Under the pieces are notes generated by a model. It did not search any database, had not been told where the DNA came from, and was given only the letters and a program-made list of their open reading frames with translations. A stretch of 61,196 bases of DNA, counting the filler, from Sphacelaria rigidula (lineage: Eukaryota): NCBI GenBank assembly GCA_964200075.2. It is 10 parts of 10 records of this genome, joined end to end, with 100 filler letters (N's around TTAATTAATTAA, not from the genome) between each part and the next. Parts side by side here need not be neighbours in the genome. Positions count along the whole stretch, not along the records: positions 42,910 to 48,938 come from CAXNAA020022695.1; 9 more parts are not named here. One strand, 5' to 3'. Below are positions 1-61,196 of this stretch, in pieces; positions within the stretch are counted from its first letter, which is position 1, and every line of letters starts with the position of its first letter. The translations under genes and the position numbers were made by a program.

Positions 1-78
1 GGATTGATTCGTACGAGTTGAACCAATTATACTAAAACCAAGTAATTTTCAGACGACTCATCATTTGTCCGACCCTTG
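1..78. repeat. Dispersed repeat end (…actaaaaccaagtaatttccagac…tttgtccgacccttg), possibly a hAT-like terminus; also at 25081-25159 and 30651-30702
   Basis: Near-identical 50-80 nt sequence in three contigs, homology stops abruptly after CCCTTG. Confidence 0.7.
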
Positions 79-1860
79 GAGGGGTTCAGAGTGTGACAAA
101 AAAAAAGTGGAATAACTCGCAAGAAAGGGTGCAAAAACGGATAGTATACCGTAGGAACGATCTTCGATGTCAAGACGAGTTTTGGCGGTTGTTACGTCGC
201 TTCAAGTCTATAACGGGAAAATCACCGGGGAGGTCTCGTAAAAGATCCGAGATGTCTCGATGCACCCGGATTCTTCGGGAACACAGCATCTGGCATTCCA
301 ACAACAACGAGGTTGTGAACCTCCACCTCCCATGGTTCCATACCTAAATACATCACTCGGAGCAGTTGGAGCGGTCACCAGCGGTGACGGGCGGCCTTTA
401 GTACAGGGGCATGTCTTTGCCAAGTTTGAGTCGTGGGCATAGAAGTACACGTTGCCGCAACTGCACAGTTTCGTAGAGTGTTAAGATAGTGCTGTTGGTG
501 CAGTAAACTCTCATAGAGCAAGTTATTGCCCCTCGGGCATGAAACGGGGGTACGGATCGTACGTCGCATTCCAAGAGATGGGATAAAGTCAGGATAGAGT
601 ACGCTGCACGGCATTACATACGGTCAGTACAGTCTAGTAGCTCTGTAACTGCACTGCTCATAGCGTCCTGGATAATCTAAACAAGCTGCGAATACTGGTC
701 TCGTACCCACGTCCTGTACACACTACGGTACAGTACGACAGTACATAACAGCGTAGTAGTCTGTTTTGACGGAGGCAACCTGTAGGGAGCGTGTTTGTCG
801 AGCATAGTAGCAGTCAGTGACACGATACAGATGTGGACACTGTAGTGTTATCATGTTTCATGGGGAGGCCCTTTGGTCCCTTTACTCCTTTCACGAACGC
901 GAGGGAACAGAAATACGCGACACTTCTAGTAACACTACAGGCTTGTGCATCACGACACATCTCAAAACCCGGCTGCATGGCTATCATGTGGAGTACACTG
1001 ACTAACCTTCAGGAGTGACATGATGACTACGGAATGGTGACGGTGCATAACACCCTCCTTCACGAGGGGCAATTCTTTTTCGAGCCCGGACTGCTCGAAA
1101 GCCGTGCGGGGCGGGTATTCCGCACTCGATGGAAATGATAAGATATGAAATATCTTATCGGCCGTTTTGGACTAGATTAGATCTCTTCAGGATGTAGAGC
1201 ATTTGCTTATTTAAACAAGCTAACTGTGAACGTCATCAGCAGGGGTGCTATATTCCGTCACTTGCATGCAGCTCTGGGAGAGCTATTCCTGCGTTTGATA
1301 CCGACTTCAACACACAGTCAACGTGACAGTCAAACCTGCAGGTGCCGGCACAACAAAACCCTTTGCTGTCTCCAGGAGAGCGAATGCCACCAGGCATACG
1401 GGTATTCCCCAAGCGAACTTCATATCTCTTGTCGATGTGTCTCGGGCGTGTTTGCACAGGACTAAACCGACGGTGCTGTTGCGTGGTCGTTTTCGAGCGC
1501 GGGATATGATCCCAAAAGTATCGCATTCACTATCGTCATGATGAATATTGTGTTTTTGAAAATCACATTTGACTCCTCTCTCCCGCACCACCTCCCGTAG
1601 CCCATCATCATGAGCATCAAGGGTATATATACGGCATGCAGAGCTACGCGCCTTGCTTTTCTTGTGTCCTTGGTGGATTAGGGGTGGGGGGAGTACTGTG
1701 ACTATTTTTTTCCGCGGTTTAGATGAACGAACACAAGAAAGCTGGGAAACTGACAGCAGTTCATGGACTCAGATTGTGAACGAATGGTACCATCTTCGAT
1801 ACTGTTGTATTCAAAATACCGCAGATCTCTGCGCTGGAGGCGGGGCTAAGGTTACCTATA

Positions 1861-3077
1861 CGAGCTGGGCCAGCCTGAAAATGGATTTTAGCTCTAAAAG
1901 TAATATCTCATCGACACAGACGAGTTGGGCCGTGATCCGCGTATCGTATTGATCGTCTAATCAAGGGGAAGGTGTCTATCTGCTCAAAAGTTTGGGTCCA
2001 TAATTTCTCGTCGTTGATTAAACCCCATTTCCAGTAATTCCTATACCTAATAACGGAGATGGCGTCCATACTAAAATCTCCATGAACCCCCCGATCGATG
2101 CATTCAGCGGATGACGACGAATTTTGGTGTGGGCATTCGCTAGAGCACGAGGAGACGATAAATACTCTGACCTTCACCTAATTCGTTATCTATCTCGAGA
2201 TATGATGCACTTGAGACTCGATACTCAAATCAATATATTGCGAGCAGAGGCACTAGTCTGGATGAACCAATCTGGATATATATCGCGTCTCAGTTTTTGA
2301 GAGTTATTCTATGAAATTTCGTATGTTGAACCACTGGTGCAAAATAAAATAAAATAAAAACAGCTTGGCATATTTTTCAATTTTTTTCTTCATCTTTTTC
2401 GTGTTTTTAGTGGAGTTTTTAGGAGAAACGAACATTGCGCTTAGGCCTTATCTCAATGTTTTAGCTCAATTAACAAAAAAAATGTGATTCGAAACTCAGC
2501 ATGGAAAACCACGAAGGTGTGCCGAATAGAAAAAATATGGGCCTCCATTTTTTTTTCATAGAGGTTGGGGCGTTCTCGTGAAGAAATTGCCTTCACCGTA
2601 CTAGAACGCCCCAAACCAGGGGAACAAATAATTGAAACAACCTAACCCACTGAGTTTTGTTAATTATGCCTTAGAGAGCTCCCAGACAAAATTCCAATGC
2701 ACGAAAACCAAACGTGGGCCGGTGAGTAGCCCGCAAAATATTGTTCCGAATTTCTACCGACCCGGTTTTTGAAAGGCCCATGCTACGGCCAATTTAGAGT
2801 TATTAAAGCGTAAAATTTGGTTTGGACAATGCATAGGGCATAACAAAAAAAGTTGCGTCGCTACCGAAAGTTTTTTTTTCATGAATCGAGGGTAATATAA
2901 TCAGTTTTAGTACCAATAAAATGCCCTTAACTCATGGAGAAAAAAAAGTTTTGGTGCCGGCGTAATTTTTTTCATGCTATATGCATTGTCCATTCCAAAT
3001 TTTACGCTCCAACTCTTAATATTGGGCGAAGCATGGATCTGAAAATTTCAAACCCACCTCTTGGCTGGCCCAGCTCG
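1861..3077. mobile_element. Non-autonomous TIR element, Tc1/mariner-like, with internal ~240-bp hairpin
   Basis: TA|CGAGCTGGGCCAGCC … GGCTGGCCCAGCTCG|TA: perfect 15-bp TIR flanked by TA; no transposase ORF; palindrome at ~2789-3024. Confidence 0.8.
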
Positions 3078-4220
3078 TACGGTGACTGGTGCTGTTTCCG
3101 AGCTCGGCTGTTTCTCGCAACCCGTGGCTCATGGATGATGACAGTGGTGTGTACTCATATGAATGCAGTATGACTAAGGAACATTGTTTGCACTTTAATT
3201 TGTATTTGAGGAATCAGCAGCCACAAATCGGGGGAGCCTACAGCGGCCCGTGACGAGTATAGTCAGGTATGTACTGTTGATATTCAATCTCCGTATGATT
3301 TTTGGCTACTGTGCATGACTGGATTGCGTGGCTGTTTCCTCTCTCAAAACAGATACGATGAAACGGTGTTGGCGTGCGCTCCTTGTCCCTTTGCAAACCA
3401 TGCCGACATGTACTTCGAGAATTTTCGAGTGTCATGTACTTAACTCTACTACTTCTGTACTACCATGCGCTATTTTTTTGACTGAATGTTCTGTGTTGTG
3501 CCGTCCTACTGTACATGCAGAACACACAGACATGTCTGTAAGGGACGGCAGCACTGCTGCCCTACTCGTGTACTGTGCTGTACCTTAGCGTGCAGCCACC
3601 TGATATTTCTTGTTTTGTGGAACTACCCTGCTGTTGCATAGTAGCCGTACCCATTGCATTGTGAATGTTGAGCACTGTACTGTTGCCAAGGGCTTCATGG
3701 GAGCCTGGAATCTGCCGCTCACATTTTCAAAATTAGTGCCGCTTCAAATGTTCCACTTCGTTCCTTATGATGTCATGGGCGTACAGAAGCTCTCGCACTC
3801 CACAAATGTAGGCGTGCACATGAGACTTGCGGAGCAGTCAATCAGCAAGTACGCCGCCCAAGCGATGGTGAGGGATAGTTAACCTGGGAGATGACAACGC
3901 AATCTTCGCAATATACATTATCTTGGCATGTCGATGGAGACGACTGTATTTCCAGGCATACCGCGGGACAACCATAACCATTACCGCATGCGAACATCGC
4001 CCTGCAACCAACGCCGCTGTGGTCGGCAACAGCATCTCACCACCTGTGCGGGCACGTCACCGGATAGACCCGTCTGATACGGTGGTACCATAGGGCAGAT
4101 TACTCTCCTCGCTCCAAGTTATACTTTGTCCGTTTTCGAGCTCATCGATAGCACAAGGTAAACCATCGATCCGGTTGCAGTTCCGAAATTGGCTCTTCCA
4201 ACTCGATCCCGCAACCGTAC

Positions 4221-4581
4221 GGTAACCCCTTGCCGCCTGACCCCTTATTAGTTGAACCATAGATAGACTTTCGATAAACGGCGGCTTTGCTCACGTTGGA
4301 AACGCCATACTACGCGAGTTGAGAAGGTGTCATTGAAAGTAAGTGGGTGATACGGAAGTTCACGTAAACCAAGGTAATCGCTAGCGTTTTTTTTGCTTGG
4401 TAGGGTAACCCCTCGCCGCCTGACCCCTTATTAGTTTAACCATAGACAGACTTTCTATAAACGGCGGCTTTGCTCACGTTGGAAACGCCATACTACGCGA
4501 GTTGAGAAGGTGTCATTGAGAGTAAGTGGGTGATACGGAAGTTCACTTAAACCAAGGTAATCACTAGCGTATTTTCTGCTT
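4221..4581. repeat. Tandem duplication, two ~180-bp units
   Basis: 4221-4398 and 4404-4581 align with only scattered substitutions. Confidence 0.92.
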
Positions 4582-4829
4582 ACTGTGTGAAATGGCCTGA
4601 CGAACAAACCAGCGGTAAAGAGCGAATCGAGCAGAAGGTTTAAGACCTCAGTCCAACATCACGTTTGCCCAACACGGGCTTGCGTGCAAGTGCTTGATGA
4701 TAGCATTGCGCAACTAAGTCGAGAGAAGAACAATGATGGACCACTGTACGGTACTGTATGTAGTCGTCTGCATCTTGCACAGATGTCTGTATGATGTCCC
4801 GAACGGTAGCACTTTGACCGCAAGCGTCA

Positions 4830-4990
4830 GTCACCTGCTGAATCGACATCAATTTTACTTGAAAAACTAATGCATGATCCAGATGACCTACCTTTCGCGG
4901 GCAAGGGGCCAACCCTTGGACGGCGAGGGTAGTCCATCTGGATCATGCATACTTACTCCAAGTGAACTTGACGCCGACTCGACAGATGAC
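4830..4990. repeat. Hairpin-type dispersed repeat; related units in alternating orientation at ~33950-34290
   Basis: atgcatgatccagatgacctacc and ggtagtccatctggatcatgcat are inverted; the same motif recurs three times in contig 6. Confidence 0.7.
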
Positions 4991-5109
4991 TTAATCTGGT
5001 CCAAGTATTGAAATGTGAGCAATCCTCCCACGGGACTGTTAGCCGAAAATATTGTACCGAAACGAGGCCCGGTGTATGAAGGATCAAGGGTTGACCCTTG
5101 GGCGCCCAC

Positions 5110-5511
5110 ACCGGGATGTGAAGGCGCCACACCGCCAGTAACCACGTGTCGACGGCAGCCGCAGGGGAAAGCGTGATGTGGTAGATGAAGCCCTCGTGCT
5201 GAGGCCGAGAGGTGGCAACACACAACTTCTCGGATCGGTTACGACCTGGGCCAGCTTTAAAAGCGGCTAAAAGTTGCTCACACCACAGCTTTCCCAGTTT
5301 CCCGAATGAACCCGACGTAAGCACATCACTGTGGAGTGTAGACCAACCTGGTAAAACACGGCACCGCCGCTGAATGAAAACAAAATCTGAAGAAAAATGT
5401 ACTCCATAGTGTATAACGTTAACGAGGGACGGGGGGAAAAAAAGATAATCTGTGGGGATTCGAACTCATGACCTCCACAATTCGAGTCTCCCATCACTTG
5501 ATTTACAGGGG
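5110..5511 (-). mobile_element. Possible tRNA-derived SINE (third family); 3' boundary uncertain
   Basis: Minus strand begins cccctgtaaatcaagtga…gagttcgaatcccc, giving A-box-like and B-box motifs at tRNA spacing. Confidence 0.45.
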
Positions 5512-5960
5512 TGCAGCAGCGTCACGGAAAATGTTGAACGCATGGCCCAATTTGACGACTATTGAGCTGAAATTTCGGGTAAACCTTATGCACCCAAGGA
5601 ATTGATACTTGACGCGAGCAGGTGCAGATTCTCTTTTTTTTTTCCTGGACTTGGGGCCTGTCTTAGCACTTTTTTTTTCGATCGAAAAAATGGGGCGGTG
5701 GGATCGATCTGAGTGAAACTTTCTCGTTTTGATGCAGTTGGGTGCAGATGGATTTTCAAGCTTTCGATCCAAAAAATAATACAATGAAAAGCGTGAAACA
5801 GCACATGGTCACTCGTGTACAGAACAGGCTGTACTGTCTGCAGTGCTTCCAAGCAGGGTGTGCTGAGTGCGTGTGTGTGTTTCGTGCAGGAAGATATAAA
5901 GGAGAAGCAGGCAACGTGCAGTGCAGACAGCCCAGGACTATGATTTCTCTCTGCTTACAA

Positions 5961-6030
5961 TGTGTGTGTGTTGTCGTCCCATTTATTCTGGGCGCCAGTC
6001 TACCCCTTTCGGGATATGTGGGCGCATCAG
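5961..6030 (-). mobile_element. SINE family A, 3' end with (CA)n tail, cut by contig end
   Basis: Reverse complement of the segment at 13670-13745 and 23895-23999. Confidence 0.8.
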
Positions 6031-6130
6031 NNNNNNNNNNNNNNNNNNNNNNNNNNNNNNNNNNNNNNNNNNNNTTAATTAATTAANNNNNNNNNNNNNN
6101 NNNNNNNNNNNNNNNNNNNNNNNNNNNNNN
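6031..6130. other. Artificial contig spacer (N44-TTAATTAATTAA-N44); same spacer at 12161, 18291, 24421, 30551, 36681, 42810, 48939 and 55068
   Basis: Identical 100-nt blocks with stops in all six frames separate segments of exactly 6030 or 6029 bp. Confidence 0.98.
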
Positions 6131-8474
6131 ATACCAGCGCCTCCGGAGTTTTGCCGGTCCTCCGACACCCTTATCAGCCTTTTTTTCGTGCAATCAAATA
6201 CCCCCCCCCCCATATCGTAGGATGACTCCACTAGTGTATCGCACATTGGAGTTGATGTTTGATTTCTTTGCGTATAAGAATTTCTCGTTTGCTGCAATAT
6301 TCACCACCATGCAACACACTTCGAAGTAAGTGCAGTACATACTTTGATCATGCGCAATTTTGTCTGTGCGTATCACGGCGAACTCATCAAAACGGGCATA
6401 ATGCTCCCATCAACCTTTTTTCTTCAACAGCGCATGGAATAGTATACGGATAGACTGCCGATGGCTTGCTGCTTTTTGCTCGGGTGCCATCGTCTATGCG
6501 TGTCATGGTACTCGTTCAGGGCAGCAAAGTTCGAAGAGGGGAGCGATGCCAACGCGCGTACTCCCGAGACTGAGGCAGACAACAAAAACTCGCCTCTTGA
6601 AGTTCTCAAGATTATTCCACGGATATTCCGCGAAGAGCTATTGTCGGAAAGGTATATATGCATAGATAATACGCGCAAGTGCGAAAGTCGTTCGGTGTAA
6701 CCAACAGGAGGTGGTTTTGAGTATGAAGACAGTTGAGCCGACGAACGAGTGCGAGGTGTGTTGATCGACAAGCTAAAGCATAGGCAAGACGGCGAGCAGG
6801 TGTCGGTAGTACAATTGTCAGTAGGTACAGATCATGAATGACGTGGTGCGGTGAGTTATCCAAAACTGTTTGGTAAAATCAAGCCATGAACGGTAATGGA
6901 AAATTTAATCTTTCGAGCAACGTTCGCGGCGCGTAGTCAAACTTGCAGGGACGATGAAACGGATACGGATTCGAATAGCGACAACCCATATTATGGTGCA
7001 GGGTATATGAAATGCATACAGATTGAGGCTGTGATTTTGTGATACTCGTGGCGAAAATAGATAACCTTGTGGCCATATTCAAATTTTTCATCTCGCTCTC
7101 GCACTCTTCTGCCTCGCTAGCAAGTTGGGTTGATCTTTGTTGGAATATACGAGTGGCGCATGCACACCAAAACCATGAGCTTTCTCACGTAAGCACGTTC
7201 TTTGGTGACACAACGTTTAGTGCGTCTCGCGAGGACGCAGTGCGGCGCTGCGTGTCCGACGGGGTGAACTATTTGCATAGCAAGCCACGTTCCGGAGGAA
7301 GGTCGCCATACATGCCGGAAGGGATACGTTCACAGAGTATTTGTTGATCGGAGGTCAATATTGCCATATCCAAGCCTCAAACGCATGACGATCTGTCGTT
7401 GATCTTGATTAGATAGCCCACGCTCCGCTGTATACCCTCGTTTGTCATCAGGCACACAGCTAATCTGGATAGCCTGCAAGAGCTTGTGCTGGATGAAGGT
7501 GCAAGGCCAATGGCACAGCTGAAAGGTGCACACATTTACGGTACTAAATGTAGGGTGTGTTGCTGGAAGAAAGCGAAACTGGTCACTAGAACGCACTAAG
7601 GGTCTCGTCTAGCGCTTGGTTTGGAAGCTTGGACAAGGATAATCCAACCACGGAGTACGACAAACACCTAGTATCTACCTAGCTAGCTTCATAACTTGCC
7701 CTGACAGGGTTTGGGTGATATACAGAGTAGGTTAGCTCGCCCTAGAGTCGTTTCGCTGATCACGTTCACCCTAACGTACATCTGCTGTTGTTCAGAAATG
7801 TTCGCTGTATCATGAACTTGCTACCTGAAGAAGTACGTCGGCTTCGCGCATCGAGTACACATCATTATGCACCTCGACACATGTTGACGTCACCGTATCG
7901 TTTCCTCACGTGTATGTGCATCCCGTCCAGATCTGGGGAGAGTATTCTTGTGCAGCAACGAAAGAGTTGTGGTCACCAAGGAACACATCAACATGATCGT
8001 TGGAGACCTTGACCGCCAAGGCAGAATCGGTGAAGACAACAGGGCTGGTTTCCCTGGTCAGCTGCATCGCCTCAGCGTATTGAGGGACAAGGTGAATGTC
8101 ATCTTCTATGCGATCGCAAAGCTACATATGTGACATCAGAGATGTAGGTCTAGTCGCGCCGGCGACGTGAAAGGTGGAGGTCGAGCTGCTCTCCGACGAT
8201 AGGGACGTATGAGGGTCCAACTGGACGCTTTTGAAACTAATATATTTGCTGGAATTCGATTGACCACGTCACCAACAATATGGGCTCTGACGATGACCAC
8301 TTACTGTGAGGCTGTTGAGTAGTACTTCGCCACTGAATATCTGGTGTGGTCGATGCCTCATATCCAGATGCTCACTCGTTGTGAGTTTCGCTCCGCCGTA
8401 GGCCTTCAGAGCGTTGTGTTGTGGTCGAGATGACAGTAACTCAGGTTGTACTCTTCAGCTACTACAGGAAGCGC

Positions 8475-8683
8475 TGTAATGCGTGAGAGGACCGTGTGCT
8501 TAAACGCCCGCGTCGGAATTTGAGCAACCCTATGGTTAGGGTTAGGATTGGGTTAGGGTTGGGGTCAGGGTCAGGAGCGTGGTCCCTGCAGGGACTGGCC
8601 CGATTTGTTTGCAAAACGTCGATCCTGAGGTGTTTTGAACTACGATGCGGTCCCCTAAGCATGCGTTCCTCTCACGCATCACA
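8475..8683 (+). mobile_element. TGT…ACA MITE with internal TTAGGG-like tract (copy A)
   Basis: TIR TGTAATGCGTGAGAGGACC…; flanks agcgc/agcac (5-bp TSD, 1 mismatch). Confidence 0.88.
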
Positions 8684-9699
8684 AGCACCCCCAGGCTGAT
8701 GCGAGGCCCGCGCATCGGTGTGAACGTTCCGTCATAGACGGCATCGGATACACGATCCCATACTAGCACATCTATTCAATCCCTATGCGATCGGACAGCC
8801 TTGATCATGTAGATCCCCCGAGACTCGACCACCTCCATTCTGACCGAAACGGAGGTCTTCAGAACGAGGGTGGGAATTTTCCCGTTGTTTTGTTTCAAGG
8901 CCTACTGCTCGCACGTTTTACATAGCCTTCCGGGGAGGAGCCCCGCCGGTAGAGACACTGCATCTGTATATACGTTCGGGTTTGTTTCCGTCTTCTTCCT
9001 CCCAGCAACGTTCGGGTCGTCGCCAAGAACTACATCTTAACGGACTCAGCTCCAAATGGCTGCAGGTTGCACGATACTTGTGATCGACCGCTCTGATGAG
9101 GGGTAAGCATTCACACAACTCACGTGCGTGAACAGCAGTCAGCACCTTGGCTCAGATAGATAGCAGTAGTTGTAGATGGTTCTAGAACGCGCTTGTATTA
9201 TGTCACTTCACCTTGTTTACTCTCACACACTCCAATCAACCTCACTCGCACAATAGCACACGCCCAATATCCTTCACTTCAGTACCAAACACACAGAATC
9301 ACTGCATAAACTTATGTTGACCCCCCAGAGCAAGGCAGGCAGTTGGCACCCGAACCAAGAACCAAGATGGGCTGATCGAAGTGGGCGATGGGCAACCCAG
9401 CTGCTCGTATTGCACACGTGACTGTACTCGCATAACCTACGTCATTAGACGTTGTTCTTCTGATTGGTTAGCAAATCCTCCGCAATTGCAACATGGTGCA
9501 TGCTATTTGTACCGCACTGTATCCTACATCAATGTTGTTTATGGCAGAGCGTGAGCATAGTCGATTAGCCCCCCTGTTCACGGCTCAGCCATGACTTGAA
9601 AACCTATACCGTTCAAAACCGGAATGGAAAAATAATAACCCGACACAAAAACGGAAATATCTCAAGCCATGCTCAAACTCCACAAATATATAATATGAA

Positions 9700-9975
9700 G
9701 TTCATAAGTTACCCAGAAAATAGTACCAATATTTTATCCCCCCCAAAAACTTCATCACTTATCTCAAGTCATATTCAAAATCCAACAATAGAAAACATGA
9801 AATTTGAAAAAACCCAGGAAATAGTACCTCCAATATTTTATGCCCCCCAAACCCCATGTCACTTGTCGTGATTCATGCTCAAAATGGAAAGATATAAAAT
9901 ATAAAATCTGAATTTTCCCCAGAAAATAGTACCTCAAATATTTTATGCCCCCCCAAAACCTATGTCACTCGTCTC
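9700..9975. repeat. Three ~45-bp AT-rich subrepeats at ~100-bp spacing
   Basis: cccagaaaatagtacc…atattttatgcccccc at ~9712, ~9813 and ~9918. Confidence 0.75.
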
Positions 9976-10049
9976 ATCAAATATCCCAATAGTTCACATA
10001 ATAATCATGACATAATTACGATGAAATTCAAAGACCTCTGTGGGCAACA

Positions 10050-12095
10050 CTTTTGTCAAGAAATCAGCATGTTGATATTCCGATCTTACGTGGATAATCG
10101 AAATCTCTTTCCTCGATGCTACTTCCCTGATAAAGTGATATCAAACGTCGATATGCTTGGAGTTCGAGTTGGTTATGGGATTCCGTGCTAGTTGTATGGG
10201 CTCCCTGATTGTCCTCGAACAACGGAATACATGGTACTCCAACCTGAGGCATCATAAATTGCCATACCTGTCTGAGAAACATTACCTCCTTCAACACGTC
10301 AGTCATGGCTACGTACTCTGCCTCCAATGTAGTTTGCGTTACGCATTTTTGTGTTCTCGAGAACCAAGAAACACATCCGCCACCACACATGATCAGCACC
10401 CTAGATACCGAACGCGTGTCCACTGCTTTGCTGGCGTAATCAGCATCAGCAAACGCCTGAACGCTCAGTCCCTGTAAACTTCCTCTACGGTAGGTAATCC
10501 CAAGTGTACTGGTCCGTTTCACATATCCTCAAAATACCAATCGCTGCACGCCAATGTAGGATTATGGGACACACACAATACCTTGCTACTGCTCGCACTG
10601 CATGAGGTATGTCTGACCGTGTTTGAGTGGCCAGCCACATGAGTGATCCCACCAGTTCTCTCAAAGGTAGTTTCGATGGCTGATCGTCGTCTCTGAACTC
10701 TTCAAGCTTTACACTGGGCCCCATCGGAGTACTGTTACCTTCCTCAACATTGAATTTCCGTGCCAACTCTTCTGCAAACGTTTGTTGTGATATACTCAGC
10801 GTCCCACTCTGCAAATCCCTCTCGTAGTATAGTCCCGAATACCACCGCAATTCCCCCAGATTCTTGATCGGTACCATTTTGTTCAGGTCCTCAACAAATC
10901 TATCACACCTTTCCACACTTCCTACTGCGAATATATCATCTATATGTACTACCAATGTAATAGATACTTTTTCCTCCTCCATCAAACGAAAACGCATGGG
11001 TCCGCCAAACATTGCGTGAATCCAAGACTTTTCAACCTTGCTCCCAAGTGATTGTGCCATTGCCTGGACGCTTGTCTGAGGCCATAAAGACTCTTGTTCA
11101 ATATCACGATCTTCGCAGACAGTATCCCACAACCTGAAAGCAGTCGCATGAAAACGTTTTCCTCCAACTCCGATGGCACAAAAGCTTGTTCCACGTCAAA
11201 ATGACGCAAAGAAAGGTCCTGTTCACACGCCAAGGCAGCAAACAAATGAACACTTCAAATCGCTACAGTTGGCAAATACAATTCACCAAAATCTATATCT
11301 GCTCTTTGCATGTCACCCCTGGCAACCAATCTTGATTTCGCTTTGGTAGCACATCCAAACTCGTCAGCCTTCCACATGTAGACCCATTTTGCGTTAATAT
11401 AGTTGTGGGCTAATTGCTACTCGGCTGAATCAGCAGTCCCCGCGTCTAAAATATCCTGAAACTCTCGAGCCGTTGAGTCTAGCCTCACACACCCATATTC
11501 CGGCTGCAGAGCTTCAGCGTATGTCGTAGGGGTCTTCAGGCCCTTCACTGGAATCTGTGCGATGTTTGGTATCGTGCGCGGCGCATGCTCTTCCTTCATG
11601 GCGTCCTTGATGTCCCCTCGCGTTGCCGGGTTCGTTGCGTCTCGGAACGGGATACCCTTCTTCCCCCCTGCAATGTACTCCTGTTTCCTTCCAACCTCTA
11701 CTGCACTGCGCGTAAGATGGGCAGACAGCAAGCATTGCTTATCCAGTTGTGATAAGAGGCCCAAGTCTTGATTGATAAGTGATGTTGACGGAGTCCTTCC
11801 AGACAGATGTTGTGCTGAGGTCGAGCGTGTCCTCCGTGGCTGTCGTGGATCTGTTTTTAGATCAAGTTCCCTGACAACTCTCGGCGGGATCGGTGAAAAC
11901 GAGAAATCTTGGACGTTGATTGTTGATGGTGGTGGAGATGTTGTTGCCGATGATATTGGTGACAGTGCTTGTGAATTATTGAATGGTGACGGTGATGCCG
12001 GTAACCTATGCGGGTGTTGTGGTGGAGTTGAATCGGTATGCAGTTGCTGTTGTGTGGGCGGTCGTGGGGGTGGAGAAGATTTGTTTTTCCTTACA
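10050..12095 (-). mobile_element. Decayed Ty1/copia pol fragment (integrase-RT linker, reverse transcriptase, RNase H)
   Basis: Motifs HFDVEQAF, LNKSLYGLRQASRQW, LVVHIDDI, LRELVGSLMWLA, AFADADYA, WFSRTQKCV, EAEYVA, FEDNQGA, spread over several frames with stops. Confidence 0.95.
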
Positions 12096-12096
12096 C

Positions 12097-12160
12097 TTTG
12101 AACCCCTCCCCTTCCTCGGGATGTGTCCGTGGTCTCAAGGGATCAACCCATCTCTCCCCC
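12097..12160 (-). mobile_element. SINE family B 3' tail abutting the copia remnant
   Basis: Reverse complement of …gaccacggac…cccgag…ggggaggggtt tail seen at 54385-54445. Confidence 0.75.
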
Positions 12161-13028
12161 NNNNNNNNNNNNNNNNNNNNNNNNNNNNNNNNNNNNNNNN
12201 NNNNTTAATTAATTAANNNNNNNNNNNNNNNNNNNNNNNNNNNNNNNNNNNNNNNNNNNNAGCACGGCTTTTGAGTTGAACCTCATTCTTTTTTTCAACC
12301 CCATTTTCGAAAATCGGCTGTTAAAGCGTAGTCGGGGCGCGGTGCCTCTGGAGTCATTGTTGTAGCTGACTAATACAGGGGTCTCAAGCTCGAGGCAAAT
12401 ATTCACCTCGGTTCCCGGTATATTTCACAGAATCTAGAGGCAAATGTTTCGGGAACCTCGAGTTTGATATTCCTCTACTGTTCGTAACAGCATAAAAAGC
12501 GCAGTTTGCTTGAAACAGTGGCATGCGTCGTCTCGTGAATTATAGAGCAGGGATGGATAGCAGCGATATCGCGCCGTTTTTACGTCGGCGGGCCATGCAT
12601 ATACTTTACAACGGACTCTTGTATCGGACACACCTCCGGCGCACGGCATCTCCTACATTGGCAGAAACGAACCTCAAGACTCGCTCAGTGTTACCAGCCT
12701 TCTTTCTTCTCTCTCCATGAAGCACTTACTTCCTCGATGAACCGAACGGTATGCAGTTCAGAATTACTCTAATTCGGTCCTTGATACAAACTGAAAATAT
12801 CTGCTCGGTCAGAGAGGGCACACGTACACACACAGCACGCACAGCGCTTCGTTGTCCGAAATCGACGGCTTCCCGTAGGCTTTGTCTGGTGGGCGTGCAC
12901 GCTGTTGATATTTTCCTCTCACTTACACTGCAGAAGTTGAATTTACCATCTCGTAGGATTCAGGGCTCAGGGGCTGTCCGCTACTTTGACACCACCATTG
13001 GAAATTAACCCGTACACTATGAGAGTGG

Positions 13029-13239
13029 TGTAATGCGTGGGAGGACCGCATGCTTAGCGGACCTCATCGGAATGAACACATCCCTATGAACATCGTTAGG
13101 GTTAGGGTTAGTGTTGGGGTTAGGGTCAGGTGAGTGGTCCCTGCAGGGACTGGCCCGATTGGTTCCGAAAAACGTCGATCCTGGGGTGTTTTGAACGACG
13201 GCTCGGTCCTCTACGCACGCGGTCCTCTCACGCATTACA
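13029..13239 (+). mobile_element. TGT…ACA TTAGGG-MITE (copy B)
   Basis: Both TIRs present; gttagggttagggttag at 13095; no clear TSD. Confidence 0.88.
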
Positions 13240-13352
13240 TCCACACTAAATCTACGAAATATGATTTCATTTCTTCATCTACTACTGGTGGCTGTAGCCA
13301 CTGCACGCCGTAAAAAAATGAATTCTGATTACCGACATAATGGGGTCCTCGG

Positions 13353-13945
13353 TATTGTGGGACTTCCGTGCGGTTGCCAGTAGGTAGTGGCAGAGGCTGA
13401 CACCGACAGACGTCAGTCTGTACAGCTAGCTTGCAGGTAGCAGGTGATGCTACTGCTGTAGACTTGTTGATGTTGAATGGGCGCTTGCGGCCAACAAAGA
13501 CTTTTGGAGAACGATAGACTTTGACAGTTTAGGGAACAAGACAGGAGAGAAAGCAGAGTGGGAGAGAAGGGGGGCAAGCTTGGCTGCACCTGTTCTCTTT
13601 CAAGAATACCAGACAGCAAGCAAAAAAAAAAAGAGCTCCTGTGTTGACCTTTCTCCTGTGTGACCCCGGCTGATGCGCCCACATATATCGAAAGGTGTAG
13701 ACCGGCGCCCAGAAAAGAAAGGATGACAACACACACAACACACACGCATGCTCTAGACTAGTCTAGTCTAGAAGCTTGTTATGGAAACTACTGTTCCAGG
13801 AACCAAAGTACCGTTCTACGTGGCCTACTTGAACCAACTACTGTTCTTGAGAACGTTCCTAAGATACGGTGTAACCATTCAGATCTAGACTGCTATAATA
13901 CTACTGAACATTGACTTATTATGTAGCTATGCTAATCCATATTAC
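13353..13945 (-). repeat. 3' LTR (contains SINE insertion)
   Basis: Direct repeat of 16087-16550 with an extra ~125 bp at 13616-13740. Confidence 0.9.
13616..13745 (+). mobile_element. 5'-truncated SINE family A inserted at an (AC)n site in the 3' LTR
   Basis: Absent from the sister LTR (agacacacacgcatg); matches 19660-19745 and 23855-23999. Confidence 0.88.
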
Positions 13946-14621
13946 TTCCCCTCAATGGAAGTTTCGTGATTCTGCTCCAACAATAAATACTTCACATCCA
14001 CCCAAAGACATACTGTAGCCTAGACCATACGTTGTGTCGACTACTTCCCCTTAATGCAAGGAATGGAATGTCAGGATTAAACTGTGTGCAGTACCCTGAA
14101 CGTGTCGCAGGGGCAGGCACCACAACTGCTAAGCTGATTGGTAGAAGGATGTAAACACAAAGCACGGAGCTTGTATTGATGGTTCCCGAGAACGTGGAGA
14201 GAAGAGTAAACAAGGAGGTGACCATCTACAGATCTACAGTACCATCACTCCGACGGTTACAACAAGTTGAACCGTAACCAATCACACCGACTATTCTGTG
14301 TGTAACAATCCGCATGACAGGCTCCAACTATGACAACGCCTTAATGCTCTTGAACGTTGACTACGAAATGAATAGACATATATCATTATTTCTTGACATG
14401 GAAGCCTTTGAAATGCATTTCATGGCATGCAATCTTCTGCAGGATGTACTCGAGAGACAGAGACACGCTTGTGTACCAAACACCGAAGTATATAACCCAA
14501 CGCCAAATATTGCTAAAACTACGTGGTAGCGAATACTGGACTATTGATGACTATCAGCCCTAATCGCGAAGTCAAAACAGCGCGTTCCCTGAATTTTGTA
14601 GATTAAAGCTCTTGGTCAAAG

Positions 14622-14832
14622 ACTAATACGTGAGAGGACCGCGTGCTTAGAGGACCGCACCGGAATTTGAACACTCCTATGGTTAGGGTTAGGGTTAGGG
14701 TTAATGCTGGGGTTATGGTCAGGGGCGTGGTCCCTGCAGGAACTGGCCCGATTGGTTCCGAAAAACGTCGACCCTGAGGTATTTTGAACTACGATGCGGT
14801 CCTCTAAGCACGCTGTCCTCTCACGCATTACA
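14622..14832 (+). mobile_element. TGT…ACA TTAGGG-MITE (copy C), left end slightly damaged
   Basis: (TTAGGG)3 at 14683-14700; right TIR intact; flanks aaaga/gaaga. Confidence 0.87.
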
Positions 14833-14862
14833 GAAGATCCTGGTTGAAGATCCTTGAGCTTG

Positions 14863-15100
14863 TCACGTTCCGAAGTTCTTGATCTTGTCGATGAGGTACT
14901 TGTGACGTTGTTTGTTGAGTTGCTTTGTCCCGATGTCGGGGAGGTTGTCCTCGGTCGGAACGTAGTGGATGGATATCCTGCCCTGCTTCACGATCTCGCG
15001 GATGTAGAAGAAGCGTCGTGCCAAATGCCATCCTCACTTTCGACCTCTCACGAAAACCCTTACCCCCGAACTTAGGGATAGTCTTGAGTGTGTTGTTCAT
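14863..15100 (-). pseudogene. Copia gag N-terminus fused out of frame to RNase H C-terminus
   Basis: MNNTLKTIPKFGGKGFRERSKVRMA, then shifted frame HLARRFFYIREIVKQGRISIHYVPTEDNLPDIGTKQL…KNFGT*, matching the copia KHI.IRYHFIRE…DN.ADI.TK.L motif. Confidence 0.85.
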
Positions 15101-15112
15101 GTTGGTCGACTT

Positions 15113-15335
15113 TGTAATGCGTGAGAGGACCGCGGGCTTAGAGGACCGCATCGGAATTTGAACATCCCTATGATCAGGGTTGGGGTCAGGGTTAGGGACA
15201 GGGTTAGTGTTGGGGTTGTAGTCAGGGGCGTCGTACCTGCAGGTACCGACCCGATTGGTTTTGAAAAACATCGATCCTAAGGAGTTTTGAACTACAGCGC
15301 GGTCCTCTAAGCACGCGGTCCTCTCACGCATTACA
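15113..15335 (+). mobile_element. TGT…ACA TTAGGG-MITE (copy D)
   Basis: Near-perfect ~37-bp TIRs; degenerate GGGTTA/GGGTCA tract. Confidence 0.9.
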
Positions 15336-16072
15336 CTATCCAGTCGTTGCTACAGCAGTAGTAGTAGTTCACTCCTTCAGGCTTTCGTTTTGGCCCAGCG
15401 GTCTCTCGCTGTCTGGCAGTCTGTCCCGCAGGCACTACTCATCAGTGCTGGACAGACTTGCTACACGTCGCTACGTGCAGGCTCTCCCGGCTGCAGGTAG
15501 CCAGTCTGCAACCCCGCCTTGCAGGTAAAATGATATGCACTGCTCCGACTTGCTACACGTCGCTGCGCGTGCAGACTTTATTCCGGCCACAGCAAAACAA
15601 TTTATGCTGTCCGGCTACGTCTGTCCTCCAGGCACTACTCAGAAGTGCTGGACAGGCGTGCTGCAAGATGATGCGTGCAGGCTCCCTTTGTGGGCAAGTC
15701 GTCGAAACGCAATCACCCCAAAAACTACGATTTCACCCGTCCTGAGCTTTTGAGTAGCTCAACACACCGAAAGTGTAGCTGCACATTTCTATACGTCACC
15801 ATTGAACCGACGTCTAGATCATTTGTGCCCCCGAATGCGATGCACCAACAAGTTGTACCGATTTTGTGCGTGTGCTGAGTCCCGCGGGTGATCAGTCCAA
15901 TGTCCTCAGTCGCAAGCAGGTTGACTCCGCAGATAGATCTTCAAAAAGCTCGCGTACAGTCTCGTACTACAGCAGAAAGTGTAGACGCGTAGAAGCTAGC
16001 TTGTGCTTGATGCTTGGAAGAAGATATCCCGAAGTATCCCCCGAAGTACCTCGCACTGGTGCCGTGCTGAAT

Positions 16073-16086
16073 CGAGGCTCATAACC
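16073..16086 (-). promoter_or_regulatory. Primer-binding site of the internal-fragment tRNA-iMet type used by some copia elements
   Basis: GGTTATGAGCCTCG immediately downstream of the 5' LTR. Confidence 0.75.
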
Positions 16087-16550
16087 TATTGTGGAATTTC
16101 CATGCGGTTTCCAGTAGGTGGTGGCAGAGGCTGACACCGACAGACGTCAGTCTGTACAGCTAGCTTGCAGGTAGCAGGTGATGCTACTGCTGTAGACTTG
16201 TTGATGTTGAATGGGCGCTTGCGGCCAACAAAGACTTTTGGAGAACGATAGACTTAAGCAGTTTAGGGAACAAGACAGGAGAGAAAGCAGAGTGAGAGAG
16301 AAGGTGGGCGAGCTTGGGTGCACCTGTTCTCTTTCAAGAATATCAGACACACACGCATGTTCTAGACTAGTCTAGTCTAGAAGCTTGTTATGGAAACTAC
16401 TGTTCCAGGAACCAAAGTACCGTTCTACGTGGCCTACTTGAACCAACTGCTGTTCTTGAGAACGTTCCTAAGATACGGTGTAACCATTCAGATCTAGACT
16501 GCTATAATACTGCTGAACATTGACTTATGTAGCTTTGCTAATCCATTACA
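16087..16550 (-). repeat. 5' LTR (TGTAATGG…CCACAATA)
   Basis: Direct repeat of 13353-13945. Confidence 0.9.
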
Positions 16551-17214
16551 CTAGGTAAGGAAAACAACTCGGGGTGTTTAGGTGGTCCGATAGAGCCTAA
16601 GTTCCCCGAAATTGGCTCTTCGCCTAGGACTCCAACAGTTCGGTTGTCAAAATCCAATTTTGTTTGGCGTGTAGTGGTTTGTCAATAGCTACCAGTAGGT
16701 GAAGGAATGTAATCACATTTCAACGATTTAGTGTGGATACAAATATTTTAATCCTCCGTGTTTTCATCCTTGATGAGAAGGTCCATTCCCAATTGCGATG
16801 ACTATCCTCTGTTTTCACTACCTTCAAGTTCCGAGCAGGGGGGTCGCCTCTGTGCCTTTCTCGTACTTGGATCTGAAGGTTTGTTTCGGCACCTGGTAAA
16901 AGTTTATTTCGAGCAGATGCGCCGTTTAGGTATCTGGTGCCTTCAAGTACTGGGCATAACATGCCTTTCGTTGAGGCGCTCATGACGACGTGGTGGTCGC
17001 CGCCGACACCCTTCGTTAAATGCACTGATGCCAAGTTTCCCTCTCACAACAATCCACATGCAAGTGACTCCTGCGCGAGTCACGGGTCCCTAAATTTTAT
17101 AGTCTTGAGATTCTCGATGTTTTCTTATTCGAGGCACACTGCATTGTCGTGTTGCGCCAGTCACCTCACCTGGCTTCGCTACCCCTGGCTCCGTAAATTC
17201 GCGGCCCAGGTTTG

Positions 17215-17328
17215 CTCGGGGCGCGGTCCCTGCATCAATGAGGTCCGCGCGGTCCTCCCGACACATCGATCCTGCAGTGTTCAACTTCCGATGCGATCCA
17301 AAACCACGCGGTCCTAACGCGCACTCCA
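17215..17328 (+). mobile_element. Highly diverged right half of a TGT…ACA MITE relative
   Basis: gcgcggtccctgca…atcgatcctg…gatgcgatcc…cacgcggtcct…gcactcca parallels the MITE consensus. Confidence 0.55.
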
Positions 17329-17390
17329 GTTGTTCAGAATATTCACGCAAAGGCGGCGAAATTCCAAATTAGCTTCAACCCCACCGCGAT

Positions 17391-17600
17391 TGTAATGCGT
17401 GCGAGGGCGGCGTCCTTTTTGGACTGCATCAGAGGTGAAACACCCCTATGGTTAGGGTAAGGCTAGGGTTCATGTTAGTATTAAAGCCGGCTACGCGATT
17501 CCTTCATGGACCGGCCTGAGCGGTCTTGAAAAAAGTCGGTCCCGGTGTGTTTTGAAATCATTTGCGATCCAAAAAGCACGCGGTCCCCCCACGCACTACA
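17391..17600 (+). mobile_element. TGT…ACA TTAGGG-MITE (diverged copy F) with perfect 5-bp TSD
   Basis: gcgat|TGTAATGCGT…ACGCACTACA|gcgat. Confidence 0.88.
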
Positions 17601-17939
17601 GCGATGTTGAACCCCATTCTCGAGGAGACCTTCTTGTTAGGCGTCATCACGTCAAATTCAGGGAAATCGCTATTTTGAGCTCGAGAATCATGTTGACAGG
17701 ATCGTCAGAGATGGGGTTGATCATTGAAATGGTTCAACTTCAAGAGAGCCATGCCACGATAAAGCGGGGGTATTTTGGGTCGTTTTCTTCCACGACATCC
17801 TACTTGCAATCGTCGTTGATAGCAGCAACGGTTGTTCGAAGGCGCTTGCTTCCGATAAATACGGCCCATTCTCACTGCTTGGCACCGCTGTTACCCCAAT
17901 ACAAGCTCACCGCGAGTAGCAAAGGTTTTGTGAGAGATT

Positions 17940-18100
17940 AGTAGAGGAATCGATTGAGAGTAAAAAGCAGTCAATTAGTAAATGGCCTGTTTCAGTTCCG
18001 AAATGCCCCTCCTCGAGGCCCAATACATTTTCTGTAGTAGCTTGCCACTGAGACCCTTGATATCCTTGAGTAGGATATCGATGTGTAGCTATAAGCACAC
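17940..18100. repeat. Dispersed repeat shared with ~26645-26796
   Basis: gattgagagt…tttcagttccgaa…tttctgtagtagct…cccttgatatcc…taagcacac in both contigs. Confidence 0.8.
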
Positions 18101-18222
18101 TGTAATGCGTGAGAGGTCCGCGTGCTTAGAGGACCGCACTGTAGCTCCAGACACCTTAGGATCGACGTTTTTCGAGACCAATCGGCTCAATCCCTGCAGA
18201 TACCACGGCCCCGACCCCAAAA
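18101..18222 (-). mobile_element. Truncated, inverted TGT…ACA MITE (copy E)
   Basis: Perfect TIR followed by reverse complement of the MITE right half; uninterrupted site seen at 26788-26803. Confidence 0.85.
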
Positions 18223-18390
18223 CAGCCAATCATCTATGTTGAGGATGGTGCTTTTGATTGAGGATGAGAACCCGGAGGATTAAAATCTTCNNNNNNNNNN
18301 NNNNNNNNNNNNNNNNNNNNNNNNNNNNNNNNNNTTAATTAATTAANNNNNNNNNNNNNNNNNNNNNNNNNNNNNNNNNNNNNNNNNNNN

Positions 18391-19085
18391 AAACGGGAAT
18401 GCCCTGACCCATATCTTTGTGCATCTAGAATCGTTAGGAGCCCCTGAACGAGACATAATTTCGCGAATAATGTGCACCCCTACCGTAGCATTGCTCAAAA
18501 CTGAACATGGAGAAGGCCCGAACCTCTTCCAAAAAAATGGTGGTTCATTTTTTGTTTTTTTTTGGGGGGGGAGAGGTTCGGGCGTTCTCGCAAAGAAATT
18601 GACATCAAACTAAAACGCCCTGAACCAGCGAAAAAAAATGAACAAAAAATTGATCCACTGAGTTGTGTTGATTATGCCCTAGCGAGGACCCACGCAGAAT
18701 TTCAATACACAAAAACCAAACGTGGGCCGGTGAGTGGCCTGCGAAACACTGTTCCGAATTTCTACCGATCCGGTTTTTGAAAAGCGAATGCGCCGGCCAA
18801 TTAAGGTTGGAGCGTAAAATTTGGTATGGACAATGCATAAGGCATAATAAAATAAGTTAAAGAAGCACCAGAAGGTTGTTTGTTTTGTCGTAAGTTAACG
18901 GCAATAAACAGTTTTCAGGTATCAGTAAAATGCCCTCAACTCACGAAAAAAAAAATCTGATGCTTCTTTAAATTTTTCATTGTGCCTTATGCATTGTCCA
19001 TACCAAATTTTACGCTCCAACTCTGAATATTGACCGGCGCATTCGCCTGCAAACTTCAAATCCGCCTCTAGGCTGGCCCAGCTCA
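18391..19085. mobile_element. Partial copy of the Tc1/mariner-like hairpin element
   Basis: Homologous to ~2520-3077; ends ggctggcccagctca|ta; hairpin 18784-19046. Confidence 0.8.
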
Positions 19086-19393
19086 TAGTACAGCGATCTG
19101 CGGACAATGATACTGGTACCGCGGTCATGCGGCGGTGTGCGTATGTTGATACGTGCTGTCATCCCATCAGTGCTGTTCCTGTTCAATATCATGGATGTCG
19201 CTGCTTCCTCTCCTCTTCCCTTTACAGGTCGTATGTAGCTGCTGCTTCTGTCTTCTTCTGTTCCTTTCCTTCTTTATTATTATGCTCTTCTTTTTGTTGC
19301 TACTGACCGCGGGCTGGATTGTTGCAATCAGCTAAGGTGAGATAATCAATCAATCAATTATGGGGGCATTTTACTGTGAATATGATTAATCAA

Positions 19394-19747
19394 GCCGGTC
19401 GCCCCGGTGCCAAAGTTGGTGACCTCAAAACCCTCTGACGATTGGGTCGTGGGTTCGAATCTCGGTGAAGTCACACGATTTGGGATTTTCCCTCGCATCA
19501 TGCCAAACAGTGGAGAGCGACCATGTCGTGGGTCCACAATATTCGACTTCACGGTCGACGAGGGAAAGGGACTACCGATTTCCTCTCGCGATAAAAAATG
19601 AGGCAAGCACCGCAGAAGTACTGTGGGATGCTAAAACAAATAATAAGAAGCTCGTGTGTTAGCTCTCCTCCTGTGTGACCCCGGCTGACGCGCCCACAGA
19701 TACCGAAAGGTGTAAGTTGGCGTCCAGAATAGACGGGATGTCAACAA
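19394..19747 (+). mobile_element. SINE family A, near full length, with tRNA-like head
   Basis: gccccggtgccaaagttggt (A-box-like) and GGTTCGAATCT (B box, 19452); body matches the (CA)n-tailed copies. Confidence 0.8.
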
Positions 19748-20264
19748 GTACAGTGAAATACCGATGACCGCTACTGTACTTTGGTGTAGCTTATCAACAA
19801 GAAGATACAGGTGAGTCACGTTCCCGTCACGAGCAGAGGAGCATATCGTTCAGTTACCGTCCCGAGACTGCAGAAAAATGACTCAACAGGTGCTGTAGTC
19901 TGCAGGTAGTAGTGCCTATTCGTTTATTCGGGATCGTGACTCACCTGCGTATACTTGTTGATAAGCCTATGTCGAAGTAGCCATCTTCTGCGATGTTCCT
20001 TGACATTGATTGATCGATTGCTTGATTTCTTGTCGCACACTAGCTCATCCTCGAGAGATCCAGCCGTGGTCACAGACGTACCCAAGGTGGACAATCAAAA
20101 TACGCGTATCGTCGTATACAGTAGTTCGCCGAGGATGACTTCAGGCAGTACTACACTCTACCATTGGGGGGGTGTTCGGGGCGCGCGCGCCGGGGGGGAG
20201 GGGGGGGCAGCGCGGTTGTGTCGGTTTTGATTCCGCCCACTCCTCAACAGCTTCTTCAAATTTC

Positions 20265-22406
20265 ATGCCAATTTCGTTCCGTGACTCCGCTCCCACCAGC
20301 GTGTCCGGGAGCAGCGCCACCGAGGAGAACACGTCAACAACCTTTGCGGTCGCAACCGCTGCCCCTACCCTAGCCGCAACAGAGGCACCGATCTGCATGA
20401 CTCCATCTCACGACAGCCACGATCAATACATCGAGCGTCCCGAGGGTACCGCTGCAGCAGGGTCATCGCCCATGGATGTTTCTGCCTATCGTGGTAACCA
20501 TTGCTACTCCGCCGCCGCCGCCACGGCGGATGCATGGTCAGGAGGCTACGATGATGCCGACCCTCGTTCAGTATCAGAAGCCCAGATACCCCTGCAACAT
20601 GAGCCACGTGAACCGCACCATCGGCATCAAGACCATTATCATCAACCGAACGGCGGCGAATACCCGCCTCATTTACCGGGAATAGAGCTACACCAGCAGC
20701 AGCGGGCAGTACCTTCAGCGGCACCCACAGGCGCCGAGGGGTATCACGCGCCGTCCCTACCACCTTCCAGTGTCGCATCGTCGACTCTACCCGACGCTGC
20801 GAACCCCTGCGGGACGATACCGCAACCTCCCAACGGAGTCTCCCAACCGACCTTACACCATGATCATGCACCAACGGACACCACATCGACCGACCCTACG
20901 ATACCCACCCCCCATCCCCATCCACACCACCAGCACAATGAGCACCACGAGCATCCGTCAGTCTTACACAACTGGGATGGAGAAATACCTCCACATTCTA
21001 CGAATCCTTCAGCGTTCAGATATACATCACAGTCGCCATATCCGCCAGTGAGGGAGTTCCTCGGAGATCCCGACGGCATTGTTAGACTAGCGGTGGTGGG
21101 CAGGCAGGCTGCGCCGCTACCGCGCCGGCGCAACCGCCGACAACAGGCATCCGCCGCTGCAGCAGCAACAGCCACTGCTGGGATCACCACAGACGCTGCA
21201 GGGCCAAGGGGTGACTCGAGCACCGCCGCAGGGGGCACGGGGAGGGATCCAGCAGCAGAGGATGTCACCGTGGCACGGTCTCCGGATGTTGGGGAGACAG
21301 CGCCAGCCAGAAGAGATGGAGAACCGGCAGCAGGGGGGGGCGAGGCGACACTAGAAAAACTTGGATTGCGGAAGCTTTTCGAGCAGAAGGTGCGCATGGG
21401 GGGTAGAGGGAGGACGGGGACTTCGCTCGTTCTTAGCGCACCCTCCTCCGCACTGCCGAGTAGATTTTTACTAAAAGGACCTGTTAGCGTATTTTTGCGA
21501 GTCGTTTGCTAAGCTCCTGAAAGGGCGCCTACTGTTTCTTCGTGGGTGTATCACTTGTCGTTACCAACTGGCTTACCGTGGCAGGTTTGTGACGTCTGCG
21601 TGGCCTTATTTTACTCTCGAGATGCATATTCGGCATCGTGCAGGTGTAAAGACTATGATATTCGCGGTCTGCACACGAGTGTATCGTAACTGTTCGCTGT
21701 GGAATCACTGTAACACGCCCTGAATGTATTCGCCATCGGGTTGCAACAGCATGGATATATGAATATTATTGGCACATCATGAACTCATCTCTGGAGATAT
21801 ATAGTGTGGCTGAGAGTTCTGGCCTACGAAAGCGGCGTCCAGATCCCTGGGCGGTACATGTTCTGCGCCCTTGCTTCTCGTACGACCTCCGGTCTGAAGC
21901 CCTGCGCGGGGACCTCTTGGTCTTTATCAGGACCGTTCCTCAGCCCTGCGTCTCTATCGCCCAAACGTGTTGAGTAATTTTCATCCTATTTTTTTTATTA
22001 TTTGTGCTGGAGTTTTATCTTGCGAGCCTCTTCATTATTTTTCCTTCATGAAATTTATTCATCCTGTCACCACGGGTGCGATCGTAATGAATCAGTTTGA
22101 TTTTAAAGCAACCAATCATCAAGCAATCAAGTGATGATGATGCTGCTTCAGCCGGCCGGGGGAATAAATATCAAATGTCCGAGTGCATCGTTATCACCTG
22201 CTCCCGATCAGCTCCACCGCTCACTGCATGCCACATTTTTCTTTGGTCGCGCGAATTTGAAAAACAAAACAAAAAAACAGCACTGGGCGGCAGTGTACAT
22301 CAAGCCGAACACGGTGTACAAGCGACGGCCGTTTTCTTCGCTCAAAGACCGGAAGAAGAGAGATTTGGTGGCTGCTGGCTTCGCCGTCTTCAAGGAGATT
22401 TGCGAC
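20265..22406 (+). CDS. Unknown protein, partial; exons 20265-21389 (disordered, His/Pro/Ala-rich) and 22281-22406
   Basis: Long GC-rich ORF ending AAG|GT; phase-0 exon CAG|…HWAAVYIKPNTVYKRRPF…EICD|GTAAG. Confidence 0.65.
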
Positions 22407-22727
22407 GTAAGAAAGGTGTTGTTCACGAGACGAGAAAGGGAAGAAAACAAGATGAGGGCTGGGTTTCGGTGTAGAGTTACCGAGCCGCGTCGCGAGCATT
22501 CCCGTGAAAAACCGTTCCCGTGTGTCGTTTTTATGAATCTGACCTGTGTTTCCGCGATGTTGGGGCTTCGTACGTGCTCGCCATACCCGTGCTACGGTAC
22601 CGTACTTTGACCACGTAGGCTTGCTTGCACATATTTTGTCAGATACCCACCTCTTTTGCATCCTTCCCGGTACATGTAATCATTGACAATGATGACTGAT
22701 TTTTTTTCTTCTTCAGTTTCCAGCCTG

Positions 22728-23060
22728 CCGCCCCCCAGTTGTCTAGTGGCACAGCTGAAAACTGACACCATTAGGGCGGGGGGAAACGCGGGTTCAATTA
22801 CCGCCGGATGCGTCTCGTTTGGCTCTTGCTTTTTCTGAAGTATCTGATTTATGTCGTTGGAAACGTGGGGACGTACGTGAGTACCAACAAGAGTCTGGTT
22901 GGCTCAGTTTCGTCTAGGTGGGAGTCGATGCGTTCCAGAAGTGCTGACAGTCATGATCCAATCCACGAGACCAAAATGTAAGAGCGTGCGTGCCGAGGGA
23001 GTGATGGGCTGATCCCGTGGGACCACGGACTTGTCCCGAGGTAGGAGAGGGGTTTAGAGT
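22728..23060 (+). mobile_element. SINE family B
   Basis: tRNA-like head (gtctagtggc…gggttcaattacc) plus conserved tail atgatccaatcc…gaccacggacttgtcccgag…gggttt. Confidence 0.78.
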
Positions 23061-23744
23061 GTGACAACAATTAAACGTCCCGTGCCGATAGTATACCAGG
23101 CTAAGCACGGCATACGCTCAAGTATTCGCCGATGGGAATATGCCGGCGAGTCTGCTACGTATGATAGCTTTGATGGGACGATGGAATATAAGTAGACGTC
23201 TGCGTAGCGAGAGGATGGATACTGGGTCGGTGTCATCCGCTTGTACGAGCGCCACACCTCCACCAGGTGCTCGTTGTTCTCTCTCCATGCATGACGCATT
23301 GCAACACCTTGGCCGCCAGGCCTCCTTTCGAGATAATGTTATTACGGAACCTTTCTGGTGTCGAACCAAGCGCATCATAATTACGTGAGTTGCAAACAGA
23401 AATGGTACACTGCGGAGGATGGTGCCGGCGGGTTTTTCTCCGTAGGACAACTTCGATGGGACGATGAAGTTCCCCACAACAATACTGTTCCGAAAGGAGG
23501 CGTGGCAGTCAAAAGGTGTAGAACAGAAAGTACAACGCACCTGGTGGAGAGTGAGAGTCGTGCATGCGGATATCGCCGACCCAGTAGATAACATCACGCT
23601 GCGCGGACGTCAAGACATGTCATCGTCCCATTAGTGTTATCGTATGTGACAGAATCGCCATCACTTTCCCCGTGGCGGATAATTGGATGCGCCGTACTTG
23701 AAGTAGTGTATGATAAGCACCCTGCTTTTTTTGTCACTCGAAAA

Positions 23745-23948
23745 ATTCGACTTAATGGTCTACGAGGGAAAGGGACTGCTGAACCCCTCTCGTGATAAAT
23801 AAATAAAGGCAAGCACCGCAGAAGGGAGATGGAGAACTAGAAAGAAAAAAATAAAACTCCTGTGGTGTTGGCCTTCCTCCTGTGTGACCCCGGCTGGTGC
23901 GCCCACAGATACCGAAAGGTGTAGACGGGCGTCCAGAATAGATGGACA

Positions 23949-23999
<51 letters not shown>
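23745..23999 (+). mobile_element. SINE family A, 5'-truncated, with long (CA)n tail
   Basis: Matches 19535-19745; (CA)n at 23952-23999. Confidence 0.85.
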
Positions 24000-24004
<5 letters not shown>

Positions 24005-24200
24005 CCATCCCCTTTCTCGGGACGAGTCCGTGGTTTGAAGGGGTTAACTCATCTCTCTTGACGTCCTCACGCTTCCGACGTTGCAAATCATACATGTCGA
24101 AAAAAACAAAAAAACAAAAAAACAAAAACGCACCCGGCAGGAATCGAACTCACGTTCTCTTCGCCCCAATGGTAACAGTCTCACCGTTGGACCGCGGTTT
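24000..24200 (-). mobile_element. SINE family B, short variant, tail-to-tail with family A
   Basis: Minus-strand B box GAGTTCGATTCC and tail accacggactcgtcccgagaaagggg. Confidence 0.78.
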
Positions 24201-24340
24201 CGCCCTGTACTCGACCCAGTATATTTTCGGCACACGACCTCTTCTTTTGTATGAACACCCTTGAGTATATTATGAGCTACATGGCGATCTCCCGATCACA
24301 GCAATATGTTTACTTCGCAATATGTCGCGCGGTTTTTGAG

Positions 24341-24420
24341 ATTATTATTATTGTTTTTATTATCATTATTATTATTATTGTTATTATCGTTGTTGTTATT
24401 ATTATTATTATTATTATTAT
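24341..24420. repeat. (ATT)n-like microsatellite at contig end
   Basis: Direct reading. Confidence 0.95.
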
Positions 24421-25475
24421 NNNNNNNNNNNNNNNNNNNNNNNNNNNNNNNNNNNNNNNNNNNNTTAATTAATTAANNNNNNNNNNNNNNNNNNNNNNNN
24501 NNNNNNNNNNNNNNNNNNNNATTTGGGCGTTATAGCTGATTTCGGACTGCTACACGCCTCTCTCGTGGGCGAAATTGCTGCAAACGAGCCCAATAGTGGG
24601 ATCGCAGTCGGTTTGTCGCACGGTTTCCGGTGCACTTTGTGTGTGTGGGGGGCAATCTCGGCATTAGTCAGTGCGGGGTCCCAGTATAATGCGGTCGGCT
24701 ATGCCGGGCTGGCGACACGCCGCATTACGCTGGACCTCCACTGTGTTTATATTGAATGGCGCAAGGTTAGAATTTACGGCACAATGACACGACAAAATGC
24801 GGTCAACAAATGATGTTTTTTTTTTGGTGTGCCCTTTTCTAGCTCCTCCCGAGATGAAGACGATTGATTGTTCACCGTTTATTCTTGTGGGGTGCGGTGG
24901 GGGCACGGTTAGGACGAATCATCACGACTCAAAATCACCACATTCACGATTTCTTCGGCCTGATTGCCCAAAAGGGAGAACACAGATGATTCCTGATCCA
25001 GGTGGTATCCACGCAACTTTTGCGCCATTCCACTTGTCTGGGCTGCGTGTACCTGAGTTGCAACGCTGAAATGAGGCCTAGGGATTGATGCGTCACGAGT
25101 CGACTCATCATACTAAAACCAAGTAATTTCCAGACAAATAATTATTTGTCCGACCCTTGGGTGGGGGGGAGCGGAGGAGGGCTGAGGGATGGCGTATATT
25201 CAGAGAGAATTACTCGTAGCCAAATATCATCTATCTCAGGCATGCCCGGCTGGGTTCGTGGCAAATCAGTCAATGTGTGATGAGCAGCCCTTCGATCAAT
25301 CGTTGGATCAATCAGTCAGTGAAGACGCGCTACGTGCCAAATGGAGTATCGTTGTGCCCCATACATGCTCGAGCATGGCAGTCATCTCCGGTCGATTCTC
25401 CCGGCGTGACAATGACGATGTTACGACCGAAAGCCGAGTCAGATTTGCCGTCTCCCGACTGCTTTTGGCAAGCAG

Positions 25476-28400
25476 GCGGAGAAGCAGCGGCTAATGGGTT
25501 GACGAACGGATCGGGAGACGCGCAGAAGGATTCGGGCGAGGGTACGGGGGGTGATGGGGCGGTCCGGGGGGGTAGAGCGGGCTCCGCGGCAGAACCAGTG
25601 GGAGGGTATGGGTGGTGCACTGTTTGTGTGCATTGGTCAAGGTGAGAGGGGGAATACGCCCATTTGTTGGTGTCAGTTCTTCCTTTTTCTTTTTTTTTTC
25701 TTGAAGAGAGTATTCCACTTTCTTTTTTCCAGGATGAAGAGAAACGAAAGTTTGTTTTGTTTCGTTCTTATTTCGTGTTTCCCAACGTGCTCAATGTTTC
25801 TATTCTTACGATGTACGTGTAATCAATCCTTCGTTTATGTCATCATTTTCTTGTTACATTTTTTCGAAAGGTGTTCGCGATACTTGGTGGCGGCGTATGT
25901 TCAAAAGCGACGGACGGAGCTACCGTTACCTGGCTTACTGGTCTACTGGAGCGTCGCGGATGGGCAGGTGTAGTTAAGGGGGGTGGTATTGATCGATTTG
26001 ATTTTGTGGGTAGCACGTCCTTTTTGGGACATTTCCCGAGTTTTCGTGAATCCAGTCCCCTAGGCATCATCCACCTGAGGTCATTTCCCATGACCAGCAT
26101 ACTCCTATATATTTTTTTTTGTTGTTCACACTGTCAAGCCTTCGCCGTTCTGTGTACGAGTCCGTGGTTTCAAAGGATTGACTCGTTTCACCTTTCCTTC
26201 CCGCCCGGGACATGCCTGACATTTTTGGTGTTATGGATCGGGTCGGCCAGGACTCACTCCTGCATACCCTGGATAATGACAGTAGAATACACAGTCAAAA
26301 AGTGTACTGCATACAGTATCGACTGTTGTGCTTATTGCAACAGACAATAGATTCCATACTGTACGCAGTACATTTGTTTTACATGAAAATCAAATGTCCA
26401 GGGGGGTGCACGCACTCCTGCACACCGCGTCGACTCCCGTCAAACAAACTCTTTTTGCTGCAAACAAGACCTTGCGTTTTGTCAACGATCAATCGGGGAT
26501 TAGATGCTTGTTTCAGAAATGAAACTTCAGCTAGCTCTCTACCGGGAATCGAACCTGTATTCTTCCCGAGCTAATGGTGTCGGCTGCACTGCTCAGACGG
26601 CAGGGGAGGCGGCGGTATACATATTATATGTATCAATGTTTTCGTGAGATTGAGAGTGAACAGCGGTCAATTGGTGAATGAATCGTTTCAGTTCCGAAGT
26701 GTGCCTCCACGAAGCCCGATATGCTTTCTGTAGTAGCTCGCCACTGGGGCCCTTGATATCCCTGAGTAAGATATCGACGTGTAACTGTAAGCACACGCCA
26801 GGGATGAACGCAAAGAAGAGCACACATGTGATGGAAAATTGGCCAAGTTAGAGCGAATGACCGAAGCCACTCTCAATCAGCGTTCTACTCTCAATCTCAC
26901 AAAAACGTCGTTATATATATATATATATATAAATGCATGTATTTCCTTGGATATTGTGCGTGTAATGCTATATGCGCACGCTGAGCAATATTTCTCCAAT
27001 TTTGGCGGGGCTGTTCATTATTAGGCAGGGGTAGGGGCAGGGGCAGGGGGGGGACTAACGATGGGTGGGTGTTTCTAGCGAAGAGCGATGTGTTCATGGG
27101 TTATACCAAGTCGGCTTGATTCCGTCGTTGGTTGCTCAACCGTGGGAGCAGCGCTGTAAACCCAACCAACAAGAATATCAATACGTGCACGGCTGACCGG
27201 CCGGTCGAACGATAAATTCTGAGTTTGTTACATGAGCTGTTATAGCCATTACCCACGCCACTGCTGCAGCCCTCCAACAAGATAGCACACAACACGCTCT
27301 CGAGCGAGAGACAGCTGACTCGAGCCCTGACTTACCCCCACCTTCCCCCCTCTGAGTTGGCGTCGGTTGGCAACGATGCTGTAAAACTTGCCACCCACTG
27401 CGTAAAGTAGGTAACCAGGTTACCATTTTTTTTCGGCGCTCGCGTTTCTTTCACGGTAACCATGATGATGTGATGGTGGTCAAGGTAGTTCATGTTGTGC
27501 GGGGCGGGAGAACCTAAAATCCGCGCAAGGGAGATGATCATACTATGTGGTGTTGAAATGTGAGACAGCCCTGAGACAGTGTGTAACCCGTGGCCGTCTG
27601 TGGTAGTGGCGGTACCAGAAAATGAAACTCATTGTATGCTGTCATCCATCCATACGCAAGATGCCCAGTAGGCTTCGGGTCGAACAATCTCAGCAGGGTG
27701 CAGCTCACCCTTGATGCGACTCGCCGAACACATCACGACGCTTCGCGATTGGTGATCGATTGCGAGCCTGATCTGGCGAAAACCCGGCGTGCACCGTCCC
27801 AGCTTTGTAGGAATGCGAGATCAATATTCTCATGACTAAGGCATGCAAGATCATGACCCCCCCCCCCCTCCCCTTCTCCAAACCCTGACCACCAAAACTC
27901 CATGATGGTGTCTTGACCCAAACACAAACCACCGTGCACCCTCCCCCCTCCTCCGCACTCTCCCCCCGTTCCCTGAAAAGATCGAAGGATATTTGAGACT
28001 ACGGTCCCGACCGAGTCACGTGACGATAAACCCGACGAATGCACGCCGGTGTACCGTGTGCTGCGTAGACGGCGCGTCGTTCCTCCTCGACTTCTCGCAC
28101 CCGTATCCGCCGCGCACGCCGACGAAAAGCTCAGCGACGAAAAACACCGCGCCGACAGCAACCACCCCGCCGACAGCAAACGCCCCGCCGGGAAGCCGAC
28201 AGCTGAAACGACCTCGTTTTCACGTTCCCGGGTCGACAGCGGCGAGGGATGGCGGACTGATGATGTCATCTTCAAGCGATCCTGCGGGTGCTGCGGCTGC
28301 AGCCGCTGCCGCAGGTGCTGCTGCTGCTGCCTGGGATAAGACCGGGAATGGTGGCCGCGGCGGTGGGTGTGTTACTAGTTCGGGGGTATCTGTGACTCCA

Positions 28401-29800
28401 GGGTCGAAGGGCGATGTAAACGGAGACAGGGGCGTTGGTGATGGCAAGGGAGATGCTGCAGCTGCGGGGGCTGAGGGTAGGAGCGCCGCGACTGTCCCTA
28501 GCCCTGTTTCTCATCCTGCCAGACCTGAGGCCGTTTCTGTGGAGGGAGGCGGGGGGCGCAACGCTGGCGCTGACGCGATGGAGGTGGAAGAAGCAGTCGC
28601 GGGAGACCACAGCGAGAGTCGGCGTGAGAAAGTTTCCGGGAATATTCTGGGCGGCAGCAAGCGCAAGCGAGATGATGGTGATAGTGGTGTTGGTGATGGT
28701 GTTGCTGCCGCTGCTGCTGAGAGTGATTCGAGATCTTTGACGGACAAGAGTGACAAGCCGGGGCACGGGGGGACCCCCGGCGATGATGGGGATGGGCTGC
28801 GGATTCGGGCGCCGGGCGGTGCGAACCATCGGCCACCTCCAGCGAGGGCGAGACGGCGGAGGTCGGTTGTGGTACGGAAGCTTTGGGATCCCGTCCTCCA
28901 GCTTGCTCTGTTCGAAGATACGGTTGGAAATTCTGGGGGTGCTCCTGCTGGTACTGCTGCTCAGGAGGGGGGGGATGCAGCGGCGGCGTCGGACAGGAAC
29001 TCTCTCCCGGGAACCGTTCTGGGGAACGGTTCTGGAAGTACCTCGGGAACGGGCTCAGGAAGTGTCTCTGGCAGCACCACAACGACGGTGGGTCCTGAAT
29101 GACTTGGCATTTCCCCCCTTATTTTTTCTCTCTTTTTCTTTTTTTCCAATACATGAAATAGAGAGAGCAAGCGAGTAAAGCGAATTGATCATGAGTTTAT
29201 TTATTCCTTATTTGCCTCGAAGTTTTGTAATCCGGTCGGTGCACGCTGTTTCTCGCTTCTTTTCTCCCCGTTGCTCGGCGTCATGCAAGCAGCACAACAC
29301 AGCGTGTAGTCGCAGACGCGAAGCCGATGTTTGTACAGAAAAAGTACCGCGAATGGACGGTCGTTACGCAGCGTATGTTGTTTTTATTTCTCATGTTCGC
29401 CCATTTTCCCAGGATTCTAGCGCCCGTTGTAATGAAAACATGACACCCAAAGACAGAGTACAAGATGAAAATATATATATATACACCCACTACCAGGAAA
29501 ACCTGGCGCCTCGAAGGGCGGGGTTCTACACACACGTCAGCGCAAGAATGAAATACACGGAAATATACCAAAGGGCAGGTCGAGTAGGGCATACCCAATT
29601 ACGGGGTGTTATGAAAGTCGTGCTTAAGTTGTTCGGAGTTGCACTCCCCAAAAAACTGGAAATCGACCCTTGACACCCTGCCCCAATTTGTGTACTCTTA
29701 GTAAGACTTTTAAAATACCCCACAATCCAGTATACCCGACTCGACCTGCCCTTGAAATATACGTACGGCTAGAAAGAACAAACTATAAATGAGACGAAAA

Positions 29801-29838
<38 letters not shown>

Positions 29839-30443
29839 ACCGGTAACTGTCTGCATACGTCGTATGGTGTTCGTCTGCGCAACCGTCTGTCAAAAGCTTC
29901 GTACTCTTCTTACTATGTACAATGAATCATGAGTCCCCCTCCCTTGCAGGGCAGCGGTCGAGGGTTGGGTACGAGAGCAATGCAACAAAAGGGTTCAAAC
30001 CGCCATCTCGTGGGGAAGGGCGGTTGGTGATGCCATGATGCCCTGGTGCGGGTATGTACGGTATAGCTTTGAGTGAAAATCTTGTTGTAACTCCTTCTGT
30101 TTTTTTTTTGTCATCTTCCTTCTACGCGTACTCGCGTGTGGGGTGGCTTGGTGGCGTTCATGCGTTAATCAACGGTCTCTTGTCGCCCAGGGGACCAGTG
30201 AGAGGTCTCGCGAAGGTAGGAGTGGTTCCGGAGCCGGTACTGGAATCGGTCCGGAGAGCGTTCCGGAGAGCGTTCCGGAGAGTGATTCAGAGATGGGAGA
30301 TGCGGGTTCTCTGTCCCCTGGGCCATCGGAGAAGGACCGGCAGGAGAAAGGGGAGGGTCGATATCGGTATCGTGTGCCCATACAGGCGGGTAGGGCTGTC
30401 TGGGTGGACGATGGGAAAACGCTGTTTTTGCTTAACCACGAAG
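25476..30443 (+). CDS. RBBP5/Swd1-like WD40 protein (putative COMPASS subunit), partial; exons 25476-25641, 25871-25967, 27981-29087, 30191-~30443
   Basis: Phase-compatible GT-AG joins give VCVHWSRCSRYLVAAY…LLVYWSVADGQIEGYLRLRSRPSHVTINPTNARRCTVC…AVWVDDGKTLFLLNHEG, paralleling RBBP5 blades (WSRDGHKLVSAS…WDVLSG…FRFPSPI…HP). Confidence 0.62.
26138..26608 (-). mobile_element. SINE family B, long variant, intronic
   Basis: Minus-strand GGTTCGATTCC B box near 26545-26555 and tail accacggactcgt near 26157-26169. Confidence 0.68.
29569..29754. mobile_element. hAT-type MITE with perfect 8-bp TSD, intronic
   Basis: aaatatac|CA(A)AGGGCAGGTCGAGT…ACTCGACCTGCCCTTG|aaatatac. Confidence 0.9.
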
Positions 30444-30924
30444 GTGAGGTTGGGGGGGGTGTACACAAAAAAAAGAAAAGAAAAGGGGGGGGGTGGAGGG
30501 GAGGTACTGGGGGCCTTTTGACTGTTTATCCCTTTGACGGGGAGGGTAGGNNNNNNNNNNNNNNNNNNNNNNNNNNNNNNNNNNNNNNNNNNNNTTAATT
30601 AATTAANNNNNNNNNNNNNNNNNNNNNNNNNNNNNNNNNNNNNNNNNNNNTTATACTAAGAACAAGTAATTTCCAGACGAATCATTATTTGTCCGACCCT
30701 TGCATGTTTACTGTTGGATGCAGACATGCATGTTTTAGGACTTGAAAACAAACACATAGCTACACCGCACATGCACACGATTGCGAGACCGCAGACTGTT
30801 CATAACCTGCGCAGGAAAGATGGTCTTTCGTGGAGCCCAACACGGTACAACACCCACGCCCACGGTGCTCTTTAGGGGAGGGGGTCAACAAGGGAAATAG
30901 CAGGAACAAAAACCCCTTTCCCTT

Positions 30925-30995
30925 GGGCGTAGTCATTTGTTGCTTGCCTTAGTCGTTTGACCATTGACCACGCATCCCTATCGAGACGGAGGGCA
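30925..30995. repeat. Dispersed repeat; inverted copy at 42735-42804
   Basis: catttgttgcttgccttagtcgtttgaccattgaccacgcatccc identical in both contigs. Confidence 0.85.
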
Positions 30996-33496
30996 ACCCC
31001 TTGCCGTGGAAACAACCGCCATATATCCGTTTGTTACGGTTGTGCAAAGTGTTCATGCTCACTATTGGCATATTCTAAAACCGCAAAATAGTAACGGTGC
31101 TGTTATGCCAATCCGCGGTTGAGAGATATCCAAACAGATAAATCGGGCCGTTTACCGGAGTTCGGCACATAAACCCCTCAGCGGAAGATTTTTTGATAAA
31201 GATCTGAGGCTCGCGGGAGCACGGTATACAGACATGGAAAGGAAAACCGTAACCTTGGATCGCACAATACAGGGCACCGCTTTTTTTTTTCAAGCACTGC
31301 TACACTGAACGAAATTTTGAAATATCTGCACACATACCCCCCCTCAGAGAAAGAATGTTTGAGAAGGACATGTGGCTCACGGCAGCATTTCACCGCTTCG
31401 GACATTTGAATACAAAAATCAGGCATCAGGCCAATGGATCAAAACCCCACGAGCGTATCGGTCAGGCATGTTTCATTCAATCCATCAGACATGTGCCTGA
31501 AAAAACCACGACCGAAAACAAGCGGCCCCTTCTGCCCACGTTACACCAACAAGTACATACGTGCTTCCTTCACAAAGCGTTTCACCGACGACGCCAATAC
31601 GTGTATCACTGAGGTGCACTGAATTGCAGTACAGTACAACAGTTCTAACACAATCGAGCCCACGAGTACGTCTCGCTCGAGCAAAGTATAGTCCTGGATG
31701 TAGACCGCTCAAGATGAACGGTAAAGTGTCAACGCCGAGGCCACATGCTGGCTCCTGATCGATTGCCTCGCACCTTAGACCGCTTACCTTACGCAGCGCA
31801 CCCCCGCGCACCCCCGAACGACGCAGTTGTCTTTCGTCCAAAGGTGGTGTTAACCAAACACCAGGGATCCATATCACTGAGTATGTATGCGGAGACTCCA
31901 GAAAGTGTTCTGCCAGCGCTTGTATGTGGCCACCATAACGGAACCTCTGCATTGATTTCAACTGAGCGCTCTTAGTCAAATTTCACGCGCAGAGCGCGTT
32001 ATTTTCGGGCGTAACGCGCTGTCGCGCTCGCGGGGTTCGGACTTGACGAGGTTTTCACTATTGCCGACAACGCGCCTCCACACGCGTACTGTTGTACTCT
32101 CCTGTGCTACCCCTTACCCCTTTGCGACATCATTCCTCACTACGGTGTACAGATCTGATGATCCCGCGTGTGGGCGGACGTGCACGATGGTGAAACGGGA
32201 AAAAAAATAACAGGGCAATAGCCGCATAGACCGAAATATTTTCATGTGTAGATGTATCTCCTGCGTTTGTACGCGTTGAATATCTGTGCGTGTGTGGGTG
32301 TGTGTGAATGTACGCATGTATATTGTATGTGTATGTCTGATCGCATGCGAATGGTTCATTATGTGAAAATGGTTGCTGGAAGTGTCAAGACTCTTGAAAA
32401 GCCGAAGAATTATATGTGCACCCGGGTGCATCTACGAAATCCATGCGCACCCTGGGATAATGGCAAAAACACGCTCGGCTGGCCAGTGCCGTATGATCGC
32501 CTCCACCGCGGTCACCAAAAAAATCAAAATCGGGATCTCGTTCTACTCTCGCATCACAATTTCATGCCGCTGCGATGCAACGCAGATGGACTCACAGATC
32601 GGCTTGCCTGTCTGTGTGGTACAGGTTGCCGGTACGTATGATCAGACTCAAATGTGCATCATACAAAATTTACCCACCCCAGCACTTTCGACTGGATGAT
32701 CTCGGTAGGGATGCCGGCAAGCTGGTTAAGTTTGCTTTGTATGCAGCAGTTACCCTTGTGCTGCAGTTTTGCCTTGTCGTCGATGAAGCAGCAGGCAGGG
32801 AGGGGCTGGCGGACTGCAACACATATATGAAAGTGTCGTGAAAGGCGGGCATAAGCCACAACAGCGATGGTGTGTCCGCTACAATACTGCACATACTGTC
32901 TGCCGTGGTGCTGCTACTGTACATGTCGAACTACTGCGCCGACTCCATGTTCGCTCTCCCGGGGGGTGCTTCAACTCTCCTCTTTCAGTATTGTTGCCGC
33001 AGTACCTTATCGCTGGGGTGGGGAGATTTTATTAAGGACGAAGGGTTGGTCGGTTTTCCATACTTTATCCTTTGGTTTCCATACTTTATCCAAGTCAAAA
33101 ATGATCATTCAGAACAGTGTTTAACACGGCTGGCCCTCATCCAACACCACTCCAATCAACTGTCCGTCAAACGAAGGCTGATGTGTGTACATTATAGCAA
33201 GGGTACCGCCAATGCGCATAGATGAGCAAGGAAATGATGCTAAAATGATGAAATGCAGTATCTTCATGTACAGACAGTTTACTAGCGGACACACCGTCGC
33301 TACTGTAGAAGCCGCACACTGCTGATTGCTACCCGTGTCGGGGTCGGAAGATACAAGAGTAACCAAACAGCAGCTTGCTCAGAAAAATGACACCCAGCTA
33401 GATGCAGCTAGAATGCAATCGCCATGCAACCCCGTCTTTTCCCACACGCCGAAGGGCTCACAGACTTCGGGGTTATGCAACACATGCAAAACGAGG

Positions 33497-33880
33497 ATGT
33501 ACTTTCGAACACTGTGAAATCAAGGCATCTACGAACAAAGACCTCTGTACAGGTATCACCGTTGCGTGTGCCGCTCTGTACCATGATAGTGTAGTGGGAA
33601 CAATGCTGTGCGGAGGTGCTAGCAGCCCACAAGCGTGTGCGATACGTTCACCGGCGGTCTTCGTGCTACGTTGCTGCTGCTATTTTTTGCCGCTAGCTCG
33701 TGGTGACCCGTGTCTGCATGTGTGAGCTGGTGCTTCAGCACAAACACGCTCATCCCCTCTGACATGCTGTTAAGGCATGCATATGTACTTTCGAACACCA
33801 CTGTGAAATCAAGACGTGTACGGACAAACATCTCTGTACGGATACCACCGTTGTGTGTGCTGCACTATACCATGATAGTG
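33497..33880. repeat. Diverged direct duplication of ~95 bp (33497-33592 and 33783-33880)
   Basis: atgtactttcgaaca…ctgtgaaatcaag…ccatgatagtg in both. Confidence 0.8.
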
Positions 33881-34507
33881 CTGTCTACACACAGTAGAAA
33901 AGATCACGTGGTGGCTGTGCAGCTTTTCGTTGGGCTTTCTTCAGCACTTGACCCTTATCCCTTAGACCGCGAGGGTAGCCCATCTGGATCATCCATATTT
34001 CTTTCAAGCAAAATTGATGCCGATTTAACAAAATACCTGCTCTCGCCATCAAAGGGTTAAACTGCGAGGGTAGGTCACCTGCTGGATCGGCATCAATTTC
34101 ACTTGAAAAATTCGGCGTGATCTAGATGGACTACCCGCACCGAGGTCCAAGGGCTGACTTCTGATTGTTTTATGGGGCAATCACACGTTTCGACCGCGTG
34201 AGCAGTCCATCGGGATCATGGATATACTTTTTTCAAGTGAAATTGATGTCATGTCAACAAATGACATAATCTCGCCGTCAAAAGGCGGGTGCCGTGATCG
34301 AGTACAGCGAGACAGACGAGTCCGGTGCGTGCAGGTCGGAGCAAACAAACTGAGCCAGCACTGACGGCTGTATCCTCAGCGATTGGCAGTTCATAGTCGC
34401 AACTGTCTGTCTCGCAGCGGCGGAACGTGTGGGTCAAGTCACAATCAACAGCAAACTGATTTCATTATTAATTTGAAACTCTTCGAATAAAAACTTAACC
34501 CCTAGCG

Positions 34508-34885
34508 CTTCTTATTGTCAGAAAACGGACTCTCTGAGAGCTGCTCTTTTTGAACCTTTCATCACGGATTCTTGGCGGAATACGGGCCTTGGCGGAATAT
34601 GTGCCTTGGCGAATTCGGCCTCCTCTGACGGATTTGCTACGCATTCCAAGTGGATTCTAGCGCGAATTTCCGTTTTTTTTGGTCGCCCCAAAAATTGGGA
34701 ATCTGGCCAAACAAAAAAGTGTGCGACGGAAAATCGGGAAAGAACGCTACAATCTTCTTGGAAAGCACAGCAAATCTATCGGAGGAGGCCCAATCCGCCA
34801 GGACCTGTATTTCGCCGAAGCTCCGCGATAAAAGGCTCAAAAAGGTCAGATCTCAGGGAGTCCGTTTTCTGACTAAATAAGAGGC
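34508..34885. mobile_element. Foldback/palindromic MITE-like element, ~170-bp imperfect arms
   Basis: gtcagaaaacggactc and gagtccgttttctgac are inverted; pairing continues inward to ~34680/34710. Confidence 0.82.
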
Positions 34886-35574
34886 GGCCTTATATGGTTA
34901 ATAGTTGGCTAAAAACCCTAATCTGGAAGAAAATACGTCTCGAAACACTGAAAACTGGTCTACTTTGATTCAGCGGCCCAACCTCCTCCCGCGGTGCTTG
35001 ACATGAAAACTATTTTTGTCTCTTCTTCACTACCACATATAACACGTCTAGCACGGTCGGGGAGCGAGGACATCATCGGAAAAGTTCCACCACCGCAGTA
35101 CCTCATTACGAGAACATGGAACGGAACCATAGAGGAGCCATGCTACGATGGTGGGGTAGGGGAAGTTCCTTTAAATAAAAAAAGACACATGAGTGTGTCA
35201 GACGACCCAACACACTCCGGGTGCGTTTGCATTCGGGTAAAAACGGTTTCAGTCACCATAAATGAGCGTTAGTTATCGGTACCAAGCATGTTCGAACATC
35301 CGTTGCTGCTTTTGACGACCATTTCCAGCGGACTTTCGTGAAAAAAATAGCCCAAAATAAGTGTCCCCCCCCCCCGCGCCTTCCCCTCCCCCCATCCCCC
35401 CCTATCGTACCATGACCCAGAGACGATAACAACATACTGCGTATACTCCAATAAATCTCCCCTCAGTAAAAGTCAGACAAAAATCAAGACGACATCACGC
35501 GAACCCGGAACAAACGCAGGCCGTAACACCAGTTAGACGCACAAACTCACTGCCGTCGAACCCCAACGGTCTGA

Positions 35575-35935
35575 ATTAAAAACGGTCCAACTGACGCCAA
35601 TAGGGAAGGAAGAGAGAACGCCGGCTCAATTCCCGCCAGATATGGATATACGTTAAGCGTTACCTATACAAGTGTTTTTATTTTTTGCAATCCGATTTTC
35701 CGCCGTTGAAAAAAAAAGCGTGACGACGGTGAGAACAGAAAAGAAAAGAAAAAAGAAAAAAGAAAAAAGAAATCTGTTCTCGACGGAGTTTTTTCGACAG
35801 GAGTCGACGCAGGGCGGGAGTGAGAAAGAGGCATGATCCAATCCGCGATGTAAGTAAGTCATGTACCAGGGGAGAAATAGATCCATCAACCCTTCACACC
35901 ACGGACTTGTCTCGAGCAAGGGGAGGACTGGAGGT
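35575..35935 (+). mobile_element. SINE family B, diverged
   Basis: atgatccaatccgcga…accacggacttgtctcgagcaaggggagg tail; degenerate B box ggctcaattccc. Confidence 0.68.
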
Positions 35936-36225
35936 TGCAAGGTCGGGAATCACTTGATTTCAGTGTAATCGAATCGTACGGTACGAATCAATCCTTCAAC
36001 TTTTTTTTCCGCGTTGCAACCCAGGTACGCGCAGCCCAGGCACGTGGGAGGGCGCGAAAGTTGCGTGGAGACCTGTTTGACGAGCGAAACCACTTATTTC
36101 TCTCTTTCGAGCAATCAGGCCTGATAAAAATTGTGGATTTGGTGATTCGGACCAGCGATGGTTCGTCCGAACCGTGCAAGGTTGAAAATGTGGCGACGGG
36201 GAACAAAACAGGAACTACTCTTTAC

Positions 36226-36397
36226 CTGCGTGGTTCCGATGCACAGCCCCCCCACAGAGGCCAGGGCGTGAGCCATGGATAACGTCAAGATTTCCACTTC
36301 GGACACGTCCACGCCGTACATCTCCGTCAGCCCTCGCCCCGTAGCACCCAGCACCCCGAAAGATAACGCCTCGTTCAAGATCAGCCGGTAGCAGTAC
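36226..36397 (-). CDS. LCB1: Internal exon of serine palmitoyltransferase subunit 1 (LCB1/SPTLC1)
   Basis: CAG|…CAG|GT exon encoding YCYRLILNEALSFGVLGATGRGLTEMYGV…ILTLSMAHALASVGGLCIG; lacks the PLP-binding Lys, as expected for LCB1 and unlike LCB2. Confidence 0.9.
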
Positions 36398-36441
36398 CTG
36401 GTTGGTGGCAAAGAGTGGAACACTTCAGTAAGAAAGCGTTT

Positions 36442-36487
<46 letters not shown>

Positions 36488-37339
36488 CATGTCACATCCA
36501 GATCCGTTCATTCTCGTGTCTGAACATGTAGGTCTCAAGATTCAGGTTCAGGTTTGGCTTCGAGTATTTTGGTCTCAAGTTTTTGCCTTGCCTTTGTTGA
36601 AAATGACTTCGGGATGTACGTGGATGGGGGGGGTGGGAGGAGGGGGGGGGGGGGGGGCGGACTCATTTGTTTCTTGCCTCNNNNNNNNNNNNNNNNNNNN
36701 NNNNNNNNNNNNNNNNNNNNNNNNTTAATTAATTAANNNNNNNNNNNNNNNNNNNNNNNNNNNNNNNNNNNNNNNNNNNNGCACCATAAACGAGGAGTAA
36801 TACGAGGGATAGCCGAATGAAGCTGGGTTGAAACGGCTTCTAAAATGTGTAGGTAGGTGAAGTCGCACTCATCAGGTTTTCAGATCGCGAATGTTTTCCA
36901 CGTCACCCCCCGCTCTCCCCTCCTCGTTAATGATGCAAGAAAAATGTGGAATTGAGCTTTGCACGTCAGAAGAACTAAAGCTAAGCCAATTTGACTTGAC
37001 GTGAGTCTATCGGTAACCTATCTTGACGTCTTGGGTGCGACGCAGGGACCATCACCAACCACGAAACCCTCGGCCCAACAAAACTGCAGTACGTCCATCC
37101 GTGCATTCATGCATTCATGCATTCATGCATCACAGTCTGACGTGAGTAGCACCACTCCTGAAATGGTCAAATTTTTCTACCCTAGCACGCGGCGAAATGC
37201 TACCTCAAAAAAAGGTTCTGTAGTGACGATATCGACTAAGGGGGTGATAAAATTCACGTCAAGCAAATTGACGGGACACAAACCTCTAACAGAGACACTA
37301 GAAACGTCAGAAATCGGGATGGCCATAAAACACACGCAA

Positions 37340-37557
37340 TTAAGCCACAGAGAAAAATGCGTTCAATGATGTAGGATTCGGCTCTGCTTGGCTACGCACC
37401 GATGCTGTTGATGCTGCGGCTGCAGCGGCGGCTGCTGGCGGGGGAGGAGGGGGGGCATCACCCGGTGTTGATGCCGACGTTGATACCGATGCTGCCGTTA
37501 CTGCTGTTGCTGCTGCTTCTACTAAATCAAAAACCACCTTAGCTGCTGAAAATGATG

Positions 37558-37594
<37 letters not shown>

Positions 37595-40500
37595 AGCGGC
37601 GGCGGCGGCGGCAGCGGCGGCGCGGGAGGGGGTATCATGGGCTGTGAAGCCAGGAGCCGTTTCCGCTTGCAGACCTCGCGGTGCTGCGGCCGATGCTGCC
37701 GATGCGGCCGTTGCTGCTTCTGCTGCTGCAGTTAATGCTGCTGCGGCAACCTTCTGGAGATTGCACAAAGCTTCGACAGCACAGGCACCCGCGACAGGAG
37801 AGACAGTGATGCCAGGCGGCAATTCCGCTGCTGCTGCTGCTGCTACTGCTGCTGCCGCTGCTGCTGCCGCTGCCGCTGCTTCTACTTCTACTGCTGCGGC
37901 AACAGCGGCGGTGGCCGCGCCTTCATCATCGCCATCGCTGCGGGGGCTGATCGCCGCCGTGGGCGTAGTGTTGCTGAGGCTGCTGAGACGAGTAAACACG
38001 TGCATACATTAAACATGATGCATCATGCATTAGAGGCGGCGCCAGCGGGGAGGAACACGGACGGACGGACGGACGGGGAAAGGCACTGAGGTCGCCGCTC
38101 GCTTAGATAGGGTTCGGACATCTGATAGCCAAGAGCAAAGTGTACGTCGTGGTTACACCACTCCCGCTGGTTCCGTTTTGCCCCATCCCAGTCCACATAG
38201 AGAGGGCGTGATACTGTACCTACGACATATCGACGACACCGCAGCAGTCAACCGCTGGAACGGAGCGGGGTGGTGGCAAGGAAAGACAACGTCTAGAACC
38301 AAACAGGATGTTTTCGGCGGGGCGGTCCGGTCCGACAGTCGTCACAACATGCGACATACACACCCGACCTGCTCGTGGTGAAAACATCTGTCATACACAC
38401 CTTACGCTGAGACTCCCACAAGGGAGAGAATTGACAAGAGAAACGGGGCTCGACTGTGGCTCAATCACCACGAGAAATATAATGAGGACGGTACAGTTCA
38501 ATATCCTGCAGAGCGAAGAGTCTCAGCCTCGACCGAAACATGCGTTTCTTCTCGACGGACCGGGTCCGCATACAAGGGCTGCTGTGAGCGGGGAGGACTC
38601 ACCTTGAAGCGCCCATTGTTGCCGTGCTGTCGCCGTGCAGACCGACGGGGCGGACGTTGCTGGCGGGGACCTCGGTTCCATCACCAGGAGTGTCGCGAGC
38701 AGTGTCGCGAGGAGTGGCGGATATCTTGCTGAAGAAAGATCGGGCTGTGATGCCGTTCGTAGTGGAGGAATGGGGAGCGAAACGGGTGGAAAGTGCAGAG
38801 ATCGATCGACGAGATACAGAGAACAACTCATGGCCAACAAGCTCACCGATCATGTGCATGTTCCACTATGATGCGTCTACCAATGCATGTCTACATCGGA
38901 TATCGACAGCAGCAACAGCAAAACTGCATCACTAAATTGTGACAGCAACGGTCGCGTCTATTCCACCAGGATCAACATCATGCGGTAGGTTCCAGCCTAT
39001 CGTAGACCACCCGCGCCGGATAACAAGAGTGTGGTGGCCGAATATGACGATGGACTATGCGCCGATGCAAAACACACTCAGACACACAACAACAAACTCA
39101 GACGTGCGTTCGCGTAGGAGGAATGGACAAGACACAATTCAAGCTTGAGTTTTGGTAGTACATACCGTCTCTGGCCTGCTGCACTCTGCGCAGCAAGTTG
39201 ATAGCTTCTCCTTGCCTCTCATTTTGAGAGGCCAGCGCATCCTTCTTCGCCACCACCTGGTCGATGTGGCGGCGCAAATTGTCGATTTCCTTCCGCTTCT
39301 GGCGGAGACACCGGTTCTTGGTCTTCGCGGCCTGCACGAGGTATTTGACCCGCTGAAGGGCATCTTGACCTTTAGCCTTTGCCACCTTGTCTGTCGCACA
39401 CTGGCAGTAGGGCAATAAGGTACGGAGGCATGTTGAAGTAGGATGAGGCGACGTGTGGGGAAGCACGATGCATAGCCTTGATAGGCCGGTGGGGTAAACT
39501 CGTGCTCATCACAAGAGTGCGGACTGTACCACGGTCTGACCGCGCTATGCCCAGAGGTGTGCCTCGACTACGGGCAGATTCATATCGCAACTCTGTTCCT
39601 GTGATCTCCCACGGTGCACGCACGCTGTTCCTTCTTCTCCAATACTTTTGGACAGAAGACAACCGATAGTCTATTTCAGAGTATGGATGCGCTGGTCTAT
39701 TGAAAAAAAAATTGAAACAAAAGCAATGCCGCAGCTGAGAGGGGGGGCCGGGGGTAGCGTCACCTGCATAATGTAGAAATGGTTCGGTAGAGAACACCAG
39801 CACGCATTGGACTGTGTTTTGTGTTATACACACCAGACAGAGGGCAAAAAAATCCAACCACCCAATGTCAACGCAGGTACCGGAGGATAGAGATGGATCC
39901 ATACCAAAGGTGGGTCGGGTCGGGTCGTCGGGTGCAAAGTCGGGTATTTGGGGTGTCGAGGATACCTTGGGTACTCTTAGATATTGCGAACTTTCAGCAC
40001 TGCACACCCTGGGTACCCTGGAACAGCGTTTTAGAAAGTTAGTATCCTGCGTACCGTGAAACACTCACCGAGTATTTCGCGCAGTCGCTACCCTGGGTAC
40101 TTCGTCCATATTCTCAGTAGTTCAGGTACTTCGAGTGGGGGGATTCCCGAGGTAAGCGGAATGCCGAGTCTTCCGACGACGAGCACCCTGGCTACCCCGA
40201 GTACTTTTACCCAATATTCCGGGGACTACACGGGGTATTTCAGGGGGCGGGCACCTCGGGCACTCAACGATACCAATGCTTTCGGCAGATATTACCATGG
40301 GTATCCCACCATCCTGAATATTTTCGGCTGACAACACCCTGCGTACCCTGAAATAGTTCGTGCTTTCGGTAGCCGATACCCGCACGAACCGTGGGCGTAT
40401 AGGGCACTCCAAATGCCCCTAACACACAGGGTACCCCCGGATACGTACCTTACCCTCAACAAATTCAGTTGAATTCTTCACATGACCGACTCATCGCGAG

Positions 40501-41822
40501 AAGGGTGGGGAGGGGAAGTGAGAGTACGAAAACGAAAATCAAATGTCGGCAATGGTCACGGCACAGACGTCTCGGGAACGGCACTTGAACAGGACTGAGT
40601 AGCCAATCGTAGCGCACTTGTAACGACTCTTGGCGGCAGACTACATCCATGCACTGCAGTGCGCATTCGCGCATTCGTACCTCTTCGCCAGGTGCCTGTG
40701 AGCGTTTCCCAGTGACCCAGCGTACAAATCTGCGCCGGACGCACATGAGCGGCAAGGTCCACAGCAGCACATGCACGAGTGTGGGAGTGGGCTACATCAA
40801 TGGAAGAGTAACGACTACGTCGAGCGTTGTTGCTGTTCGTCCTATTTCTCGCCAGCACTCAACAACAAGCACCAGGCTACACGCTGCTGCGCGCAGTTGA
40901 GCCATCACCAACCCAAACACAGACATGTTCACCCATGATCATGTCGGATAAGCGCGGTTGTTCTTCAGCCGCGCAAGCGAATGATATCGGGCTGGGTTGT
41001 ACAGCAGTACTGGAAAGACGTTGTTATGCTGTTCGACCGCGATTCATGCCAACATTTTCTCCCCAGTGTTTCATGACCAACGATGCAAAAACCATAAATA
41101 AAGGTGGCCTAGCGTATATGGACCGTGGTGACATGACTGACATGACTGCGCGACCGTGTTCCCTGAACAAACCAATTCGCCAAGGAGAATCGGAGAGACG
41201 CAAGGAAGGCCATAACGATGAAATCGTACACGGGTACTGTCTCAGTCCAACAAGCAAAGGTCGTTTCCAGAACCTCCAACCCTAGCGATGATGATCAGAG
41301 CATGAAAAAACAATAACGCAAGGCATACAACGAACTGCCTGACTACGATGAAAAAAACATTTTATCGCGATTGCAAACTTGCCTTTGTTCCCAGACCCCA
41401 ACAATTGTCGTGGCAGCGATGGCGATGCTCGTCTGCCTGCACACTATTTTGCAAATTCAAGACACATGAGTGTCAGAAATAAAACAAAACAGCAGACGCA
41501 AACCCCCTCAACAGCCCGCAACTTCGCGCTCTCGTGCACTGCATCCATCTTCCCAAAGGATATTCCTGTACTTCGTACAGATACTCGATACCAAGCAGCC
41601 GAGGAAATCAATACCCCTTCACAAATTTCGGCACTGAAGAATGACCAAAGAATGATCAAACCCGGGCAAACATGGATTGACGAAACCTTGCGTACGTACC
41701 TGTCACACGTTGCCGTATAACGCTCCGTTTTCGCCGTGTTTAGCTGCAGCGGGGCGACCAAGCCATCGGGCCTTGCTCGTTTGAAACGAGCTCGGCGGAT
41801 ACGCCGCACGCCCAAGGCGATC
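37340..41822 (-). CDS. Unknown multi-exon protein with coiled-coil and poly-Ala regions; approximate exons 41700-41822, 39166-39390, 38603-38744, 37340-37983
   Basis: GC-rich segments bounded by AG/GT; coiled-coil-like RQKRKEIDNLRRHIDQVVAKKDALASQNERQ; (GCA)n poly-Ala tracts; exon set probably incomplete. Confidence 0.5.
39888..40460. repeat. Probable non-autonomous DNA element rich in GGGTAC/GTACCC motifs
   Basis: Starts TAGAGATGG; many short ggtacc-type subrepeats; matching TIR not found. Confidence 0.4.
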
Positions 41823-42909
41823 CTGCCAGGGCAAGGACGGGTCGACAGCCAAACCTACAAGTCGTGTGCGCGCGCGTGTGTGTGGGAGAGGAGCAGGGGG
41901 TAGTGGTGGGGGATCGACAGTAAACGGCGGACAAGAGGCGACGCATGCCCGACCGCAAAGCAAGATTTGGACACGGATCGGGTTCAACGTCTCTGTGCCT
42001 CATGGACAAGACGAGGGCAACTAAACTATTTGAACACCGATTGGGGCAAGCTCTCCTCTATGAGCGAGACCAGGGTAACTGCGGTACTCGTGTCAAGATT
42101 CGGGGGTAAAACGTGTATGGGCGGTAGATACGTACACATGTACACGCACACGCACGCACAAGCCATACATATATACTACATGGTATTAAATACAAGATGC
42201 ATGATACACAATATATGATACATGATACATAGATACACAATACACAATACATGATACGCGATACACGATACACGATGAAAAAGTACATGTTTTGAAGCAA
42301 AAGAGGGTGCCGAAAACATTCTAGGAGGCAAACGACGGCCAACACAGGTGTGAAGAATCGAAAGAAATTTTCATGTACCATATCCATGTATCATTTTGTA
42401 TCCATGTGCAGTACCAGCTTGACGCGCACTACAACTTGTACTGTTGTACTGCTAGAGATGTGATGGGTCGGAATCCGACACTATAATAGACTCTCGTCGC
42501 GTCTAGTGCTGCTCCAACACGTGGGAACGAGAGTTTACTGATGACAATTCGATTAAAGTTCGCCGAGTGCAACCGCAAGACCCGGGGAAAAGATGGGTTG
42601 ACTAACTCGCTTCACACTAATGGACTACCCCCACGGAAGGGAATGGGACACAACTTACTTTGTATGTCGTAGTTGGCTGCTGTAAATAGGCTTTGACAGC
42701 CATAGGGCCGTACCAGCTGCAGCCCCTCCCCCCCCCCTCCCGTCTCGGAAGGGATGCGTGGTCAATGGTCAAACGACTAAGGCAAGCAACAAATGAGTAC
42801 GCCCCCCCCNNNNNNNNNNNNNNNNNNNNNNNNNNNNNNNNNNNNNNNNNNNNTTAATTAATTAANNNNNNNNNNNNNNNNNNNNNNNNNNNNNNNNNNN
42901 NNNNNNNNN

Positions 42910-43083
42910 CGAAAAGTCAACACCCGCACACCTATGTCCCCCACCCCCCTACTCCCCCGGAGGGCCGAAATAAAAAAAAAAAGCATTGGTTTGTATGGTG
43001 GTCTAGCACCCTACCGCCCCCCCTGAGAGGTCCAAAATAAACAAATGGGACATAGGTGTGCGAGTTGTTTTCGTGCACCCCTG
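42910..43083. mobile_element. Small TIR MITE, left end cut by contig edge
   Basis: cgcacacctatgtccc and gggacataggtgtgcg are inverted; right end …tttcgtgcacccctg. Confidence 0.72.
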
Positions 43084-43243
43084 ATGGATCGAAAGATTTT
43101 ATTTATCCCGGCGCAGGTACTCAAAATAATAAATCCACACCCCACTTGTAAAACCCCGTGTTTGACGTACTAGGAGCGCGAGTGCAGCTTTCATAACGAC
43201 ACGCTCTACCCTCGGCCGATTTGCTGTTCCATGTGTGCTGCAG

Positions 43244-46200
43244 ATGGTGCACAATATCTTCTGCTCGTCTGATGCGGTGGTAGCCTCTGGCCGCCCCCCT
43301 CCAAAGTCCTCATACTCACGTTGCTGTGGAACCACGACTGCCCTCACATCAAGCTGAAAAAAACCATGCGCTTCACCAAATGCGATGTTTGCACTATTGC
43401 TAACGAGAGCCTCGACGTACAGCGCAGAAAGGGGGGCTCGGGGTGGCTCACGGAAGAGATGGCGGAGATAAAATTCACCTCCGAGATCACTACGAGGTGT
43501 GCACGTATGGGGTTTTTTGTACCGTAGTGGGAAATGTTGTACCTGATGACATCACCCTGCTTGTATCGGGGGGTGGAGGGGGGGTGTGCAGGAACTAGCC
43601 TGTCGTTTGTCGGTATTTGTGAGTGGTTCGATACCAAGCCCGTGGCAAGTTTTCACTGAATTTAATATAGTGCGTGGATGGGTGCAACACACCACCGTGC
43701 ACAACTGTGCTGCTGCCCGATGGTGACACGTTCAAATGCGCGTTGACGCCCGACTACGGTTGGTTCTGCGTCATTGAATCTGTGTACATACAGTTGTGAC
43801 CCCGAGATGACAACGCCTGGTAACATGACAGATCCTTCTTTGTCCGGCCGCGTAATCTGTTACATGGTTTGGCCGCGACCTTCTCCAGGACGTGAAGAGG
43901 TCGAGAGGGGTGTATATGGCAGCCAAGACACGTGCAAAGGCTACTCCGGACGAGTTGCTGTGCATAGCGATCGACGGGAGCGACCAGTCAAGCTACGCCA
44001 CACCGTACTTCAGGCAGGAGACCAAAGACACAAGCAAAGGGTGGAAGGTAACACGCTGTAGTAAACAAATATTCCGAAATGGCATGGTGTACAACCACTC
44101 AGTCGCCGCTCGATGTAATAGCGAAGGCACAAGTTTGCAGCCAATAAGGAGACGGTACGTACAAATGGCGACACTCTGTCCCCGTATGGCGCCCAGTCGC
44201 TTCGATACCCTCCGACTACTACATCAGTATTTATGCGGGAGTCCTGTGTAGAAGCGAGGATGATTGCGCATCTGTGTTGTGGTAGCTTTGACCCGGTTTC
44301 AATCGAAAGACGTTGTTGTAACGATGTAGCGATATAGGCTAAATAGGGGGGGTCGGGAGATGTGGGCCGCCAGTGTTGTATAATGTAACCCAATCTAATA
44401 CATCACCTCCTGCGCCTGCAACGTCACAGATGAGATTGAAACTCATAGGCGCTCTCGTGAGCGGAAGGATGTGCATGTTCTACACGCTGGGTTCGAATTG
44501 GGAATCAGGTGAGTTCGATCTGGATCCGGACAGACACGCAAGTCCTCGCACTCGCCTGTACCGTGCATGACAGGTAGATAGAAGAAAGTCAGTATACTCC
44601 CCCTACGTGAAAAGGGGGGGGGGGGGATGCTGCGGGGAGGGCGGGGGCACTGAGGAGAAGGTGGCGTGAAATTCTGCCCATATATCGACCAGACTGTGCG
44701 TCGACCATTATGTGGTCGCTGCTCCCGTCCCGTGACGCCACAGACCAGGACACTTCGACCAAACATTAGCGGCGACGCCTTACGTTTGCCGGGGGCGCTT
44801 TGACAGACATTTCGTCTTTGCTTCCGCGTGAAATCAGGGTCGAACCTCACCATCCAAGTCCTCCACGCCACGCTAACGGAGGTAACGGACAGTCTCAAAG
44901 AAGGCAAGATACTCTATCGAGCTCTGCACCTGCAGATGGATAACGGTTCAAGGTGAATGCATGACACGTGTGAGGTAGGGGTAAGAGAGACCGGGGGTTG
45001 GTACGTGCTCATACCGATACCCCGATCGCATTAATCCCTCTCGCCCCGCGCCCTATGGACCTTTCATTTGCCGAACAGGGAGAACAAGAACCGGATCTTC
45101 CTCGCATTCTTGCACATCCTGGTGTACCATGGTATGTTCGATTTCATCGAGCTGCACTTCGGACTGAAGGGTCACACCCACGACGGTGAGACCGCGCGGT
45201 GTAAAAGGCAATGAGGCGAAAGTTTCCCCCTTCCGTGGATACCAGTCGCTGCCTGACTTGTCGAATTGGTAAAGTAGCACACGGTGTTTTTTGTGGCCTA
45301 TACTGTCGTGCTTTATTCTTACGTGTACTCCTACCCCACGCCCTCGACCTCCCCCCGCACCCGGTCCCGCGCTACGCCAAAATAATGTACATCCCCGCAA
45401 CTGCGTATGCTGTGATGGGCGCTGGCTGGTGGACCACATGCGCGCGTCGGTGCTGGCGCCTTTGACCTCTTCAGAGATAGACCAGGTCTTCTCCAGGTAC
45501 GGGGCCTCGTCTCCATGCTGTCCTGAGTTTTCGCCCAAAACACGGGATGTTACAAATGGGGTAGGGATTTTTACTGGGTATTGGCGCCGGGAGAAATAAA
45601 GAGATAGAGCACGTCTTCACCACGTAGGGAGACTCGTCTCCATACTGTAGCGAGTTTTCACCCAAAACACGGAGTTTTACACATGGGGTATGGATTTTTT
45701 ATTGGGTATTGGCGCCAGGTTCATTAAAATCCTCGTATCCACACCACATGTTCGAAATATGGTTCCGTTTCTTCACTTACTGGTAGCCATTGACAACTAC
45801 AACATGCCATACAGATTTGGATTTCGAAAACCGAAACGTTGGGGTCGCAGATGAAAAGCCCATTTCAGCGTCCATTCGGATCGGCGAAAGACCCCGGAAT
45901 TGGTTTTTCACCTATGGGACCCCAACGTTTCGGTTTTCGAAACCCAATTTTGTATGGCGTGTAGTTGTTGTCAATAACGATCAGTAGGTGAAGAAATGGG
46001 ACCATATTTCGAACATTTGGCGTGGATACGAATATGTTGAGCGCAGATACCCAATAAAAAATCCGTGCCCAATTTGTACAATCCCATGTTCCAAGCGGAA
46101 GAGGCTTGCGTCACTTTGTTCCTAGAGAACATCATAGCACGGCATCTTTCAACAAATCCCAAGGTAACCTAGAGGATAATGTGTTGGGAAGACATTTCCA

Positions 46201-48136
46201 TACGTGCAGTTCCCTACAGAGGTTGACATTGCACAACAGGCGGCGGCACCGTTGAGGATTGAGTCTCCGGATTATTACATCTGTTTCTGACGAATAGGGT
46301 GGGAGCCGGCCTCAAGAAGACGGACGCCGCAACTCGGACCCTTCTCGGTCAACGTGTCTTGGAGTCCTACAGGGCGGGGCAACCCAACTTCAACGTTGGC
46401 CTGACGCACTTGAACAACTGTGCGAATATCCGGGACCTTCTTGTCGGCTGCATGTATCCGACTCCCTCTGTCACGAAGCCGCAGGCGTTCAAGGTGTCGA
46501 GAGATCCTACGGACGGCTTAGTCAAGATGCAAGTGCAGGAAAGAAGCTACAGGGACGATTGGGGCGTGATCAACAGGTGCATCGTGTAGGATAGCATCCG
46601 AGGATTGAAATATATATATATATATATATATTCGCAGCTTCTTCAGGTTTTCTTTCACAACTAGTCGCGGTTGCTCTTTGAGGGTCGAAAGACAGGGTCC
46701 GATGAGAAAGGGTTGAGCATGGAGCATAACATGTATGAATAGTGCAAACCGTGGCCGTCCGCTCGTTTGCGATGCTTCGAAAAAAAGGAACGGCGAGTAC
46801 GGCGAGGGGTACATGACCATCATAAAGAGCTGGCCTGACCTGCGGGATACACCTGATCACCCACGGAAAGTGGTGGACGACCACACCCTGAACCAGCACC
46901 GCTTGTGCATCGAGGCTTCCGAGCGACGGATCGAGACTTACTGCCACAGCGTCGGTGAGTGTCTGAGCATCCCAACTACGGTGGTGCCTGTACGGCCGCT
47001 GGAAATTGCACGGGTGATCTTGGTGAAGCATCACCCAAGCACCCCCCCACCGAGAAGTCTTAGTCATGACCTGGCCCAGTTGGTCAGTGCCATGCGTCAC
47101 GGTAGTGCGAAAAAGGATAACGTTGTCGTATTTGCTATAGACACGGGTAGGCACCGATTTTGACACTTGCCGGAACAGGGACCCTTGTACGTACGGCGGA
47201 CCATCTGGCAAGGGCCACCTACGTCGAGTTATGGATAGTCGCGCTCCGTGTGTTACGTTTTCGTACACAAACTCCCGTGATTCACCCGCACGGTGATTTT
47301 TCTCGATAGGACAGTTCTTTCCCATCTTATCATTAATGGAGGCTGCACGCACCGTGCTATACGCCAATATACCGTCTAATAACACAGGTGAGCTGCCGGA
47401 GGGGTTGTCGGCGAACCAATATCACAGGGCGTTGATGTCGCAACTGGCGTCAAGCGTTATCGACGTTGGGAAGTCGACGCCTGTTCCTTTCGACTGGAAT
47501 CTGTCCCTGTATAGTAGGCCCGAGTCAAACGAGAGCACAGATAATGATGGCGGGGCTTCGGACTCAGGTACACGCGATAGCACGGGTGATGCGGCTCGGA
47601 CCCTTGGAGTGAGGAGCGATCCGTCTTCTACGGTGGGGGACAGAGTTGCCGGGAGTGCAGTAGCGACTGGAGCTTTCCCCGTCCCACAAGAAGGGGGGGG
47701 GAGGAGGCGCGGCCTGAGTAGAACGCCGGGGCCGCTATTGAGGGTGGAGGTTGGAGAGTTTGTTGCTTTTTCGCAGCCGAAGTGCTCGCCGTTGTCGGTC
47801 TGTGTCGGGAAAATATTTTCCATGAAGAAGGGGGTAGATGGGGACGAGGTGGAACTTCAGTGGCACATGCCAAAGAAGGTAGATGCCAACGCACCGCGGT
47901 CAAGATATGGGAGAGGAGGGTGGACCCCCAAGTATCGCATGGTAGACGGGAAACGGGTACGCTCGATTTCCTTCGAGCACGTTGCAGCAATAAGCTGCAA
48001 ATTCGCTAAGCTTCCCACATCCACGAAACTTCCGCATCATGTGTGGTCCACTATTGCAGAAACTCCACAAGCACAAAACGCTATAGAGGACGTGGGGGAT
48101 GAAGATATTATGAATGTCGGAGATGAAGACGAGTGA
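43244..48136 (+). pseudogene. Spliced Sola-like (DUF7869-type) DDD transposase gene, 5'-partial and frameshifted; exons 43244-43496, 43889-44047, 44430-44508, 44838-44952, 45079-45185, 45475-45496, 46298-46576, 46788-46954, 47310-48136
   Basis: GT-AG introns with compatible phases rebuild RFTKCDVC, IAIDGSDQ, GSNLTIQVL, LHLQMDNGSRENKNR, HFGLKGHTHDEIDQVFSR; two apparent 1-nt deletions in the first exon. Confidence 0.85.
45667..46090. repeat. Long intronic foldback, ~200-bp arms, ~30-nt loop
   Basis: cgaaaaccgaaacgttggggtc and gaccccaacgtttcggttttcg are inverted; pairing continues outward. Confidence 0.9.
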
Positions 48137-51100
48137 TAGGCTAAGAGTTGACCGACACCCGGCGTTCGGGGCTTGTCATGTGCAGCAATTCCCGTTGCAC
48201 CACCGATTTTGTCCGGTTGTGTACTGGCTTCAATTCGCGCGCGTGATAGTCGCCTTGTTATCGGAAATATTGTGCAGCTATATTGCTGTCGATATGGTCT
48301 TGGTCGCGGTTGGTTACAGCTTCTGCGTATATCAAGTTGTGCAGCGTTCTCGGGAATACAGGCGGTTCGGCCGCAGGTGCAATAATTACAATCCTCGCAA
48401 CACAATATCTCTCATAGGAGGGATTGTTTTCATGGCTTGGCCCAAAATGTTGTTAACAACTACCTGCTGATGATGAAATACTCTTTTCCATCGCAAAAGT
48501 GAACAAACCTGGAATTCGCTCACGACAAGGCGGTTTGTTTGTAAGACGTCAGTGGCATATGTATCGCGGGTTGAGGGTTTGTCCCTCGTGATATACAGTG
48601 TTGACTTGATACTCGGAACAGTTGCGATACTTCATCTCTGCACTTGTCGAAACATTATTCGAAACTTGTCCTCTTACTGTTGTTAGCGGAGTTTGCAGCC
48701 AAAAACGGATGAATAAACACTACCCTTTAGAATGTCTCGGTTTTCCACCAATGCCCTACCCAAGCATCTTCCTACGGAGATTATGAAAGTATCACCAGTT
48801 ACCGCACCAGGATTCTCCAACGTCGCGACCAAGCATTTTCGCTTGAAACCCAGTGAAACATCAACAGGTTTGCCGGCAGGAGTTTGCACCAATGTCCGAG
48901 GTAAGAGTTTTGTCCATTAATGATGCAGGCACAAGCGGNNNNNNNNNNNNNNNNNNNNNNNNNNNNNNNNNNNNNNNNNNNNTTAATTAATTAANNNNNN
49001 NNNNNNNNNNNNNNNNNNNNNNNNNNNNNNNNNNNNNNGCGAGGAGCGCCCCGCGCCTCGGGGCCGGGCGGGGGCGGCGGGGGGGGGCGCGTCGGGGGCG
49101 GGGCGGCGGTGCTGGGGGGGGGCTGCCATGTGCTACATCAAGACGTCTCTTTTGTCGACAACAGTCTCCTCCTCTTGGAGAGAAGTCACCATACCAACAG
49201 TATCCGCAGAACATCAATCGTACGGAAACTAGCAGAACACTAACTGATCCCGCACTGCTATTACTTGCCTACAAAGCGGTCCCTTGCCCCACTCGCGGTT
49301 ATCCCACCAACCCGAGTCGACCTTCACCCGAACAAAATGCAGGTCAATTACCCTCGGCCACAGGGAGGTCCAACCTAGAAACCTTCACAGTGCCAAGGAA
49401 AATATGCCTACGGACAACTGGGGTAAGGCATCACGACGCGGCGCTATGAACAAAACCTCGGATCCTAGCCTGTCTAGGACCCATACGGGTCCATTAAGTG
49501 GTTCTGCGGAAACTAGCGCGGGGATTGACCGCCCCGCCGAGCCACGATATGCAGTCACGGTTAAGGTATCATCCATGGTGGGAAGAAATATACTTGCCAC
49601 AGACATCATCTCGAAAAATCGTTACTCTTCCAATCAACTCCAAAAACCGCGTGTCGCTCCGTGCGGCAGTGTACACACTTTGACTATAATACACTGTTTA
49701 CACTGTCCGGAACTTCCGCGAAAAAAAAACGTCTTGAACCAAACAAAACCGCAAAACCCACCGCGTGATCTCATCCATGTCTATGAGTAGTCCCTCCTCT
49801 CCAAAGGGCCGTCGATTACGCCGGCCGTCGAGCAAGGAATAACGGCAAATTAGATTCCCAGAGCTTTTTGTGGGAATCAACTAACAAGAAAAAAATGAGT
49901 GCTACTTTTCTTTTTGTTCGTTTCCGGCAGCGAGTTTCAGTACACACCAGCTGTTTTTCAGGCTTGTGACACACAAGTGAGCCAGCCGTGGACACGACCT
50001 CGGAGATATATCTCTTACAAATCATCGAAACTTGTGTAGTGCCAAACCCTCCGCGAATTATTTATTACCGCTAGCCTTATATAATATACATGAACCACAC
50101 CGGAGTTCTCACGTCAGGCTACCCGTTCCGCCTCCTCCACAAAACCAAATCCTGTACATACACCATGCGAATGCGCTTTCGTCCGGGACAGACGGGAACG
50201 GATTCATCATCTACTATCAATCTACATCGCAGACCACAGGGTCAGTAACGCTCAGGCTCATCATCAAGTGTCAGGCCGAAAACGCCGAACAGGGTTCTTG
50301 ATCCACCCACCGATGCAAATGAAAGGGGCGAGTACGAAATCAAAATTGGTCCTGCGAACAAAATCCCACAAGAGGCCAAAAGCTCGTGCGTTCCACACCG
50401 AAACAACGACACACCTTTTGGCTTTCCTCAACAAACATAAAACATTACGAGGTACACATTCGTGTTGCGGGAAATAACCCATACGGGAGCTTTTCTTCCC
50501 GAATCCGCGTCCTCCATCAATTACTCACAAAATCCAGCACACAATTTTTTTGGTCTTTCATTTTACACTAAGATCCAAGATCCACGCACACTCTGGCCAG
50601 GAACAGCCAAGGTGATCGCGATGACAATCCGGCACACCGTTTTTCTTCTTCTTTCCACAGTAAATACAAGCACACTCTGGCCAGGAACAGCCAGGCGCGG
50701 TGGCTATACGTATGACATACCGCGCATGCATCTTGCCCCATTCCGAATCACATTTTGACAATCTCAGGAAAAACATTAAAAATATATATCAAAGTAACAG
50801 CTCGTAGCGTTTTTTTTTGCCGGCACGACACAAGAGCATGCAAATTTCCAAGGTCGTGCTCTGTAGGGTACAATATTCCCGAAAGTAGGGGATTCTTGGT
50901 TGGCATCACACCCTCGACAACCGTCAACAGTTGCAATAGTTCTATACGTTTTTCAGTAAAAAAGTTGTATCTTGCACCTTTTGACCATTGTCCGGGGTGT
51001 GGTGGCACACCAAGCCACACCGGGGCGTGAACCGAACATTCACCGGTATGGTTCCGCAGGGTATAGAGCACTGTTGCGAGCAATCCGTCGTGGCTCGGCA

Positions 51101-51715
51101 GGATATTTGCCGATACAATCGACCTCTTTTATACGTCTGCGAATTCTGCACCCGATTTTTAGGCGGCATACCCTACAGAACATAACCTTGCACATTTCAG
51201 CCGCGCCGTCGATGAGCGACGACATGGACGATTTATCAATAGAAATCATCGTCGTTTACCCCTATTTTCAAGCCCAAGAAAGCCGCCCGCAAACCCACGG
51301 CGGCTGCTGTGTATACTCGTGTATCTCCAAACCACACTGTACCGCTGAAGCGAGATAAAGACTGCTCGCTAATGCTCGAGGTGACAACGCGCCAATTGGC
51401 ACCGCTGTATTACAGCACTGCTGCTTGACCGCTACTCTGGACCAGCCCCATCAGCGGCTCTCGACTGTCAACGGGCCACTTCACAAATGAAGTTTTAACG
51501 GAACATGTTGTAACCCCATGAGGTCGGATGTGGTACACAGGAAGAGCAGGGATTCCCTATCACCCTCCCCTGCGCCCAAAAGCACTTACAACCTCCTTCG
51601 GACAAGTCTCAAAAAACACCCCGGCGGACTCTCTTTACTTGGCACCAACACCCGCTATCGTCTGCAAAAAAACGTTGGCTACATCTTGCACCCGTCGCGT
51701 AGACAGACCCTTCAC

Positions 51716-52946
51716 TTGTGGCCCTTCCCGCGAGGCTTGGTCCTATGGGCGAAGGCCCCGATCCTCTTCCGGGCATAATACGGGTCTTCATCCACGGATT
51801 CATCATCACCCCCCTTACTCCCAACCTTCCCCGCAGCGGCACTCTTCCAAAGATATGTACCGTCCATGACCCTTGGGACCACGGACGTTGCTGCCGCTCG
51901 AGGTCGAGAAGAAATCGATGCGTCTTCGCTAGACAGCTCCGCTCCCGCGGCAGCACCCGGTGCCATGAGCATGTCTCGGAAGGTTCCCCGTGGGGGCACA
52001 TTGCAGACGGTGTACGAAGATAGGTCGGCATCGGCCGAAGTAGCCATATCGGACGCGTCCACGTCACACCAAGACGACGCGCCGTCGATATCGTTTCCGG
52101 CGGCAGGGGCGGCGGAATCGGCGCCCACGGACACAACCTGCCAACCCTCCATTCCCCCCCTCACCTCACAAGAAGCGTCTGCAATCGCAACAGCGGCCGA
52201 GGCGTCAGCCGCATTGGGCGAAGGTTCGCTGTCCAGGCTGTTCCCGGTGATCGCCCATCGCAACCACCACCCCACCCTGGACACTCGATCTCGCGCCCCT
52301 GCACCGCCGGCGTCCCCAGCCACCCCGCTTGCCTCCTCCGAGGTCGCCACCGCTGCTGCGGCCTCGGCCACCGCCTCCTCGCAAGAAACGCCGCCGCTCA
52401 CCCCCCCAGCCTCGGGCTTCACTACTATGGGCGGGGCGAGGAATAGGTCGGGGGAGCGCAGTGGGGGGAAATGGGCATGGTCGGACACGCGGGGAGGTTC
52501 GCCGTCGCCACCCCCGTTCGCTGCCAAACACGCTGACTCGTTGGCTGTGAAAGACATCCCCAGATCAGAGCAGCGGGTCGGCTTCGCGCCTGCTGCCGAC
52601 GGTTCTCCGGAAAGAATAGCCTGCAGGGTAAGCACAATTGGGAGTCCCCTGCGCGAGTGTGGATCGCGGGAAACGGTGTCGTGTGCGGTATAGTCCATGC
52701 CATATTCCCCGTACGCCGCATCGCGTGCCCGAGATTGCTCCACCTCAGCCAGCAAGCGGCTCAGGTCGGTTCCTTCGAGATACGCGCTGAGGACTTCGTT
52801 GGTCTTCTTGGAGACGCTCTCGCCGGGCTTGCTTTGGTTGGTACTGGTGTTGCTGTTGTGGCTCGTGGAGGACTGACGCCCTGCACCGCCGTGTGGATTG
52901 TACGAGTAGGAGACGGTTCCTGGGTGGTTGTTAGGGTCGATTTCGC
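51716..52946 (-). CDS. Large internal exon (~410 aa) of an unknown low-complexity protein; more small exons likely near 53216-53343 and 53654-53908
   Basis: CAG|GCGAAATC acceptor, open frame GEIDPNNHPG…RGKGHK, AA|GTGAAG donor. Confidence 0.65.
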
Positions 52947-54159
52947 CTGACGGACAAGAGGAAAGGACACCGACAGATGGACGGACGGACGAACGGGGAT
53001 TAGGAATCGGCGTAAAGTTATCGCCCTTGCATTGTTGTGTCTTACTTGCGCAACCAAAAAGTAATCAAGGAGATACATTGCATAAGCACGGGGTTTCACT
53101 TTGCTGCAGTATCAACATACACATATACAGATAGAAATAGAAATATATATATATATATATGCCAGCAGCACCGCAACTTCCGACTGGTACTTGGGTAGGT
53201 TTAATCGTTTGTAACCGGAGGGTGATAGCTTCAAGATATTAAAAGTGCTGCCAGCAGGCGACGGGCTACGGCCCCGCGGCTTGCTCCTCTGGCGCGCGCA
53301 CGCTGTGCATTGTTCACGAGCAGTTGCCGCGGAGACGTTCATCTGCTGATAGCGGTTGGCTTCGTGGCGGATCAATTGGTTTGGTTGGAGCAATCGATGA
53401 GTCAATCAACCAATGAACAATGCATCGAGAGACCCCACCGAAAGAACAAAACCACGCGTTACTGGCGTATTAATAGTTGGTTTTGATCACATGTATCATT
53501 CTCTTGACCAAAGATCAGCCAGCAGAACGTGCCTGCCGTCGTTCGTGAGGGTGGGGCCTAAAGGGTTAAACTACGTAACTTAAAACTGTTCCGAGATCAA
53601 GATAACCATTACACCAAATGAGCCCTAGGTACAGTACAGTACAGTATTGCTCACCTGCCGGACCGAAGTAGGCCCACCCCGCCTTGTGGTTGAATAGAGC
53701 ACGGCAGCCGTTGTCTGCATCTCGAGAGGTACACGTGGACATCGACATGGCCGGCGTCGTGTGTGCCCAGCTCCTAGTGACTTCTCTTGCCTTCTGCTTG
53801 GGTTGACGCACTATGCTTGTCTGTATGGTGTGGGGTTCGGGTTGTCACTCCGGCTGTCAACGCGAGCTCTCGATCCAAGTGTCTCCCAAGTCTCTTGAAC
53901 CTGGCGTCTGCACGACCAGCGAAGCAAAGTGAGGAATACATGAGCTAGTCTTGATATAGACTAAGATGAGTGCGCGTAGTACTTGCTAGGTTATCATGTC
54001 TTTTTTCTGTGGTGTCGAACGGTAGCCGAATGGTATTCATTTTTACCCTTTGAAGACGTACGCGAACGATATGAAGACAAGCAGCAAGCAGATCGTTCGT
54101 GATCAACCCTTGGAGACCGGGCCTCCTTTCGGAACAATATCATCGGTGGACAGTCCTCC

Positions 54160-54450
54160 CGCGCCCCCGGTGGTGTAATGGTCCGACTGTCGCCAGTAGG
54201 GTGGGAATAACGGGCGTTCGATTCCCGAAGCGCTGGTTTTTTTCCTCATAATATATGATTTCCACCGTGGAGAGCGAGAATGTCAGTAAACAAAGTAGTC
54301 GACTGAGTTTGTTAGACGTGAGTTGACGCAGTGCGGTAGTCATGATCCAGCCCGCGAGACCAAAATGCAAGGCATGTACCGGGGGAGAGATGGGATGATC
54401 CATTGAGACCACGGACTCGTCCCGAAGAAGGGGAGGGGTTTGAAAGGTGC
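54160..54450 (+). mobile_element. SINE family B, clearest tRNA-like head
   Basis: A box TGGTGTAATGG and B box GTTCGATTCC; conserved 3' tail. Confidence 0.82.
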
Positions 54451-54716
54451 CACAAAAAAAAAAGTCCGGCAGAAGAAGTGCACATCATGTTGCCGTGATG
54501 TGACGTTTGGAACACACCGCACAGTTGTCTGTATGGGATGTAGATGCCTGAAACAGTCAAGTACAGTGGTCCGCCATCGCTTTCCTTCCGTCTAAGTTGC
54601 ACACGGCTGCCATCACGCCCTGGCCCGCAAAGCCCGCTGGGCAAATGTGATGTTGGACATACCTCATGGGCCTTTTGCTCGGTTGGACCTTCGCCACCGG
54701 GTTGTCCATCTATCTA

Positions 54717-55067
54717 CGAGCTGGGCCAGCCTAGAGGCTGCATGAACATTTGCAGGCGGATGCGCCGGGCAATATTTGGAGTTAGACCCTGAAATTCGGT
54801 ATGGATGGTGCACAGGGCATAATAAAAAATCGAGAAGAAGCACATGAAGTTTTTTTCTTTTTTCCGTGAGTTATGGGCGTTTTGCTGAAACCTGAAAATT
54901 GATTACTGGCCTTAACTCACGAAAAAAAAAAAACTTCATGTGCTTCTCCCCGATTTTTTATTATGCTCCATGCATTGTCCATACCAAATTTCAGGGTCCA
55001 ACTCTAAATATTGCACGGCGCATTCGCCTTTAGAGAATCAGATCGGTAGAAATTCGGAACAGTATTT
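54717..55067. mobile_element. Partial, inverted copy of the Tc1/mariner-like hairpin element
   Basis: TA|CGAGCTGGGCCAGCC; hairpin 54755-55028. Confidence 0.82.
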
Positions 55068-55342
55068 NNNNNNNNNNNNNNNNNNNNNNNNNNNNNNNNN
55101 NNNNNNNNNNNTTAATTAATTAANNNNNNNNNNNNNNNNNNNNNNNNNNNNNNNNNNNNNNNNNNNNGTCTCAACAGTACGATGTTGCGTATGCCGACCT
55201 GGGGGGGGGGGCCCGGGCGAAGGGTCGCGGCCGCCCCGGTGGCGCGGGGGATCTTCCTTTACGCTTGGTTTATGTTCCGTGTGTCCTCGATATGCGATGC
55301 AGTAGACATCTCACGTGAACACAGCTCTATACTGAAACGAGC

Positions 55343-55498
55343 TGAATACGGAAGGTTCTTCTGAATACAAAAATACTGACCAAAGTGAAGGCAGGCAGGC
55401 GCTCAAGGCAAAACACAGCTTCATGTTGAATCAAGATGAATACGGAAGGTTCTTCTCAATACAAAAATACTGGTCAAAGTGAAGGAAGATGCTCAAGG
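55343..55498. repeat. Short direct duplication, ~95-bp period
   Basis: tgaatacggaaggttcttct.aatacaaaaatactg…caaagtgaagg twice. Confidence 0.85.
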
Positions 55499-58129
55499 TA
55501 GGGAGGGCACTAGCTAGTACCAACGTACCGTAGGGGAAACCCCGGATCTAAAGAGTACTATACACTACTGATCTTCCCAGGGTCCCGCGGTACTAACTTT
55601 CGGAACTTTATCTAGTGACTCCCCTCGCCGGGGTGTCTTCAGTGGTACCGACTGTACAGAGCCGTAACTGTGCTCTTCATCAACAAATTTTACATGATCC
55701 AGATCGCGAATGTCCCGGCCACAGCAGGTCGCACAAAGGGGAGAAGAGACCCACCTGAACCCGACACCATGAATCACACGTGCATGAACGAATAACCCCC
55801 CGGTAAAGAAAAAAAACAATCAACGTGGACCAACATGAACACAGGTGCACACACGAACTCACCACCACCAACAAAGGAACACAAGAGACGCTGATACACA
55901 GACAGACGCCATGATAATATATGCACGATACAACCATACATCAAAGCGTTTCAGACAGACATGTAGTACCATGACACACATGAACAGATAAAATGCAACA
56001 TACAACACAACACAGGAAATCGTCATATAATAGAAACGGAACACACCGGCCTACTCCCACAAAGCCTCGTAACCATTGCAACATGTCGCATCCGTCCAAG
56101 CCTAATACCACCAACCAAGAGGAGACGACTGCATGATCCTATAGCAGACTGCACATCACCACAAGAAGGGCGCAAATCGCTCCCACTGGGACTGGCGTTG
56201 TAAAAACGCAATACCCTCAACACAAATTCACAGCCTCGCTAGCCAGGACTACACACAAAACGTAACGGAAGCGGGAAGGACACGGATACTCTGCTCTCTC
56301 AAATAGAACGGCTGGTATGTGGCAGTAAGTACGGGTGATCACAAATATGTGTGCCCCGATATGTCTGCGCTCAACAACCTCGCCCACTCAAGGCACAAGT
56401 GGCCAGCACTTCATCTCCGGACAACACTTTCTACGATTGCCCCCCCTCCGCCCTCGCAAAATAGTGGCTGGTTTGGGGAGGCAAAATCTACAAGTAAATC
56501 GAAATGAACAAAAAACGGTAGAAGCGAGCAGCTGGGAATTTTCACGCTTGGGTTCGTTTTCGCCAATGTCGCCCATATGAGGCGCTTCATGCAGTCTGAT
56601 GAGAAACATAGAGGGTTGTATGACCATTTTTTATTCATTTTTTTTTTTTTTTTTGGGGGGGGGTATTTTAAAGATGGGCGATTCCAGCAGAACAGCCCGG
56701 GTCCCAGATGCACACTAGTAAATGTGTCCACTTTCAAAGATAGATCTAAACAGCATGCATGCACGTGCGGAGACAAAATCATGCGGTTCTCCATTTGAAG
56801 CAAAAAAAATGAAAACATTTCAACACAGATATTGCATCGCTTGTTCGATGACCTAATAGCGCCGAGTACCAATCACGTCATACCGCCCACGTTTCAAGCT
56901 AAAACTGCACCTAGAACACCAGAGGAACTACATCGCTAGTAACGTCACTGTGCATATTTTCATTACGGAACCCAACCTTGATCAACGAAGAAACAATACA
57001 AGAGATACACTAAACCACACGCAGCGTTGAGGGTGGCTTTTTCTCCGAAAAAATGAAGTCGTGGACTATCATATACATATAATCAAAAACAGCCGGAGTT
57101 GGAGTGTGCAATCGATCGTCGACACACGATCAAGAATATCCTCTCAGCGATAAAACTCCGGAAAATCTCGCGCGAAGAACAACACTTCGAACAAGACGAA
57201 ACAAAAATGTAGACGGCTGTCCCATTACCGACGACACAAGCTCAACTTCAAAGCAAAAGCTCGGCTGCGACGCAACGGGGGGGGGGGGGGGGGGGGGGGG
57301 GGGGGTGGAGGGGGATTAAAAAGAGAAAACTTGCAAAATTTCGAACATACGACCGGGAGGTTTCCAGGATACGCACAGAGGATCTCCAATTACGTGCTCA
57401 ACAGACACTTCCTCACCGGTGCCCACGGATACCCGGTCTTCAAACTCCTCGGTCAACGGTCTAACTACCAACGTATGCAATAGATGAATAGTGTACACAA
57501 CCCGCTCCGCCCGTCAGACAATTCGGCCGCCTACTGGCTTGCTGCCGTTACAAAAACATTTCTTCGTCAAACTCCCGAGGTATGTGGGAACGGGGGTGGC
57601 GGGAAGCACCGCGGGGTTCACTACACCCAGCACCACTTCAGGATATACCACTGGCGGAGCGTGAGTCGCATGATGCGCGCGCTCCCAACTCCCCTCACAT
57701 CGAGGAAATAATGTACTTGCTTCCGTCACCAGCGCATCACCTTCCCTTTCCTCTTTTGCTCAGGGGTGGGCACAACGGGAAATTGTTGGAAGGGCGATTT
57801 CCTCGTGAATTCAGGTTAACTTCGCTGGCGACATCCTCGTACTACTTTCGTGGATTCAATCACCTACTCGATGCTGTGACACCGTACCCTGGCTGCAACA
57901 TTCTCACACATCCGGAGCGTTCTCTCCAGCAGGAGCTCACCCGCCATATCTAATCCCACTCTTCTGGCCACCACCAGACCCGTCCCCCAAACCATCATCT
58001 ATTTGCCGCCTGGAGCCCCCATCTACGGGGCTTGAAACCTCAGCCAGATTCTACCGCGGTGCGGACTGTCCATATCCTCGACCCGCACCTCCGTCCGCCG
58101 CCACTGGCCGTGGAACCCCGCTTCCGTCT

Positions 58130-61093
58130 TTACTGGCTACTCTCGTAGTTTTGGCTTCTCGATCGGCCTTCTTGGTGCTGATCGGTCCCACCGCGACCAC
58201 GGGAACGACTTCTGCCGCCATCGCCTCGCGGGTGCTGCGCCTGCTGCTGTTGTTGATCCTCCCGCTGCCGGCGAACTACCTGCACACGTCGTGGTCCGCT
58301 TGTTCTGCGGGTGGACGATGGGTCCCGCTGCTGCTGGCCATCTTCTGACACCCCCCGTCCCGCTGCCGCCGCCGCCGCATCGCGGCGGCTCTCCGACCTT
58401 CCCCGCTCGTTCAAAGAACCGTGACGACCTCTGACTTCCTGATTACTCCGTCCCCGAGGCTTAACCATCGCATCGTACGTCGGCGGGTGGTCATCACCAC
58501 GGGGGCGGCTCACTGAAGCACTGCGTCTCTGGTCTCCGCCTTTCACCGCCGTCCCCCGCCTGTCCTCGCTGCGGCCACGCTCCTGGAACCCTCGCGAGGT
58601 GTCCGCGCGCTGACGATGGGCGTTCCCTCTCCCCGAGCCAATGTGCTCCTCCCCACCGGAAAACTTCCCCTGCTGGTGGTTGTTGTTGCTGCCCACGCGA
58701 TGCCTATCGTTGGACAACAAGATCCGTCCTGCGTCAGCCGGGGGTTCACTCTCGCCACTTCGGGCGTTTCGCCGTTGAGGCTCCTTGCTCCTTTCTTGTC
58801 CTCCATCTTCCCGTCCCCCGCGGTGTGTACCCCTGCCGTTGCCACTGCCCTGCTGTGGCCTTCTCCTGCCAGCCTGCGGTTCTCGGCTCTGGTCTCTCGG
58901 ACTCCGGCTCCTCTGCCTCCCTCCATCTTCACGTCCCCGGGGCTTCTCGTTTCTGTGCCTCTCCAACCCCTTTGAGTCGACCCCGCTGTGGTGACCGTTA
59001 CCGCCGCCCTGTTCGGGTCTCTTCCTGGCCACATTGTGTTCCCGGCTCAGGTTTGTCGGGCTTCGGCTCCGCTGCTGCTCTCTATTTTCACGCCGCCGGG
59101 GCATCGCCGTTCCGTGTCCATCAACTTTCTCGTCGACTTTGTCGCGATGCCCACGGTCGCTGCCGCCGCGGCCGCCGTACCCCCGGCGACCGTCTCTGGC
59201 GGAAACAACGGTCACTTTGACTTTGGGAACGGGCGCATTACGGTCGGGCGACGGGGGCAGCGGCTGCTCCACCCAGCCTTCCAGTCCATCGTCATTCGCG
59301 ATACTCGAGCTCCTCCTGCTACCGACGCTCTTGAGGGCTTGTATCACGCTTTTGGGCCCCCGACTTTTCTCCCCCTGCACCATATCGTGGTACTCTTCGA
59401 GTCCAACCGGCTCGGCAATGACCTCGCAGGACTCGGCCCTCACGTGGTCGTACGCCCCAATGTCCATGAAGGCCGTCGCGTCTGAACCCCCGCTCCACTT
59501 ATCGCTCTGCTCATCGCCTCGCTTGGCGCGCCGGTTATGACCACTGCTGTTAGCAACTTGGGCGGTCGAATACGGCGCAATCTCGACGGCGTTTCCCGCT
59601 TCCATATCCACCTCTCTTGCGGTGGCCGCGAGGTCGCGCGATCCCGATTTCCTTTTTGACTTCTTTCCGGCGGGGCCGTCTGAACCCCCTTTGCCATCGG
59701 GCACCCACAGCGCCGCTTTAGGGTCTGTAACCGACGACGACCGGGGTTCGGCGTCTACCGCAGACGCACGGCCGCCGCCATACTGGAGAGGGGGGGTGGT
59801 GTCGGGAGAGGTGTCTCCGCTGTTCGCATAACCTCCATAGATCGCGGTCGAGCGCACTTTCTCCGCATGAGCTATTCGCGATTTCTGGGGGTAAAACGGC
59901 CGGTACGTGCAGCGCGCGCAGGTGAGGGAAAAGGGAAGAGGCAGTTAAGAGACGGGACAGTAGACAAAATGTTCACCTACAAAAGGATTATTGCCCTTCA
60001 CCTACAGCTCAGCCTTGAGAGAAAATGTTCACGTTTCGCAACACTCTTGACAGAAGATGAATAAAAGTCGCAAAAAACGCTCGAACTGAGTTGAACAAGG
60101 GGTAAAACGCCGGTACACAAGGGCGCATCTCCGAGCCTGCTTCCGATCGACGGCGCCTGTTGTTTGTACTTGTCTACAAGACTCACATCTTTGGATATGC
60201 TGCACCCAAGGCAGCAGGCACACATTAAACAAAGCACGATCACGCCACTAAGTCCGCCCATGACTGGCAATCCGCCATCCCAGTAGTACGCCTCCACCTC
60301 CTCCAGAATGGTGGGTCCTGGTGCAGGCGCTGCAGTCTCCATGAACCCTTCCTGGCACGTTACTCCCGCAGTCTCAGCGACGCAGCACGGACAGATTGTC
60401 CTGACGATATAATGTCAAGTCAACGGAAAAGCCAAATAGTCCATCGATTGATTGATGTGCTGGTTGATTCGTAGTGTAGTCATACAGATTCCAACCTGCT
60501 GAGAATCCAGCCATGGTCACCAGGTAAAACGAAACGGACAGTACCCCAGCCGCATGCATGGCTTTAGCAGAAAACAAAATAAGTAAGGCAGTGGAAGGAG
60601 GATGCGGGAATCAGCTACATCTGCAAAATCGCACTTTAATGCAAACAAGAAAAAAAAAAAAAGAGAGTAAAAATCCACCCATGACGACAGGTTTCGCCTG
60701 TCGACTTGAGAACGCAAAACAGAGCTAGCTCTACTACTTTTTACCGGATGATTTTCAACTCAAAGCGATGAGACAGACCCCAGTCCCTCACCAGTCAGGA
60801 TACCGCTTATCGGGGAAGTCCAGCAGAAACGTGTCCGTGTTTATAAAGCAAAGCCGGCACACTTGCACTCCACCTCCTCCACACCCTGTTACTCCGTCCC
60901 CCCCCTCCAGGCACGTCTCGTCATAGTAAATGCCCACGCTAGGACCGGACACTTCATCGAAGCCGTCATCCAGATCCACGCAAGCCGTATCCGATGGAAG
61001 GGTACAGTAGTCGCCAGCGTCCGTAACGGCTGTCGCGTCCGGTGGACCGTCCGCATTTGAGTCATCCACAGTCGTGCACTCTCCCTCGTAGAC
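58130..61093 (-). CDS. Single-pass membrane protein, 5'-partial: Cys-rich ectodomain, TM helix, ~585-aa Arg/Gly/Ser-rich tail; exons 60792-61093, 60187-60400, 58130-59884
   Basis: Phase-compatible GT-AG joins give GIYYDETCLEGGDGVTGCGGGGVQVCRLCF…DW|TICPCCV…GLSGVIVLCLMCACCLGCSISKD|KSRIAHAEKV…. Confidence 0.8.
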
Positions 61094-61111
61094 CTGGGTC
61101 AAGGAAAGGGT

Positions 61112-61154
<43 letters not shown>

Positions 61155-61196
61155 CTCTGAACAAAGACCTTTTTTTTTCTTTCAAAAACCGCCCGG

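Follow-up and report, generated by a model that had tools for sequence, protein, structure and literature searches.

We identified a decayed, 5′-truncated gene of the DUF7869 family in Sphacelaria rigidula, at positions 43244–48136 (+ strand) of a 61,196-nucleotide stretch of DNA (hereafter the window). It is probably the transposase gene of a multi-copy brown-algal family of cut-and-paste DNA transposons, most likely Sola1. RNA-like contigs skip each of the eight introns between its nine exons on the contig, its three catalytic aspartate codons are intact, and the copy is broken by two frameshifts.

The window is a chain of ~6.03-kb contigs joined by nine linkers of the form N44-TTAATTAATTAA-N44, which appear as 18 N runs. 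A scan for these runs placed the gene on a single 6,029-bp contig (42910–48938, no strand assigned), with 334 bp before the exons and 802 bp after them. This contig is unplaced and bounded by high-copy repeats. Neither the inverted ends of an element nor a target-site duplication was found on the 6,029 bp, an Rfam search of the window returned no match, and one of the window's 15 other long ORFs had a weak RVT_2 match, the rest having none.

Exon–intron structure and splicing

A preliminary description of this DNA had proposed nine GT–AG exons with matching phases, a host-like intron density and a rebuilt protein of ~670 amino acids. Consistent with the proposed structure and intron density, all eight introns are GT..AG with compatible phases and, with an N set at both frameshifts, the joined reading contains no internal stop; its length came out at 643 residues. 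Contigs from run X6, an RNA-like run whose ‘RNA?’ label was assigned by an automatic guess, skip all eight introns exactly, and contigs from the DNA-like runs X1, X2 and X4 skip none of them. X6 depth is ~215–510 over the listed exon pieces and junction contigs versus 6–23 over four listed intron pieces. The DUF7869 family of the window copy is thus transcribed and spliced.

All exons lie on the + strand. The first on the contig (43244–43496), which is not the first of the gene, encodes a CxxC...H region and carries both frameshifts; its CDVC (43381–43392) is conserved in relatives as RF.KC..C. The following exon (43889–44047) contains IDGSDQ from 43970, including the first catalytic Asp codon (43973–43975), and precedes a 79-nt exon (44430–44508) defined by the joined reading and RNA-like contigs. 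Exon 4 (44838–44952) ends in ..LQMDNGS(R) and holds the second catalytic Asp codon (44939–44941), exon 5 (45079–45185) encodes (R)ENKN...GHTHD, and a 22-nt micro-exon (45475–45496) encodes EIDQVFS with the third, invariant Asp codon (45480–45482). The CxxC and IDGSDQ motifs are therefore present as previously described, and the two later motifs are indeed interrupted – MDNGS/RENKN by the intron at 44953–45078 and GHTHD/EIDQVFS by that at 45186–45474. Exon 7 (46298–46576, 279 nt) encodes the C-terminal half of the DUF7869 core. Exon 8 (46788–46954) is found in RNA-like contigs, and two public protein models (P0001, P0003) run into the same introns. The last exon (47388–48136) encodes a low-complexity linker, a beta-rich C-terminal domain (~47735–48040) and an acidic tail, ending at a TGA (48134–48136). 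X6 cover is almost nil at 47533–48135, so the 3′ half of this exon is without transcription support.

The nine exons had been taken to be the gene, and proved to be only part of it. The ATG at 43244 is an internal codon with a splice acceptor directly before it, since the contig edge cuts the gene on its 5′ side and the RNA runs into an exon absent from the contig; the gene start lies elsewhere. Positions 42910–43243 (+) represent the 3′ part of the upstream intron, whose acceptor reads ..ctgcag. X6 contributes a 57-letter loose end before 43243, whose 30 visible letters keep, by eye, a frame like that of P0005, a relative from Pylaiella littoralis, and relatives extend 125–170 residues further N-terminally than the window reading. 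When the window was searched by tblastn with the first 130–175 residues of P0005 and P0073, only chance-level rows were returned (E ≥ 0.2), and a 14-nt motif of the RNA loose end matched the window once with two mismatches (0.44 expected); these searches thus recovered no upstream exon from the window. At the other end, the ~70–90 additional C-terminal residues of P0072 and P0075 had no tblastn match beyond the window's stop codon.

Two repeats lie at the micro-exon and intron 6. A 128-bp tandem duplication (first copy 45473–45600; second copy 45600–45728, +; 83% and 82% in self-comparison) takes in the micro-exon together with the first part of the intron behind it – the resulting pseudo-exon (45602–45623) would give IEH, not IDQ, and no splice joint uses it. 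A palindromic MITE-like insert (45666–46090, no strand assigned) inside intron 6 has long inverted arms (124 nt at 85%, 50 nt at 80%) and CCAA on both flanks. Word depth in X1, which is not a measure of copy number here, reaches 51,355 at 45925–46125 versus ~500–1,800 over the gene, marking the insert as a member of a very high-copy family.

Family membership

A search with the DUF7869 profile (PF25273) matched three of eight exon pieces in collinear order: exons 4, 5 and 7 at profile positions 36–70, 71–105 and 118–188. Exon 5 alone scored 34.1 bits (gathering score, 26 bits), with exons 4 (20.8 bits) and 7 (19.8 bits) matching adjoining positions. By profile match, then, the joined reading is a Pfam DUF7869 protein, in agreement with the preliminary description. 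All 18 aligned relatives match the same profile, with the close relatives P0005, P0072 and P0073 scoring 144–158 bits, and a profile–profile alignment with DUF7869 proteins spans 491 columns (E 7e-45). The joined reading is 54% identical over 619 columns to P0072 from Ectocarpus fasciculatus, its closest full-length relative, 66% identical over 335 columns to P0005, and 29–30% identical to two animal proteins (P0064, P0074).

Across 10 sequences the residues D, DN, NK, GHTH, DQ and FS do not vary, and the window copy keeps all of them. A glycine in place of the usual cysteine after DN had been remarked upon as a possible defect; it is not one, since relatives have threonine at this position. 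Four public models (P0001, P0003, P0004, P0075) are fragments that run into introns, a query with the last exon turned up no protein of greater length among 4,841 candidates, and we found no paper under the Pfam names ‘DUF7869’ or ‘PF25273’. Three brown-algal orders have conserved the family together with its intron positions, a pattern equally expected of a host gene.

Among 80 metagenome loci and 12 loci labelled as bacterial MAGs, a search for element ends and duplications by scripts and all-against-all BLAST gave no clean case; three related loci (L076, L089, L092) have just short-palindrome arrays around the gene. The 12 candidate bacterial members all lie on MAG contigs, of which two are long; the loci on these (L082, L083) carry split, eukaryote-like genes and tandem repeats, so no bacterial member of the family is established.

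Predicted fold and domains

The preliminary description had predicted an RNase H-like fold with three clustered aspartates. An AF2 model of P0072 has a core pLDDT of ~85–92 and the order b1-b2-b3-a1-b4-a2-b5-a3, with its three aspartates in canonical position – D78 behind strand 1 (IDGSDQ), D163 behind strand 4 (MDN) and D205 where the next helix begins (IDQ). Its best structural match is the Metnase transposase domain, at Z 9.0 over 175 aligned residues (rmsd 3.5); Mos1 follows at Z 8.9, and retroviral integrases reach Z 8.0–8.8. Values of 8–9 lie near the stated background of the comparison for unmatched models. A Foldseek search gave nothing at E ≤ 0.001, and no PDB sequence was recovered at E ≤ 10. 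The model shows an RNase H-like DDD core in this DUF7869 relative, as distinct from the window protein itself, in which all three catalytic Asp codons are intact.

The window's own C-terminal piece folded poorly (pLDDT 50.5). Residues 446–551 of the P0072 model reach Z 5.4–5.9 to Tudor, BAH and EF-P barrels, inside the background. This domain matched no Pfam family and no named Atlas cluster, and pairwise BLASTP against animal proteins gave E values of 0.061 and 0.46.

Decay of the window copy

Two 1-nt deletions were found at the positions previously described: a T missing at 43315–43316 (+), recognized from contig variants and the P0005 frame, and an A missing from the A run at 43469–43473 (+), recognized from contig variants and the P0005 alignment. 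By depth, the extra T behind 43315 is present in 41.7 of 41.7 in X4, 324.8 of 324.8 in X6 and 0 of 938.5 in X1, and the extra A behind 43469 in 722.3 of 722.3 in X1, 840.2 of 1744 in X2 and all of X4 and X6. The transcribed copy thus also carries both bases missing from the window copy. P0005 crosses both sites in frame, and restoring the T at 43315 yields a frame reading ..YFT.LW..DC that matches it.

Eleven exonic differences were listed between the window copy and other contigs, seven of them missense. Four sites – 46392 and 46462 (both as in P0001), 47740 and 45152 – have in the other contigs a residue that a relative shares. Among 40 differences listed (136 more exist), 11 are exonic, and exons make up 32% of the bases; the listed differences are not depleted in exons and so, at this depth, give no hint of purifying selection. 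The window copy is a dead member of a multi-variant, expressed family, unable to make an enzyme because of its two frameshifts and its private missense changes at conserved sites.

The preliminary description had left a choice between a dead and a mis-assembled copy, and the first of these stands. If both frameshifts were homopolymer assembly errors the copy would be intact, and in keeping with this both deletions fall in single-base runs (T, A) and the extra A is in all of the X1, X4 and X6 depth. We consider such errors improbable: the window state recurs elsewhere, with the extra T in none of the X1 depth and the extra A missing from about half of X2; the private missense changes at conserved sites are present as well; and most of the differences are transitions rather than indels.

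Transposon or host gene, and which superfamily

We favour a transposon over a domesticated host gene, based on the many variants in the DNA runs, a second Sphacelaria rigidula copy and the repeat-bounded, unplaced contig. Contigs from X1 that fall on the 6 kb number 637, of which 513 are only 95–99% alike, and sites split within one run (e.g., 840/1744 in X2 at 43469). The second copy, P0001, is 83% identical over 197 residues, and intron 4 is read through in it almost letter for letter. A transposase that brown algae had retained in a cellular role, with the window copy its pseudogenised paralogue, could account for relatives at 54–68% identity in Ectocarpus, Pylaiella, Ascophyllum and Sphacelaria, for DDD and GHTH motifs retained in the longer models (P0005, P0072), for intron positions common to copies only 63–69% identical in exon 7 (P0003 and P0004 run into introns 7 and 8), and for the plentiful spliced contigs in X6. 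Set against this are the variant numbers, the near-identical introns of the second copy and the setting between high-copy repeats; in addition, the 26 cluster representatives (50% identity) that P0001 matched at E ≤ 1e-10 are for the most part short fragments, and a transposon depends on an active catalytic triad. We therefore regard domestication as improbable.

The Sola1 label is less direct, as no search tied DUF7869 to it. The preliminary description equated DUF7869 with Sola1, and this equation probably holds. Sola1 transposases have a DDD catalytic triad, and the window copy has three invariant aspartates. A transposon outside Sola1 – Zator/ISAzo13-like or of a still unnamed DDD superfamily – is somewhat unlikely. 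Pointing towards it are a PF07592 (DDE_Tnp_ISAZ013) match in P0057 (E 0.0038) over GHTHEDIDQ, around the third catalytic residue, an Atlas cluster with PF07592 on 11% of its members, the pairing of Zator with ISAzo13 in two papers, a fold of the short mariner/integrase kind, and the lack of papers under the Pfam names. However, the PF07592 match occurs in just one of 18 relatives, at 16.7 bits versus a cut-off of 26.9, and none of the eight exon pieces matches PF07592 at E ≤ 1. The Ectocarpus TE table has Sola-1 and no Zator (PMC12477816), and DUF7869 clusters include Streptophyta and Arthropoda, for which papers name Sola1 elements (Sola1-1_PPa; insects). Target-site duplications would be expected to differ, being 4 bp with an AWWT-type preference for Sola1 (PMC3845634) and 3 bp for Zator.

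The full protein comprises an N-terminal region (off the contig), the CxxC...H segment, the RNase H-like DDD core and the beta-rich C-terminal domain. We infer mobility, as well as functions for the N- and C-terminal domains: an intact member would bind the element's inverted ends, excise the element and reinsert it. The host transcribes and splices the gene at nine or more exons, as with many brown-algal transposon genes, and the window copy, making no enzyme, could at most be mobilised in trans. A more doubtful extension is that this is an old, vertically persisting brown-algal transposase lineage with a fixed host-type gene architecture, whose C-terminal beta-barrel, common to animal DUF7869 proteins, would read chromatin in a Tudor/BAH-like manner and so direct insertion. 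If true, the timing and targets of movement in a poorly known superfamily would depend on splicing and chromatin reading as well as on the DDD core.

Significance

ORF-based and automatic gene calling shred DUF7869 family genes. DUF7869/Sola1-type transposons are thus probably under-counted in intron-rich algae, given that the public models of relatives are fragmentary and run into introns. Our analyses provide a junction-supported exon map for one brown-algal DUF7869 member and locate the three catalytic aspartates within a modelled RNase H-like core; the family has no solved relative. Brown algae were already known to have spliced transposon genes, and beyond the exon map and the placement of the aspartates the window copy is an ordinary decayed transposon.

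Comparison with known systems

One close comparison is Sola1-1_Ec32 of Ectocarpus, described as a ‘giant’ Sola-1 DNA transposon of 21.5 kb and, like the family proposed here, a multi-copy DNA transposon of a brown alga (PMC12477816). According to the same paper, spliced transposon genes are common in Ectocarpus; its TE table contains 23 ‘spliced’ notes, those quoted being ‘spliced gene’ for DNA transposons, and the library's intron-bearing TE gene models were curated from RNA-seq, with transposase genes of giant families often pseudogenised (PMC12477816). Sola1-1_Ec32 differs in having 282-bp inverted ends (AACCG..CGGTT), a 4-bp duplication and a ParB-methyltransferase gene (PMC12477816), none of which is on the 6-kb window contig.

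Zator/ISAzo13 shares only the sub-cut-off likeness noted above. Tc1/mariner transposases (Mos1, Metnase) and retroviral integrases likewise have an RNase H-like catalytic fold in which the second and third acidic residues are closely spaced (by 42 residues in P0072), but the flanking domains differ and there is no sequence-level match. DUF7869 proteins of animals, plants and protists have the core and the invariant motifs in common with the window protein, as well as a CxxC segment ahead of the core and a C-terminal beta-rich domain. Many metagenome DUF7869 relatives appear intron-poor, since their matches run 250–320 residues unbroken – whereas the window gene has at least eight introns and carries its third catalytic aspartate on an isolated 22-nt exon.

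Nine exons of a DUF7869 gene on a short contig

The gene lies on the plus strand of a 6,029-bp contig (42910–48938) – one of ten contigs of 6,029–6,030 bp chained in the window by N44-TTAATTAATTAA-N44 linkers. These contigs are apparently sorted by length, such that adjoining ones would not be genomic neighbours, and the length of the gene-bearing contig confines the genomic context to 334 bp upstream and 802 bp downstream of the exons. On another contig, an ORF at 10485–11195 (minus strand) weakly matches Copia-type RVT_2 (E = 7.3e-4).

Stop-to-stop frames on the plus strand contain the pieces given in the preliminary description; from these we set exon boundaries from GT/AG dinucleotides and phase. 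The resulting plus-strand exons span 43244–43496 (exon 1, containing two breaks), 43889–44047, 44430–44508, 44838–44952, 45079–45185, 45475–45496 (exon 6, 22 nt, carrying the third catalytic Asp), 46298–46576, 46788–46954, and 47388–48136. With an N inserted at both exon 1 breaks, the joined frame comprises 643 residues and is open until the TGA at 48134–48136. Three of eight exon pieces match DUF7869 (PF25273) in Pfam, at adjoining profile positions (36–70 in exon 4, 71–105 in exon 5, and 118–188 in exon 7). Such collinearity is expected of correct splicing and thus independently supports the exon structure, as well as the DUF7869 membership proposed in the preliminary description. A tblastn search with a Pylaiella littoralis relative (P0005) recovered the exons in order, on the gene-bearing contig alone.

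We compared contigs from four sequencing runs – three DNA-like (X1, X2, X4) and one RNA-like (X6) – with the gene-bearing contig at 95% likeness. No run contained it exactly (top share of sampled words, 0.41). Contigs of X6 precisely skip eight plus-strand GT..AG introns at the boundaries set here, after the tool's stated shift: 43497–43888, 44048–44429, 44509–44837, 44953–45078, 45186–45474, 45497–46297, 46577–46787, and 46955–47387. None of the eight is skipped in X1, X2, or X4 contigs. The nine phase-matched GT-AG exons of the preliminary description are thus borne out by the open joined frame and by junctions at all eight predicted introns. X6 depth is about 215–510 on the listed exon pieces and joint-carrying contigs and 6–23 on four listed intron pieces, a pattern of RNA plus some unspliced precursor. 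X6, whose RNA label is the tool's guess, provides strong but not final evidence that the gene family is transcribed; this support ends before 47533–48135, the 3′ half of the last exon, where X6 has nearly no cover.

Intron 6 contains a palindromic MITE-like insert (45666–46090) with inverted arms of 124 nt at 85% and 50 nt at 80%, termini AACAYGG.., and CCAA on either flank – possibly a 4-bp duplication ending in A. The word depth of this insert in X1, up to 51,355 at 45925–46125, points to a very abundant family, which may be a non-autonomous partner of the transposon family considered here. Through a 128-bp tandem duplication (45473–45728, 83% identity), the 22-nt micro-exon and the first part of the intron after it are present twice. 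The second micro-exon copy keeps AG and GT, would code for IEH rather than IDQ, and is used by no X6 joint. Some gene copies seem to lack this duplication, as an X2 contig skips 45558–45722 and has 39 other letters instead.

The contig copy is truncated and decaying

The ATG at 43244 sits directly after ..ctgcag. The X6 contig covering 43243–43494 has 57 further letters upstream that match nowhere on the stretch; in the 30 letters shown, the frame continues with residues that, by eye, are like those of P0005 before the matching point. Four relatives (P0005, P0064, P0073, and P0074) share a conserved region of at least 125 residues N-terminal to the equivalent of 43244, and a search of the window found no region like it. 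Since both this region and the X6 overhang are absent from the window, the gene has at least one further upstream exon and the contig begins within an intron. The protein size of ~670 residues given previously is therefore an underestimate.

Repeats mark both ends of the contig. It starts precisely at an arm of a short inverted-repeat element (42910–43072; 42922–42940 pairs with 43047–43065, 95% complementary) that is probably another MITE, within the upstream intron. Word depth in the last 200 bp (48739–48938) is 32,878 in X1 and 20,602 in X2, relative to about 500–1,800 across the gene in X1, and at 48929 run contigs depart into different sequence; the assembly was probably stopped here by a high-copy repeat. 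Downstream of the stop codon, an indel difference among copies is present at 48408–48481, where AA replaces 74 bases in the X2, X4, and X6 contigs and 72 bases are skipped in those of X1.

The two exon 1 breaks, previously placed at ~43316 and ~43474, are single-base deletions whose missing bases are present in other contigs. An extra T behind 43315 is carried by the full depth of X4 and X6 and by 0 of 938.5 in X1; an extra A behind 43469 is carried by the full depth of X1, X4, and X6 and by 840.2 of 1744 in X2. With both restored, the frame reads as in P0005, and the transcribed copy in X6 is in frame at both sites. Each deleted state recurs in one or more further DNA-like data sets, though the tool cautions that the best DNA-holding run may be the source sample itself. 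This recurrence indicates variants among copies. Of the earlier alternatives, a dead copy or a mis-assembled one, the former is thus favoured over pure mis-assembly.

Differences between the window and the run contigs are chiefly transitions. Among the 40 differences listed (136 lie beyond these), 11 fall in exons, of which 4 are silent and 7 missense. At 45152, 46392, 46462, and 47740 the window residue is odd and other contigs match the residue of at least one relative. Together with the frameshifts, these residues identify the window copy as a decaying family member.

Conserved residues and predicted fold

The nearest relatives come from brown algae and are gene models without names: P0001 from Sphacelaria rigidula (90% identity in exon 7; 83% over 197 residues), P0005 (66% over 335 columns of the alignment with the joined reading), P0072 from Ectocarpus fasciculatus (54% over 619 columns), and P0008 from Ascophyllum nodosum (52%, measured against P0001). 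Distant relatives (29–30% identity) are 'uncharacterized' proteins that include P0064 from the animal Tubulanus; more relatives are found in Ptychodera. DUF7869-bearing Atlas clusters represent Tardigrada, Arthropoda, Chordata, and Streptophyta, and one look-alike cluster without a name is from diatoms.

Ten aligned sequences share an invariant D of DN, NK of ENKN, GHTH, DQ, and FS, and the first Asp (I/V-DG-x-D) is kept in every aligned sequence that reaches that point. The window keeps all invariant motifs, with Asp codons at 43973–43975, 44939–44941, and 45480–45482. Its Gly after DN had been described as replacing the usual Cys; relatives carry Cys or Thr here, and we see no clear defect.

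A fold model of P0072, built with 18 aligned sequences (mean pLDDT 70.2, pTM 0.61, core about 85–92), has the predicted element order of an RNase H-like core, with D78 and D163 at the ends of strands 1 and 4, respectively, and D205 in the first turn of the helix that follows. Foldseek returned no match at E ≤ 0.001, from a list of mostly RNase H-like proteins, and no PDB sequence matched the family profile at E ≤ 10. A wide structural search placed Metnase on top (Z 9.0, 175 aligned, rmsd 3.5), followed by Mos1 (Z 8.9) and retroviral integrases (Z 8.0–8.8), with IstA, TnsB, Sleeping Beauty, Tn5, Mu, and Hermes lower. These values slightly exceed the tool's stated background of 7–8, and the list is coherent and spans the whole core (residues 53–244). 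The model is thereby consistent with the RNase H-like fold and three Asp residues anticipated earlier.

Profile-profile comparison aligned the brown-algal sequences with a profile of four distant relatives, of which two are animal proteins and two derive from contigs that are unassigned or mislabelled. The alignment spans 491 columns (E = 7e-45), beginning at RF.KC..C, crossing the core, and reaching into a C-terminal beta-rich domain. This domain matches no Pfam family and no named Atlas cluster. Compared with Tudor, BAH, and EF-P barrels, the modelled domain scores at background level (Z 5.4–5.9), and a chromatin-reading role would be a guess.

Transposon or host gene

Some points favour a host gene: the family is conserved across three orders, intron positions are common to relatives (the models of P0003 and P0004 extend into introns 7 and 8), and X6 indicates expression. 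Other points favour a transposon. X1 alone contributes 637 contigs on 6 kb, 513 of which are 95–99% alike, and within a single run several sites show more than one state. P0001 represents a second copy; its gene model is faulty and runs through intron 4, where it matches the window nearly letter-for-letter, implying that copies arose as DNA, introns included. A search of representative sequences with P0001 returned 62 matches at E ≤ 0.001, of which 26 reached E ≤ 1e-10, the majority being short fragments, and the gene-bearing contig, short and unplaced, has very high-copy sequence at its borders. We thus favour the transposon proposed in the preliminary description; its mobility is an inference. 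Taken together, the evidence supports a broken, 5′-truncated copy of an expressed, intron-rich DDD transposase from a brown-algal DNA transposon family.

We found no clean element ends with duplications in 80 metagenome and 12 MAG loci. Three of these loci (L076, at about 180–5520, L089, and L092) have many short palindromes (about 16–19 nt) on both sides of a DUF7869 gene, with a sequence in L076 that differs from that in L089 and L092; these are possibly transposase binding sites near element ends. The 12 loci from bacteria-labelled MAGs resemble eukaryotic DNA in bins. Two contigs with this label (L082, 589 kb; L083, 733 kb) contain DUF7869 genes that are split as if by introns, together with long tandem repeats, and look eukaryotic – their bins are probably contaminated or mislabelled.

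Comparison with known systems

The literature searched contained no mention of 'DUF7869' or 'PF25273'. Two papers pair Zator with ISAzo13 and 3-bp duplications (PMC10045372, PMC5718144); one of 18 relatives matches the ISAzo13 family (PF07592), at E = 0.0038 and short of that family's cut-off. Sola1 has an AWWT 4-bp duplication as its hallmark, according to PMC3845634. The TE table of an Ectocarpus study includes Sola-1 and lacks Zator (PMC12477816). This table and the taxa of the DUF7869 clusters make Sola1 the reasonably probable label, on grounds other than a sequence tie between DUF7869 and Sola1.

The same Ectocarpus study (PMC12477816) describes a 21.5-kb 'giant' Sola1-1_Ec32, whose inverted ends measure 282 bp (AACCG..CGGTT) and which has a 4-bp duplication and carries a ParB-methyltransferase gene, and reports that giant-family transposase genes are frequently pseudogenised. 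Its intron-containing TE gene models were curated from RNA-seq, and 'spliced' occurs 23 times in a supplement table, the quoted rows of which are 'spliced gene' entries for DNA transposons. The kind is thus already described, and the window gene is a further member of it. Useful additions are the junction-supported exon map, the 22-nt exon bearing the third catalytic Asp, and the unnamed C-terminal domain common to brown-algal and distant relatives.
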